A stretch of DNA of 64,000 nucleotides, from positions 248,001 to 312,000 of the forward strand of contig AP039689.1 in assembly GCA_051599415.1 (NCBI GenBank). Direction: 5' to 3'. The notes below the pieces were generated by a model that was given only the letters and a program-made list of their open reading frames with translations, had not been told where the DNA came from and ran no database searches. The stretch's first letter is position 1. The number at the start of each line of letters is the position of its first letter. Origin of the DNA: Savitreella phatthalungensis (Eukaryota). The position numbers and the translations under genes are program-made. Of this stretch, positions 1-64,000 are shown one piece after another.

Positions 1-66
1 TAAAGTTCCTCAGCTCCAGGCGCGCCACTTGGAAAGAGACATCAACCGAGCATCAACCGAGTGAGC

Positions 67-3000
67 ATGCGCTGCGCCTATGCAGCAAGCGCCGTCCTTC
101 TGTCTCTCCTCACATCCCCGTCATCGGTATCTGCATATGTGCCTTCTTCCTCATTGGCGTCTGTAATAGCGCCGAATGCAGATGCGCTCCGATCCACCAC
201 CAGTGGCACACTTTACTCCTCAGATGCAGCCGCAAGGCAGCGCGAGTTAGGACTCCTACAGAACAGGCCAGACCAGTGTCCACCATGCTTCAACTGCATG
301 CTGCCCGCTTTCTCCTGCAAGCAATTCGGCAGCTGTAACCAGTATACCGGACTATGTGACTGTCCCGCAGGCTTCGGTGGCGACGACTGTCTGGTCCCAC
401 TCTGTGGGTCCCTCGCACAAGGCCGCGACCGTCACAAACGCAAGGATGACGAGCCCTGTATTTGCGAAGACGGCTGGGACGGTATCAACTGTAACCTCTG
501 CACCGCCAACAACGCTTGTAATCCACTCATGCCTGAAGGTGTCAACGGCACGTGCTACAAGGGTGGACTCGTCGTACACGAGAACTTCCAGATGTGCAAC
601 GTCACAAATCGAAAGATTCTAGATCAGCTCAAGACGCAGATCCCGCAAGTCACCTTCTCCTGCGAGACCACTAACAACACCTGCAACTTTCAGTTCTGGA
701 TCGACCAGCGTGAATCCTTCTATTGCGGCCTGCAGGATTGCTCCTTCGAACTCGACAGTCGTTATGATGCCAATATCACCAACTACAAGTGCAACAAGAT
801 CCAGTGCTCCTGCATCCCAGATCGAATGCTATGTGGCGAAGAAGGCTCTATCGATATAACAGATTTCCTCGCAGAGGAAATCAAGGGCCCAGGCTCCTTC
901 TCATGCTCGACAAAGGAGAAGTCCTGCCGTTTCGAGGAACCAGCGATGAACGAACTCATTAGTGATGTCTTCGGCGACCGATCCATCACTCTCGACTGTC
1001 ACTCAAGCGAGTGTCTGCACTACACCGAGGTGCCTGGCTACATTCGACCAGAGAAGCCCTCAAACACGAAGCTCGTCATCGGTAGCCTGGTCGGAGCATC
1101 AGTTCTTCTTGCAGGTCTCGGTACGGCACTATTCATTCTTGTGCGTCGTTCTCAGCGAAAGTCTGGCGTCGGAGCCATCAGCCTTCCGGAAGATCAGGAG
1201 GTTGCAGACATGCTTGGCAACCACACTCCGGCCACCTTGCAATTCCGCAGTCTCGGTTACTCTGTCGCCGACAAGGTCATTCTCGATGGCGTCCAAGGCA
1301 GTGTCGCACCTGGCGAGACGCTCGCCATCATGGGTGCCTCCGGTGCAGGCAAGACGTCCCTTCTAGATATTCTTGCTCGCAAGCACAAGAGCGGGCGCAA
1401 GTCCGGCGACGTTCTCGTCAATGGTCGAACCGTGCGCGACTCGGAATACCGTCATGTCATCGGTTTCGTCGACCAGGAAGATGCCCTCTTCTCCACCATG
1501 ACAGTCTACGAGACAGTCCTGAACTCTGCACTGCTTCGTCTGCCGCGTGACATGTCAGTACAGGCCAAGCAGGTCCGTGTCTACGAGACCCTTGCTGAGC
1601 TCGGCTTGCTCCATATCCAGGACTCTCTGATTGGCGAAGAGGGCAATCGCGGTATCTCCGGCGGAGAAAAGCGGCGTGTCAGCATCGCCTGTGAGCTCGT
1701 AACAAGCCCGTCCATCATCTTCCTCGACGAACCGACAAGTGGACTAGACTCCTACAATGCCTTCAACGTAATTGAATGTCTAGCCGGTCTGGCACGAACT
1801 TCGCGGAGAACAATCGTGATGACAATCCACCAGCCGCGTTCCGACATTGTCGCATGCTTCGACCAGCTGCTCCTCCTCGCTCAGGGACGCACAGTCTACT
1901 CTGGCCCGGCTCGAAGCTGTAACGACTACCTTCGGCTGATCGGTCTCGGCTGTCCAGAGGGCTACAATCTCGCAGACTATCTCATCGATCTGACCATGGC
2001 TACCTCTGCCTCGAGCATCAGCACGAGTCCGCGTCAGAAGTCCCCGGCTGTCGTTCCAGCCACCGTCAGCGAGGACAGCAACGACGATGAAGTACAACCA
2101 CACGATCTGCGTCGTTGTAACTCGATCGGCAACGAAGCAGGAGCCTGGGGTGGTCAAGAGCATGGCAGCTCGTCGAGCGGCAGTGATCATGCACGCGCGC
2201 CTCAGAGAGCTGCGCCAAAGGCACGCATGCAGGCTCACCTGCGCGAAGCTGGCGACGTCGACCTCCGTCAGCTCTTCACCTCTTACGAGGAAAGCGATGT
2301 GTCACGCCGTCTACTCGAGTCTATCGATCAAGCCACCAAGGACGTCGGTCGCGGCGATGGCGGTCTCCGACAACCACTCGGCCTCGGCTACCAGCGCATC
2401 AGCTGGGTCGCCCAATTTGTCCTTCTTTCAAAGCGAACATTCAAGAACCTGTATCGCAACCCACAATTGCTCCTGACACACTACGCCGTCGCTCTCGTCC
2501 TCGCCCTGATGTGCGGCTACCTGTTCTTCAATATCTCCAATGATCTCCCGGGCTTCCAGGGCAGACTAGGCCTTTTCTTCTTCATTCTCGCCGTCTTTGG
2601 CTTCAGCACACTCACTTCGCTCTCACTCTTTGCAGCCGAGCGAACGATCTTCATGCGTGAGCGCGCAAACGGGTACTACGCCACACCTACATACTTCCTC
2701 GCAAAGACGCTTTTCGACATCGTGCCACTGCGCGTCCTGCCGCCGATCCTGATGGGCATCATTATCTATCCGATGGTCGGGCTTGTGGCGGAATGGCGGT
2801 CATTCTTAATCTTCCTTGTTACTCTAGTTCTTTTCAACTTGTCCGCGGCGTCTGTATGTCTATTCATCGGCACAGTCGTTCGCGATCCGGCAGTTGCTAA
2901 TCTTGGAGGCTCTCTCTTCATGCTCTTCTCACTCCTCTTCGCGGGCCTTCTTCTCAACCACGATAGTATCCCGGCTCCAGTCCAGTGGCTTCAGAAACTC

Positions 3001-3234
3001 TCCATCTTCCACTACGCCTACGAAGCACTCCTCGTCAATGAGGTCACCTACCTCACCTTGACGGAACGCAAGTTTGGTCTGTCTATCGAGGTTCCAGGAG
3101 CTACCATCCTATCAACTTTCGGCTTTAATGCGCAAGCCCTCGGGCAGGACCTCATCGGTCTCGCAGCCTACTTTGGCGTGTTCATGGCAGTCTCACTCGT
3201 TAGTATGCACTTATTCCTCAAAGAGCGTCGATAA
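67..3234 (+). CDS. ADP1: ABCG half-transporter with N-terminal EGF-like Cys-rich lumenal domain (ADP1-like)
   Basis: Signal peptide, Cys-rich EGF-like repeats, TM helix, Walker A GASGAGKT, signature ISGGEKRR, Walker B IFLDEPTSGLD, C-terminal ABC2 membrane domain. First ATG at 67. Confidence 0.93.
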   Translation: MRCAYAASAVLLSLLTSPSSVSAYVPSSSLASVIAPNADALRSTTSGTLYSSDAAARQRELGLLQNRPDQCPPCFNCMLPAFSCKQFGSCNQYTGLCDCPAGFGGDDCLVPLCGSLAQGRDRHKRKDDEPCICEDGWDGINCNLCTANNACNPLMPEGVNGTCYKGGLVVHENFQMCNVTNRKILDQLKTQIPQVTFSCETTNNTCNFQFWIDQRESFYCGLQDCSFELDSRYDANITNYKCNKIQCSCIPDRMLCGEEGSIDITDFLAEEIKGPGSFSCSTKEKSCRFEEPAMNELISDVFGDRSITLDCHSSECLHYTEVPGYIRPEKPSNTKLVIGSLVGASVLLAGLGTALFILVRRSQRKSGVGAISLPEDQEVADMLGNHTPATLQFRSLGYSVADKVILDGVQGSVAPGETLAIMGASGAGKTSLLDILARKHKSGRKSGDVLVNGRTVRDSEYRHVIGFVDQEDALFSTMTVYETVLNSALLRLPRDMSVQAKQVRVYETLAELGLLHIQDSLIGEEGNRGISGGEKRRVSIACELVTSPSIIFLDEPTSGLDSYNAFNVIECLAGLARTSRRTIVMTIHQPRSDIVACFDQLLLLAQGRTVYSGPARSCNDYLRLIGLGCPEGYNLADYLIDLTMATSASSISTSPRQKSPAVVPATVSEDSNDDEVQPHDLRRCNSIGNEAGAWGGQEHGSSSSGSDHARAPQRAAPKARMQAHLREAGDVDLRQLFTSYEESDVSRRLLESIDQATKDVGRGDGGLRQPLGLGYQRISWVAQFVLLSKRTFKNLYRNPQLLLTHYAVALVLALMCGYLFFNISNDLPGFQGRLGLFFFILAVFGFSTLTSLSLFAAERTIFMRERANGYYATPTYFLAKTLFDIVPLRVLPPILMGIIIYPMVGLVAEWRSFLIFLVTLVLFNLSAASVCLFIGTVVRDPAVANLGGSLFMLFSLLFAGLLLNHDSIPAPVQWLQKLSIFHYAYEALLVNEVTYLTLTERKFGLSIEVPGATILSTFGFNAQALGQDLIGLAAYFGVFMAVSLVSMHLFLKERR

Positions 3235-3279
3235 GCAGACCGACCGCCCCTTGGAAAGAGTCATTATAAGATCGCTTAA

Positions 3280-4398
3280 TCATAGGTACAATAGCACATC
3301 GTCTACCCAATTCACAAGATCATGACCTCCCCAGACAGCCTCCAAGTGAACGAGCGCGTCATTACGCGTCCGTGTCTCTACACCACCACCAGCAAGCTTC
3401 CGCTCCACGGTATGTTTCTGCTTCAGCGCAACAAGTTCCTCCCCGTCCTTCGCAGACGCCGGATCCGCATGTGTTGCCGTCGTGGCATTTCCATATACGG
3501 CTTGTAGGGCGGTAGCGAAGAGGGCTTCGCTGTTGGCGGCAGGAATATCGGTGTCGTGAGTTGCATGAACGAAAGCCATGGGCACACCGCTCTTAGCTAG
3601 CTTCCTTACCCTTTCAGCACTGTCCCAACGGTCAACGAGCTGACCTGCGACGAAATCCTGCAGCTTCGGAATCGTTCCCAGCGGCCCCAAGATCGGCAGC
3701 ACTCCACCAAGCCTGTACCCTCGCACCACACTATCGCCAGAGAAAAATCCAGCGCTCGCAACAACGCGCGACAGCACCGCCATATCACTAGTACCCACTA
3801 ACGCCTCAGCCGCGCCGAGCGCGACAGCAGCACCAAGCGACTGCCCTAGTACAGTCACGCTCCGCTTACCAAACCCGTTCGCCTTGGCCCATCTGATACT
3901 GGCAACGGCGTCTGCAATCAGAGTCTCCTCTGTCGGAGTGCCTTGGAAACCGGCTGTTGCGGCACCGAAGCCGCGGTAGTCGAGTGCAAGGACGTGTACG
4001 CCATCGAGCATTGTGAGCAGCCGGTAGGTCGTGAGCCTGTGTGGTACGGCGAGCGTGCCAGCGGTCCCGTGCAGGAAGATGACGAGCTTATCAGCCTTTC
4101 GCACGCGGAGACCATCCTCCGACCCTCCTCGAGCCCGGACCAGCGGACCGATGTGCCAAGCGTGTGCGCCCTCCACAGCATTCTCAGATCCATCGCCGTT
4201 CAAGAAGAACGACCGCGACCGTGAAGGCAGGAACCCGTGTACAGAGGGATCATTAGTAGGGGTGAAGAACGGGTACCGGATACCATGCAAGTACAACACA
4301 TGCCGTTGAGCAACAGGATGCAGCAGCACACCCACAAAGCACACGTACACGGCGCCGAAGATCGTCAGCCACCGCTGAGCTCGCGATAAGAGCGTCAT
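3280..4398 (-). CDS. ABHD12/Bem46-like membrane-anchored alpha/beta hydrolase
   Basis: N-terminal TM helix, FLHGTAG, DYRGFG, nucleophile elbow GQSLG, HATHDTDIP, GGHD. First ATG at 4398. Confidence 0.85.
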   Translation of the reverse strand: MTLLSRAQRWLTIFGAVYVCFVGVLLHPVAQRHVLYLHGIRYPFFTPTNDPSVHGFLPSRSRSFFLNGDGSENAVEGAHAWHIGPLVRARGGSEDGLRVRKADKLVIFLHGTAGTLAVPHRLTTYRLLTMLDGVHVLALDYRGFGAATAGFQGTPTEETLIADAVASIRWAKANGFGKRSVTVLGQSLGAAVALGAAEALVGTSDMAVLSRVVASAGFFSGDSVVRGYRLGGVLPILGPLGTIPKLQDFVAGQLVDRWDSAERVRKLAKSGVPMAFVHATHDTDIPAANSEALFATALQAVYGNATTATHADPASAKDGEELVALKQKHTVERKLAGGGVETRTRNDALVHLEAVWGGHDLVNWVDDVLLYL

Positions 4399-4625
4399 TG
4401 GCTCTATCGTCCTTCTCCTCCTCGGGCGTATCCCACCTGTTGTCAACGTGTGTTTGAAGTAACGCGATCAACCATTGATTTTCACGTGATCAAACTAGGA
4501 TCAATGATATCCACTTCAGGCACACTCACAGCAGCACATATACACTCAGCCCTTCACAGACACACACAAGACAAGTGGCTAGAAGATCTATAGCTTAGTC
4601 AGTCAGTGGATTTTGTCAAGCGGAA

Positions 4626-6560
4626 ATGCCTTCTGACAAGAGACCGCGCTCAGGCGCTGCAGGAGAGAGAGATCGAGCAGGAATCAAGCGCGTCAAAGGA
4701 GAGAACTTCTACAGAGATGCAAAGAAAGTCAGGCAAGTCAATCTCTTACGAGGTGGTCATGCTACGAGAGACGCTCAGGGTAACATCACTCAGGCAGCAG
4801 CATTTCAGTCGCGCGAGGCACCAAAAGCACGCATCCAGCCTGACAGGCAATGGTTTGGAAATACCCGCGTCATCGCTCAGAATGCACTCTCCCAGTTCAG
4901 AGACAACATGGCACAGCAATCGAACGACCCCTACAGCGTCCTTCTCAAGCGGAACAAGCTACCCATGTCGCTTCTCAAGCCCTCGGAGAAGATTCCGAAG
5001 CTGAAGGTCGTTGAGTCAGAGCCGTACAAGCAGACATTCGGTCCAAGTGCCCAGCGAAAGCGGCCAAAGCTCAAGGTTGGCTCGATGGAAGAGCTTGCAA
5101 CGGCAACGCACGAGGATGGTCAGGCCTTTGCGGAAAAGGCCGATGCGGCGACTGGTGAGATTGACGACTTCTCGCAGGAAGCTAGGGAGGCTGTCTTCTA
5201 CAAGGGTCAGTCTCGACGTATCTGGAACGAGCTCTACAAGGTGATCGACTCCTCAGACGTCATCATTCACGTTCTGGACGCCCGCGACCCACTCGGCACA
5301 CGCTGCAAATCAGTCGAGCAGTATCTCAAGAACGACGCACCACACAAGCACCTCATCTTCGTCCTCAACAAGTGCGACCTCGTTCCTACTTGGGCAGCTG
5401 TAAGTCATCCCATCTCACTCCTTATCGTGTCGTGTCATCTCTCAAATTTCAACCTCCAGAGTTATGTCAAGACTGCCTCGTTGAGCAGCACTAGCGATCC
5501 CATTCTTCGGAAAGGGTGTAGCCGTTGCTCTACTTCTTTGTCCCTCGAGGACAGCCTGTTACAACTCTGGGAAATTAAGCCCCTCGCCAGAGTCCTGCTC
5601 GTCTTGAGCAAGCTCGCCAGAGGAATGCTCCGACCTGCTATTGAGTTGAGGTTGCGCCCTTCCATTCTGAGAAGGTACTCCACCGTGGTCAATCTCTTAG
5701 TGCTAGGTCGGACAGCCGCACCCTCGATTCAAACCCCTGCGTGACCATCGCTCGTGACTTCGTTCCTCAAGTTTTGGGTTCACGTACTGACATCATCCCT
5801 CTAGGCACAATGGGTCCGACATCTGTCCAAGGACTACCCGACACTCGCATTCCACGCAAATGTAAAGAACTCCTTCGGTAAAGGCTCGCTCATCCAGCTT
5901 CTCCGTCAATTCCAGATCCTCCACAAGGACAAGAAGCAGGTCTCGATCGGTCTCATCGGATACCCAAACACAGGCAAATCATCCATCATCAACACCCTCG
6001 TCTCTCGCAACGACGCCGTCAAGGTCGCACCCATACCAGGAGAGACTAAAGTGTGGCAATACGTACGATTGACGCGAAAGATTTACCTGATCGACTGTCC
6101 CGGTGTCTGCCCACCGAACAAGGAGGATACAGAGACAGATATTTTGCTGCGGGGCGTGGTGCGCGTCGAGCGCGTAACCAATCCAGAGCAGCACATCCAC
6201 GCAGTCCTCGCTCGCTGCAAGCCGCACCATCTCGAGCGCACGTACGACATCTCCAACTGGAACAACGACCCACAGCGCTTCCTCGAGCTTCTCGCCCGCA
6301 AGGGCGGAAAGCTGCTCAAGGGTGGCGAGACGGACGAATCCGCCGTCGCCAAAATGGTCCTGAACGACTTCACCCGCGGCAAGATCCCCTGGTTCGTTCC
6401 ACTTGAGGAGCGTGTCGCGAAGGAGGAAGCCGATCAGGAAGAAGCTGCCAAAGCCCAAGGCGACACATTCACGCAATTCCCTGATGAGCATGATGCGGAA
6501 GCGGAAGACGACGAAGACGACGACGAAGATGAGAACAATGATGCTCCGGCAGAAAACTGA
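4626..6560 (+). CDS. NOG2: Nucleolar GTPase Nog2; exons 4626-5399 and 5805-6560
   Basis: NGP1NT domain ([25 protein letters not shown]), [23 protein letters not shown]. Intron 5400-5804 (GTAAGT...TACTGAC...CTAG) joins PTWAA to [18 protein letters not shown] in frame. Confidence 0.96.
5452..5717 (+). ncRNA. snR191: Intronic box H/ACA snoRNA, snR191/U19 orthologue
   Basis: Hairpin 1 (CCAGAGTT 5456-5463 / AACTCTGG 5563-5570) with pocket GTCA/GTTAC and H box AAATTA at 5572. Hairpin 2 with pocket GAGT/TAGT and ACA at 5712-5714. Pockets are complementary to LSU helix 69 GUAACUAUGACUC. snR191 lies in the NOG2 intron in S. cerevisiae. 5' end approximate. Confidence 0.88.
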
Positions 6561-6819
6561 GACATCACGTCAAGCGTAACATCATCTGACCAACTCAATC
6601 GCATGCATCGACCATTAAGCCTTCCAATTGGCGAATGTCGATCCACACGAGCGTCATACCACGTCCAATCCGAGAAGCGTCCTTCAGCACGACTCATGAC
6701 ATGACGCACTCCCTCCGCATCTGCCATCGGGCAATCTTTCCCGTCGATGTCCATCATAAGAGGACCTCAATCCCGCGCCTACCAGTGTATCTCACTATCC
6801 ATGCTGTATAATCAACCGA

Positions 6820-7767
6820 ATGCTCCCATGGCCTGCCCTTGCCGTCTCATCATTGATTCTCATCACCACTATCCTACGAAGTAGCGTGTCTCTCCCGATC
6901 TCACCAACCACGCGTCCCCCGGAAACACCCTTGCAAAGTGTCCTTCCCAGCCCTCTCGCTTCCTCTCCCGAGACCAGGACCAAGAACGACATAGCAGCCT
7001 TCAACGATTACTTCTTCCAGGTGAGATACTCTGACAACCTGGTCTCCGTCGGTACGCTCGACCTGCAGACGGCTGTATGGGAGCCGTACTGGGCACACTC
7101 GGACTCCCACGGTATCCTCCTCCGCCACAACCAATCGACCTTCTCGGGCACTTGCAACTCGCGCTATGCGAAGCCGGACTACCAAGTCAGCGTCGCCCTC
7201 TCTGGCCAATGGGGAGCTCTAGCCAATCTGCCTTCCAAAACAGCCATCACCGGCTGGACCATCAGGGCGGCCATGTTTGCTACACTCTGGGCAGCACTCC
7301 AGGCAATCGTCTCGCTCGATGGCCACTCTCGGGGTGTGGGTCAGGCGTTCTGGGAGTGTGAAGGGCTTGAGTGGCAGGACGCCTACTACAAGCGGGAGGA
7401 CGCTGCGTGTGGGCCTGTGTGTGCGGGAGGGGTGACATGCCCAGCGGATCTGTGCGAGGGCAGTGAGACGGCCCAGTGCAGGCGTACCGGCAGAGCGATC
7501 GATCGTATACCTACACACATCGCAGTGCACCTCTACCGCCGAGACACAAAGGAAGGAGACGCAGGAGCACTCCTCACAGACTACCTCCGGCTAGACATCC
7601 TCACCACACAGAGGCAGCACCAAGGATTCTGCGGACCGTCCACTGCAGAGGCAGTCGGCGAGCAGATCGCAAGATACTTCCCAATCGACTGGATAGGCAT
7701 CGTCCTCGCAAACGCCATCAAGCTAGGCTGCTTCGTCGGCAACTCAAGCAGAGCAGAGTACGGTTGA
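6820..7767 (+). CDS. Secreted Cys-rich hypothetical protein
   Basis: 315-aa intronless ORF with a hydrophobic signal peptide, Pro/Ser/Thr linker, several Cys and an amphipathic C-terminus. No family recognised. Confidence 0.7.
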   Translation: MLPWPALAVSSLILITTILRSSVSLPISPTTRPPETPLQSVLPSPLASSPETRTKNDIAAFNDYFFQVRYSDNLVSVGTLDLQTAVWEPYWAHSDSHGILLRHNQSTFSGTCNSRYAKPDYQVSVALSGQWGALANLPSKTAITGWTIRAAMFATLWAALQAIVSLDGHSRGVGQAFWECEGLEWQDAYYKREDAACGPVCAGGVTCPADLCEGSETAQCRRTGRAIDRIPTHIAVHLYRRDTKEGDAGALLTDYLRLDILTTQRQHQGFCGPSTAEAVGEQIARYFPIDWIGIVLANAIKLGCFVGNSSRAEYG

Positions 7768-7826
7768 GTATTGATTGATATGTATGTGTTCGACTTAGAG
7801 AGGGTGGTGTACGTCCTCCAGAACTT

Positions 7827-8936
7827 CTAGAGGAATCGAGTGATGAACTTCCATGCAAGGTCGACATGCATCGGTACACGAGCACCGGCCTTTTCTCCGA
7901 AGTAGCGGCCGTGGTCGCCATCGTACGAGACCCATTCAACGGGTTTTGAGCAGCCGTCGAGGTCAGTGACGATGTAGGTCTTAGAACCATTGGCTGGTGC
8001 TTTGGGTGTGTCGACCTTGCAGGCGTCAGCCTTCGCGACGTGGAGGAGGGCGGTGAGACCTTCGTCGTAGGGAATGGTGGTGTCGGAGGTGCCGTGGGTG
8101 GCGAAGTAGGCGACCTGCTTATTGCACGTGCCAGTGTAGTTGGCTGCACTGAGGACCCGCTCAGCACCACTCCACACAACCACACCTTCCACCCCGCCGA
8201 CCTCCCCACCGCGCTCACACGCAAGCACATGAGACATGAACGCACCGAACGACAACCCAGTCGACCAGATCCCACTCAGGTCAATACAGTACTCCTCGCC
8301 GATCTGAGACACCATCGCGTCGAAGAACTTGACGTCACTCCCATGATCGTTCCGCCACTGCTTGTCGATGCCCTGCGGAGCGACGTAAATGAATCTGTTC
8401 GTCGTGTCCAGCGCTTTCATACCTATCCAGTCCTTGGCCATGCCCTCAGCGCTGCCGCTCCAGTAGTGGTACAGGAATAGCAGCTTCGATGGCTTCGAGC
8501 TGTCATAAGTCGTCGGCGGTTCCACAATGAACATCCTATCTACAGAATCCACCGTCACATGCGCAGTTGTCTTGCCCTTCGCAGGACCGCTGCCGATCCC
8601 CTTTCCACATCCGGCAGACAGCTTCTGATCGCCAGAGTTCGTCCCCGTTGTGGTGCTGGCAGGTGTCACAGCAGTAGAGCTGTTAGCGACAAGAGGGAGG
8701 CTGATCGCGCTAGGGCTAGGCGTTGAGATGCTCGGGCTGACACCAGGGTTACTGGAGGGCTTAAGTGCAAGAATCGACGGGGAGATCGTCAGTGAGGGTG
8801 AAGATGAAGGCAGAGGCGAGCTCTCAGATGTGCTCATCGCAGAGAGATCTCGGAGTCCAGATGACGCCGCCTTCGGCCGGCATTCTGCCACACCAGTCGT
8901 CACAAGCGCCAGGAGGAGCAATGATAGCTGCATCAT
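7827..8936 (-). CDS. Secreted CE1-type feruloyl/acetylxylan esterase-like alpha/beta hydrolase
   Basis: Signal peptide, Ser/Pro/Thr-rich linker, SAGCGK, YVAPQG, YCID..IWSTGLSFGA (GxSxG), HGTSDTTIPY, YDGDH. Confidence 0.8.
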   Translation of the reverse strand: MMQLSLLLLALVTTGVAECRPKAASSGLRDLSAMSTSESSPLPSSSPSLTISPSILALKPSSNPGVSPSISTPSPSAISLPLVANSSTAVTPASTTTGTNSGDQKLSAGCGKGIGSGPAKGKTTAHVTVDSVDRMFIVEPPTTYDSSKPSKLLFLYHYWSGSAEGMAKDWIGMKALDTTNRFIYVAPQGIDKQWRNDHGSDVKFFDAMVSQIGEEYCIDLSGIWSTGLSFGAFMSHVLACERGGEVGGVEGVVVWSGAERVLSAANYTGTCNKQVAYFATHGTSDTTIPYDEGLTALLHVAKADACKVDTPKAPANGSKTYIVTDLDGCSKPVEWVSYDGDHGRYFGEKAGARVPMHVDLAWKFITRFL

Positions 8937-9264
8937 TATTGTGGTGTGCTCCGTGCTGATAGAACTGTGCAGGGTGTACCAAGGTTGATATAGGCAGATC
9001 TGTGGATGCTGCGAGCACGTTGTATGTTCGGAGTCTGGCCAACGAATTAGAGTTTTCCTTTACACGTTGTCGTCGTGGTTCGCAGGCGCTAGTGACAATG
9101 AATGCCAATCACACCTCGAGCACGTCAGCAAATGGAATATAAGCATGCAGCATCAGCCCGTTTATGCGTGTGTCTCAAATCGCATGCGTGCCTTGTTTGC
9201 GGCTTTCTCGTTTCGCCTGAAGATTGGTTTGCGTGGTGTTGAGCTTCAGTTGATCGTGCCAACA

Positions 9265-9663
9265 TCATGGCTCTAGCAGGAATAGTTGGTTTCTGTCCAC
9301 CTTGACAAGTCTCTCTTGAGCCTTCCGCATCGTGCCACTGACGCCAAGCACGCGGAATGAGCCAGAGGACTTGGACATTCCCCTGCCAGAACTGGTCTGA
9401 TCAGGGGTATGTGGGATTCCAGGACACAGTGTCATGGCTGCCCAAGCAAGGCGGTAATGCGTACGGTCTGCTTGGAGGATGCCTCGCTGAGTGGCAGGCG
9501 AGTAATATTTGACGTACATGCTCGACATCAGCTTACCACTTGCATATGTGCCAAAGTTGAGCTGCAAGGAGCTTCTCACTTGATCTATTAGCAAACGAGC
9601 CTGTACATCGACTGGTGCTTGTCTGAGTTCAAACAGGATATAGCGATGCTTCAAGCGGACCAT
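9265..9663 (-). CDS. POP5: RNase P/MRP subunit Pop5
   Basis: MVRLKHRYILFEL, VKYYSPAT..GI, RVLGVSGTMRKA motifs of the Rpp14/Pop5 family. Confidence 0.9.
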   Translation of the reverse strand: MVRLKHRYILFELRQAPVDVQARLLIDQVRSSLQLNFGTYASGKLMSSMYVKYYSPATQRGILQADRTHYRLAWAAMTLCPGIPHTPDQTSSGRGMSKSSGSFRVLGVSGTMRKAQERLVKVDRNQLFLLEP

Positions 9664-10138
9664 TCTCAAAGCATATCAGTATAACTGCGACAGTAAGCTC
9701 TTGCAAATCGATCTATGAGCGAGTCAGGACCGGCGAGAGACGAGACAATGATTGAGTATGAGGAGTATCTTCTAATGTTGAGCTGCGGATGAGGATATGA
9801 GGACGTGCATTCACCGGTGTTCACAAGAGTTTTCACGTGTCTCTCAATGATCATCGAACATATTGCACGTGACTGCTATTCAAGTTGATCGGAACACGTG
9901 CCCGTCGAACAATTTTTGGTCACGTGTTTATGTGCGGTGTGATTGACGTCGACGTAACTTCGATATCCGATATCCTCTACTGTACTGACCTCGACCATCC
10001 TCCACTACCCTGCTCTACACCTTGCTCGACAGTGTTCCGCTGTCGTATCACGAATCCATTCCTTTGACCTTATATCGCAGCCAAAGACTCTAGTAGTGAG
10101 TTCTTCAGGCTCTCAGCTCACCTCACAGTCACTCCATC

Positions 10139-12114
10139 ATGGCTGGGTAAGTCCTATCTCTCGCACCTTCTTACCTCTTCATACTAACCTGATCAGCGGT
10201 CTCGACAACGCAAAGAAGACGATCGCTAAATTGCGCGATGAAGGCAGAGAATCAGAGTTCGGTAAGCTTTCATACTACTGCTTGGGCAGCGATCCTGCTT
10301 TCGAATGACTGACCACTGACATATTAGGCTATGTATTCTCAATCTCAGGTCCAGTCGTCATCGCTGCTGATCTGCTCGGTTGCGCTATGTACGAGCTCGT
10401 TCGTGTAGGCCATGACGAGCTTGTAGGCGAGGTCATCCGGATCGACAAGGATAAGGCGACTATCCAGGTATATGAAGAGACTGCTGGAGTCACTGTCGGT
10501 GATCCAGTCATCCGTTCAGGCAAGCCGCTTTCCGTCGAACTTGGTCCAGGTCTGATGGAGAACATCTATGATGGTATTCAGCGTCCTCTTCGAGCCATCA
10601 AGGACATCTCACAATCGATTTACATCCCGAGAGGTATCGCCACGCCTGCACTCGACCGGAAGAAATCTTGGGACTTCAACCCAGGAAAGCTCAAAGTCGG
10701 CGACCACGTATCCGGCGGTGACATCCTAGGAACTGTTTTCGAGAACTCCCTGCTCGACGACCACCGCATCATCGTGCCACCTCGCGCTCGCGGTACCATC
10801 ACACGCATTGCAGAGAAGGGCTCGTACACGCTCGAGGATGAGGTGGTCGAGATCGAGTTTGAGGGCAAGAAGACAAAGCTCACGATGATGCAGCAGTGGC
10901 CAGTCCGCGTGCCACGTCCCGTGGCAGAGAAGTTGGCAGCCAATAACCCGCTTCTCACCGGTCAGCGCGTGCTTGACGCTCTTGTGCCCTGTGTGCAGGG
11001 TGGCACGACTGCTATTCCCGGTGCGTTCGGCTGCGGCAAGACTGTCATTTCTCAATCTCTATCCAAGTATTCCAACTCGGACATCATCATCTACGTCGGC
11101 TGTGGTGAGCGCGGTAACGAGATGGCAGAAGTGCTGATGGACTTCCCCGAGCTGTCGATCGAGCGCAACGGCAAGCAGGAACCCATCATGAAACGCACAA
11201 CCCTTGTCGCCAACACGTCCAACATGCCTGTCGCAGCACGTGAGGCCAGTATCTACACAGGTATCACCCTATCGGAGTACTTCCGTGACCAGGGCAAGGA
11301 CGTTGCTATGATGGCAGACTCAACCTCTCGGTGGGCTGAAGCGCTACGTGAAATCTCAGGTCGTCTGGCAGAAATGCCTGCAGACTCCGGATATCCTGCA
11401 TACCTGGGTGCCAAGCTCGCATCCTTCTACGAGCGTGCCGGCAAGGCCACTGTTCTCGGCAACCCTCAACGTGAAGGCACAGTATCGATCGTTGGCGCAG
11501 TCTCGCCTCCCGGCGGTGACTTCTCTGACCCCGTCACATCAGCCACCCTCGGTATCGTCCAGGTCTTCTGGGGTCTCGACAAGAAGCTGGCTCAGCGAAA
11601 GCACTTCCCTTCCATCAACACATCGATGTCATACTCGAAGTACACGAACGCGCTCGCTCCATGGTACGAGAAGAACAATCCTGAGTTTCCACGGCTGCGT
11701 GACCAGATCAAGGCGATCCTGCAAGCTGAAGAGTCGATGCTCGACATCATCCAGCTCGTCGGCAAGTCGGCATTGTCTGAGCCCGACAAGGTGACGCTCG
11801 ATGTCGCTGGCCTGATCAAGGACGACTTCCTCCAGCAGAACGGTTACTCCGACTGGGACAGATACTGCCCGATCTACAAAACAGAGTACATGATGAAGGG
11901 CTTTGTCACGTACTACGAGCTCGCGAAGCAGGCAGTCGAGAACAACCCTGGCCACCTCACCTGGGCCAAAGTAAGAGACTCCACCTCAGACGTCTTCCAC
12001 AAACTCTCGGGCATGAAGTTCGAGAAGCCCGAAGACGGCAAAGACGCACTCATTGAGCGTTACGAGAAGCTCATCAAGCAAGTCCAAGACGCCTTCCGCA
12101 ACCTCTCCGAATAA
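10139..12114 (+). CDS. VMA1: V-ATPase catalytic subunit A; exons 10139-10146, 10197-10261, 10328-12114; no intein
   Basis: GAFGCGKT P-loop, [13 protein letters not shown] uninterrupted. Two introns (10147-10196, 10262-10327) give MAGGLDNAKK...[15 protein letters not shown]. Confidence 0.97.
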
Positions 12115-12368
12115 TCTCCACACCCACCAGAATTGGAGGAGAAACCCTTCCTTAAAGATCCTCTACCCTCACAGTCCGTAGCTACACTTCATTCCTTAGT
12201 ACTCCTGTCCTTCCTGACACGACACGGATGATTTCAATGTGGGCGAGTGTGTCTCGCTCTTCGTCTTATCAGGGTGGGCATAAGCTGTGACAAAATTTGG
12301 GGGAAATTATGGGGCGCTCAAATTGCAGGACTAAGAAAAGAAAGAAAGGGGAGAAAGTAAAGGCCAAA

Positions 12369-12405
12369 GTGATGATGATGATGATGATGATGGTGATGGT
12401 GGTGG
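12369..12405. repeat. (GAT)n/(GGT)n trinucleotide microsatellite
   Basis: gatgatgatgatgatgatgatggtgatggtggtgg between convergent 3' ends. Confidence 0.8.
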
Positions 12406-12426
12406 CGACGACTAGTGTGTCATCGG

Positions 12427-14370
12427 TTACTCGTCCTGACGGAGGTGATTGAGGCGTTGTTGAACGAGCTCGGCTTTTGATCGTTTGGCTTCGATGCTCT
12501 GGAGGATCTCGTGAGCGTTCCTTCTCAACCTCCTTGCCTCGACCTCGTGCCGCTTAGCCTCGATCTCGTGACGCTTTCCCTCGTGCAGCAGTCTGTCCCT
12601 CTCCTCTCGCGCGTACGCGACCGCCTCGAGTAACCTCCTTAGCTGAGCCTCACACTCCTGCGCGAGCTCGCTCCTGAACTGGCTGACGAGCAGGACGATC
12701 TGCATGAGTTCGCCGTCGGTGGCGTCCCCAAGCAGCCCTGTCGAACTCGCTGTCGAGGAAGAGCTTGAAGTGGTTGAGGTCGTGCAGGTGGAACTTCCGA
12801 TGCTCTCTAGCCTCCTCGTCAATCTCAGTACCGCTGTGTGACAGCATCTCAGTCGCATACTTCACACCAGCCATCACCGACGGCAGTCCGCCTGAAGTCT
12901 TGTGCTCTTCACCAACACCAACGCTCCCACCACCACCCACAGATCGCGACTTCCCATTGTCACTCCGGTGCTTCTTTGACTTCCGGGACGATCCGCCGTT
13001 GTTGTGCCCGGAGATTTTGGTGGCTGCGCCGACCGATTGCGCTGTCCTCGGGCGGTCCGTGTGGCCCTGACCGCCGCCGCCGTTGTTGTGGGTGTTGGCG
13101 AGGGTGGCGTGGTCGATCGCTGCTTGTGACTGCACTTGCGCGTGTGATGGTGGGTTGTGCATGTACGCGGCCGCCGTCGCGTTCTGGTGCTCGATCTCGG
13201 CCGCCTGTGCGTTCACGTTCTCCGCAACACCACTGCCACCGCGGCTGCCAGGCGGCACGATCGTTGGCGCCTGCTCGATCTGCCCAGGCATCGACCCAGG
13301 CATGTGGCCGTGCTCGTGCGTGTGTTGTTGGCTTGCCATCGCGTGTGCGTGTGCCAAGCTGCCAGAAGAACTCGGACGACCTACAAGTGTCGGTGGAGCG
13401 GATGGCCAACGAGTGGCGATAGGATCCAAAGGTTGAGTGAGAAATTCCGGCTCGATGAGTCCCGCAGCTGAGGAAGGTCGCTGCTGTTGAGGATGGCCGT
13501 GGCTCGAAAGTGCTCGAGGTCCGGAAGGCTTGCGCGAGCTGGATGGCGTGCGGCCAAGTGCGGTTGTAGGTTGACGGGATCGTGCTGCTGCTGTGGCGGT
13601 AGGGGTGGCGTTAGGACGGTCGTCGACGGGAGTGCCGTGTGGTCCTGTGGATGCTCGGAATAAGTCTCCTAGGAGTTTTCGGCGAGGTGTCTTACGTAGG
13701 TCTCCAGGTCCGCCTTCGGAGAGAGGTGTAGGGTCACTGGCGCGCAGTGGAGCTGTGGAGCCCGGCGCAGGGATATGGGATGGCCCGCGGTGCGTGTGTT
13801 CAGAAAGACGCGGGCGAGAGGCAGGTCGATCGTCAGCCCACGGCACTGGTTTTCGCTTCGGTGTAGGAAGCTGGCTCTGGCGAGGCGGCACAATGGGCAG
13901 TCAGATAGAACGAGGAGCAGGGTCCTCGATGGAAGGCAAGGCGTTGTATTAGTAGTGAGGTAGAAGATAGCAGACTCTCTTTCGGGTGAGTCAGAGTGAG
14001 CCAGATGCTGTAGATATTTGGGTGATGGTCAGCTTGTTGTTGAGTGAGTGGTGTCTGTGAGACGAGCTCTATGAACATCTCTGTTTGGGTGTGAAGGGTG
14101 CTGGCAGGTGACACGAAACGTATACGAGAGATAGCCGACGAGCCAAGCAGTAGTGCTTCATGTCATCGTTGTGATAAGAACCAAAGCAGAACAGCAGTCA
14201 CAAGGACTTGCTCTGTGACACGGTGATCTGGAGCCTGAGAACTCTTCCATCGATCAGCTTCATGTTCAGGACACGCCAGGTCAAGAAACGAGACCACGGT
14301 AAGAGCGGGATGAGTCAGGATGAGAAGATGAGTGAGCGTGTGACTTGACAATGAAACTCACCTGCGACAT
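12427..14370 (-). CDS. Hypothetical protein with low-complexity N-terminus and C-terminal coiled coil; apparent frame change near 12737; possible micro-exon 14362-14370
   Basis: Two overlapping ORFs (12650-13891, 12427-12858) with coding-like codon usage that join if one G is removed. The main ORF lacks an ATG at its start; ATGTCGCAG|GTGAGT at 14370 splices in frame to CAG|AGC at 13876. Confidence 0.5.
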
Positions 14371-14566
14371 TCCTCGGAAATGGACCGCAGTCCAGCAGTG
14401 AGCTCAGATGACAGCACAGGAGTCAAAGGATGAGCGTGTTGTGGATACGACGACACGCGTGGAATGTCCATTGTCATGCATTAGTAGTCGAGACAGAGCT
14501 CGTGACAATACACAAGTTAGCTAAGGTGTGTTAGGTAAGTGAGCATGCTGGCGAAGAATCTCTGGG

Positions 14567-17500
14567 TTACTGAGACTGACCGTGCTTTGCGAGCTGAGCT
14601 GCGAGGTAGGCAGCTGCATCTGGAACATCGTAGTTGAACTTCTTGAGCGTGTCCTTTAAGTCTCGATCTGTGATGAAGTCTTCCGGTAGGCCTGCTTCAG
14701 AGCCGGCGCTGTCGGCTGCAGTGCCGAGGTTGACGACGCGATTGTACCTGCCAAGACCTTCGCGGAGGATGTCGAGCTTGCGCTGGAAGATGGCACGCTG
14801 TGCAGCATCGACCCATCGACGAGAAACGTCCTCAAAGACCATAGACCGCTTATTGTGATCGATGGTCTTGACACGGAGAGACAACGTCGCCGATACAGGA
14901 CGATGATCGGACACGCGGCAGGTGTGTTGGCGATACGTCTCGCACTGAACACTGCTGGCACGCGTTGTCGCTGGAAGAGGTGCAGGTCCGGTGTCGGCTG
15001 CGGTCGGAACAATTGATGCCACAGTTGTCGTCGAAGCGGCGTCGGCTAAACCTCGATAGTAGACACGATCACACCAAGCAGGCACACGCTGCTTCTCAGA
15101 CGAGTCGTAGTTGTCTGTCCCGGGATCAAACTTATACGTCGGCATGAAGGTGATCGGTGCTTCCTGGAACGAGCGAAGCCTGTGTGTGGCGTTCTTGCGG
15201 AGTTCTACCAGGAGCTGATCGTACTCGAGAAGCTTGGCTAGTTTCTTCTCCTTGATCCAGCCGAGGACCTGCGAACGCTGCGCTGCGATGCGATAGTTCA
15301 AGTCGCCGTTGAGGACACAGACTTCGTGATCCATGACTGCTGAGCCATCGCCGCCGCACACAAACAGACTCTCTTCGCCTGTGACAGGCGACAGGTCGGC
15401 TTGGTCAAGAACGCTGAAGACATCGTTGTTACGCGCCACGACGTGCTTCTGACCAGCTGCCAAGTGACAGTTGACGAAAGCCAAGGACGTGTCATCGATC
15501 GTCATACGCACAACAAGTCCTCCCTTGTTGCCGTATCTGCCCTTCAGACCGGTCTTGACGGCGCTGTGTGCGAGATGACGCAACCGAGGCTTGATCGCCC
15601 GCCGCACAAACACACAGCTGAAGAGGCCGACGAGATTCCGACAGCTGACCAGGACGTATGCGTCGTCGTTGGGTGAGACAATTGCGCACTGGCGCTCGAG
15701 ATACGACTGCCATTCGCGATACGCTGCAGCGAGCTTATCGTCTTGCTGCTCTTTGTCCTTCTTCTTGCTGTTGCCGAAGAAGCCCTTGGCGACAGATCTG
15801 CCAGCCTTGCCCTTGTCGTCGAGGTCGACGAGCTCTTGGAAGCCAAAGACGAGGATCTCTGGTTCACGTGCTTCGCGGATCATCTTCTCGATCCAGCGCG
15901 AGTCCTCGTGATCGCGCGTCAGGCGCTGTGGCAAGGACGCACCTGCATTCCAGGTACAGATGAGAGCGCGCAGTGGCTGGGAGGTCGAAAAATCCGAGAC
16001 GTGTCGCTGCATCTCTGCATCTAGCCAGTCGTCCATCAGCATGCCGTCCCAGACCTTGACACTGCCGTCCGTCGAAGTGCTGCACACGGACAACCGCTTC
16101 TCTTTCCACAATCCTTGCCTGTCGAGCACGAGATCGCTGATGGGACTCTTATGCGCTGTCCACTCCTTCATGACGCGCCATGGCTTCGCACGGACGTCGT
16201 ACACGTAGATGCGCCCGGTCTTGAAGCTCGCCCACAGATAGTCACCGACCTGGATCATGCAAGAGAGACTGTAGTGAGAGAGATTCAGGACTTCGATGCA
16301 TCGAAGCTCTTTGCGCGAGTATACAGATACCTTGCCGTCGTCGTGGCCGAAGAAGACTTTGTCTGGGATGTGTGACATGTGACATGCACAGGTGATGATG
16401 CCCGTGGTGCGTGTAGCCTCGAGGCCACGGTCGCCTGTCAGACAGTGCTTTGCAGGGTGCATCGGACTGTATGCATGGACCTGACGACCGCACGCGAGCC
16501 AGAGTTCGTCTTGTGCTACAACTGCAGCTGTCGCCCCATACGCGACCCGTAGCGATTGCGGCACAGGCTTTTCTCGCAGGCTGACAGGTCGCGTCCTGCC
16601 CCACACATTCAAGGTGCCGCACTCGTCAAGCGTCCACATGGATGGCCAGCAGCGAAGAATGTGGGTGATTGGTGCGTTGTGGGCGCGGAAGTTGCGATCG
16701 ACGATAGTGCGATTGTGCAGATCAAGCTCGTGCAGAGAGCCGTCCTTGAAAGCGATCCAGATGAAATGTCCTGCATCCTCAAGATGCGAAAGCCCGACGG
16801 CGCGATGCTCGACGGCAGTCGCGCGCGTGTCGCCAATGGGGATTTGCCAAGACAGCTCGTTCTTAGAGATCCGCCACAGCTTGAGCTTCTCCGGCATGGC
16901 CAGCATGATGTAGTCGCCACTGATGGCTGCTTTGCGCACCTCCCTACCAGCCTGGAAGTCCCAATTCTTGCCGCGAAAGCATGGCGGCTTGCGGTTGGCA
17001 AATGACGGATCTGGTTGATCCAGGTTGCGGTGGTTGCCTGATCCACCAGCGTCCTCCGCATCATCTTCCGAATCGTGAAAATTGGTCGACTCGCTTCGAG
17101 CGTGCGAGGTCACTGTTGAGCGAGTTGTGTCGAGCGATCGTCGCGTCAATTGTGGAGGCGCGGATGTTTGCGCAGGCATTGGCTGAGCGCGCTCGGAAGA
17201 ACGCCTGACGTCAGTAGGAAGCGCAGATGGCTGTAGAGTTGCTGGAACATTTCTCGTTGGTAACGAAGGTGGCCGGATGTGATTAGCTGGCGGAGGCGGC
17301 ATCGTCTGGATCATCTGGCGCGTGCGTTCAGGCAGTCTCGGCTTGACGAACTCCGAGCGAGAGCTTTCTGCGGATGAGATCGTGTTTGTGCGTGAAGGTA
17401 AGGTAGGTATGAAGCCATCTCCGCTCGAAGATGGCTTGTTCGGTGGCAAGGCTGGGGGCAAACTCGCACTCAGCTCCTCGCGAGGTGTTTCCACAGGGCT

Positions 17501-18565
17501 CTTGAACACGTCGTCAGGCGACGAGACGAGACTGGAGCTAACGTCACTGCCACTCTCATACTCGCTGATAGGAGTGTCGAGTGTCGGGGCCGGCATACTT
17601 CGGCTCAGCGGTCGCTCAAGCGACAGCGATGGTCTAGGTGACGGCGCTGGAGAGCGGTCGAGCAGAGGCGCATGTCGAGTCTGCACTCGAGGAGTCTTAT
17701 TGCGCGGACTTGGTGGCGGAGGCGGAGCCAGATGGGTGCGAAGGTCTAAGCGCGAGACAGGCAGCGGAGATCCGATGGGCGTTCTGCTGCCTGGCCGAGT
17801 GGGCGTTTTCAGGCCTTCAGTTTTCCGAGGTTGCATTGTCTGTACATCGGAGGACGTATCCGAGCGCGCGCTCTCAGCCGAGATGTTGCGTAATAATGGT
17901 GCTGGCGGCTTTCGTGGCTGCGGCTTCTGTATGATTGATGGTGCTGATCTGCTGCCAGGTGCGGATCCGCCTATGGATCCCCGTGCATCGAGTTCACGCG
18001 ATAGGAGTGACACACTCGTGCCATGGAAGCTGTTATCGGGTGAGAGCTCTGCTGGACTGCCAAAGGGATCTGATTCTGGTGAAAGCACAGGCTCGTCATT
18101 GTTCCTTTCAGAAGTGTACTGCATTGCAGGTAGCTCAAGCTTTGGCTTATGAGGAATGCTCGGCTTCGTGGATCCCGAAACAGCTGCAGTAGTGTTGTTC
18201 GCTGGGATAGAAACAGGTGCTGATGGTAGTATCTGTGGAGCTGGTGAGTCTGGTGGAGCACGTGCAGACTTTGGAAGCGCATGATTAGTCGTGTCGAGAT
18301 CAGTAGACTTGCTTCCTACAGTCGTCGGCTTCGGTTTGACTGCTGGCTTTGGCCGATCAGTCGCAGATGTCTGCGGCTCAGCTGAAGGAAGGCTCAATGG
18401 CGGTTTGATGCCATTGGATGGTGCTGTTGCCCCTGCCGCTGCTGTGACGGGTCCTGCAGACTTGGCGGCATTGACTGGTGGTGGCGGCGGGCGAGACGGT
18501 TTCGACTCGAAGCGCGACCTGAGCGCTTTGATGTCAAGCTTAGTGTCACCTTCGTCTTCGCCCAT
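14567..18565 (-). CDS. Inositol polyphosphate 5-phosphatase with Pro-rich N-terminus and WD40-like propeller
   Basis: TWNAGA, FGFQELVDL, GNKGG, NCHLAAGQ, GDLNYRI, PTYKFDPGTDNYDSSEKQRVPAWCDR, SDHRPV motifs. WD-like repeats upstream; no Sac1 domain. Confidence 0.92.
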   Translation of the reverse strand: MGEDEGDTKLDIKALRSRFESKPSRPPPPPVNAAKSAGPVTAAAGATAPSNGIKPPLSLPSAEPQTSATDRPKPAVKPKPTTVGSKSTDLDTTNHALPKSARAPPDSPAPQILPSAPVSIPANNTTAAVSGSTKPSIPHKPKLELPAMQYTSERNNDEPVLSPESDPFGSPAELSPDNSFHGTSVSLLSRELDARGSIGGSAPGSRSAPSIIQKPQPRKPPAPLLRNISAESARSDTSSDVQTMQPRKTEGLKTPTRPGSRTPIGSPLPVSRLDLRTHLAPPPPPSPRNKTPRVQTRHAPLLDRSPAPSPRPSLSLERPLSRSMPAPTLDTPISEYESGSDVSSSLVSSPDDVFKSPVETPREELSASLPPALPPNKPSSSGDGFIPTLPSRTNTISSAESSRSEFVKPRLPERTRQMIQTMPPPPANHIRPPSLPTRNVPATLQPSALPTDVRRSSERAQPMPAQTSAPPQLTRRSLDTTRSTVTSHARSESTNFHDSEDDAEDAGGSGNHRNLDQPDPSFANRKPPCFRGKNWDFQAGREVRKAAISGDYIMLAMPEKLKLWRISKNELSWQIPIGDTRATAVEHRAVGLSHLEDAGHFIWIAFKDGSLHELDLHNRTIVDRNFRAHNAPITHILRCWPSMWTLDECGTLNVWGRTRPVSLREKPVPQSLRVAYGATAAVVAQDELWLACGRQVHAYSPMHPAKHCLTGDRGLEATRTTGIITCACHMSHIPDKVFFGHDDGKVSVYSRKELRCIEVLNLSHYSLSCMIQVGDYLWASFKTGRIYVYDVRAKPWRVMKEWTAHKSPISDLVLDRQGLWKEKRLSVCSTSTDGSVKVWDGMLMDDWLDAEMQRHVSDFSTSQPLRALICTWNAGASLPQRLTRDHEDSRWIEKMIREAREPEILVFGFQELVDLDDKGKAGRSVAKGFFGNSKKKDKEQQDDKLAAAYREWQSYLERQCAIVSPNDDAYVLVSCRNLVGLFSCVFVRRAIKPRLRHLAHSAVKTGLKGRYGNKGGLVVRMTIDDTSLAFVNCHLAAGQKHVVARNNDVFSVLDQADLSPVTGEESLFVCGGDGSAVMDHEVCVLNGDLNYRIAAQRSQVLGWIKEKKLAKLLEYDQLLVELRKNATHRLRSFQEAPITFMPTYKFDPGTDNYDSSEKQRVPAWCDRVYYRGLADAASTTTVASIVPTAADTGPAPLPATTRASSVQCETYRQHTCRVSDHRPVSATLSLRVKTIDHNKRSMVFEDVSRRWVDAAQRAIFQRKLDILREGLGRYNRVVNLGTAADSAGSEAGLPEDFITDRDLKDTLKKFNYDVPDAAAYLAAQLAKHGQSQ

Positions 18566-19414
18566 GACTGGTTGTGAATGGACTCGATGGTCTGGGCAGA
18601 GGTGGGAGCAGGGTTCTGTAATGTTTCACACCATCGTCAAAAGCTTATCAGAGATTCATCTGTATACAGGCGCCGGATCGGGATCTTTCAGAAGTGAAGG
18701 AAGAGCTTTTCCATTGATTGAAGAGCGGAAGATGTATCCAGGATGACGCTCACCCGTCAGACTGGCTAGTACAAAGGTTCAGAAGGGTAGGTGGAGAATG
18801 GCAGAGTGAGCTTCTTTTGTGTGTATAGTATGACATATGTCTAGTGCATCGATGTCTATGTCTTGTGAGTGGTCACGTGTTGATGTGATGTTCTATTGAT
18901 TGATCAATTCGATCTGGAGTAGATTGATCGATTTGTATGTACTGTACGTATATTACCAAGTTTAATTCATGCAATGAATATTGATTGTGTATTAATTAAG
19001 TTCAATTCAACCATTCAACCGATTCACGCTGCATCCAGATCTCGGGTCAATTGTCCGCTCCGTGTGTCAATTCTCTAGGAGATTCTGACAAAATTAATGA
19101 AAATCTATTCGCAGACGCGCGTCCGGTGTTATTTCGTCGGAGATATCTCTCTCTCTCTCAATCAGTTTATCGTACATGTGCTACACAATGAGCACGTGAT
19201 CGACAGTCATCTCGTATTCAAAGCTATAGACATATGCACCTCTGCCAACCGGCTCCGAATGGAAAACAAAACGACTAACCACCTTTGACACCTCCTTCAT
19301 CGACGCGTCCTAAGTTCTCTCGCGACCAGGCAGACCATCTCCTGACCTTTCTGGACCTTTCTGTACATAATTCGTCAACTCAACCACCCATATTCAATTC
19401 TTTCTCTATTCATC

Positions 19415-19978
19415 ATGTCAGACCAAGGGGACAGAGACTCAGCGACAACATCTGTGGCAGATATCCCGATCGCAAACGTCCTTCGTATCATGAAGAACGC
19501 GTTGCCAGACAACGCCAAGATTGCCAAGGAGGCAAAGGAGTGTGTTCAAGAGTGTGTATCCGAGTTTATCTCCTTCATCACTTCTGAGGCTTCGGAGAAG
19601 TGCCAGCAGGAGAAGCGCAAGACTGTGAATGGTGAGGACATCCTGTTTGCCATGACTTCGCTCGGGTTCGAGAATTACGCGGAAACACTCAAGGTCTACC
19701 TGACAAAGTACCGTGAAGCGCTGAAACTCGAGGACGAGCAAAACGGAAGGCGGCTCACAACGGCCGGCACCGGTGGAGAAGGCAGTGGCGCACGTGGCTC
19801 ACACGGCCGCAAGCGCAAGGCTGGCGACGACGGTGAAGACGAAGAGGAAGACGAAGAGGACGAAGATGAGGAGGAGGATGGTGGTGAAGCAAATGGGTCA
19901 CACGACAATGAGCATGGAGAAGATGCAGGTGAGGGTGAGGACGAGGAGGAGGAAGGAGATGATGGAGCTGATAAATGA
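19415..19978 (+). CDS. HAP3: CCAAT-binding factor subunit HAP3/NF-YB
   Basis: [63 protein letters not shown] histone fold, acidic tail. Confidence 0.95.
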
Positions 19979-20076
19979 GTTGTCGCTATTCAATTGAGCT
20001 CAGACAGACTACCTTCCTTCTTGTCCGATCGTAGCCTGCCTGAGCATGCCCGCTCTCTCTCTCCGGAGCACTTGCT

Positions 20077-20497
20077 TTAGAGGATGGCTGCAATGACCGC
20101 ACCCACAACAACCATGGCTCCGCCAGTCTGCTGCAGCGTCGCACCGTTCCTCATACCCTGCAAGCACGTGTCAGTTCTTGTTCACTTCATCTACACATAC
20201 ACGAAACACGGAAGATCGACTTACCATGATGTTGTGGCTTGTAGCGTTCGCCGTCGCGCTTGCTCTCGACATTGATCCGGAAGTTGCAGCTGTAAGATCG
20301 CTGGAAGCGTCGGAGTCATCGCCGCTCAGACTACTCGGCATCGTCATTGGCGCACCGCTCATGGACGATCCGTTTGACGGCATCGGCATCGGCATCGGTG
20401 TCATCTGCTGTGCTGTCTCCGTCGTGCTCGCAGCTGACACTGCTGCGGCAACGAGAACGACGCTTGCGAAGAAAGTGGTGGAAGATACTAGTTGCAT
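20077..20497 (-). CDS. Small Ser/Thr/Met-rich predicted GPI-anchored surface protein; exons 20497-20225 and 20157-20077
   Basis: Signal peptide MQLVSSTTFFASVVLVAAAVSA. Intron 20158-20224 (GTAAGT...CTGAC...CAG) yields C-terminus GMRNGATLQQTGGAMVVVGAVIAAIL*, typical of a GPI signal. Confidence 0.75.
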
Positions 20498-21720
20498 GGT
20501 GGTAGGATCAAGGGTATGGGTGTGATGAATACGGATCGTCAAAAGTGGGAGTCTCCGTCTTTAAGGGAGAAGCGATCCCGGCTACCACACAAATTCCACG
20601 AGGGACTCTAGAAGATATGGTTTGTTTTCCAAACACCCGCTTAAGTCGACACACCGCATGTCTGGGATTCTCCCTCACCAATTGTGCAAGTTCTATTCTC
20701 TGCTCCAGTGATGAGATCGACGTGGCCCACAATGTTGATCGACAGGCGTGGCGTGGCGTAGTGTGGTGTGACGCTCAACAGAATGGCCTGATCAGCAGAA
20801 ACAAGCACGCCGTCGAGAGTACATGGAGCAGGAGCAGTATCAGCTCAGACCCTTCTCGTTTGGCACCTGTTCGTTTGCCAAGGGGCATAGTCCCTGCATC
20901 ATTCGTATCGGATGGCCCTGAGCCGTGTAAGAAGTCGGTCGAAAGTGAGACGTCAGATGAATCGGCTTGTGAGGCACGATTTGTGTTGGATCTCTGCCAA
21001 TCACGCATGCTCCAGCCAAGCCAAACAGATTGCTATCCTCCTCCGGCGGCTACTCCAACTCCCTCTTCCCAGGTGATTCTGCAGCATTGATGCCACAGCT
21101 TGCCACCTGACAATTTATACTGTTTATGTTTGTCCATCTGGAGCGGGATATCTGGTCATCGACTATTGACGGGCATATTACATGAAAGGTATCAGGTTCA
21201 TACAAGTCCACGCACGTCCGACAACAATGACTCGTCACTCTAGCCTTTCCATCCAGGGCTTCATGGACAGTGTATAATGTCTTCCAAGGACATATATCAC
21301 TAATAGAGTGGTGGATCTGTAGTACACGTGCATGATCAATCACCTGCTTCATACGCATATATCAACAATTAATCAAAGTAATAAATCAATCAATCGGATA
21401 ATTAATGATACTAATAATCCACAGAATCCGCAAATGACGTCGTTGAACCAAAACGAGATCAAATTGTATGATCCTACCTTGGTCAGCCACAGATACTGCC
21501 TCGATGCAACACTTTCGGAAAATATAATCCCACAGAATTCAACAACAGCTCTACACGGCTTGGGATATACACTCACACACGCACGTGTACCACACATTGG
21601 GTCACAACAGCCGACCACCATCAACATCCTCAACCTCCTTCTACCTCCAACTCTACCTCCAACTCTACCTTCACCTTCACCTTCATCCTCATCCTAGACA
21701 CCGCACTCTTCACTAGCAAT

Positions 21721-21765
21721 TCTATCAACTCTATCAACTCTATCAACTCTATCAACTCTATCAAC
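21721..21765 (+). repeat. 9-bp tandem repeat (TCTATCAAC)x5 upstream of GAD
   Basis: Directly visible. A 12-bp CTACCTCCAACT repeat also lies at about 21641-21670. Confidence 0.9.
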
Positions 21766-21839
21766 AGCTATCAGTTCCTTCCAATCAATCGCCTTCTTAC
21801 CCGTTCTGAACAGCCTCCAGCAGCAAACAGCCTCCACCA

Positions 21840-23528
21840 ATGCACCTCGCTCAAGTACAAAAGGCAAAGGATGATACCCACAGTGCTTCTTCTTCAGAAG
21901 ATAAGCAAGAGTGGAGTACCACAGTCTATGGATCAAAGGAAGCTGCACGAGATCTACCTGCTCACGAGATGCGTGAGGAGGAAATGCCCTCTCACATTGC
22001 CTACCGCTTGATCCACGATGAGCTTGCTTTGGACGGCAACCCTTTCCTCAACCTTGCCTCATTCGTCACCACCTTCATGGAGCCAGAAGCAGAGAAGCTG
22101 ATGCAGGAAGGGTAAGTCATCACCCTCCGGAAGATCTCCCAAACAGACATCTCCTCCCACCTCAAAAACCCTCCGACTGACAAATCATCAGAATGGCAAA
22201 GAACTTCATCGACGCTGAAGAGTACCCAGCCACCACAGACATCCAGAATCGATGTGTCAGCATCATCGGTAACCTCTTCAACGTGCCCGAACAATCTGAT
22301 GGCGGAGAGCCCGTAGGTGTCTCGACCGTCGGCTCATCTGAGGCTATCATGCTCGCTGTGCTTGCGATGAAGCGACGTTGGCAGAATCGGCGCAAGGCTG
22401 AAGGCAAGGATTGGTCTCGTCCTAACCTGGTCATGTCGAGTGCCGTCCAGGTCTGCTGGGAGAAGGCGACGCGATACTTTGAAATCGAGGAGCACTGGGT
22501 AAACGTGACAGAGGAGAGGTACGTGCTCGACCCCCAGAAGGCTGTTGACCTCGTGGACGAAAACACGATCGGCATCTGCGTCATCCTAGGACTCACCTAC
22601 ACCGGCCACTACGAAGACGTCAAGAAAGTAGACGAACTCCTCCGAAAGAAGAACGAAGAACAAGGTCTACACTGCGTCATCCACGTCGATGCCGCCTCAG
22701 GAGGGTAAAGTTAACCCTCTCCCTTGCCTTCCCTGACCGTTTACTGACCGACCAAACAGATTCGTCGCACCGTTCGTGTACCCGGAGCTCGAGTGGGACT
22801 TCCGCCTGCCGAGTGTGGTCTCGATCAACACGTCTGGCCACAAGTACGGATTGACGTTCCCTGGTGTTGGATGGCAGATCTGGCGGAGCGGAGAGTACTT
22901 GCCCCAGGAGATCCGCTTCACGATCAACTACCTGGGTTCCGACCAGGTATCGATGACGCTCAACTTCTCGAAAGGTGCATCCCAGGTGCTCGCGCAGTAC
23001 TACCAGCTCGTCCGCCTCGGCAAGTCTGGATACCGGGCCATCATGAAGAACCTGACTGCGGACGCCGTCTATCTGGCCGACAAGCTCGAAGCCTCCGGCA
23101 CCTGGACCATCATGTCTGCTCGTGGGAAGTTGGGATTGCCACTCGTCGCATTCCGCCTGACCCCGACCGCCGGCGGGACTCGCCACTACGACGAGTTTGA
23201 CGTTGCTCGAGAACTCCGACAGCGCCAGTGGATTGTTCCTGCGTACACGATGGCTCCTGATGCTTCCACACTCAAGATGATGCGGATCGTCTTGCGTGAG
23301 GACTTCTCACGCTCGAGATGCGACCTCTTCCTCAGAGATCTCGCAGCCTCGATCGCACACCTCGATTCCCTCTCACACGACCAAGTCCAGTCGTCCAGGG
23401 ACGCTCACGCCTCCCGAGCATCCTCAGGTCCACACCATCGCTCACACCCGAAACACTCACCACAACAACATCGTCACAAGGATCACCACTCACTTCAGAA
23501 ACACGGCAAGACTCACGGTATCTGCTAA
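21840..23528 (+). CDS. GAD1: Glutamate decarboxylase; exons 21840-22111, 22192-22704, 22760-23528
   Basis: LDGNPFLNLASFVTT, STVGSSEAIML, IHVDAASGG, PLP lysine motif SINTSGHKYG. Introns 22112-22191 and 22705-22759 restore the frame. Confidence 0.95.
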
Positions 23529-23551
23529 ATTAGTGACATATTCTTTTTGTT

Positions 23552-26461
23552 CTAGTCAAACCCACTAAATTCATCACCTTCATCGTCATCCTCCATCACC
23601 TCATCACTCTCGCCATCGTCGTCACTCGGTAGTATCATCGCTGACAGATTAACACCCGGTGGTAGGTTATCCATAGTCCATCCGCCCGGTGGTGGGTTAT
23701 CCCAGGACGCTGTAGTGACCTTCTCGATTGTGGGAGCTCTAGCTTTAGCTAGTTGATTTGAGCGAGCTGCTGCGGTGGAGCGAGTGGTGGATGAGAGGAG
23801 GTAGGTGATGTTGTAGTGGTTGTCTGTGGCTAGGGATGCTAGGGATGCTTGGATTTGATTGAGCGCTCTAGCGAGATGGCGTAGTCGTGCGCGTGCGTCG
23901 GAGGAGCGACCGTAGGCTAATCGACCACCACTACCAGAAGTGAGAGAGCGAGTAGCCCGGAGCTTCTCATCGGCAAGCCGTTCCAGCAGTGCAGTAGCCC
24001 ACAAGAGTGAGAACTCCAGGTGAGGAGACCGGTCGAGTGCAGCAGCACCGTGACGAAGGAGGACGTCCAAGTGGATTGTCGGGACCGAGGTGACGAGGGC
24101 TTTGATGTCTGATGGTGGCACTGCTTCCCAGACGTCCCGGATCAAGGGGGTCTCGTTCAGACGGAGGGCGATGAGGAGTGCGCGTGGGAGGTCGATGGAA
24201 GTGACGACGAGGCCGTCGTCTAAGAGAGCGCCAGCGCCGGTAAGGTAGGCTCGCGCATTTGTGGGCGTCGCCTCGACGTCTAGGTCCATCGGGTCGAATC
24301 GGCCTTTCGATTGAGGGTCGTCGAGCGCGTAGATCACGAGACCTTCCGTCGTCGCTGTGGCAAAGTGCCGGCCGGTCGGAGACACCTGGACACACCGCGT
24401 TCGGATCTCCGGCCGGGCTTTTCGAAGGGACAGGTCGCCACGAGAAGCGCCAGGTAGGTGATCTTGTCGACGACCATTCATGCCAATCGCCAGATCGTCT
24501 CCTTCGCCATCGTCGTCAGAGAGGTTTGGAAGGGCTTGCTTTGGACCTGCTTCGGTGAGGTCTCCTGAATTGAGCTTGTCGGTGACGCCAGTGAGCGACT
24601 GGTTGTGCGAGACTTGCCACTTCTTGAGCATCGTGCCGGACGACGTGTCATAAAGGCAGACGAAGCGCGAGTTGCCCGTCGCAAGCACGCAGTCTCCGGA
24701 CGCCAGGTACGAAATCGAGTTGAAGAATCGGGTTGCCTGTCGATTTTCGCTTGTCGCGCGATCGTCAAAGCGTCTGCCGCCACGAATGTCACGCCTGCCG
24801 TCTATCACGCTCGTCTGTCGTGAGTCTCCACAGTCCCAGAAGGAGAGTTGTCCGTCGAGCGTTGCGATGCAGCACTCCCGACCGTCAGGTCTGAACGCCA
24901 GCGCTTGTACCTCGGACGAGAGGGTGAGTGGCTCTGCGACGACTTTCCGCGCAAATATGTTCCACACGCGTACAGATTTGTCCCAGGAGCCTGAGGCGAG
25001 GAGTGAACCATCGGCAGAGAATCCAAGTGCGCAGACCGGCGCCTCGTGGCCACTCAACGAGTCGACGAGCTGGCCGGTCTGAACTGACCAGACCTGGACA
25101 TCGTAGCTGCCAGTTGATCCAGCGCAGACAAGCTCACCGGAGGGGTCAGCTGCGACACAGCTGAACTGGAGTCGCTCGCCTGCAACGAACGTGCGGAAGT
25201 TGCGATACCGTGACATGTCCCAAGCACGGACAGATCCGTCAAGGGAACTGCTGAAGAGGACGTTGCCCCTGCCAGAGAACGCTAAGCCTGTGACGGCAGA
25301 TGTATGGGCTTCGAGGGTGACTAGACAGAAGCCAGAGTCGAGATCCCATACTTTTATTTTGCCGTCTTCTGAACCGGTACAGCAACGACGTCCGTCGGTC
25401 GACCAGGCCATGCAATCGAGCGCGTCAAAGTGTCCTTGCTGCTTGAGGATGTACGTCTCTGACTGCCACTCCCAGACGAGGAGCTGACCGAGATCAGATG
25501 CTCCAAAGGCGAGCCAGTCGCCAGACCTGTTGATGGAGACGTGGTCAATGGCGTTTTGCGACATGCTGAGGGTGTGGATGAGGTTGAAACTGTCGTCGCC
25601 GAGCTCGTGAATCGTGAACAAGCCCGAGGAGAAGCCAGCGACCATGAGATTACGATCTGGGTGATAAGCGCAGCATTTCAATTTCGCTGGTGTCTGACCG
25701 AAGTAATGTTTCTCCTTGACGATCCATCGATGCTTCCGTGCTGCTTCAGCATCTGCATCTGTCTCGCCACTCTCGATTTCTGCTCTCCGGTAGAGGGGCT
25801 CGTAAGACCAGCGGAAGAGTGCACCGTCGCGAGAGACTGTATAGATGGTCTCTTGATCTGCGGAGAAGAATGCACCGACGATACGTTCGCGATGTGCCTG
25901 GAGGGAGGTCGGAATAAAGCCTTCCTCTGGATCTAGACTGAAGATCCGCACTGTCAGATCTCGCGAACTGGAGAGGAAGAAACGAGAATCATCGCTCCAC
26001 TCTATCCGGTCGACGAGATCGAAATGACCGGTGTATACGCGATGGCGGACAAACGGAGCAAAGTCTCTCCGGTGTTCGAGCTCTCTGGGCGAACGCCAAA
26101 CCTGGACTTGATTGTCGACTGCGCAGGCAAAATAGTTTCCGCATGGTGAAAACTTGATGTCTCTGACTCGACCTTTGAAGTTGAAATGATGGAGGACTGT
26201 ACGCTTGCGGAAGTTGACGAGGATAGCACGGCCCTCGTCATCGACAGAAAGTAGAAGTGTCGCGCGTGGATTCAATCCTATCCGAACTATATTCTTCCGC
26301 GTCTCGAACGGGAATGTGAAGGTCGTCGAGTTGACGAGGTCAAAGCAGGTGACTCTGTTGCCTACAGGTGTGAGAAGTGCATTACCGTCTGGAGTGAAGA
26401 GGACATTGCCTCGACTGTAGACTGTGCCTAGAAGGTTTGCAAATTGGAAGTCTCCCTTCAT
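23552..26461 (-). CDS. PWP2: SSU processome WD40 protein Pwp2/Utp1
   Basis: MKGDFQFANLLGTVYSRGN, GQLLVWEWQSETYILKQQGH, YRNFRTF, many WD repeats. Confidence 0.96.
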   Translation of the reverse strand: MKGDFQFANLLGTVYSRGNVLFTPDGNALLTPVGNRVTCFDLVNSTTFTFPFETRKNIVRIGLNPRATLLLSVDDEGRAILVNFRKRTVLHHFNFKGRVRDIKFSPCGNYFACAVDNQVQVWRSPRELEHRRDFAPFVRHRVYTGHFDLVDRIEWSDDSRFFLSSSRDLTVRIFSLDPEEGFIPTSLQAHRERIVGAFFSADQETIYTVSRDGALFRWSYEPLYRRAEIESGETDADAEAARKHRWIVKEKHYFGQTPAKLKCCAYHPDRNLMVAGFSSGLFTIHELGDDSFNLIHTLSMSQNAIDHVSINRSGDWLAFGASDLGQLLVWEWQSETYILKQQGHFDALDCMAWSTDGRRCCTGSEDGKIKVWDLDSGFCLVTLEAHTSAVTGLAFSGRGNVLFSSSLDGSVRAWDMSRYRNFRTFVAGERLQFSCVAADPSGELVCAGSTGSYDVQVWSVQTGQLVDSLSGHEAPVCALGFSADGSLLASGSWDKSVRVWNIFARKVVAEPLTLSSEVQALAFRPDGRECCIATLDGQLSFWDCGDSRQTSVIDGRRDIRGGRRFDDRATSENRQATRFFNSISYLASGDCVLATGNSRFVCLYDTSSGTMLKKWQVSHNQSLTGVTDKLNSGDLTEAGPKQALPNLSDDDGEGDDLAIGMNGRRQDHLPGASRGDLSLRKARPEIRTRCVQVSPTGRHFATATTEGLVIYALDDPQSKGRFDPMDLDVEATPTNARAYLTGAGALLDDGLVVTSIDLPRALLIALRLNETPLIRDVWEAVPPSDIKALVTSVPTIHLDVLLRHGAAALDRSPHLEFSLLWATALLERLADEKLRATRSLTSGSGGRLAYGRSSDARARLRHLARALNQIQASLASLATDNHYNITYLLSSTTRSTAAARSNQLAKARAPTIEKVTTASWDNPPPGGWTMDNLPPGVNLSAMILPSDDDGESDEVMEDDDEGDEFSGFD

Positions 26462-26981
26462 TGGAGGTGTATCAGAGTAGAAGGAGATATGAGGTCTATA
26501 AGGCCATGATTATGAAGCTGAAAGAGCTGCCTGATGACTTGCTTTGAAGCGAAGAGGATGATGTCCAAGGCGGATGATAGTGACGTTGTGTGCCTGATAT
26601 GAGTTGATCAAGTATATACTGTAGATGATTGTCGATCGAGTGGATATTGATCTATGGATGATCACGTGGAATTCACTGCATGGCACTGAATTGGAATTCC
26701 ACAGACACCACCACTCAAGAGTACAGTCCCACTCTTACACACACAGTCACTACCCCCATATCTCAAGTCACAGACGTAGCCAAAGGGTCATTGTCACGTA
26801 CAGAGCCTCACTGGCAATTGCACTTGACTATAGAATGCCATGCTTCAGTTAGTGCGATTGCAGACAAGGTGGGTCAACTTGAATGAGTAAGTGAGAGCCC
26901 GAGCGAGTACATTAGAGATACTCAAAATACTAGCTCTTGTTTCTGAATGCAGTCTCTTCCCTTGTCCCCCGTCGAAAGCCC

Positions 26982-27671
26982 TTAGACCTTGACGGCATTG
27001 CGACGGGAGAAGAATGTTCTGACCACAAAGACCTGCAAGAATGAGGCAGCCACCATTGCTACACTCTCGAGCACGGCAAACCTAGAAGATGTGTTAGTTG
27101 ATGACTCATCTGACGAAAGTACTCTCTCAAGCGGAACCGCATACCAGAAAATTCGCGACTCAGTGGACTGGACAGTAGACATGTTGCGGTTCTCTCGCGT
27201 CCTGAAGTACTTTTGCATCCTGCTGATCTGACTTGTCTGCATTGAGATCTTCAGTACGCTTTCCTCGATCCCGGTCGTCGAGTCTGCTGATGCTCCAGGC
27301 TTCACTGGCATCTCCGAACGAGGCTCGGACTCGACCTGAACCTCGATATCGACGTCTTTATCTGTGACAGAGGACATGCCGTTGTTAAGACAGAACTCAT
27401 ACTCTCCTTCCCGCATGGCAGTGAAGGCGAAATCGCCCTGTCTCTCCTTCTCACCGCTCATGACGACAAGTTGCTGAGGATCCTTGACGGTGTAATCGAT
27501 GTCAAAGTCTCCACCCGACTGTACCGCAAAGTAGAAGCTGATCTTCTCTCCTGCTCTGTCGACCCAAGCATATGAGCACGTCTTATCATTTGCCTTGACG
27601 CGCAATGTCATGGCTGAACCTAGGACGCAGGCCACGAAGGCTGTGAGGAGCAAGAAAACTGATTTGACCAT
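26982..27671 (-). CDS. p24/emp24 GOLD-domain cargo receptor (Erp3/Erp4-like); intron 27082-27144
   Basis: Signal peptide, FYFAVQSGGDFDIDY, GEYEFC, QKYFRTRENRN.STV.STE.RI, TM helix and cytosolic FF motif. Confidence 0.9.
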   Translation of the reverse strand: MVKSVFLLLTAFVACVLGSAMTLRVKANDKTCSYAWVDRAGEKISFYFAVQSGGDFDIDYTVKDPQQLVVMSGEKERQGDFAFTAMREGEYEFCLNNGMSSVTDKDVDIEVQVESEPRSEMPVKPGASADSTTGIEESVLKISMQTSQISRMQKYFRTRENRNMSTVQSTESRIFWYAVPLERVLSSDESSTNTSSRFAVLESVAMVAASFLQVFVVRTFFSRRNAVKV

Positions 27672-28405
27672 GATATGCACGACAGCGAAGGATGAAGTTG
27701 ATGGTGGTAGTGGTGAAAGGAGCCCGTCTGTTGATGTGGGACTAGTGGAAAGCACTCACGTTTTTACCCACTGGCTTTGTCGCGCAACGAAGTTACGTTT
27801 CTGGGAGTGATCAGACCCGCGACTGGCTAGCAAAGTAGATACCCGACTAGATGGCCGACTGACTTGGTTGATCTGCAGTTGAGACTGTGCTTGTGACGCG
27901 TTGTGTGCAGGGTATGTGCGCGTAGATGTACGTGTTGTGCACCTTCAGCTAGCTTGTGGTGTATATACACATTCACGTGCACGAATAAGCACATGCACGA
28001 ACACGAGCACAAAGCACGAGTTTGATCATTCATTATCCACTGCCTCGTATCTACTACACTCTTCGCGGTCTGCCTTCAACCACGTCGAGATACCTCATCA
28101 GGTACGCGTAGTAGCTACAATCCCTGACGAGTAAGGCCTTGAAAAGCTGCTAGAAGGACTTTGCTAGAGATCTGCCAAGGTGCGCGCACTCATTGATCCA
28201 GGCGCCACCTTGGAAGGCCGCTCAATCCCCGCCAAAGAAGGTCACAAGGGTTCGCTGCAGCCGCGCATTCCAATAAGACGTCTGTCGACTGCGCAAAACG
28301 TTGTTTATCAGGAAATCGTCCATTGGCGCTGCCTGATCTACGTGCTCTCGTGCTGTCAAAAGCACCAATGAATCCACCACAAATAGATCCTATCTCTTGT
28401 GAGAC

Positions 28406-31400
28406 ATGAATGACAGGCAGCGGTCGTCGTCTCCGGACGTACAGGTGGTGCCGACCGCTTCTGATTCGCCCACGAGCTCACAGGGACGGTCAACATTGCG
28501 CCGGTCGAGCTCGAGCTTGCGTGAGAACAGTCTGCCTGGCACACATTTCACCAATAAGCAGACCATCTGCACCCCGCTGTCTGCAGTCAATCGAGACACC
28601 AGGCCTGCTCCAAAAGCTTCCTACTTCGCAGCTCAGAGATCGTACGGCTCAGGTCGTATCCCTGGGTTTGTGGGTGGGCCGCCACGGCTCACGCCACACA
28701 CACACGCTTCTCAAGATTCTCCACCTCTTTCACGCACACATCCACACGCTCCCTCCGCTCAGGGCGCTTCTGGCGCTGCTGCAGAGCTTCGTCGTCAGCA
28801 AGCCAGTATGAGTCACAGCAGTCATACCGTGCCCGTCGATGTCACGGCTACTCAAGCCGCCGCTCGTGCTAGCTATGTTACAACTGACTCGAACAAGCGC
28901 ATCAAGCTCGACAGTCCGACCAATCGTGCTGTCAACACGTCAGATCATCCAATCGCAGTTAGTCCGGAGACCGTCTGCGCACTCGACATCACTTTCTTTG
29001 ACAATGGTTCAGTCTTCGGTTGCACAAAAGGATCCAAGCTCAGGCTGTTCTCAGATCGCGTTGAAGTTGATCTTTATATTGAGTCGTCTACAACAGTGCG
29101 TGTAGAAACGTACCACGAGGTTTGGTCATGCGGTCAACTACGGTCCTTGAGAACCTGTGATGAGCTCAACCTACTCGTTCTTTGGGGCAAGAACAAGAAA
29201 CGTCTCGGTCCAGGCGAGCTCACCTGTGACTTTGCCTTCGTCTTCGACCGCAAATCGAACCATGATCTTATACGATGGCTGCAGAGTATAGACGGAAGAC
29301 CGATTGCTGAAAAGGTGGATCCAATCAGCAGAGGTGAGTGCTGGAGGACAGGTGGGATCGCAGAGCTTCTACGCCGGGCAGGTCAGCTGCCAGACCCATT
29401 CTCATCTTCACAGAAGCGTACGCCGAGCACGCCGTCTCTGATGCGAAGAGTATCGAGACCACAAGAAAGTCCATCCGAATCCAGGCTGCGACTCTCACGT
29501 CCGTCAGTGTTGGAGTTTCAGCCAGCTCAGAGACCTGTCGCAAAATCGATCGACGATGAGGTCGAAACTTTGACGGCACCTCCTCAGCAGCGCAGATCAG
29601 CTCGACAACTCAGCAAGTTCCTGGAGTCCGAGGCAACTCAGCCCAGCGTGCCCGTCCTGATCTGGCCCGGTGGACCAGGCTCGATCACCGTCTATTCCGA
29701 CGATCAACGACGATTGTATACAGAAGACTTCCTGAATGACACCCTCGTCGACTTCTTCCTCAAATGGTATCTCAACAAGGACGCCGAGAACGAAGGGTTG
29801 AAATCAGACGTCTACATATTCAGTACTTTCTTCTTCGATCGACTAACCAAGGATGGCGCGGGAATCAACCACAAAGCCGTCGAGAAGTGGACGCGCAAAT
29901 CAGGCATCGATCTCTTCAAGAAGCGATTCGTCATCGTGCCGATCAACGAGTCGGCACACTGGTACGTGATGGTCATCGTGAACCTGAACAAGGTCGAGTT
30001 CGAGGAAGACAAAGAGCGACGTCGGAAAGAGGAAGAAGAACGAAGGCTGCGCAACACAATAGATCTCGACGATGACAGCCCCGACAACAGTCTCGTACAA
30101 TCACCGTTTTTCGCCAAAAAGAGATCGATGAAAGACAAAGTCACAGAGATAGTACGGAGCTCTTCGAACTCGCCTCGAGCCATAGTCCAGCATCAGGTAC
30201 GTCAACAACCATCTCGAAAAATCAAGGAGATTCCAGAACCTGATCAGCCGATGATACTTATGCTGGACTCGCTAGGTGCATCACACAACCACACCTACAA
30301 GAAGCTGCGGAGCTACCTGGAGGCAGAGGCCGCGGCGCAAGGAAAGACGCTCAATGCGCGAGATGAGTTGCCAGGATACAAATCTGTGAGCCTGCCGATG
30401 CAGGACAACTTCTATGACTGTGGTGTTTATCTGATTCACTACATCAAGGCGCTCGTGTCGAGACCGCAGGATGTGCTCGAGGAATTACTGCAGCCGCGGG
30501 GCAGTCACAGTGTTGCAGCCACCGGCTCCTCACCTGCCCGCACAGAGACGTTCTGGCGAATGCGCGAGAACACAGAGCTGCGTGCGCAGCTCGCAAGAGA
30601 GCTCCAGAGCGCTATCGAACAATTTCCCATCGCTCTCCAGCAGTCCTCCGGCCCTGAAGCCCCGGAGGCCGATGACGCAGATACCCTCTTCGAGCTCACA
30701 GAGGCACAGATGGCAGAGGAGGAATTGCAACGCAAATCAGAAGAGCCACCACTCGCTGACCAGGGGGACGAACAGGCTGAGAAGCAGACCGAGCATGAGA
30801 GTGAGAACGCTTCTGTGCAAGCGCAACAGCCGGCGAGCGAGCCGTTTGCGGACGATAACAAGACAAACTTCGCGCCGGAGGCAGTGGCTGACGTGCCGCA
30901 GGAAGACATGATGCAAACAAATGACTTACCATCGTATTCGACTCGAGACGGTCCAGAGGATGAGCTGATCGCGTCGAGCCCCGCGTCAGCGGAGCTACCA
31001 CCTTCTGAACGGCACATCAGCATCTCGAACTCACTCTCGCTTGACCGAGCCGCCAGTCGCGGCACTTCCACTGCTCGTACTCAAAGTTCCTCGGACGTGA
31101 GTGAAGCTGGAGAAGGTGTAATTCAGGTGGCGAGCGACATTGAGAACGACGATTCTGACGATCCCGATAGGTCTTTGACTGACCACAACATCGGTCGACC
31201 ACGACTTCACACAAAGCTCGTTGAACGCCCACGGAATGCGACCGACAAGATTGCCACCATCCCTGCATCACTTGCTGTGCGAGCGCCTGTCCGCGTCCGC
31301 GCTCTACCAACTGAGGACTCCGACAGCGATGAGTGTACGAGCCGCGATCGGCGGCCAGTCAGTTCGCGTGTGGTGTTCACGGACGCTCGCAGAAGAAATG

Positions 31401-31558
31401 CCCACACTTACGGCTCGAGACACTCTGGCGGAGGTGGCAAGAGACTTCACATTCCGATCGTTCCTGAACCTCCAAGTTCTCCAGACACTCCCCCACCATC
31501 TCGCACATCCGCACACACCAAGAAGACGATCAACTCAATCCCGATCGATGTCGACTAG
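28406..31558 (+). CDS. ULP2: Ulp2-like SUMO protease (peptidase C48)
   Basis: FLNDTLVDFFLK, YIFSTFFF, VPINESAHWY, LDSL, QDNFYDCGVY in a central catalytic domain flanked by disordered regions. Confidence 0.85.
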   Translation: MNDRQRSSSPDVQVVPTASDSPTSSQGRSTLRRSSSSLRENSLPGTHFTNKQTICTPLSAVNRDTRPAPKASYFAAQRSYGSGRIPGFVGGPPRLTPHTHASQDSPPLSRTHPHAPSAQGASGAAAELRRQQASMSHSSHTVPVDVTATQAAARASYVTTDSNKRIKLDSPTNRAVNTSDHPIAVSPETVCALDITFFDNGSVFGCTKGSKLRLFSDRVEVDLYIESSTTVRVETYHEVWSCGQLRSLRTCDELNLLVLWGKNKKRLGPGELTCDFAFVFDRKSNHDLIRWLQSIDGRPIAEKVDPISRGECWRTGGIAELLRRAGQLPDPFSSSQKRTPSTPSLMRRVSRPQESPSESRLRLSRPSVLEFQPAQRPVAKSIDDEVETLTAPPQQRRSARQLSKFLESEATQPSVPVLIWPGGPGSITVYSDDQRRLYTEDFLNDTLVDFFLKWYLNKDAENEGLKSDVYIFSTFFFDRLTKDGAGINHKAVEKWTRKSGIDLFKKRFVIVPINESAHWYVMVIVNLNKVEFEEDKERRRKEEEERRLRNTIDLDDDSPDNSLVQSPFFAKKRSMKDKVTEIVRSSSNSPRAIVQHQVRQQPSRKIKEIPEPDQPMILMLDSLGASHNHTYKKLRSYLEAEAAAQGKTLNARDELPGYKSVSLPMQDNFYDCGVYLIHYIKALVSRPQDVLEELLQPRGSHSVAATGSSPARTETFWRMRENTELRAQLARELQSAIEQFPIALQQSSGPEAPEADDADTLFELTEAQMAEEELQRKSEEPPLADQGDEQAEKQTEHESENASVQAQQPASEPFADDNKTNFAPEAVADVPQEDMMQTNDLPSYSTRDGPEDELIASSPASAELPPSERHISISNSLSLDRAASRGTSTARTQSSSDVSEAGEGVIQVASDIENDDSDDPDRSLTDHNIGRPRLHTKLVERPRNATDKIATIPASLAVRAPVRVRALPTEDSDSDECTSRDRRPVSSRVVFTDARRRNAHTYGSRHSGGGGKRLHIPIVPEPPSSPDTPPPSRTSAHTKKTINSIPIDVD

Positions 31559-31642
31559 TGTGCTGGCGTAAGCATCGTCTACATAAGGTCATGACTAATC
31601 TAGACTCTTCCTTGTCATCACGTGTGGGGTAAGGATTGCTTG

Positions 31643-33253
31643 TTACAAGATGCCTTGAGCGACGAGATCCTTGTAGACGCGCTCACTCATGACGTTACCT
31701 CGATCGTCTTCCATCTCGACCTGATGTTCCTTCTTCCTTCGCGCTTGGTGCTCCTTTGCCTGTTGCTGGCGCTTGAGTGCAAGTGCATGGTCGATGGATG
31801 TGACGTGGTGATAGAGTGTGTGGACTGTCTCGTCGGCGACGGCGATCCCGAGGAAGCTGAGTCCCTGGAGGTGGCGAGGTTCACGAAAGTGGCGATCAAA
31901 CGCCCGTCGACCCATATACACGTGACCCCCACAAACCTCGCATCCAAACTCGTGACCGAGACCGTGCAGCCTGAACAACCAAGCCGGAATCGGCTTGCCA
32001 TCCCAACCGAGAGGGAAGTTGAGAGGATTATTGGCTTTTGGGCCACCGCGTGGGCGGGAGGCGTCATCGTCATTGTCATCGTCGGATGCTGGGTTGAGGA
32101 AGCCTGCGTCCGGGTCTTCAAAGGGACCTAGTTCGATCTCCTGGTGTGTGGTGTCGTTACCGGCGTAGACGGTCCGCTTGATGGCAGGGTTGTCGATGGG
32201 TGGTGGACGTGCTAGGGCTGCGGCGTTGTCACGCTCCGCCAGCCACTCGCGTTCAGTCAACGTCTGCTTCCGCACAATGTTGTCACGAGTGGCAATCGCA
32301 ATCCCTCGCATCCGTCTGCCAACCTCACAGACCACAGCTTCGTCACCACCCACGTCGGAGGTCGGCCCGCGCCGCAATACAGCAGCCTTGTGCTTCTTGC
32401 CTGTCAGATGGCCGTCGTAAACCGTCCGCTTCGCGAATGACTTCTGACATGCATCACACCAGACAGAAGCGTCGTCTGGGCTGGGCGTGGTCTGAGTTGC
32501 TCGAGTATTGGAGGGAGGGTGGAGCTTGATCCGTTTGGCTTGGACATCGCCGCGCTCTAGAGGCGCCAGCCTCTGCCAGAAGCCGACGAGGTATTCTGCG
32601 AGGTCTCGAATGTACTGAGCGTATGACGGCAGCTTCCGTGTGGACTCGGGAATCAGGTCAAGCTTGTCGAAGGTCTCAACGTAGCGAGCATATGTGCCTG
32701 GCTCGACTCCGAGGAGGTTCACAAACTGCTTGTAGTGCGCCTGCAGATCGATGTACCGGCCGAATCCTTCGTCAGGGCTGAAGAGCGTCATGTAGACGTC
32801 CTTATCATTGTCATCGTCAGCGGCATCTGCATCGCCGCCGTAGCTCAGACCATCCTGCGTCGGTGCGGGCAGGTCCAGCTCGAGGATATTCTGAAGGTCT
32901 TCGACCTGCTCGTCAGGGAAGCGCCGGTAGTGAGTTTTGATGGCTTGAATTGCCCCATAGAAGTCATCGAGTGCGTCTGCACCACGCTTTGCAAGTGAGA
33001 GCTTATCCTGCTCCCTCTTTAGTACCTTGATCCCAGTTGCGGTTGCTTCGTCCGTGGCATCATCGGCATATGCACGCTTCAGATTTCGCATCTGTTCACT
33101 TATGCGTAGCGTCATTTCATGCAGCTCATGATCAAGCTGTAGTCTATCACGGACTGTGCGTGGTCTGACCAGGAGTCTGTCAGCGATGGCAGTCTCCAGT
33201 CTCTCGACATGCTCCAAAGCATACCTCTGCTTTTCTAGCACCGTTTCTTCCAT
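31643..33253 (-). CDS. PRP9: Splicing factor SF3a60/Prp9
   Basis: FSPDEGFGRYIDL, zinc finger CDAC..HLTGKKH, NPLNFPLGWDGKPIP.WL.RLHGL, EMEDDRGNVMSERVYKDL. Confidence 0.95.
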   Translation of the reverse strand: MEETVLEKQRYALEHVERLETAIADRLLVRPRTVRDRLQLDHELHEMTLRISEQMRNLKRAYADDATDEATATGIKVLKREQDKLSLAKRGADALDDFYGAIQAIKTHYRRFPDEQVEDLQNILELDLPAPTQDGLSYGGDADAADDDNDKDVYMTLFSPDEGFGRYIDLQAHYKQFVNLLGVEPGTYARYVETFDKLDLIPESTRKLPSYAQYIRDLAEYLVGFWQRLAPLERGDVQAKRIKLHPPSNTRATQTTPSPDDASVWCDACQKSFAKRTVYDGHLTGKKHKAAVLRRGPTSDVGGDEAVVCEVGRRMRGIAIATRDNIVRKQTLTEREWLAERDNAAALARPPPIDNPAIKRTVYAGNDTTHQEIELGPFEDPDAGFLNPASDDDNDDDASRPRGGPKANNPLNFPLGWDGKPIPAWLFRLHGLGHEFGCEVCGGHVYMGRRAFDRHFREPRHLQGLSFLGIAVADETVHTLYHHVTSIDHALALKRQQQAKEHQARRKKEHQVEMEDDRGNVMSERVYKDLVAQGIL

Positions 33254-33686
33254 CACTAGCCCTACTGCCTCCACCTCGTTCGAAGTGATTCTCTATTAGC
33301 AGAACGACAAGGACAAGAAAAGCGACTGTGATGACTGCCCTTAACCCATTGAACGACCTGTAGACTGTAGGCAATGACTGTCTGCGAGCGATTGAGCTAT
33401 TGTGTAATGGTCGTGTGTATGAGTGTGTGTGTGCATACTTCACTGAACATCTTGATAGTGATGTGTGTGTAACCCGATGCATATGTTTGTACGACGGCAG
33501 GCGGATCCGGAATTCGGAATTCCTCTTTCTTTCACTTTTCTTACTCTGAAGACCCCATACTTGAACAGGGTTACACACACAAGCATCAAGACACACACCT
33601 TAACGGAACACGCGCAGCTAGCTCAGAAGCCATCTACACACATTCAAGGGTTGCCGTTGCATTTGTTTTGATTGATTGCTGTAGAG

Positions 33687-35399
33687 ATGATGGCTGCTGG
33701 GGGTGCTCGCTCAGGTGCTCGCTCTCTTGCGCGGCTTCTCAAATCGACATCATTCTCGCCGTCATATACTCCTGCTGCTAGGCTTTTCGGACGTGGGATT
33801 GTCCGTGCGTACGCCACAGAAACTACATCGACGACTACGAGTGGAAGACGGCGCGAGCAGGATGACACTCACGCCACCACACAGACCTCTAGCGACCCTT
33901 CGTCCGGAACAAAGTCCGACAAGCAGCTCAAATTCACAGCAGACTCATACCCGGAAGTACAGCGGAGCTCACGATTCAAGAAACTGGACCAGGATGACAT
34001 TGCCTACTTCCGCTCGATTCTGTCGGAGAATGGTGTGTTGGTAGACGAGGATGCAGAGTCGTTCAATGTCGACTGGATGCGAAAGTTCCGAGGCCAGTCG
34101 CGTGTGGTAGTGAAGCCGAAGAGTTCATCTGAGGTGTCAAAGGTTTTGAAGTACTGCAACGAGAAGATGCTGGCTGTGGTGCCTCAGTCTGGAAACACTG
34201 GGTTGGTGGGTGGTTCGACGCCGGTGTTTGATGAGGTGATTTTGAGCATGACTGGAATGAACAAGATCAGGTCGTTTGACGAGGTGTCTGGCTGCCTCGT
34301 GGCCGACGCAGGCTGCATCCTTGAGAACGTCGATAACTACCTTGCCGACCGCCAACACATCTTCCCGCTCGATCTCGGCGCAAAGGGATCTTGCCTGATC
34401 GGCGGCAACGCCGCTACAGCTGCCGGCGGTCTACGCCTCCTCAGATACGGATCCCTCCACGGCAATATCCTCGGACTCGAGGTCGTTCTCCCTGACGGCA
34501 CAATCCTAGACAACCTGTCCACGCTCCGTAAGGACAACACCGGCTTCGACCTCAAGCAGCTCTTCATCGGATCTGAGGGCACAATCGGTGTGATCACGGC
34601 CATGTCGGTGTTGTGTCCGCAGCGTTCGTCTGCTGTGAATGTGGCTTTCTTCGGCGTGGAGTCGTATGAGAAGGTGTTGGAGGCGTTTGTGAAGGCGAAG
34701 TCTCACCTCTCCGAGATCCTTTCTGCTTACGAGTTCATGGACGGAGGCACGCAGGCGTTTGTGTCGCGCCACTCTGACCTGAAACGTCCTTTCGAAGGAG
34801 ACTATCCTTTCTACGTCCTCGTCGAGACTTCCGGCTCATCGAAGGAGCACGACGATGAGAAACTCTCTGGGTTCTTTGAGGACCTGCTGGAGAGCGGGAT
34901 CGTCGCTGACGGTGCTGTCGCCCAGGACGCCACACAGGCAAAGGCACTCTGGTCCCTGCGTGAGGGCATCACCGAGTGCCTCGGCAAGGAAGGCGGAACG
35001 TACAAGTACGACATGAGTGCCCCACTCACAGTGCTGTACTCTCTCGTTGACGCAACGCGCGAGAAGCTCATCGCAGATGACCTCCTCGGCGAAGGCAAAC
35101 CTGTGGTCGACGTCGTCGGTTACGGTCACCTTGGCGATGGCAATATCCACCTGAACGTGCCTGTCAGAAGCTACGATAAGCGCGTCGAGCGATCGCTCGA
35201 GCCGTTTGTGTACGAGTGGGTTCAGCGTCACAGGGGATCTATCTCTGCTGAGCACGGACTGGGCCTGTCAAAGGGTAAATACATCGGCTACTCCAAATCC
35301 CCAGACATGGTGGACTACATGAAACGCATCAAGGCACTATTCGACCCTAACGGCATCCTCTCGCCTTACAAGTACCTGCCTCCGGAAGAGACTGCTTAG
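33687..35399 (+). CDS. DLD2: Mitochondrial FAD-dependent D-2-hydroxyglutarate/D-lactate dehydrogenase
   Basis: Arg/Ser-rich presequence, VVPQSGNTGLVGGS, PLDLGAKGSC, LRKDNTGFDLKQLFIGSEG, GHLGDGNIH, SISAEHG. Confidence 0.92.
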   Translation: MMAAGGARSGARSLARLLKSTSFSPSYTPAARLFGRGIVRAYATETTSTTTSGRRREQDDTHATTQTSSDPSSGTKSDKQLKFTADSYPEVQRSSRFKKLDQDDIAYFRSILSENGVLVDEDAESFNVDWMRKFRGQSRVVVKPKSSSEVSKVLKYCNEKMLAVVPQSGNTGLVGGSTPVFDEVILSMTGMNKIRSFDEVSGCLVADAGCILENVDNYLADRQHIFPLDLGAKGSCLIGGNAATAAGGLRLLRYGSLHGNILGLEVVLPDGTILDNLSTLRKDNTGFDLKQLFIGSEGTIGVITAMSVLCPQRSSAVNVAFFGVESYEKVLEAFVKAKSHLSEILSAYEFMDGGTQAFVSRHSDLKRPFEGDYPFYVLVETSGSSKEHDDEKLSGFFEDLLESGIVADGAVAQDATQAKALWSLREGITECLGKEGGTYKYDMSAPLTVLYSLVDATREKLIADDLLGEGKPVVDVVGYGHLGDGNIHLNVPVRSYDKRVERSLEPFVYEWVQRHRGSISAEHGLGLSKGKYIGYSKSPDMVDYMKRIKALFDPNGILSPYKYLPPEETA

Positions 35400-35474
35400 T
35401 CTATAACCTCTTCCTCCCTGTAGACCACAATTGCGAGCTCTCGAATCTTGATTCAAGCATAAAATGCACTCTCT

Positions 35475-38400
35475 TCACCCTGGAAATCCTGGTGACGTCG
35501 TGTAGAGTCGACCGGTGATACAGGTCTGAACGACGTCTTCGTTTGTGACGATTTGGACTTGTGGTTGTTGTTGGTCTGGTGGATTTGATTGCTTCTTGGT
35601 GTTGCGCGGTCTAGTTTTGCCTCTCTTGCGGGTGATTGTGATGGGTGGGACTGCATCGTCGGCCTTGAGGACGTTGACAATGGTCCATGTGTCGTTGGGG
35701 GAAGGAAGCAGCACATCGACGGCATCCTTCCAGGAGGCTGCGATACCGACGCGTTCGGCGCCGAGCGCATAAGCGAGAAACACATGGATCGCTCGCTTGG
35801 ATTGCTCCTTCGGTGTTGCTCCCGCTATGATCAAGACGTTGTGACCGCTGTAGACGAGAGCTCGCGAACGGAGTGCTGCGTCCAGACCATCGGGAGAGTC
35901 AAAATTCGAGGCAAGACGCAGTGGCGCAGTCATCGACAGCTGAACGAGTTCGGTGTCTATAGTGATGGGGACTTGCGGTTCCGCAAGCGATGGCGCAATG
36001 TCGTCCGTTGGCCCTGAGAAGTTGGACGCTGACGGTAGCCGAGCTTCGCCGGCAGCTAGCAGAAAAGGTCTGAAGTCAACGCGCCCGCCCGAAGCGATAC
36101 ACGCAGACAGCCATGACGGGTGAACGCACGGCATGCCGAGTGATAGCGCTTGCAGATATTTTGCCTTGCGCGCAGGTCGATCTGAGATGCAGACGGCTGC
36201 GTTAAGATGGGCAAATGCTGGTTGCAATTTGAGCGCTGCTTGAGGATCTAGATCAAGGCTCGCTTTCGTCTCCGATGGTGGCCGTATGAGCGCCGGACGC
36301 AGGGGCTCGAATAGCTCGTCGAAGCCATCAACAAGAACAGTGCCAGCGTTTGCCTGGATCATACGCACGATGATGCTTCGCTGGCTGGCTGCGGCCTCGC
36401 TCACAAATGTCAGGACAAAAGCGATACCCGCAAAAACGTCCGAGACGAGCTCTGGTGGCTGGGGCAAATTGGTCTCGAAGTTGAGTATCGGGACGGGTGT
36501 CGACGCACGGTCAAAGTCGATCGACCGCACTGATTTTGCGGGCGAGTTTGCTGCTGTCGAACGAGCTGCAAGACGCCGACGTGAAGGTGTCATGGGCATC
36601 GCGTGAGCTGCCGAGACACTTGGACGACGCGTCGTTAAGTGGCGTTGTGGAAGATCTAGTTCTGCGAGGTACGCCAAATCGATAGGCGGAAGCCGTTTCG
36701 ACCATGACTTGGCCAGTGCCTGCGTCAATTGCAGTTGCCACACGAGCCAATGTCCTTTAAGACCGGACTTGTCGAGTCGAACGCCGGCGAAGGAAGTGTG
36801 GCCTGCGAGGTCTGTTGCTGGAGGATCGCCATCGATTGTGTCTTCAGGTCGCTGATGCAGCGCCGTGATGCGAATCGACTTGCCTTTATCGCCAGGAGCG
36901 ATCACTCTGACGACGTCACCGAGCACAAGCTCGAGCGGGCGAAGGCATGATACCGGTAGGCTCTTGCTCGTTGCATCGTCGAAACGTACACTGACCGCGA
37001 TGTTGTCATTCGTCGTATGAAGGGTAGCGATCGGGTCAACTTGGTCTGGGGTTAGACGCTGGTATGCTTCGATCGTTGCAGGATACCATGCGTTGCTAGA
37101 CTTGTCGAGGGCGAAGACCCTCTTGTTGTAGGTCTTCTCCGGCATCGCAAGGTTCGCAACTAGTGGACTGGGCTCGTCCATCGAGTCGATCGAGCTGAGA
37201 TAGGAGGATTCCATTGTCTCGTCCGGCTGTATGGGGCTGGAAGGATTTCCGAACGTAGGAGGAATCTTGTTTGCGGCTACCGCGGTTGTTTCGTGATCAT
37301 GTGCCTCCTCCTCGCTGTCGGACGGCTGTGGTGGCGACGATGGCATCAAGGATTTTGCCTGGACGCCGGTTCCACCGGTCTGAGGACTTGCGCTACCGAG
37401 GGGGGCTTTGTCTGCCTGCGGATTGCCGTCAAGAGGAAGAGGCGAGCCGTCATGACGAATACGTTTTGCTGGTCGCACTGTGGAGACAATCTCGATGACT
37501 TCCGCATCCTTGTTCGGGGGTTGTGGCGTAGATGCAGAGAAAGGTGCTGCTGAGACCGGCGTGTCTGGCACGACGCTCGGCCTGTGGCGCTTCTGTCCGC
37601 GGGAAAGCAGTTTGACGGCGGGCGAGTCGATTAGGACTGCCTGTGCACGGTCTCGAGTCGACTGTTGGGCGTCGCGAGAGATTTTTCGTGGGAAAGAATC
37701 AGCTGCATCGCTTGTAGAGGGTTCTGACTCTAGGCGCCGGGCTGTTCGAGCTGGGCCAGGAGTAGCCTGGACTTGCGTAGTAGCCGGCTGAATTTTGTCT
37801 TGCTGCGTGGCCTCGTCATCAGCCTCAAGACCGGCGTCCTGGTCGGGTGAGGTGGGCGAGGTCACCTGATCATGATCAGGAGTGTCTGCCGGCTGTGTGA
37901 ATGGGCCGCTTGCAAGCGATGCATGCCAGTCAAATGGGCCACTGCCACCGCCTCGATTCTCTTGCGCTGATCCACTATCCAGGTCCGTTTCGACTCTCGT
38001 CGGATCTATATGCATGGACGGTCTGTCTTGAGAGGACGTGTTTGGTTGTGGTGCTGATGCCGGGATAGCCATCATGTCATTATATGTCGTGAAGTCGTCG
38101 TCTTCTTCTATTTCTTCGTTGTCCAATGCTTTATCGTTATCGTTGTCGTCATTATTGTCGTGAGAGTATCTTTGGAAGTTCTGGTTGTTAAGGGCTTGAG
38201 TTCGACGCCTGCTAGGAGCCCTGGATGGTAGAATGGGTAGGGTCGCTTGTCTATAGCCAAGCTGGGGCCGGCGCTGAATTCGGTCGCCGGGGTCGTCCCT
38301 GCCTTTTCGAATCGCAGGAAAGTCTGGATCGTCGTCACTCAGAGAGCCTCCAGAGCTGTTGAAATGTCCTGCGGCTGCTTGTAGCTGCTGCAGGGGAATG

Positions 38401-39164
38401 TACACTTGTGTAGGCCTGGTTGTTTGTGTTGTCCCTACCGGTTGCTGGAGCTCTAGTGCTCTCGCCGCTGGCTGGGATGATACAGGCCGAGCTTGAGCTC
38501 GCTCCGAGGGCGAGGCAGATGGGCTGATGCCTTCTGGACTGGCTTTCCCAGTGCATATCAAGGTTACTGGTGAAGGTGAGGCATCTCGCGACTCTACCGG
38601 CTGCGGTCGCGCTGGTGTTATTGGGGTCACATCTTGTGGAGACGAGATTTGTAGCATGTCAGCGGCATCATATTGGCGAGCATCGACTTGCGTGTCTACA
38701 TCGTCGAAGATATTGTCGATGTCAACTTGTGTGCGGACTTGAAAAGGCGCGTTATCGACGTCCCTCCGAAGAGAATCGGGATCCTCCTGGGTTGCCTCGA
38801 GCTGTTGCGTAGAGGTCTGGTCAAACACGGCATCGGCAACGCGCATCCTCAGCCCCACCTCTGGATTCATCGTCGCCGTGTGATGATTGACATGGGACTG
38901 CGACTGCGAGCTGGATGGGAGTGTTGCTGGAGGCGGCATCAGCCTAGCCTCATCGATGTGCGGCTGGGAAGTGGTGTGAAAGGCATTCTGACTTCCAGTG
39001 GCAGCGATCGCGCTGCTGGGCTGTGCGCCGCCGAGATCGTCCAAAGGCGCGGAAGAAGAGGCAGGGAGGTGCTGTGTATCATGGGTGAGACCGAGGATGC
39101 GCTTGCGATCTTCATCGTCAAGGGAGAATGTGTCCGCTTGCATGCCATCATAGCTGTCGTTCAT
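35475..39164 (-). CDS. DNA damage checkpoint adaptor Crb2/Rad9/53BP1-like
   Basis: SQ/TQ-rich disordered N-terminus, Tudor-like region (RVFA..WYPATI), tandem BRCT (FAGIAFVLT, RKAKYLQALSLGMPCVHPSWL). Confidence 0.85.
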   Translation of the reverse strand: MNDSYDGMQADTFSLDDEDRKRILGLTHDTQHLPASSSAPLDDLGGAQPSSAIAATGSQNAFHTTSQPHIDEARLMPPPATLPSSSQSQSHVNHHTATMNPEVGLRMRVADAVFDQTSTQQLEATQEDPDSLRRDVDNAPFQVRTQVDIDNIFDDVDTQVDARQYDAADMLQISSPQDVTPITPARPQPVESRDASPSPVTLICTGKASPEGISPSASPSERAQARPVSSQPAARALELQQPVGTTQTTRPTQVYIPLQQLQAAAGHFNSSGGSLSDDDPDFPAIRKGRDDPGDRIQRRPQLGYRQATLPILPSRAPSRRRTQALNNQNFQRYSHDNNDDNDNDKALDNEEIEEDDDFTTYNDMMAIPASAPQPNTSSQDRPSMHIDPTRVETDLDSGSAQENRGGGSGPFDWHASLASGPFTQPADTPDHDQVTSPTSPDQDAGLEADDEATQQDKIQPATTQVQATPGPARTARRLESEPSTSDAADSFPRKISRDAQQSTRDRAQAVLIDSPAVKLLSRGQKRHRPSVVPDTPVSAAPFSASTPQPPNKDAEVIEIVSTVRPAKRIRHDGSPLPLDGNPQADKAPLGSASPQTGGTGVQAKSLMPSSPPQPSDSEEEAHDHETTAVAANKIPPTFGNPSSPIQPDETMESSYLSSIDSMDEPSPLVANLAMPEKTYNKRVFALDKSSNAWYPATIEAYQRLTPDQVDPIATLHTTNDNIAVSVRFDDATSKSLPVSCLRPLELVLGDVVRVIAPGDKGKSIRITALHQRPEDTIDGDPPATDLAGHTSFAGVRLDKSGLKGHWLVWQLQLTQALAKSWSKRLPPIDLAYLAELDLPQRHLTTRRPSVSAAHAMPMTPSRRRLAARSTAANSPAKSVRSIDFDRASTPVPILNFETNLPQPPELVSDVFAGIAFVLTFVSEAAASQRSIIVRMIQANAGTVLVDGFDELFEPLRPALIRPPSETKASLDLDPQAALKLQPAFAHLNAAVCISDRPARKAKYLQALSLGMPCVHPSWLSACIASGGRVDFRPFLLAAGEARLPSASNFSGPTDDIAPSLAEPQVPITIDTELVQLSMTAPLRLASNFDSPDGLDAALRSRALVYSGHNVLIIAGATPKEQSKRAIHVFLAYALGAERVGIAASWKDAVDVLLPSPNDTWTIVNVLKADDAVPPITITRKRGKTRPRNTKKQSNPPDQQQPQVQIVTNEDVVQTCITGRLYTTSPGFPG

Positions 39165-39613
39165 ACAGTGCTGCTGACGACCAGCTGGTTCCCAGGATGT
39201 GTAAAGCTACAAGCAAAGAAGATAGGTATAAGAATAGCTCGAAGCCGTTCAGAGCGAGGCTTCTCAAGGATGTAACACAGTCACGAGTATGTTGTGTGCT
39301 TGTGCAAGTGTGGAAGTAGTCAAATAGATGTGATACATACTGTATCTTCTTCGAAGTGCTATATTTGGAAGCTGAAGTGGACTTCTGGTCCGATGCATGA
39401 TTGATCACATGTGCTACACAGTCGCCTTGAGAGTTCTGTGTGGCATCGCACTCAAGCTTACAGGGTCACGGAGATCTGCACTCTGGCTTGATCATTGATG
39501 CTGTCTCGAATGGCAATGCCTGAATGTCATGCTTCTGGGAAGGTCTCTATGGAGATGGTAGTGTGCTGCTGGAACACATGAGTTGGTGGATGTAGCAGAT
39601 GGAGACGAGATGT

Positions 39614-40960
39614 CTACTGCTGCTTTTTTGTCTTGCTCGCCTGGTGCTTTGGTTCTGCGCCGTACAGCCAGAGAAACGAGAAGACAAGGAATCCAAGGCA
39701 TGTGACGGCGGTACCGGTGTAGTAAGGGTAGGCTGCGGTCAGGAAGCGAGGGTACTCATCATGTCGGTAGTGTCTGATTGTGACTTGACTCCGCTCCTCG
39801 ATATATGAAAGTCCTGGTCGCTTGTAGTTGACCTTGAAATGGAAGACGCCGTAGTGGTCAGGCAAGGTGAGGACGGTCTCGTAGCGCGCACTTTCGGCTG
39901 TCACGTCTTTGCCGGTTGGGCGGTCGAACGTCTTGCGGATGTATGGGTCGAGCATGATGAGCTCGAGCTGGACATCGTCTGCAAGGTAAGGCGTCCAAGC
40001 ACTGCCGGACCATTGACTCAGCGAGATGCCAAATGCGACGTCGTTCTTGACACGGTATGTCGTGGGCAGAATGTCTGATGCCGACTGATTGGCGAGTGAA
40101 TGCCGCAGGTCAGTTGCACGGATCACGCCACGCTCCTGGAAGCACCATTGTGCCACATCACGCGCGAATGCACGGTTGCCAGTCTTTCCTGCAGAAGTCG
40201 ATGCGTCGAAGGCTGCATCGCTGAAGAGCTCCACGCTGCCAGCGACCACGACACGGGCGTTGTTACGCGCCTGGAGCCCAGAGACGAGGAATGCCTGAAC
40301 ACCAGCCACCCATGGGTCTTCTGCAGCATCCTTCTCCTCCTGCGTATCGTAGCTATAGGCAGTGCTGGCTGAGGTCAGGATTGGCACGAGCATAGGACTG
40401 TGGCCGAGCACGTGACCTACTCCGCGGAACAGTACTGGTGGACCATTGATGACTTCCTTCGAGAGCACTGAAGGATTTGCCGAGAATCGTTTGGCGAGGA
40501 TACTTGTGTGCTGACCGTCGACATCCGTCTTGGTATCGTAGTTGAAATGATCGACCATAATCGAATCGCGCTCAGCAACATCAATGTCGAGCTCGCGTGC
40601 GAATGCTTTAAGTGGTGTGGCAGTCGTGGACGAGGCGCCGACGAGGATATTCCCACCAGCCTCGACAAAGTCTGCAAGTATCTGAGGGGTCAGCTTTGGT
40701 CCAAGCCCTTTGCTCTTGGTCGTGAGGAAGACTGCATGGTCATAGGCCCTCTCGCCGAGCGTGAAGAGATCGACATCAGACTTTGGCTCATAGTAAGAGA
40801 GAGTGTAGCTTGATGACTCTAGATCGGCAAAGAATTTTGAAAAGGTCTGCTTGTCTGCGGTGACGGAGTCCAGGAGGACTAGGACGCGGTCACCGGCGAT
40901 TGAACGAGCTGAGACGCAAGTTGCGCATAAAGCGGCTGCAAGAGTGACGAGCAGCCGCAT
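39614..40960 (-). CDS. WBP1: Oligosaccharyltransferase subunit Wbp1/OST48
   Basis: QARNNARVV, DDVQLELIMLDPYIR, LPDHYGVFHFKVNYKRPG, HDEYPRF, TM helix, C-terminal KKxx. Confidence 0.96.
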   Translation of the reverse strand: MRLLVTLAAALCATCVSARSIAGDRVLVLLDSVTADKQTFSKFFADLESSSYTLSYYEPKSDVDLFTLGERAYDHAVFLTTKSKGLGPKLTPQILADFVEAGGNILVGASSTTATPLKAFARELDIDVAERDSIMVDHFNYDTKTDVDGQHTSILAKRFSANPSVLSKEVINGPPVLFRGVGHVLGHSPMLVPILTSASTAYSYDTQEEKDAAEDPWVAGVQAFLVSGLQARNNARVVVAGSVELFSDAAFDASTSAGKTGNRAFARDVAQWCFQERGVIRATDLRHSLANQSASDILPTTYRVKNDVAFGISLSQWSGSAWTPYLADDVQLELIMLDPYIRKTFDRPTGKDVTAESARYETVLTLPDHYGVFHFKVNYKRPGLSYIEERSQVTIRHYRHDEYPRFLTAAYPYYTGTAVTCLGFLVFSFLWLYGAEPKHQASKTKKQQ

Positions 40961-41346
40961 AGGGAAATGCTCTGACTAGAAATGCTCCCAGATGGTAAGA
41001 AGTCGTGTTCAGGTTGAGCACGAGGATCTGAATGAGATCAGCTGAGTGTACGAGTGAGTACGAGCGTATATACGCGTCGAGCTGTACGTGTAAGTGAGCT
41101 ACTCCACTGCACTGTTCGATTGAAGGACAGTATAGCACGTAGACACACACGCGCGCAGACACAAAATCTGAATTTGATAGTTGCGCTCGAGCACGGGATC
41201 TGATCAATTGTGAATGTCAGTGCACGTGTACAGTAGCTTTTCCAAAGATGCACCGACGACGTCATTGGGACGCACGTCAAGACACTACGAGGAAGGCATC
41301 AAGTCAGTCTAGTAGGTCTGTACTTGATTATCAGAATACTTAGAAT

Positions 41347-42765
41347 ATGGTAGGAAGGAGGAAACAGGCTGCTGAGAACGGTGATCAACCTCCACAGTCA
41401 CAGCCAACAACTCCAAGGAGAGCAGCCAGCAGAAACGTCAAGTCGTACAAGGAGGACGAAGACGACGACGAGGAAGAAGAACAACTTGTATCAAGCTCAA
41501 AGAAAGCTACAGTGACGCCCTCGAAGAAAATTAAGGGCGCGAAAGCTGCTAAGCAGGAAGAGACTTCCGAAGACAGTGGAGAACCTAATCAGACGCCCAA
41601 AAAGGCGGCAACAAAACGAGTATCGAAGAAGGAGGACGAGGCTGAGGACGAAAAGAAATTTACAACGCCACGGAAACGTGCAAAGACATCAAAGGACACC
41701 GAGCCAGAGATGCCTTTGGCCAGTCGATCTGCCAGTCGGATGTTTGTGGGTGCTCACGTAAGTATGGCCAAGAGTATTGCCAATGCCGTCACCAATGCAA
41801 ATCACATCGGTGGGAACGCATTTGCATTGTTCCTGAAGAATCAACGAAAGTGGGTATCTCCACCGATGGCTGAGGAAGATGCGGCGGAGTTCAGGAAGCG
41901 GATGGTGGAGTTCAAGTATGATGGTAAGACGCAGGTCCTGCCACACGGCTCATACCTTATCAATTTGGCGAACGATGATGGGGAAAAGCGGCAGCAGGCG
42001 TATGACTGCTTTCTCGATGATCTGAAGCGCTGCGAGAGGCTCGGTATCACGCGGTACAACTTCCACCCTGGGTCGACGGGGAGCACGTCGCGCGAGAAGG
42101 GAATCGCTAACGTGGCAGCATGTATCAATAGAGCTGTGTCCGAAACGAAAGATGTGACGATCGTGGTGGAGAATATGGCAGGCCACGGAAATATCATTGG
42201 CGGTCCTATCGAGGAGTTGGCATCAATTGTTGAACAGGTCGAGGATAAATCCCGAGTAGGCGTATGTCTGGACACGTGCCATTTGTTTGCCGCTGGCCAC
42301 GATATCCGAACGCAGGACAAGTACGATACGCTGATTAGCAAGTTCGACAAGCTCGTCGGGTTGAAATACTTGTGTGGTTGGCATTTAAACGACTCAAAAG
42401 CCGATCTCGGTGCCAACAAGGATCTCCATCAGAACATCGGGCTCGGCTACCTCGGGCTAGAACCCTTTAGATGCATCATGAATGATGCCCGACTCGAAGG
42501 TATGCCGCTCATTCTGGAGACGCCGTGCCCGAATGGGCCTGATGGGAAAGAGGACAAGTCGGTGTGGGCGGAAGAGATCAAGCTGCTTGAGTGGCTAATC
42601 GGCAAGTCTGCAGACGATCCAGAAGTCCTGAAGCGAGCAAGCGAACTGGCAGCCAAGGGTGCAGGCGATCGAGGTAAAGCTCTGGAAGCAGCCGAGCGCA
42701 AATCCGCCAAGCAAGTCAAGGACGCTCAGAAAGCTGCCTCCAAGGCATCAAAGACCAAGAAATAA
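41347..42765 (+). CDS. APN1: AP endonuclease 1 (endonuclease IV family)
   Basis: VGAHVS, PHGSYLINL, YNFHPGS, ENMAG, CLDTCHLFAAG, HLNDSK, DLHQNIG, ILETP. Confidence 0.96.
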   Translation: MVGRRKQAAENGDQPPQSQPTTPRRAASRNVKSYKEDEDDDEEEEQLVSSSKKATVTPSKKIKGAKAAKQEETSEDSGEPNQTPKKAATKRVSKKEDEAEDEKKFTTPRKRAKTSKDTEPEMPLASRSASRMFVGAHVSMAKSIANAVTNANHIGGNAFALFLKNQRKWVSPPMAEEDAAEFRKRMVEFKYDGKTQVLPHGSYLINLANDDGEKRQQAYDCFLDDLKRCERLGITRYNFHPGSTGSTSREKGIANVAACINRAVSETKDVTIVVENMAGHGNIIGGPIEELASIVEQVEDKSRVGVCLDTCHLFAAGHDIRTQDKYDTLISKFDKLVGLKYLCGWHLNDSKADLGANKDLHQNIGLGYLGLEPFRCIMNDARLEGMPLILETPCPNGPDGKEDKSVWAEEIKLLEWLIGKSADDPEVLKRASELAAKGAGDRGKALEAAERKSAKQVKDAQKAASKASKTKK

Positions 42766-42836
42766 GATTCTCCGGCACCACCCCAAAAGGCATCAGATGT
42801 AGTCATATAGGGAGACTGGTTCATTGCATCACGCTG

Positions 42837-43631
42837 TCACGCATCATCCGCGTTCGTCTCGAAGTGTTCTTGTTCGATCTTGTGTGCATCGAAGTCGATC
42901 TGCGGGAGCGGATCAGCTGTTGCGAATCGATGTACTGCAAGGTCGTTGAATACGTTGTTTGCAGGTAGATCGTTTGGCAACGGGTGGACGTCCGCCCAAG
43001 CTGCGGCGGCTAGCAAACAAGGGCTCTCTTTCTGCAGGCGTGTGTGTGGATAGGTGTCTGGGTACCTGCGTATATCGTTGCCGATGATGGTGAGTCGATG
43101 GAGGATGTCTTTGTCCCAGAAAGTTCTGAGAGCTCGCTCCGTCACACTCTTCGGGACGTGTGGTAGGAAGAGGAGTGTGTTGTGATGGGTGTCGAACACT
43201 TCGCCCTCGGCGATCGTGACCACCTGCACTCCCAAGCTCGTCAAGAAATCTCGATCGACTTCCCTGAACATCGGATCAGATGCTCTCACCTCAGACATCG
43301 GTAGTCCGAGAGCCTCGCCGAGTAGCACGGCAAAGGCAAGCTGGGTGACACTCGGTGCGTTCGCAAGGATACCGATCCCAAGCAATCGGAAATGCAATCC
43401 TACGCGATCAATATGAGCGGTATCTAGTAGTTCGATGACACGATCAACGTACTTGTGCTCAAGTAGGAGCGCTCTCTGTGTATTGTAGCGCACATGGAGT
43501 TGAGCAAGTGGGTCTTTGGCGGTGCGTGCATCTCTCTGAGCTTGTCTGCGGGAGACCTTCTTACGGCTTACATATTTGAAGCCTTGCAACTCAGGAGAGT
43601 CTGTCGGTGCAGTATCCACCACTTTACTCAT
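42837..43631 (-). CDS. SRR1-like protein (Ber1/SRRD)
   Basis: LGIG..QLAF, DPMF..D..FL..LG, TLLFLPH, IIGN, FNDLAVH motifs of the SRR1 domain. Start uncertain. Confidence 0.8.
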   Translation of the reverse strand: MSKVVDTAPTDSPELQGFKYVSRKKVSRRQAQRDARTAKDPLAQLHVRYNTQRALLLEHKYVDRVIELLDTAHIDRVGLHFRLLGIGILANAPSVTQLAFAVLLGEALGLPMSEVRASDPMFREVDRDFLTSLGVQVVTIAEGEVFDTHHNTLLFLPHVPKSVTERALRTFWDKDILHRLTIIGNDIRRYPDTYPHTRLQKESPCLLAAAAWADVHPLPNDLPANNVFNDLAVHRFATADPLPQIDFDAHKIEQEHFETNADDA

Positions 43632-43955
43632 ATCTATCTTCCTGTACTCCCTGCAGAGCAAAACATGCCCTGAAACTCAGCAGGTCAACATGGTATGGAT
43701 ACAGGATAGATGATGACCCTTGAGACCTTTTGTGCATTGACGTATGTAGCTCATCTTCATCCGATGCACGCCGCACCCGTTCAGGTTAAATCTGAGCAGA
43801 AAAAAAAAAGAGATTGATCGACTCCAAACAAGATCTACGAACGTCTTCAGTCATCCGTCAACCACAAAGAGTAGAAGTCATCTGGTACAGGTTCTGTTAC
43901 TCAGATATCCCAACTCACTACTCTCTAGCTTGTAACTTTCGCCCTTACAAGAGTC

Positions 43956-45410
43956 ATGTCGCCGGCTGCAGAGTATGCGCGCTATCAGAGTCCCCTGTGT
44001 TCTCGGTATGCGTCCAAGGAGATGGCAGAACTCTTCTCCCCGGCCAGACGATTTGGTACATGGCGTCAGCTTTGGCTGAATCTGGCAATCGCCGAGAAGC
44101 AGCTCGGTCTGAACATTTCGGACGAGGCGATTGAGCAGATGAAAGGTCACCTTGATTTGACTGCAGAAGAGTTTGATGTGGCTGCTGCTGAGGAGAAGAA
44201 GCGTCGTCACGATGTGATGGCGCACGTGCACACATTTGGACTCGCCGCTCCTGCTGCAGCTGGCATCATCCACCTCGGTGCCACCTCCTGCTACTGCACG
44301 GACAATGCCGACCTGATCTTCCTTCGCGAGGGTTGCGACATCGTCATCGGCAAGCTCGTCAACGTGATTGACCGGCTGAGCAAATTTGCTCTCGAGCACG
44401 CAGACCTGCCCACCCTCGGCTTCACCCACTATCAGCCTGCACAGCTGACGACGGTCGGAAAGCGTGTGACGCTGTGGCTGCAGGAGTTGTTGTGGGACTT
44501 GCGCAACATCTCGCGTGCGCGGAACGACATTGGCTTCCGCGGTGTCAAGGGTACCACCGGCACCCAGGCATCCTTCCTCACGCTGTTTGACGGCGACCAC
44601 GACAAGGTCGAGCAGCTCGATCGACTTGTGACAGAGTCTTTCGGATTCGACATCAACTACCCCGTCACGGGACAGACGTACTCGCGCAAGATCGATATCG
44701 ATGTCATGTCGCCGCTGGCATCGCTCGGTGCCACCGCACACAAGATCGCCACGGATATCCGCCTGCTCGCAAACCTGAAGGAGATGGAGGAGCCGTTCGA
44801 GAAGGATCAGATTGGATCGTCTGCGATGGCGTACAAGCGGAACCCGATGCGTTCTGAGCGCGTCTGTTCACTGTCACGCCACCTGATGGCCCTGATCCAG
44901 GACGCGTTGAACACGGCGTCCGTCCAGTGGTTCGAGCGCACGCTCGACGACAGTGCCGTCCGCCGCGTCTCGATCCCGGAAGCTTTCCTGACGGCCGACA
45001 TTGTGCTGTCGACGCTGCTGAACGTGTGCGAGGGGTTGGTCGTCTATCCTCGGGTGATTGCACGCCGTGTCGCCTCAGAGTTGCCCTTTATGGCGACTGA
45101 GAACATCATCATGGCTGTCGTCCAGGCCGGCGGCGATCGTCAGGAATGCCACGAGCAAATCCGAGTGCTATCACACCAGGCAGCCGCAGTCGTCAAGCAC
45201 GAAGGCGGTGAGAACGACCTGATCGACCGCATCCGCAACAGCCCGTACTTTGCACCAATCCACGCACAACTAGATGCACTCCTAGACCCATCCACCTTCG
45301 TCGGCAGAGCTCCTCAACAGACCAGGAAATTCGTCAACAACGACATTCAAAACGCGCTCAAACCTTTCGCACACTACATCACACAAGACAAAGTTGAGCT
45401 CAGTGTATAG
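43956..45410 (+). CDS. ADE13: Adenylosuccinate lyase
   Basis: [39 protein letters not shown] fumarase-family signature. Confidence 0.97.
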
Positions 45411-45650
45411 ATCATCGCAGAGCAGAGTAGAGTTGATTAGACCATCCAAGGGGAAAAATGGAGTATGCTATGATATGGTTGAGATCTTCCGTTCTTGCAT
45501 TCTGTGCATCTAGATTTGTAGCTTGAACGATTTGATCACGTGAATAGACCGGGGGAACAAAGGTCACGTCACTTCCCCAACTCCAGAAAAGACAATCGAC
45601 GGTAGAACATCTCGAGTGAGAATTCGGCGTGCTTTGATCATCGACGGACG

Positions 45651-46595
45651 ATGCCGGGTGATGATTCTCCATCGAGCGACTGGACGCGGATGCTAGTGGA
45701 CGTTTCACGTCGCGTAGCTCGGTGGTCCCGCGACTACATTGGGATTCCGTTTTCTGGGAGTGGCGGAGGATTGCCGTTCCAGGTGGATGGTGGCCGTCGT
45801 GCTGGTGGGCCGAAGGCGTACGGTGTGGAGAAAGGCCGATGGCGGAAGGGCGACCCGATCGTAGGGTTCTACACGACTGGCGGGGACGCTGTGGGAGGGA
45901 AGGTGCGGAGGGTGGTTCTGAATCTGCCGGACGGGTCGAGTATGCTGGATATGTGTTACCCGGGATGGGAGGTGGCGGTGGTGCCGAGGCATGCGCTAGA
46001 CCATTTCCTCAACAGAAGGTATCTTTTTGGAGACTACCACGCTCATCTGCTGACGGGGAATCCGCTACACCAGATGCGCGGCACGGCAGAGCGTCGGGAC
46101 GCTGTCGGTGTCGGTGACGGTGGGGAGCGGCGTTGGTGGGGTGGTGAGCAGGAAGGGGATGAGATTGAGCGAGCGATGGCCCGGCATGCAGAGGTCTTTG
46201 CAAGAAGGCGGGAGCGAGCGAGGGAGATGGGTGGGGTCGAGCACGCGGCGCGCGCACAGCAGGCCCGAGGGGTTCCATTTGATGCACACCCGGACGCAGA
46301 AGCATATGCACGCAGTGTGGAATCTTCGAATGCGGTCACGCGGGAAGATGCAGGTGCAGATGATGGGGGACAAATAGCACGATTCGCCTCTTACTCACAC
46401 ACCTCTACTGCCAGATCGCCTACGCCTGAAGAAGCAGACACTCATGACACACCGAATAGGAAGCTTGTCAGAGTCACCGTCACAAAAGAGCATGTCCGTG
46501 GAGGTGATGGTCCACGGTCAAGGACGACGACTCGTCGAGAGTTTGATAACGGCGATATCGACACCGACACGGACGGTGACATGCAGTCCGAGTGA
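45651..46595 (+). CDS. Hypothetical protein
   Basis: 314-aa ATG ORF preceded by a TGATCACGTG promoter-like element. No family recognised. Confidence 0.6.
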   Translation: MPGDDSPSSDWTRMLVDVSRRVARWSRDYIGIPFSGSGGGLPFQVDGGRRAGGPKAYGVEKGRWRKGDPIVGFYTTGGDAVGGKVRRVVLNLPDGSSMLDMCYPGWEVAVVPRHALDHFLNRRYLFGDYHAHLLTGNPLHQMRGTAERRDAVGVGDGGERRWWGGEQEGDEIERAMARHAEVFARRRERAREMGGVEHAARAQQARGVPFDAHPDAEAYARSVESSNAVTREDAGADDGGQIARFASYSHTSTARSPTPEEADTHDTPNRKLVRVTVTKEHVRGGDGPRSRTTTRREFDNGDIDTDTDGDMQSE

Positions 46596-46682
46596 ACACT
46601 GATGCAGCCTAGCCGCTGACGCAGTATGCAGACGCGCGCACGCATGTAAATACGAGTTAATGAATGAGCCACACAGACACAA

Positions 46683-46683
<1 letters not shown>

Positions 46684-46753
<70 letters not shown>
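46684..46753. repeat. (CA)n microsatellite, about 35 units
   Basis: Perfect CA run. Confidence 0.97.
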
Positions 46754-46754
<1 letters not shown>

Positions 46755-47111
46755 GAGACGAGAAGGAGAAGTCGATGTAGGGACGGGGCTTTATGTTTGA
46801 TAGATGATCGTGATTGGGGCATTACTCGTTCGCGTTTTTCTTTCAAGAAGAGAATAGCTGAAAGGTTGAAAGATACCTCACCAGTTAATTCTTCTCTTGA
46901 CATCATCTATGCGCTTCTCCCAACCTCTGTGATATGTGGATAGGGGATCTGTGAAACGATTCCATATTCCATTCCATATTGGAGAATCAGACAAGCCTTG
47001 GAACAATTGTTATGTATCTCCTCCTTTGTATTTTGGCATCGACGAGAGCTTGTGTATTCCCTTTATCGAATGCTTGATGTTGTTCCTCGACTGTCAATAC
47101 GCATGATTTAC

Positions 47112-47372
47112 TTAGCGTGAGTAAGACCAGACGTTCTTCAACAGACCTGACTGGGTGGCGAGCTTGTTGAGGCAGTCGTCAGACTCACCCTTCTCACGGA
47201 CGAAGCCGCAGAGGGCAAAGGTGGTGGTGGTCGGGAGTGCACGGCCGCTCTCGTCAACGTCAGCGACGTTGATCTGGACAGAGGCGTGGTCGTGAGCCTT
47301 GATGAGTCTGTTTGTCGCGTTGCACTTGCGAGGGACGTAAAGGTCGACGACGCGGCCCTCGGAGTTCTCCAT
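47112..47372 (-). CDS. RPS21: 40S ribosomal protein S21 (eS21)
   Basis: [37 protein letters not shown]...KNVWSYSR. Confidence 0.97.
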
Positions 47373-48535
47373 GTTGTATGTGTGTGTAAGGTGGAAGACG
47401 TGAATGATTTGTGTCTTGTGCTCTTCAGTTTAGACTGGACGGGTGTTCGTCGAGAGACTGGTGGTGGACGTGCTGGCTGTAGTGATGCCGCTGGAGGAGG
47501 AAGAGACTAGAGTGTACAGAGTAGAGAGACAGTAGTGAGGGCAGTGAGGGTAGTGAGGGTAGTGAGTGAATGAGGGTGAGAGTAGAGCAAAAGGAAGAGA
47601 GAGTTAGAGAGAGAGAGAGAGTTAGAGAGAAAGAGAGAGAGTTAGAGAGTCGATGCACGGTTGGAGTTTGAGGTAAAAGTTCCAACTGTGTCTGATGCTT
47701 CCTCCGCTTGCTTACTCGCTCAGTCATTCACTCAGTCACTCAGTAAATTACTGGCCCAGAATCTACTCTTTCATTCCAGCCAGCAAGACAGAACTGAATA
47801 TAATGTCAAACTTTTTCCCACGCTCACCAGATCACCCTCATGTGATGACCCTCATGTGTCATTCGACGAAAGCAATTCAATGCACAAAATATGTCATTCA
47901 AATTTATTTCTTTTAAGTTGTATGGCATAGCTATATATAGAGTCGAATTGACATCCTATAGAGAGGGAAGTCCTTTAATTTGTTCTTACACCTGTGCGTG
48001 CAACTCACTCTCACCATCCATGCAACATAGCTGAGCCGTACGAACAGAGTAGCTTGCTGTGCATCGTCCATAGAATTTCTGGTTTCAAACCATTTCCGAT
48101 ACTATTCCGAACGACCAGTGACCAGTAGGGGCTTCTTAGCACGGGTATAGCAAACCTTCCGATGCACATACTGCATGTGCACATATTCCATCATGGATGG
48201 AATGCACAGAGATGCTCCTCTAGAGTCCCTTGCTGGCGGAAGAGTGATGATCTCGCGCTAGTACGATGTAAGCTGGGAGTCTGAATTGCTGGCATCTCCG
48301 ATCCGATGCCTCATATGAGCCACTAATCATCAGTGTGGCGATTATGGTGGCCTCTCGGCTTATCCCATCATGTCACTCATGGCTTTCCTGATGAAAAACT
48401 TGACGAGTGAGTCAACTCTCTTGACTGCTGGGAATCTTTCCATCACAGGTGACTGATCTCCCGAACATCCAGCGTGGAACGTATGTCTCCTGTCCTTTCG
48501 AAGCATCTATTGAGATATGACCCCTGTTGCACACC

Positions 48536-48925
48536 TCATCCGAGCCGTGCCGAACTTTCTACGTCGTCGAATAAACCGTCACAATCGTCATTGATAATCA
48601 TCTTCATCCGCAAATCGCGTAATTGAGCCAGCCTATTGTCCTCTCTGACGTCCTGGTTCTCTGCGACAAGGGCAGCATGTGGCGTCTTTGCTTCCCTGTA
48701 GAAGTGGTTATCACAGTGTGGGCAGTACTGCTTCGATTCGTCCTCTTCGAACTCACGAGCGTCTAGCCGAAACGCCCGCCGGCACTTCTTGCATATCAGG
48801 GACATCTCGTCCTTCTGCATCAGCGGGTGATCTGTAGCCTCGGCGTGGCACTCCGCACAGTCATACCAGCCCTTGCAGCATGGCGCCCTGATGGACACCT
48901 GTGCGTTCAGAATATGTTTGCACAT
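48536..48925 (-). CDS. Small CHY zinc-finger protein
   Basis: MCKHILNAQVSIRAPCC..WYDCAECH, CKKC, YCPHCDNHF. Confidence 0.88.
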   Translation of the reverse strand: MCKHILNAQVSIRAPCCKGWYDCAECHAEATDHPLMQKDEMSLICKKCRRAFRLDAREFEEDESKQYCPHCDNHFYREAKTPHAALVAENQDVREDNRLAQLRDLRMKMIINDDCDGLFDDVESSARLG

Positions 48926-49158
48926 CCGAGTCACCGAGCGGGAGCTCCCCTGATTCTGGCTGATTGAACGATCCGAGCGCGTCTATACACAATGGTTTTA
49001 ATGCTCCAACGCGTCACGTTGGAGCACTTTCGAAAATCACGTGCAATGAATGCCGACTCTCAGATGCATCTGGATATCTGTCACTCTAATCAAACAGCAC
49101 ATTGTCTAAACAACGTAGCCGGCATCTCGTCACGTTTGCCCGGCTCAGGCCGCTTCTC

Positions 49159-49623
49159 ATGGCGGATGGACAAAGTACATCGCCGCTTGCTACCCAAGAC
49201 GAGGACGAATATGTGGTGATCGATTTTGGTGGTACTGAGGAAAAGCCGTCTGTCAATAAACCGTACAGGTTGATCGGGCTGGATACGCAGCATCCGTGGA
49301 TGCAGATCGAGGGTCAGATCTTCCGTGGTACCTGGGCCACAGCCGTCGGTACAGACCTGCATTTCGACGGCGATGGGAATTTCGTGGCCAAGTCAACGCG
49401 GAGGCTCATTATGCGCAGGGTGCCAGCACGGCTCAAGGGCGCGCCAGTAAGACGGCCTGCAGAGATTGTCATTAGGGCTGAAGCTGTTGATGTGGGGAGT
49501 GAGGAGCAGACGGGTGAGCAGACAAAGACCAGACCTTCAGCACACCAGCAGCCACAGAAGCCACCGAATGCAAAGTTGCAGGCGGTGCCGTCCGAAGCAG
49601 ATATCTCTATGAATGACGCCTGA
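49159..49623 (+). CDS. TFIIIC triple-barrel subunit (TFIIIC_sub6/GTF3C6-like)
   Basis: EDEYVVIDF, LIGLDTQHPWMQIEGQIFRGTW...GTDLHF. Confidence 0.8.
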   Translation: MADGQSTSPLATQDEDEYVVIDFGGTEEKPSVNKPYRLIGLDTQHPWMQIEGQIFRGTWATAVGTDLHFDGDGNFVAKSTRRLIMRRVPARLKGAPVRRPAEIVIRAEAVDVGSEEQTGEQTKTRPSAHQQPQKPPNAKLQAVPSEADISMNDA

Positions 49624-49826
49624 CCCTGCGAAATGCAACTCTGCACGCACAATCTACTTGAACGACAAACGACCTCACGAGTGAATGACCCTTAGATAGA
49701 CTACTATCGCCAACAGGACCCGAGACGATCTCCTCGATTCTGGAGAGAAGATGATGACATACTAATTCCTGTGACAGACACATATTTGTATCAATATTGT
49801 TATATATATATACTTCAATTCTATAG

Positions 49827-49888
49827 ACGCGCTGGCATTAGATTTTTACCTAAAAAGTTTTAATGAAAATTGATGAAATTAGACGCGT
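49827..49888. promoter_or_regulatory. MCB-like elements (ACGCGC, ACGCGT) upstream of RAD21
   Basis: ACGCGC at 49827 and ACGCGT at 49883 in AT-rich DNA. Kleisin genes are known MBF targets in yeasts. Confidence 0.55.
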
Positions 49889-50236
49889 CTGAATTTGATC
49901 TTGTCGCCAAAATTATCTCTCCAGATTTGCCAGCCACGTCTGTACTGTACTCGCACCAGGATTAACGCAAGACTGATCAAAGAGCCTATGAAGCTGGGTT
50001 CAGGACATCCTCATCATCGACAGTACCTTCTATCAACATCTTCTTGAGCGTTCTACACTGTCGCTCGTAGCTAGCGCTTCTGCTTGCTTCATTGCATCTT
50101 CTTGGCCATCCTGACAAAAGACTTGGTCGTGACAGAAATAATTCTACGACTTTGCGCGACGTCGTACAGGCTCGGCAACCTGGATCAATCAGTCTTGGCT
50201 CCTTAGCATCGCATATTCCTATCTTCTTGATCCAGC

Positions 50237-51820
50237 ATGTTCTACTCGGAGGCAATTCTGTCAAAGAAAGGTCCGCTAGCGCGGGTCTGGCTTGCTGCAC
50301 ACTGGGAGAAGAAGCTGACGAAAAGCAATATCATACAAACAGATATCCAGTCTGCGGCAAAGGAGATCTCCGAAGAGCAGCATGCCCCGATGGCGCTGCG
50401 TCTGTCGGGACAGCTGCTTCTGGGCGTCGTCCGGATTTACTCCCGTAAGGCGCGCTACTTGCTCGAGGACTGTAACGACACGTTAATGAAGATCAAGATG
50501 ACCTTCCGTCCGGGCAGCAACACGGACATGTCGACCTTGGCGGTGCGGTCGTCGCAGGCTCAGGCAGCTCAACTCATGCTTCCAGACACGCTCACCGAGC
50601 TCGATCTCCTGATGCCGCAACACAATTTCGACCTCGACGTCGACCTCGATCTGAACGCGACATTTGCCCGGGCAGCCAGTCAGCAGCGCAAGGATGGCGA
50701 TTTCTCTTTCTCGCGCTCTGTCGAGATGCCTCGTGGACTTGGTGCAGGACCTCTGCTCGAGCTTGAGGAGGACAACGACGCTCCAATCCTTGCAGAGACA
50801 GACTCCATTCAATTTGGCCTCGATTTCGGTGACGATGGAGCAGGTGACGTTACCTCAGTCGAGCTCGGTCGTGACGCAGCTCCTGAGCGCAGTCTTCGCG
50901 ACGAATTCGGCATGGATACAACGCTGCTGAAAGATCTCGACATGCAGGACGCGCCTGATGCGGATGGTGCCGATGCTCAGATTGGCGACGTGCTCGGTGA
51001 CATTAGCGAGCTGCCTGAAATCACGCTTGAGGGCGGTCTTGACGCGCTCGACCTGCCTGAGATCAGCATCGACCAGCCACAAGCTCAATCACCAGTTCGA
51101 GCTGCGCGGCAAGAGCGGACGCGGAAGCGTCGTCTCGTGGAGGATGAGGTGACGGAGATCCCGGCACGCGCATACGCTGCCAACCTCAGAAACACATCAG
51201 CCATCACAAAGCGTCCACGAATGCTGCCGAGCGATCCACGACTCCTCAGCGTCAGACTGGCTGTGGCGGCCGGCACACTCAGCAGCTACCTCTTCATGCC
51301 CTGCGCCGTCCACCCTGCCTTGGCAGACCTCCTTTCCCCAGAATTCGTACGGCGAGTAGGAGATCCCGCACGCGCAGCCTCGCCATCGGCAGCAGACGAG
51401 ACGAGAGACGACGCAGGACCAGCAGCGACCAGCCCGATCTTGCCACCGATTGACCAGGAAGAGGACTCCTTGGCGGCCTTGGACATTCCCGACCAGCTTG
51501 ACGATCTCGGACAGCTTGACTTTGACGAGCCTGCTGGGGCGTTGCCAGCGGACGCCCTCGACCGTGCAGACGCACGTGAGCAGTCTGCATCCCAGCTGTC
51601 TGCTGCCGATCCGGCGAACGCCGTCGCTGCCATCCGCTCTGCGCTTCAGACTTCAGCACCAGCGAGCTTCGATCACATCACCCAGGACATGTCCCGTGCA
51701 AACGCATCGGAAGTCTTCTTCCAGTGTCTCCTCGCCGCCACACGCGGCACCATCAAAGTCGATCAAGCTACACCCTACGCCGACATCACACTCACCAATG
51801 CAGTGCCCGTGGCAGTCTGA
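50237..51820 (+). CDS. RAD21: Mitotic cohesin kleisin Rad21/Scc1
   Basis: MFYSEAILSKKGPLARVWLAAHWEKKL, MALRLSGQLLLGVVRIYSRK, SVELGR cleavage-type motif, C-terminal winged helix. Confidence 0.95.
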   Translation: MFYSEAILSKKGPLARVWLAAHWEKKLTKSNIIQTDIQSAAKEISEEQHAPMALRLSGQLLLGVVRIYSRKARYLLEDCNDTLMKIKMTFRPGSNTDMSTLAVRSSQAQAAQLMLPDTLTELDLLMPQHNFDLDVDLDLNATFARAASQQRKDGDFSFSRSVEMPRGLGAGPLLELEEDNDAPILAETDSIQFGLDFGDDGAGDVTSVELGRDAAPERSLRDEFGMDTTLLKDLDMQDAPDADGADAQIGDVLGDISELPEITLEGGLDALDLPEISIDQPQAQSPVRAARQERTRKRRLVEDEVTEIPARAYAANLRNTSAITKRPRMLPSDPRLLSVRLAVAAGTLSSYLFMPCAVHPALADLLSPEFVRRVGDPARAASPSAADETRDDAGPAATSPILPPIDQEEDSLAALDIPDQLDDLGQLDFDEPAGALPADALDRADAREQSASQLSAADPANAVAAIRSALQTSAPASFDHITQDMSRANASEVFFQCLLAATRGTIKVDQATPYADITLTNAVPVAV

Positions 51821-51931
51821 CATCAAACACGACATTCACCTCCTTGTAGATCCACTTCTCTTCCTTTTTCCACCCATAGCCTCATGCAGTCCTTGTTGAG
51901 TCATGTACATTTCATTCCATTCCGGGCGACC

Positions 51932-52671
51932 TCAGATGTCGCGCGACCGGGTCATCCACGCATTCACTGCGTTGATCGAGTCGTACTCCATCTTGAACAC
52001 TGTGTTTGCAACCTTGTCAGCCTCTGCGCCGATGTCCTGGTAGGGTATTGTTGCTTACGCGATCGCTCGAGCTCGTCGAGACCTCTGAGGAATGCTAGAT
52101 CTGCCGGTGCGACGACCTTAGGTCCCGCGGCTGCTGTGACAGCTGGCTCGTGCGCGTGGTCAGCCAACTTGGTCACCCGACTCCTGAACGTCTCGATGAT
52201 GACCTGAGCGAGCTGATCAGGCCGATCGCTCCAGTCGAGGTACTTGGCAGCAGCCGCGTAGAAGTGAGTGCTCTGACCACGCAGGTCGACGTGGCGTGGT
52301 GAGGCCTTCAGCGCATTGCATACACCGGCCGACAGCATCTTCGGGCGGCCGATATCCAGCGTCTCTCTAAACGCGTACGTGTCAGTGGCAGAGTCGAGGC
52401 AGAGGCGCAAGGGTTGGCCTACCGGATACCGAGGAGCTCAGCGAGCCAGTAAGGGAGCTCTACACGCTGACCTTCTTTGATCTAATAGCGCAAACGAATG
52501 TCAGCTTGAGGACGACCTCGGCAGTGGATCTGGAGTAAGGGGAGGATGTACGTCGTGTGTCTCCTCAGACTCGAGGAACCCTAGGCCGGGAACATCAAGC
52601 CGGAATGTGCATGGCAGCTTCTGCTGCGTGGCCAGGATAGCGTCAATATCGTAGTATCCACCACTCGTCAT
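51932..52671 (-). CDS. PSF3: GINS complex subunit Psf3, three short introns
   Basis: Spliced product MTSGGYYDIDAILATQQKLPCTF..PGLGFLE / IKEGQRVELPYWLAELL / NALKASPRHVDLR..HFY..FLRGLDELERS / LFK..INAVNAWM. Confidence 0.9.
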
Positions 52672-53016
52672 GGTCGTCCTCGTGAGCGCATATAGTCACA
52701 CGCTGCTGTGGTAGAAGGGAATGTGCGGTGGTAGTAGACGTGTCTTCAAAGACGCGTTGTTGATTGAAGTCTGAATTTATGTCATGCATGTCATCCTCAT
52801 ATGACAACAGGTCAATGCAACACAAGGTTATGCAGCAAACACAAGACTATATCTGTGGAAGAGGCGCAGAAACCGTGCTGAATAGATGGTATCGAGCTCA
52901 AGAGAGTCGGATGAGCGAGTGACTGCTTGAGCCACTGCCTGTGCGACTGCTGCTCTTAGATCCTGGACGACTTGTCACTATGTTGGACACGAGGGCTAAG
53001 TAGTTGGGGCGCTTGG

Positions 53017-54699
53017 ATGTTGCAGCGGATCAGATACTTGCCAGGCCCGCGATGCGGTGTCGGCGGATGCAAGGCTCGGCAGTACTATCGCCTCGATGGA
53101 CAGACCTTCTGCCGTAACAATCACCTCGTTGTCGGAGAGTTCCTGCTCGAGACCGAGGAAGATGAGGTCCATGCTTCTGGCGTAGGGTCACGTCGAAAGG
53201 TGGTCCGAGAGGGTAGGCTTAGTGCAGCAGACGCTCGACGTCAGAGCAAAGCCGCTGAGCTACTCTACGGAGCCTACCTCCGCGCAGCTCGTCTTCAAGC
53301 ACACCAGTGTATCCTACGAACGCAGATCGAGCAGTTGTCGAGCTTCTATGACATTCCGGATCTTGAGATCGTCGCCCGAGATCTTTGGGCAAGATTCTGT
53401 GTCGCTCTCCGTGTCGATATGATGCTTCCGGAAGGTCTTGATGCTGCAGCTACCGAAGATGACGCTGGTATTGGATTACCAGAAAGCAGTCAGGTTGCAG
53501 ATGAAGCGGTCGCCGTTGCGGATGAGGAAGGTGATGACGATGCCCTGCCTATTGCAATCGGTTCACAGCCAGCGCTTCGACACCTTTTCGCCCTGAGCTA
53601 TCTGTCTCTCATGTCTGTCCAGGCTCCTGTGGAGCTGTGCGCGCTTCGCCAGCACCTGGTCGATGGACGCATCACATATCTGCGTGCGATCAAAGCCGTC
53701 CCTCCTGAGCTCCGACGAAAACTGCCGCGAGAGGAACGATCTCAGCTCGATCCGCCAGTCATTCCGACAGTTCGCTACATGTGGCGAGGTATCCGAGCAG
53801 TCATCAAGACGCTCGTGTCTGGTGGGAGTTGGTCGCCACCACGGATCAATACGTCTGGTTTGCTATACACCCAGGCAAGGCATTTGCTGATCCCGCTCCA
53901 CTTTGCCACTGCCGCGGGTGATGTATTGTGTGCGCACGAGATGCTACTGGATGGCATGAACGCAGGGGCATGGTACCGAATCGAGCGCGGCCAGCCTGAC
54001 CTGCCACCTGAGACGCGCACTGCCGCGATGCTGCTAGTCCTCGTCCGCCTTGCGACTGGCCAGGACCGGTTAGGGCGCAAATCGATGCTCGAGAGCACGC
54101 TCTACCTGACCTCCCCAAACTTCGAGCTCTGGGGTCCAGCTCTCGAGCAACGTCTCACGGCATTGCGGTCTCAGACAGGCGCAGCTGCCAGAACACGACC
54201 AGAGGACGTGTACTCCATGAACGATAACCAAGTGGATGACTACCTTCGCTGGTACAAGCAGACATATGCGATCGTAGACGACAGCCCGGCAGGTGGCGAA
54301 TGGACCGGCCGAGCGCGGCAGAACGTGCTGCAGATGTTTGACGGACATATGCGGGAGAGTTTGAGTGGATTGGAGTCCAATACAGCTCGGACGCGAAGAA
54401 CCAACAAACCTGAAGACGAAGATGAAAGCATTATGTCGACAATCCACGCCAGGGTGAACCCGCGGCTCATGGGGGCACGGCCGTTGGGCACAGCATACCG
54501 TGCGACGCTCGACAAGCAGGGACGAGCGCATTTGGTCGACGGATCGACCTCCCGCAGCGCCACAGTCATGAACAATCTCGTCGATCTAGCTGCTCAGCAG
54601 CTCGGCATCCTGCGCGAGGATATCATGAAGCAGATGGCGTGGGTTGAGCGTCAACTCCACAGGGCCTGCAACGACGAAGGTCTGCAGAACGATGAATAG
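53017..54699 (+). CDS. RRN7: RNA polymerase I core factor Rrn7/TAF1B-like
   Basis: N-terminal zinc ribbon CGVGGC..Y..DGQTFCRNNH, Q.ILR.Q..L..LE.VARDLW, LSYLS..PV..L..G.I.Y pattern. Confidence 0.8.
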   Translation: MLQRIRYLPGPRCGVGGCKARQYYRLDGQTFCRNNHLVVGEFLLETEEDEVHASGVGSRRKVVREGRLSAADARRQSKAAELLYGAYLRAARLQAHQCILRTQIEQLSSFYDIPDLEIVARDLWARFCVALRVDMMLPEGLDAAATEDDAGIGLPESSQVADEAVAVADEEGDDDALPIAIGSQPALRHLFALSYLSLMSVQAPVELCALRQHLVDGRITYLRAIKAVPPELRRKLPREERSQLDPPVIPTVRYMWRGIRAVIKTLVSGGSWSPPRINTSGLLYTQARHLLIPLHFATAAGDVLCAHEMLLDGMNAGAWYRIERGQPDLPPETRTAAMLLVLVRLATGQDRLGRKSMLESTLYLTSPNFELWGPALEQRLTALRSQTGAAARTRPEDVYSMNDNQVDDYLRWYKQTYAIVDDSPAGGEWTGRARQNVLQMFDGHMRESLSGLESNTARTRRTNKPEDEDESIMSTIHARVNPRLMGARPLGTAYRATLDKQGRAHLVDGSTSRSATVMNNLVDLAAQQLGILREDIMKQMAWVERQLHRACNDEGLQNDE

Positions 54700-54993
54700 A
54701 CAGAACACGAATACGATATGAATGACTAGACGCCGAGGTCCCTTCAGGTGATTGACTTGTGTGCTTATCTCCATGCCATATACCATCCGTGTGTGCATTG
54801 ACATATGCAAAAAGCGTGCACTGCCAGCAACTCGAAATCATTATCCTATATATTGCACAACGACGTCACCCGACACTCCACCCGAGCGTGCAAATTACGT
54901 CCTGTCCTGACCTGTCTTCTCCTGTGCTCTGCGATCTCGGCACATCTTGACATGAGCCGCTAGACATCACAACCGGATTCGAAGAACGCATAG

Positions 54994-55713
54994 ATGGGCA
55001 ATACGCCGAGTTCGAGCGGCGGAGGCGGTGGTGGAGGTGGACACGGGCGGCATGGTGGCGGTCGTCGACGTGGGGTGTCGAAGCAGGACAGGGCGATTTT
55101 GGGGATGAAGATGCAGCGCGATCGGCTGAAGCAGTACCAGCGTCGCCTTGAGGGAGAGAGTGCTCGGTACGAGGCGAGCGCTCGTGCATGTCTGGCTGCA
55201 GGTCGGCCTGATCGCGCTCGGCTGGTGCTACAGCAGCGGCAGTTGCTGGTGAAGAATCTCGGCGCTGTCGATCAGCAGCTCGCGACGATCGAGGGCCTTG
55301 CAGCGCAAGTCGAGTTCTCGGCGTTGGAGGAGAGCGTCGTCCTTGGACTCGAGCAAGGCGGTCAGGTCCTCAAACAGCTCAACGCAAGGCTCACGCTAGA
55401 TAGGATTGATCGTCTGGCAGACGATACGGCGGAGGCGCGTGCTCATCAGGAGGAGATTGCAAATGCGCTAGCAGAGATGCGAAGGGAAGGAGGAGGACTG
55501 TCGGTCGATGACGAAGAGAGCGTCGAGGCAGAGTTCGAGAGGCTGCAAGCGACCCTGAATCAGCAACAACTGGACGCAATGCCGTCAGCGCCCAAGACGA
55601 AGCTACCAACTGCTCCAGAAGCAGAGACTGCTTTGGGAGAGACTGAGGCGATCGAGCAGGATGATCAAGGGCAGCTCTCGCGGACAGCTCGAACAGCTAT
55701 GCTTGCAGAGTGA
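54994..55713 (+). CDS. VPS20: ESCRT-III subunit Vps20/CHMP6
   Basis: Myristoylation-type start MGNTPS, VSKQDRAILGMKMQRDRLKQYQRR, VEFS, GL..G..VLK.L. Confidence 0.92.
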   Translation: MGNTPSSSGGGGGGGGHGRHGGGRRRGVSKQDRAILGMKMQRDRLKQYQRRLEGESARYEASARACLAAGRPDRARLVLQQRQLLVKNLGAVDQQLATIEGLAAQVEFSALEESVVLGLEQGGQVLKQLNARLTLDRIDRLADDTAEARAHQEEIANALAEMRREGGGLSVDDEESVEAEFERLQATLNQQQLDAMPSAPKTKLPTAPEAETALGETEAIEQDDQGQLSRTARTAMLAE

Positions 55714-56499
55714 TGAACACTGAAGGTGCATCGAGCTACGTGATGACTAATGCTGCGCGCACTCCTAAGGAACAGTTCTTTCTGTCACGAGCCCGAGATA
55801 GGTTTAGCTTTGCATCAAAGCTTGGGCGATAAACAGCGAGAGAAGGACGCGACGCAAGGCGCCTTGCAGTGCTGTCTTCACATGGACAATAAGGCTATCT
55901 GGTGATACGGCTTTAAGTCTGACTGCCAATGCCGAATGTTTTGGTGTCCGACACGCACAAGGAACACGCAAGAAATCTCTGAGTGGCTGACCTCTTAACA
56001 GCGACTAGTCGGAGAATACTGGTGAAAGTGGCAAGAGTACAATCGCCGTGGGACCCGGAGGAAGAGGAGCATGCAGCTGGCAACAAGAATTACAGGCCAC
56101 GATAAGCGGTAAACAGCCCTGTGAAGGCGTCATTCTGGATGGTCACCCTGCATTAGACACATCAAGGATCATCGGGCTGACCATTGCCATGAACGGTCTC
56201 ATATGAAGCGTAATATGGAAGATGTCTTCAGGCGTTGTTGGCGAGTGTTCTGTGCATTCGCGATCGAATTAAGGTATTTGTGAATAAATCGGAATCTAGT
56301 GCGTAAATCACGTGTGGATTGTGCATCGGCTTGAGTCTTCTTCCTTGTAGTGTCAGAGTCAGACACAGAGACGAAGACCTGGAGGAAGCGAGCAAGGAAG
56401 CAGGCATCTGCTCCCAGTCACCATAGTCCTTTGTTTCGTCAAGTCGCTCCTACAAGTCACTCAGATCTTTTGCAAGGAAAACTTCAGTATACACACCAG

Positions 56500-56889
56500 A
56501 TGCCTGTACCATTCGAAGCGCTTTTGCCTTTCGGCATCATCCTCGGGATGTACACTGCTGTAGGCGGCTTGCTCAATGTGACAAAAAGGCTGTCGAACGA
56601 GGGCAAGCCGCACCGGTACGGTCTGGACGTCTGGGAGCGCCAGCTGATGGAGCGCGACTTTAGATTGACAGGGACAGTCAGAGGTCAGTCTGATACGCCT
56701 GTCGCCGACCCAGCGTAAGTCAATTCCCTGCTCCGCAATCAGCGTTCTCGCGGCACGACAAGTCATGTTCCATTCTTGCTGCTGCAGGCTGGAGCTACTC
56801 GGAGCGAGAGAAAAAACTGGATGTGTACTGACAATGATGACAGGTTTGCGCTGAGTTCAGCATGGAAGATGGAAGAGTACGTCGTATGA
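56500..56889 (+). CDS. Complex I subunit NDUFA1 (MWFE); intron 56715-56843
   Basis: MPVPFEALLPFGII..N.GKP.RY.LD.WERQLMERD.RLTG..RGQSD. Splicing gives PAFALSSAWKMEEYVV*. Confidence 0.9.
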
Positions 56890-57837
56890 GGACAACCCAA
56901 CTATACATGACATGAAGATGCGAGGCAGGATATACAGCAGGGAAGTCTACCTGCTGGCTGGTTGTCGAAGCGCTGCAGGATACTTCTAGTCGAGAGGCTT
57001 CATGCTAGGTTGACCAGATCTACTCTAGGCATGCAAACAATGAGATGAGATGATACACACAATTGAGAACACCCATACTGACTCCTTTCCGCGCGAATTC
57101 GTGTCCGCGCGGTCGGAAGCATCACCGATACAACGGCCGCAAATGGAGGTGGAATTGATGTAACGTGCAGTGACGTGACGTGATGTCTTGCAAGGTTCCG
57201 TTACAAACATGAAGACGTCGAAGATGATTGTTTGAAAACACACCTACCATGGCGGGCTGAACTCACCTATGGCCAGCTAGTCTACTGCGGTTGATGTCAC
57301 CTTGATCCAGAGTGTCAGCACCATGCTCTAGCCACCTGATGCCATGCCATGCCTGCCTTTGGAGGGTGGCCTGCTCACTCTCGAGGACTACACGACCTCT
57401 ATAAGTAGAATTAATGACCCTCTACTTCTGCCTCACTGTTTCGTAGAGCTTCTTCTTAGTATTTGGGCCTATCATTTAATGACCAGATTCAAGAAATAGA
57501 GAAGAAAACGATCTCCTGCATCCACGGCTGACCCACTCCATTCATCCATTCACCGACCCACAAACACCGTCATCGGCAACGCAACGGGAGCTAACACGTC
57601 CTCCATCAATCATCACTCTCTAAGCCTCGCTTAAAGCCAAACAAGCTTGATCTCAGTCGACAATACAACTTCAAGAGTCTTCTATCCTGCAGCTACTCTC
57701 AACTACACTCACAACGCTGAGAGACCCTTGGCACTTTGAACGAGTCAATCACAACAGCAACGTTCCGAATTCCTGACCTCTAGCTACTGAGTTCTTCAGA
57801 CCCAAGTTCACTCAAATTCTACACACATATATACACA

Positions 57838-58566
57838 ATGTCTGCATTCCCTTCGCTGGACGAGTTCGAGGGTGGTGCGACGTCTGCCTCCCGCGCTTCA
57901 GGATCGGCATTTGTCAGCAGTGATGGTGGAGATTTCATGGGTGAATTGTCTACGCAGCAGCAGAAGTTTCCTGAAATTGGCGAGACCGGAGACCTTCTGG
58001 ACCAGGAAGGATCGTTCGAGCGATCGTTTCCTGCGGTCGGTGGTGATAGCCAGGGCGGGCAGTTTGGAATGATCTCTGCACCGAGCGGGCCGTACATTCC
58101 TGGTGGTGGTTCTGCTGGTGCCGAGCAGGTGACCAAGTCGTTTGCTCGGGCGTCGCTGGGTGGGGCGGATGGGGAGGAAGGTGGTGAGCCTCAGGTGATT
58201 CGGGACTGGAGGGAGAAGCAGGCGATTCAGATCGAGCGCAGGGATGAGGTTTCTCGCCGGCGGAAGGAGGAGACGATTGCTGCAGCACGGACCGCCGTCG
58301 ACGACTTCTACGACAACTACAACGCCAAGCGGGACAAGGAGATCGCCCGGACGCGCAAGCAGCAGGAGGAGATGCTGGCCCAGAGGGACGACACCCAGTC
58401 CGGAGGAACCACCTGGGAGAGGATCGCAAAGCTTGTAGACCTCAAGGACGGCGCAAAGGGATCAAGCGGACCCTCAGCAGCACATGCAGGCAGGGACGTC
58501 TCCAGAATGAGAGATCTCCTCGTCAGTCTTCGCAAAGATCAGAACGCCCCATCAGCAGGTCTATAA
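57838..58566 (+). CDS. CLC1: Clathrin light chain
   Basis: FPSLDEF, FERSFP, EPQVIRDWREK, DDFYDNYN, GTTWERIAKLVD, SRMRDLLVSLRKD.NAP. Confidence 0.93.
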   Translation: MSAFPSLDEFEGGATSASRASGSAFVSSDGGDFMGELSTQQQKFPEIGETGDLLDQEGSFERSFPAVGGDSQGGQFGMISAPSGPYIPGGGSAGAEQVTKSFARASLGGADGEEGGEPQVIRDWREKQAIQIERRDEVSRRRKEETIAAARTAVDDFYDNYNAKRDKEIARTRKQQEEMLAQRDDTQSGGTTWERIAKLVDLKDGAKGSSGPSAAHAGRDVSRMRDLLVSLRKDQNAPSAGL

Positions 58567-58731
58567 ACCTAACACACACCCACACACACTTTTACCAACC
58601 TAAATGCTTACAAGTCTAAACACCCTTTTTGTGTCACTCCTACTCACCTGCACCTTGTCGTGTCATTCAATTTCATTATCTAGTCATTACCGTGTACTTA
58701 TCATCACTCCTTTCATGAAATCGGTCTCGTT

Positions 58732-59241
58732 TCAAGTCGGCGGACCGAGGGTGTCTTCGAGGTCGACATTGCCAGCGGATGCTGCTGATGCGTGACCGTT
58801 CCGTCTATCTGCAGCTCTCAACCCGTTTGTAAACTCCGGCATACCGACGGTCGTCGCTAATCCCACCCACCTCTTCCTCTCATCTATCGGGAGACCCTGG
58901 ACGAGTGCGCGCACGCGAGCGTCGGCGATTGCTCTGGCATGGTCGAAGTCCTTGTGTTCGGGGAGTGGGTGGTTGGTGCGTGGGATGTTGTGAATGGCGT
59001 TGTCTAGTTTGTCGAGCTCGCGGTCGAGTTTTGGGGTGGTGGAGTGGAGCGAGCGGAGGACGTCGAGGGTTCCACGGAGGACGCCGATGCTGAAAAGGCG
59101 TTCGTACCCAACCTCGATACCGTACACTCGGCCGCGCACCATCCCGTCAGCCGCACCAGCACGCTCACCTGCAGAGACCGCAGCAGCGTAGGCGTCTGTG
59201 TGCAAGGCGTCGTCAATACCTCCGTCCAAGAGGGCGTCCAT
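58732..59241 (-). CDS. Lto1/ORAOV1-like protein (Yae1_N, GX3 repeats)
   Basis: G-x3-G repeat GERAGAADGMVRGRVYGIEVGYERL..IG...G. Confidence 0.7.
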   Translation of the reverse strand: MDALLDGGIDDALHTDAYAAAVSAGERAGAADGMVRGRVYGIEVGYERLFSIGVLRGTLDVLRSLHSTTPKLDRELDKLDNAIHNIPRTNHPLPEHKDFDHARAIADARVRALVQGLPIDERKRWVGLATTVGMPEFTNGLRAADRRNGHASAASAGNVDLEDTLGPPT

Positions 59242-59779
59242 GGACTGTAGAAGGGGATGGTGAGTTCGCTAGGGTTGGTTGTGTGGGGTGGTGCGTCAGG
59301 GGCACGGGATTTGTACGTGCACATGTGTGCATTTGATGGAAATCCGAACAAACAGCTTCGGATGGGATTGGTACAGTGAGAGAGTGATAACAGAAGCCAT
59401 ACAATTGTATAATGCTAGGATATGTACACGATGCTGGTGGTGGACATCAGTCACGGTAGAGGACAGAGACAAGACATGTGGAAGAGGGAAGGGCAATAGT
59501 GATGTCAGGCGAGCTGGAGACGACAGAGATCTTTCTTTTGTGAGGAAAAGAAAAGAGGGTCTGGCTCCAGAGTGGATTCGTGGATTTAAGCGTGTACCAC
59601 AGGCTGTCTATCGCCTTGCATCAGAATTTCGTAGTCTACTACTGCTTTTTGTTGTCAATCTCTCGATTCTGCTGCTTGGATGCAAGTCGCGCCCAATGAG
59701 TGTGGAAAAGGTTTCTTCGTTGGTCATAAATACAAGGAGTTTGGTTTGAAGGGAGTCGTGTGCTGGAAGGACGCTCGCT

Positions 59780-60319
59780 TTAGAACTTCATGAGGTGAGG
59801 ACGGTCACCCTTGGAGAGGGAGAAGGAGGAAGCGAGGTAGGAGCGGAGGTTGGGTGTTGACTTGATGGCGGCGATGATCTCCTTGTCGATGGTCTTCTGG
59901 TCCTCGACACGGGAAGCTGCGACCTGCTTCTTCTCCTTGTTGTCACCGAAGAACTCTCCCTCGGACTTCTTGCCCTTGGCGGACTTCTTCTCCTGCTCAC
60001 GAGCAAAGTACTTTGCGTCGAACTTGTCGAGAGCGAGCGATCCTGGGAGAGAGACCTTGGTGGAGGTGGCGATGAGGTAGGCCGGGTTGACGCGGCGGAG
60101 AGGGACACCGTTGACCTTGAATGGTCCGGTGACAAGGACTGTGTCGTCAATCTGCTTGAGGACGACGACGCGCTTGCCACGGAAACGGCCTGCGAGGATG
60201 ATGGCGACTGCTCCTGGCTGGAGGGAGGCACGCAGCTTTGTGGGCTTGGCAGTCTTGCGTGACTTCTTTGGGGCGGTGTGGTCCTGGCCAGGGTAGTACT
60301 TGGGTGGTGCGACAGTCAT
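59780..60319 (-). CDS. RPL6: 60S ribosomal protein L6 (eL6)
   Basis: [52 protein letters not shown]. Confidence 0.97.
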
Positions 60320-61201
60320 GTTAGGTGGATGTGGATGTCAAGGGGTTTGGAAGGGTGATGTCTTGAATGGACTGGTGCTAAATAAAAGGCTGAAAGGTTT
60401 GGAGAGGAGGGTAAGGTGGATAGACAGTAAGGAGATGATGGTGTGTGTAGGATGAGTGAGTGACTGAGTGGAGTGAGTGAGTGAGTCAGTGAGCTGGGTG
60501 TGTGTGCGTGCGTGTGTCTGAGTTTGTGCTGTGTTGCCCGTGCACTCACTCTCACTCTCTCACTCTCTCACTCACACTCACATACCTTCCACTCCCTCTG
60601 GCACTCACACTGGCACTCACTCTACTCACTTTTACTGAAGATGCACACTCGCCCAATTCTTAGTAAATCAACTCAGAATTGAAATTTAAAAAAAGGGCTT
60701 CAATCTTTTCGCACGATCACTGGCTCACCCACTCACTTCACTTCACTGCACTTGACTCACCTAAATGATACTTTTGTGGCTGGACTGTCTGGAGAATGCA
60801 CAGAAAAGTGGGAAAGTGCAAGGGTCACCGCCACACCAGTCCAATTCACCGTGAAATTCATGTGGGTGAGTGAGAGGATGCACAAATTTACCATCACGTG
60901 TAGGGCTGGCTATGGATATATGTGCATATGTGCATCTTGCATGACTCACTCACCCTTACCACTTTACTCACTTCTACTCACTCACTCACTCACTCTACTG
61001 ACTCACTCAGTTGTGCTGTATTCCAGATACAGCAATTGATTGATGCTCTCTCTATACACACAAACGCGTACAGTATAAATGCATACGCAGAGATAATCAT
61101 AGACATATGCATGTGATCGACTGAAGTGATATCACTGTAGATACTGGATGAATGCACAATAACTCCATCTCTCCACTTCAGACCAACTCGCCCTTCCATT
61201 C

Positions 61202-61239
61202 CATCTGCTCATCTGCTCATCTGCTCATCTGCTCATCTG
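61202..61239 (+). repeat. 8-bp tandem repeat (CATCTGCT), about 4.7 copies, upstream of QNS1
   Basis: catctgctcatctgctcatctgctcatctgctcatctg. Confidence 0.85.
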
Positions 61240-61346
61240 ATATCTTCGGCTGAACACTCCTCTCCTCCATCCTTGTCCTCTCTATAGAATTCTCAGTCAC
61301 CAACCCACAGTCATCAACCCGCTGATCTAGATCCCACCTCCAAGAC

Positions 61347-63485
61347 ATGGGCCACCTCGTTGTCCTGGCCACATGTTCCCTGAATCAATGGGCATTAGAC
61401 TGGCATGGCAACCGTGAACGAATCCTCAAGTCGATCCACTTGGCCAAGAGGGCAGGTGCAAAGCTCCGCGTCGGACCTGAGCTAGAGATTTCCGGATATG
61501 GCTGTCTTGATCACTTCCTCGAGAGTGACACCTATCTCCACAGCTGGGAGATGCTTGGCAAGATCCTTGCAGATCCTTCTACACATGGCATCTTACTCGA
61601 CATTGGCATGCCAGTGCTCCACCGCAATGTCAAGTACAATTGCCGTGTCATCTGCCTCGACGGGAAAATCCTCTACATCAAGCCAAAGATGGCACTCTGC
61701 AACGATGGCAACTACCGCGAGATGCGATACTTCACAGCCTGGGCACGTCCTAGACAATGGGAGCCCTACGTCCTACCAAGGTCCATCTCCGCCATTGTGG
61801 GCGGCACGACGGAAGTCCCCTTTGGAGATTGTGTCCTTGCAACACGTGACACCGTCATCGGCGCAGAGACCTGTGAGGAGCTCTTCACCCCGGCAGCCCC
61901 TCATATCGACATGTCACTTGCAGGTGTAGAGATCATTACCAACTCATCCGGCTCCCACCATGAGCTCCGCAAGCTCGATGTCCGGATCGACCTGATGCAG
62001 GAGGCTCTTCGAAAGTGCGGGGGTGTATACCTGTATGCGAATCAGCGGGGTTGTGATGGTGATCGGCTTTACTATGACGGATGTGCATCGATCATGCTGA
62101 ACGGGCAGATGCTCGCTCAGGGCGCGCAATTCGCACTAGCCGACGTCGAGGTCGTCACAGCCACAATTGACCTGGAGGAAGTGAGATCGCACCGATTCTC
62201 TGCATCACGAGGCGTCCAGGCATCCAAGGTCGAACCTTTCCACCGCATCCAGACAGACTTTGCCCTGTCTGACCCGAACGGACTTTTGTCGCTCGACCTG
62301 TGCCCAACTCAACCCATCACGCCACACTACTGGACGCCCGAGCAGGAGATTTCTCTCGGTCCTGCGTGCTGGTTGTGGGACTACCTTCGTCGATCCAAGC
62401 AGGCTGGCTTCTTCCTTCCCCTGTCTGGCGGAATTGACTCGTGTGCGACGGCGATGATCGTCTTCAGCATGTGCAGACTGGTGCACGATGCATTCGCTGC
62501 TGGAGACGAGCAGGTGAAGGCGGATGTCGACTTTCTGACACGTGACGTCGATAACTTCACCTTCGACTCCCCACAGGCACTCGCCAACGTCATCATGCAC
62601 ACCGTCTTCATGGGCACGGAAAACTCATCCCGCGAGACACGGCAACGTGCAAAGGACCTTGCTGCTGCCATAGGCGCCTACCACCTCGACCTCGACATGG
62701 ACTCTTGCGTGTCTGCGGTCCGGTCTCTGTTTGGTGCTGTGACTGGGTTGACGCCACGATTCCGATCGGCTGGCGGGAGTGCTCGTGAGAATCTGGCGCT
62801 GCAGAATATCCAGGCGCGATTGCGGATGGTGTTGGCGTACCTGTTTGCGCAGCTACTGCCTCTCGTCAGATCCCGCCCTGGCGCGCTTCTCGTCCTCGGC
62901 TCTGCCAACGTCGACGAGACACTCAGGGGATACCTGACCAAGTACGACTGCTCATCCGCAGACATCAACCCGATCGGTGGCATCTCCAAAACCGATCTCA
63001 AGGGGTTCATCAAGTACGCATCCCTCTCAGATCACTTCCGACTCTCCAACCACCAGCCTTTCGCCCTCCTCACCGACTTCATCGACGCTGTGCCTACGGC
63101 AGAGTTAGAGCCGATCACGGAGACGTACGTGCAGAGTGACGAGGCTGATATGGGGTTGACGTATGAGGAGCTTTCGGTGTTTGGTCGGTTGCGCAAGATT
63201 GATCGGCTTGGGGCGTATGGTGCGTTCACGAAGCTGCTGCACAGGTGGACTCGCTCGGGTTATACGCCGCGGATGGTGATGGAGAAGACCCAGCTGTTCT
63301 TCAGGTACTACGCCATCAATCGACACAAGTCAACCACCCTCACACCGGCGTACCATGCAGAAGCCTACTCACCAGACGACAACAGGTTCGATCTAAGACC
63401 TTTCCTCTACAACGTCAATTGGCCATGGCCCTTCGCAAAGATGAACGAGGTGGTCGAAAAGCTCGAAAAGGAACAGACAGTCTGA
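61347..63485 (+). CDS. QNS1: Glutamine-dependent NAD+ synthetase
   Basis: [64 protein letters not shown]. Confidence 0.97.
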
Positions 63486-63567
63486 TCCTCAATCCACCAC
63501 CAAAATGTACATCCAATTAATCGTATACTGTATGAACAATGAGGAGTGATGACTCGTCATCGCAGAT

Positions 63568-64000
63568 CTAGGATTCTAGATTGGGCGAGGGGATGATGGT
63601 GATCCGTCTTGGTTGAGGGTGTGGAGGATTGGTTGAGGGTGGTGCGATAGCTTGTAGTCTGAGAGCTAGTTTGTTTGTGATGGGATCGGTGTCGATAGTG
63701 ACGGCGTTGATGTGGATCCAGGGGTTTGGATCAGCTCGGTGGAGTGACGGCGTGGTCGACATCCATCGAGCCAGCTTGGCCAAGTCAGAAGCATATCCAG
63801 CTCCGGGACCTGAGGTCACGCCGGCCAGTCGCGAAGAAGCTCCATTCGAAGCCGTCCGGATATGGACTGGCAAGATCAGGGTCGCAGGATCGATAGACGG
63901 CGATAGGGAGGAGAGAACATCGTCTGGAAGCTCCGGGGCAAGCTCTGCAAACGTCATCACGCCAGGCTGGCATACAGCATCCTGTTGATCCATGGAAGTG
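63568..64000 (-). CDS. 3' end of an unidentified protein, probably truncated by the window edge
   Basis: Open frame running to the window end, convergent with QNS1. Confidence 0.5.
   Translation of the reverse strand, partial: TSMDQQDAVCQPGVMTFAELAPELPDDVLSSLSPSIDPATLILPVHIRTASNGASSRLAGVTSGPGAGYASDLAKLARWMSTTPSLHRADPNPWIHINAVTIDTDPITNKLALRLQAIAPPSTNPPHPQPRRITIIPSPNLES

Follow-up and report, generated by a model that had tools for sequence, protein, structure and literature searches.

A putative double-guide box H/ACA snoRNA of the snR191 type in the long NOG2 intron of Savitreella phatthalungensis

In Saccharomyces cerevisiae, the box H/ACA snoRNA snR191 (RF01263; HACA_42 of the fungal snoRNAome) is encoded in the intron of NOG2 and serves as a double guide for the two helix-69 uridines, 2258 and 2260. 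Its release is splicing-dependent, with 3' trimming by the nuclear exosome (10.1101/2022.02.02.478905), and the RNA, the conservation of which has been described from yeast to humans, makes pseudouridines 2258 and 2260; their loss disturbs frame keeping and IRES-driven translation (10.1101/2024.02.02.578723); U19 has been paired with snR191 as its ortholog (PMC5499648). According to PMC8476143, 249 of 263 fungi have snR191, and 170 of these 249 share the conserved intron position; the eight intron-poor fungi studied, ascomycetes as well as basidiomycetes, all have the NOG2 intron at a conserved site. The models of that work were built from fungal snoRNAome alignments, and the word Rfam is absent from its main text. 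Rare losses and relocations of snR191 have been recorded (PMC4202332, PMC5033589). In Trichophyton rubrum, Trnc_4006 is a 251-nt intronic H/ACA RNA of RF01263 that was cloned as cDNA and has a predicted target in the helix-69 region of 25S (PMC3890542). Both snR191 pockets have been predicted for Taphrina deformans, the hairpin 2 of which is predicted to keep the budding-yeast rRNA target (PMC5824354; compared here by description).

Savitreella phatthalungensis is a Taphrinomycete, of the same fungal class as T. deformans, and has been placed close to Protomyces and Taphrina (PMC8877625). The papers listed for the genus Savitreella are, judged by titles, all taxonomic, and the genus is not mentioned in the supplement of PMC8476143 as available. 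The window analysed here (the whole stretch of DNA, 64,000 nt) contains the NOG2 gene of this organism with an intron of 405 nt, which very probably encodes the double-guide box H/ACA snoRNA snR191 (vertebrate U19/SNORA74). Vertebrate U19/SNORA74 (RF00090) has a non-coding transcript, not NOG2, as its host, its model is shorter (201 positions), and it gave no Rfam match here. The candidate RNA shares with S. cerevisiae snR191 the NOG2 intron and a similar length (the Rfam model has 273 positions vs about 263 nt here), and is also close in length to the 251-nt T. rubrum cDNA, but outside the pockets and boxes it is too diverged to score with the snR191 Rfam model. An earlier note on this DNA had proposed a snR191/U19-type snoRNA in the NOG2 intron, and the host, the boxes, their spacing, both pockets and both targets support that proposal. 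What is read from the sequence itself is the intron, both stems and the boxes, together with perfect pairing of 4+5 and 4+4 bases at the two uridines of the helix-69 loop.

The NOG2 gene and its long intron

The following features of the host gene were located in the window.

4626..5399, + strand: NOG2 coding exon 1, 258 codons, with the NGP1NT domain (Pfam PF08153, E=9.9e-51)
5400..5804, + strand: spliceosomal intron hosting the putative snoRNA, 405 nt, phase 0, with a GTAAGT 5' site and a TAG 3' site
5785..5791, + strand: branch-point sequence TACTGAC of the NOG2 intron
5805..6560, + strand: NOG2 coding exon 2, 251 codons and stop, with the MMR_HSR1 GTPase domain (Pfam PF01926, E=2.8e-16)

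Splicing out 5400-5804 gives a 509-aa product that is identical, letter for letter, to the public NOG2 protein of Savitreella phatthalungensis (P0001, labelled pre-60S export GTPase), and rebuilds the conserved VPTWAA/AQWV motif of NOG2. Most of the GTPase domain is encoded by exon 2, and the NGP1NT domain by exon 1. By protein comparison only, the exon junction, which follows residue 258, corresponds to residue 260-270 in Saccharomycotina proteins, and its position is compatible with the exon1-intron-snoRNA hybrid of about 1100 nt reported in yeast (10.1101/2022.02.02.478905). When the intron is retained, the frame stays open for 114 codons past the junction and ends at a stop at 5742. ORF 4599-5744 is misleading because the unspliced frame continues to this stop, and the earlier note was right that the ORF track misreads the intron as protein.

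The length of 405 nt given for this intron in the same note was reproduced (5400-5804, GTAAGT, TACTGAC and TAG in order). Its accompanying statement, that most other introns are about 50-80 nt, agrees with the four introns elsewhere in the window that were checked by reading-frame joining (47, 55, 66 and 80 nt); the agreement covers these four, the wider heuristic list (44 candidates) being mostly noise and too noisy for a size distribution. From the supplement of PMC8476143, mean intron lengths of about 64 nt for Protomyces (279,120 nt in 4,358 introns) and about 79 nt for Taphrina (232,880 nt in 2,959 introns) were calculated. The NOG2 intron is long for its fungal group.

Two further observations were made in the window. 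A gene at about 21800-23530 on the + strand has two short introns, 22112-22191 (80 nt) and 22705-22759 (55 nt; 5' site GTAAAG), and its product is presumably glutamate decarboxylase; a 241-nt intron candidate at 22519-22759 was rejected, the actual intron there being that of 55 nt. Separately, a TCACGTGA-type palindrome lies at 4482-4488, in the interval that separates NOG2 from a divergent hydrolase-like ORF (3280-4467) and about 144 nt ahead of the NOG2 start.

The predicted H/ACA RNA and its probable helix-69 targets

Folding of the intron gave, in order, a hairpin, an H box, a hinge hairpin, a second hairpin and ACA, with the elements listed below.

5455..5717, + strand: predicted mature H/ACA snoRNA, about 263 nt, the ends placed from the folds (base of hairpin 1 to ACA+3)
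5455..5571, + strand: hairpin 1, -41.3 kcal/mol, z=-2.38, with 3/200 shuffles as good
5456-5463/5563-5570, + strand: lower stem of hairpin 1, 8 bp, perfect
5470-5480/5546-5557, + strand: upper stem of hairpin 1, starting directly above the guide strands, with a long apical extension
5466..5469, + strand: pocket 1, 5' guide strand GTCA, pairing with UGAC after the target U
5558..5562, + strand: pocket 1, 3' guide strand GTTAC, pairing with GUAAC before LSU U2240
5572..5577, + strand: H box AAATTA, beginning 14 nt after the first base of the 3' guide strand, one of three ANANNA in the intron
5579..5628, + strand: extra hinge hairpin, 50 nt, z=-2.03, 7/200 shuffles
5630..5711, + strand: hairpin 2, -30.1 kcal/mol, z=-2.05, 8/200 shuffles
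5630-5636/5705-5711, + strand: lower stem of hairpin 2, 7 bp, perfect
5648-5654/5690-5696, + strand: upper stem of hairpin 2, 7 bp, with one U-U mismatch between it and the guide strands
5643..5646, + strand: pocket 2, 5' guide strand GAGT, pairing with ACUC after the target U
5698..5701, + strand: pocket 2, 3' guide strand TAGT, pairing with ACUA before LSU U2242
5712..5714, + strand: ACA box, beginning 14 nt after the first base of the 3' guide strand, one of four ACA in the intron

This is the hairpin-hinge-hairpin-tail fold of a box H/ACA snoRNA, consisting of two stems with internal loops and an additional hairpin in the hinge. Both boxes follow directly behind stems, the H box (ANANNA) behind that of hairpin 1 and ACA behind that of hairpin 2. 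In both hairpins a bipartite pocket lies 14 nt from its box, which is inside the 14-16 nt expected of the class and the pocket-to-box spacing of 14-15 nt described for H/ACA RNAs (PMC5499648). All motifs named in the earlier note for hairpin 1 (GTCA, GTTAC, and AAATTA at 14 nt) and hairpin 2 (GAGT, TAGT, and ACA at 14 nt) were found at the positions given there, each set within a real stem; the hinge hairpin (5579-5628) is absent from that note. Folding stability is modest, in the three hairpins as in the whole RNA (z=-1.73 for the latter, equalled by 10/200 shuffles), and keeping both pockets open costs 3.4 kcal/mol.

The organism's own LSU carries the target GGGAGTAACTATGACTCTCTT, and 1417 uridines in its own LSU, SSU, 5.8S, U2, U5 and U6 were scanned against each pocket. 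Counting Watson-Crick pairs only, the top site of pocket 1 was LSU U2240 with 9 pairs (4+5; the runner-up had 6), and that of pocket 2 was LSU U2242 with 8 pairs (4+4), the latter being the only site among the 1417 with at least 3 Watson-Crick pairs on each side of pocket 2. U2240 and U2242 are two uridines of the helix-69 loop and, by sequence context, are taken to correspond to yeast 2258 and 2260. The assignment of the two helix-69 uridines as targets, which the earlier note had made, thus ranks first of 1417 for both pockets as judged by Watson-Crick pairing alone. The guide duplexes are short in both pockets; when G-U pairs were allowed, two sites exceeded U2240 and three exceeded U2242 by pair count, all of them with at least one G-U pair. 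The match of an H69-like 13-mer on contig C7 is due to chance and does not mark rDNA.

The hinge hairpin is built on a 10-nt direct repeat (5583-5592 and 5613-5622), which produces a symmetric 4x4 internal loop (5586-5589/5616-5619). This loop pairs 4+4 by Watson-Crick pairing around the organism's own 5.8S U26, its only 4+4 match among the RNAs scanned. That match was noticed post hoc; random 4+4 strand pairs drawn from the intron found some target in 558 of 20,000 trials (2.8%), and no box was found 14-16 nt behind the loop. The loop may be a plain consequence of the direct repeat, and a triple-guide snR191, in which the hinge hairpin would form a third guide module with a middle pocket lacking a box at the usual distance, is considered highly improbable.

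Chance, similarity searches and alternative readings

Short motifs may come together in an ordinary long intron by chance, and the region could also be coding read-through as in the ORF track. Each motif is just 3-6 nt long, the frame is open well into the intron, and the hairpin-1 motif alone matched 54 places in the genome, against 140 for the control, which is not significant; with so many matches of a single motif, only the combination of two pockets is informative. For this combination a loose grammar was defined (4+4 guide strands with a box 13-16 nt away, folding ignored), the patterns being written from the observed motifs and the targets and host having been fixed beforehand by knowledge of yeast. 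Both pockets with their boxes in order occurred in none of 20,000 dinucleotide shuffles of the intron (the hairpin-1 motif singly in 204 and the hairpin-2 motif in 461). The grammar matched 3 of 2544 tiles in the window, all three overlapping at the NOG2 intron locus, and the two-pocket pattern had a single match in the 12.7-Mb genome, again the NOG2 intron, with none for the reversed control. No second copy of the snoRNA sequence was found in the genome. Read-through would moreover end at 5742, short of the portion of the GTPase domain encoded by exon 2, while the spliced product is the conserved protein. Chance or read-through is accordingly hardly credible as an account of this locus.

The earlier note had named a covariance-model hit with snR191/U19 as a check, the failure of which would count against it, and here the outcome was negative. 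Searches of the genome with RF01263 (snR191; 28 of 163 first-look candidates scored) and RF00090 (SNORA74; 31 of 422 scored) gave no match at E<=10, so that neither gathering cut-off (46 and 71 bits, respectively) was reached. In a cmscan of a 291-nt stretch of the intron, neither snR191 nor SNORA74 nor any other snoRNA family appeared at E<=10, and nothing in an Rfam scan of the window reached its gathering score; a mir-1388 match over the intron was rejected as a generic hairpin (20.6 bits vs a cut-off of 58). We read the Rfam miss as an effect of sequence divergence from its seeds, given that neither the pocket test nor the shuffle test depends on them and that other alignments underlie the published survey of fungi. 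The RNA is therefore assigned as a snR191 ortholog by host, boxes and targets, and not as a member by Rfam score. The same miss would fit a decayed remnant, in which the motifs persist but the RNA has ceased to be produced or to function, the guide being supplied by another gene, and relocations of snR191 are documented in Candida parapsilosis and Kazachstania africana (PMC4202332, PMC5033589). Against such decay, the guide strands (all four), the boxes and the lower stems of both hairpins are intact, no other locus with the two-pocket pattern was found in the genome, and the emptied C. parapsilosis intron is too short for the RNA (PMC4202332, PMC5033589), unlike the 405 nt here; we regard a remnant as very improbable. 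A further reading would leave helix 69 to hairpin 1 alone, with hairpin 2 idle or directed elsewhere, for instance to U6. Predictions for a wide range of Pezizomycotina assign snR191 hairpin 2 to U6 (PMC5824354), pocket 2 here pairs just 4+4, and G-U-rich sites, e.g. LSU 556, pair with it over more bases. However, the sole site in the organism's own U6 with 3+3 pairs or better lies in a shifted register with 4 of 8 pairs G-U, on which grounds U6 was rejected as the target of hairpin 2; U2242, in contrast, is alone in its Watson-Crick pairing on both sides of the pocket, and an rRNA site is predicted for hairpin 2 of T. deformans (PMC5824354). A division of this kind between the hairpins is very unlikely.

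Other NOG2 loci were drawn from a metagenome scan (the best 80 of 505 matching stretches, a choice favouring uninterrupted matches; 227,598 bases). None of the 80 had a long intron at the NOG2 junction, and the two-pocket grammar was absent from them; the motifs flanking the junction were both present in 54, at a spacing of 69 nt in 52 and 132 nt in 2, and the 80 loci are transcripts or genes without the NOG2 intron. A 195-nt contig (5512-5706, depth 2.3) was rejected as a sign of expression, the run being only guessed to be RNA, the contig giving no start, end or level, and the lack of cover over the exons being uninformative. It lies wholly within the predicted RNA (3.4% for random placement) and has 3 letter differences, the two listed of which (5666 and 5667) are in the apical part of hairpin 2.

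Under the preferred reading of a double-guide snR191, and by analogy with S. cerevisiae, the snoRNA would be transcribed within the NOG2 pre-mRNA, set free once the intron is spliced out and debranched, and trimmed to about 263 nt. The mature RNA would be bound by the H/ACA protein set Cbf5, Nop10, Nhp2 and Gar1, and LSU U2240 and U2242 (yeast 2258 and 2260) would be converted to pseudouridine as in S. cerevisiae. A single transcript would then yield both a late-60S GTPase and a guide for that subunit.

U5 genes in the rDNA repeats and significance of the findings

Outside the window, the following was noted.

C27:4550-4663 (L090:751-864) to 87700-87813, rRNA strand: U5 snRNA copies, one per rDNA repeat (Rfam)

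The Rfam U5 matches of the genome, 12 in number (48 of 365 candidates scored), all lie in the 12 tandem rDNA repeats of contig C27, which have a period of about 7,557 nt. Within the rDNA unit, the match is full length, on the rRNA strand, and reaches 69.9 bits against a cut-off of 40, and it starts 110 nt past the end of the LSU (25S) match. A pattern scan of the genome with the loop-1 15-mer (at most 1 mismatch) found the same 12 places and none else, and the Sm site of U5 is the variant found in the U4 of this genome. The 110 nt between 25S and U5 fold as one long hairpin (z=-5.73, 0/200 shuffles), which we take to resemble the RNase III stem of the 3' external transcribed spacer. U2, U4 and U6 are single genes elsewhere in the genome, and no 5S was found in the rDNA repeat with Rfam. 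In a comparison of upstream sequences, U2 had a TATA element at -32 and U4 and U5 had none. U5 may either have a promoter overlapping the 3' end of 25S or be processed from a polymerase I transcript. In the rDNA intergenic spacer (L090:860-1560), a motif of 7-8 nt ending in GGGTGG occurs 13 times on one strand, at irregular spacing, from the 3' end of U5; these motifs could be terminator, fork-barrier or enhancer sites. As judged by titles and abstract starts among the part of the matches listed, no literature report of U5 in a fungal rDNA unit was found.

Although spliceosomal introns are present, Rfam U1 (RF00003) had no match in the genome (41 of 198 candidates scored), probably because U1 has diverged too far or because the first look missed it. 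Rfam searches can thus overlook real genes in this genome.

For snR191, the present result gives a correct annotation where Rfam gives none, and extends a published pattern by one species. The record for this species seems to be new, and the location of snR191 in the NOG2 intron was already known. The suggestion of the earlier note that this pairing of host and snoRNA is ancient in ascomycetes holds and had been published; its range is too narrow, as smuts and Malassezia share the pairing (PMC8476143). The frame-keeping and IRES role of both pseudouridines in yeast is not extended by the present data. After T. deformans, S. phatthalungensis is one more Taphrinomycete the hairpin 2 of which keeps the rRNA target, here the match at LSU U2242, in contrast to the U6 target predicted for many Pezizomycotina (PMC5824354). 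From a lineage represented by these two species only, the rRNA target of hairpin 2 would be the older condition in ascomycetes, and that of U6 in Pezizomycotina a derived one. The presence of U5 in every rDNA repeat could matter far more than the snR191 annotation: if U5 is cut from an RNA polymerase I precursor, a spliceosomal snRNA would be produced in this organism as part of the pre-rRNA.
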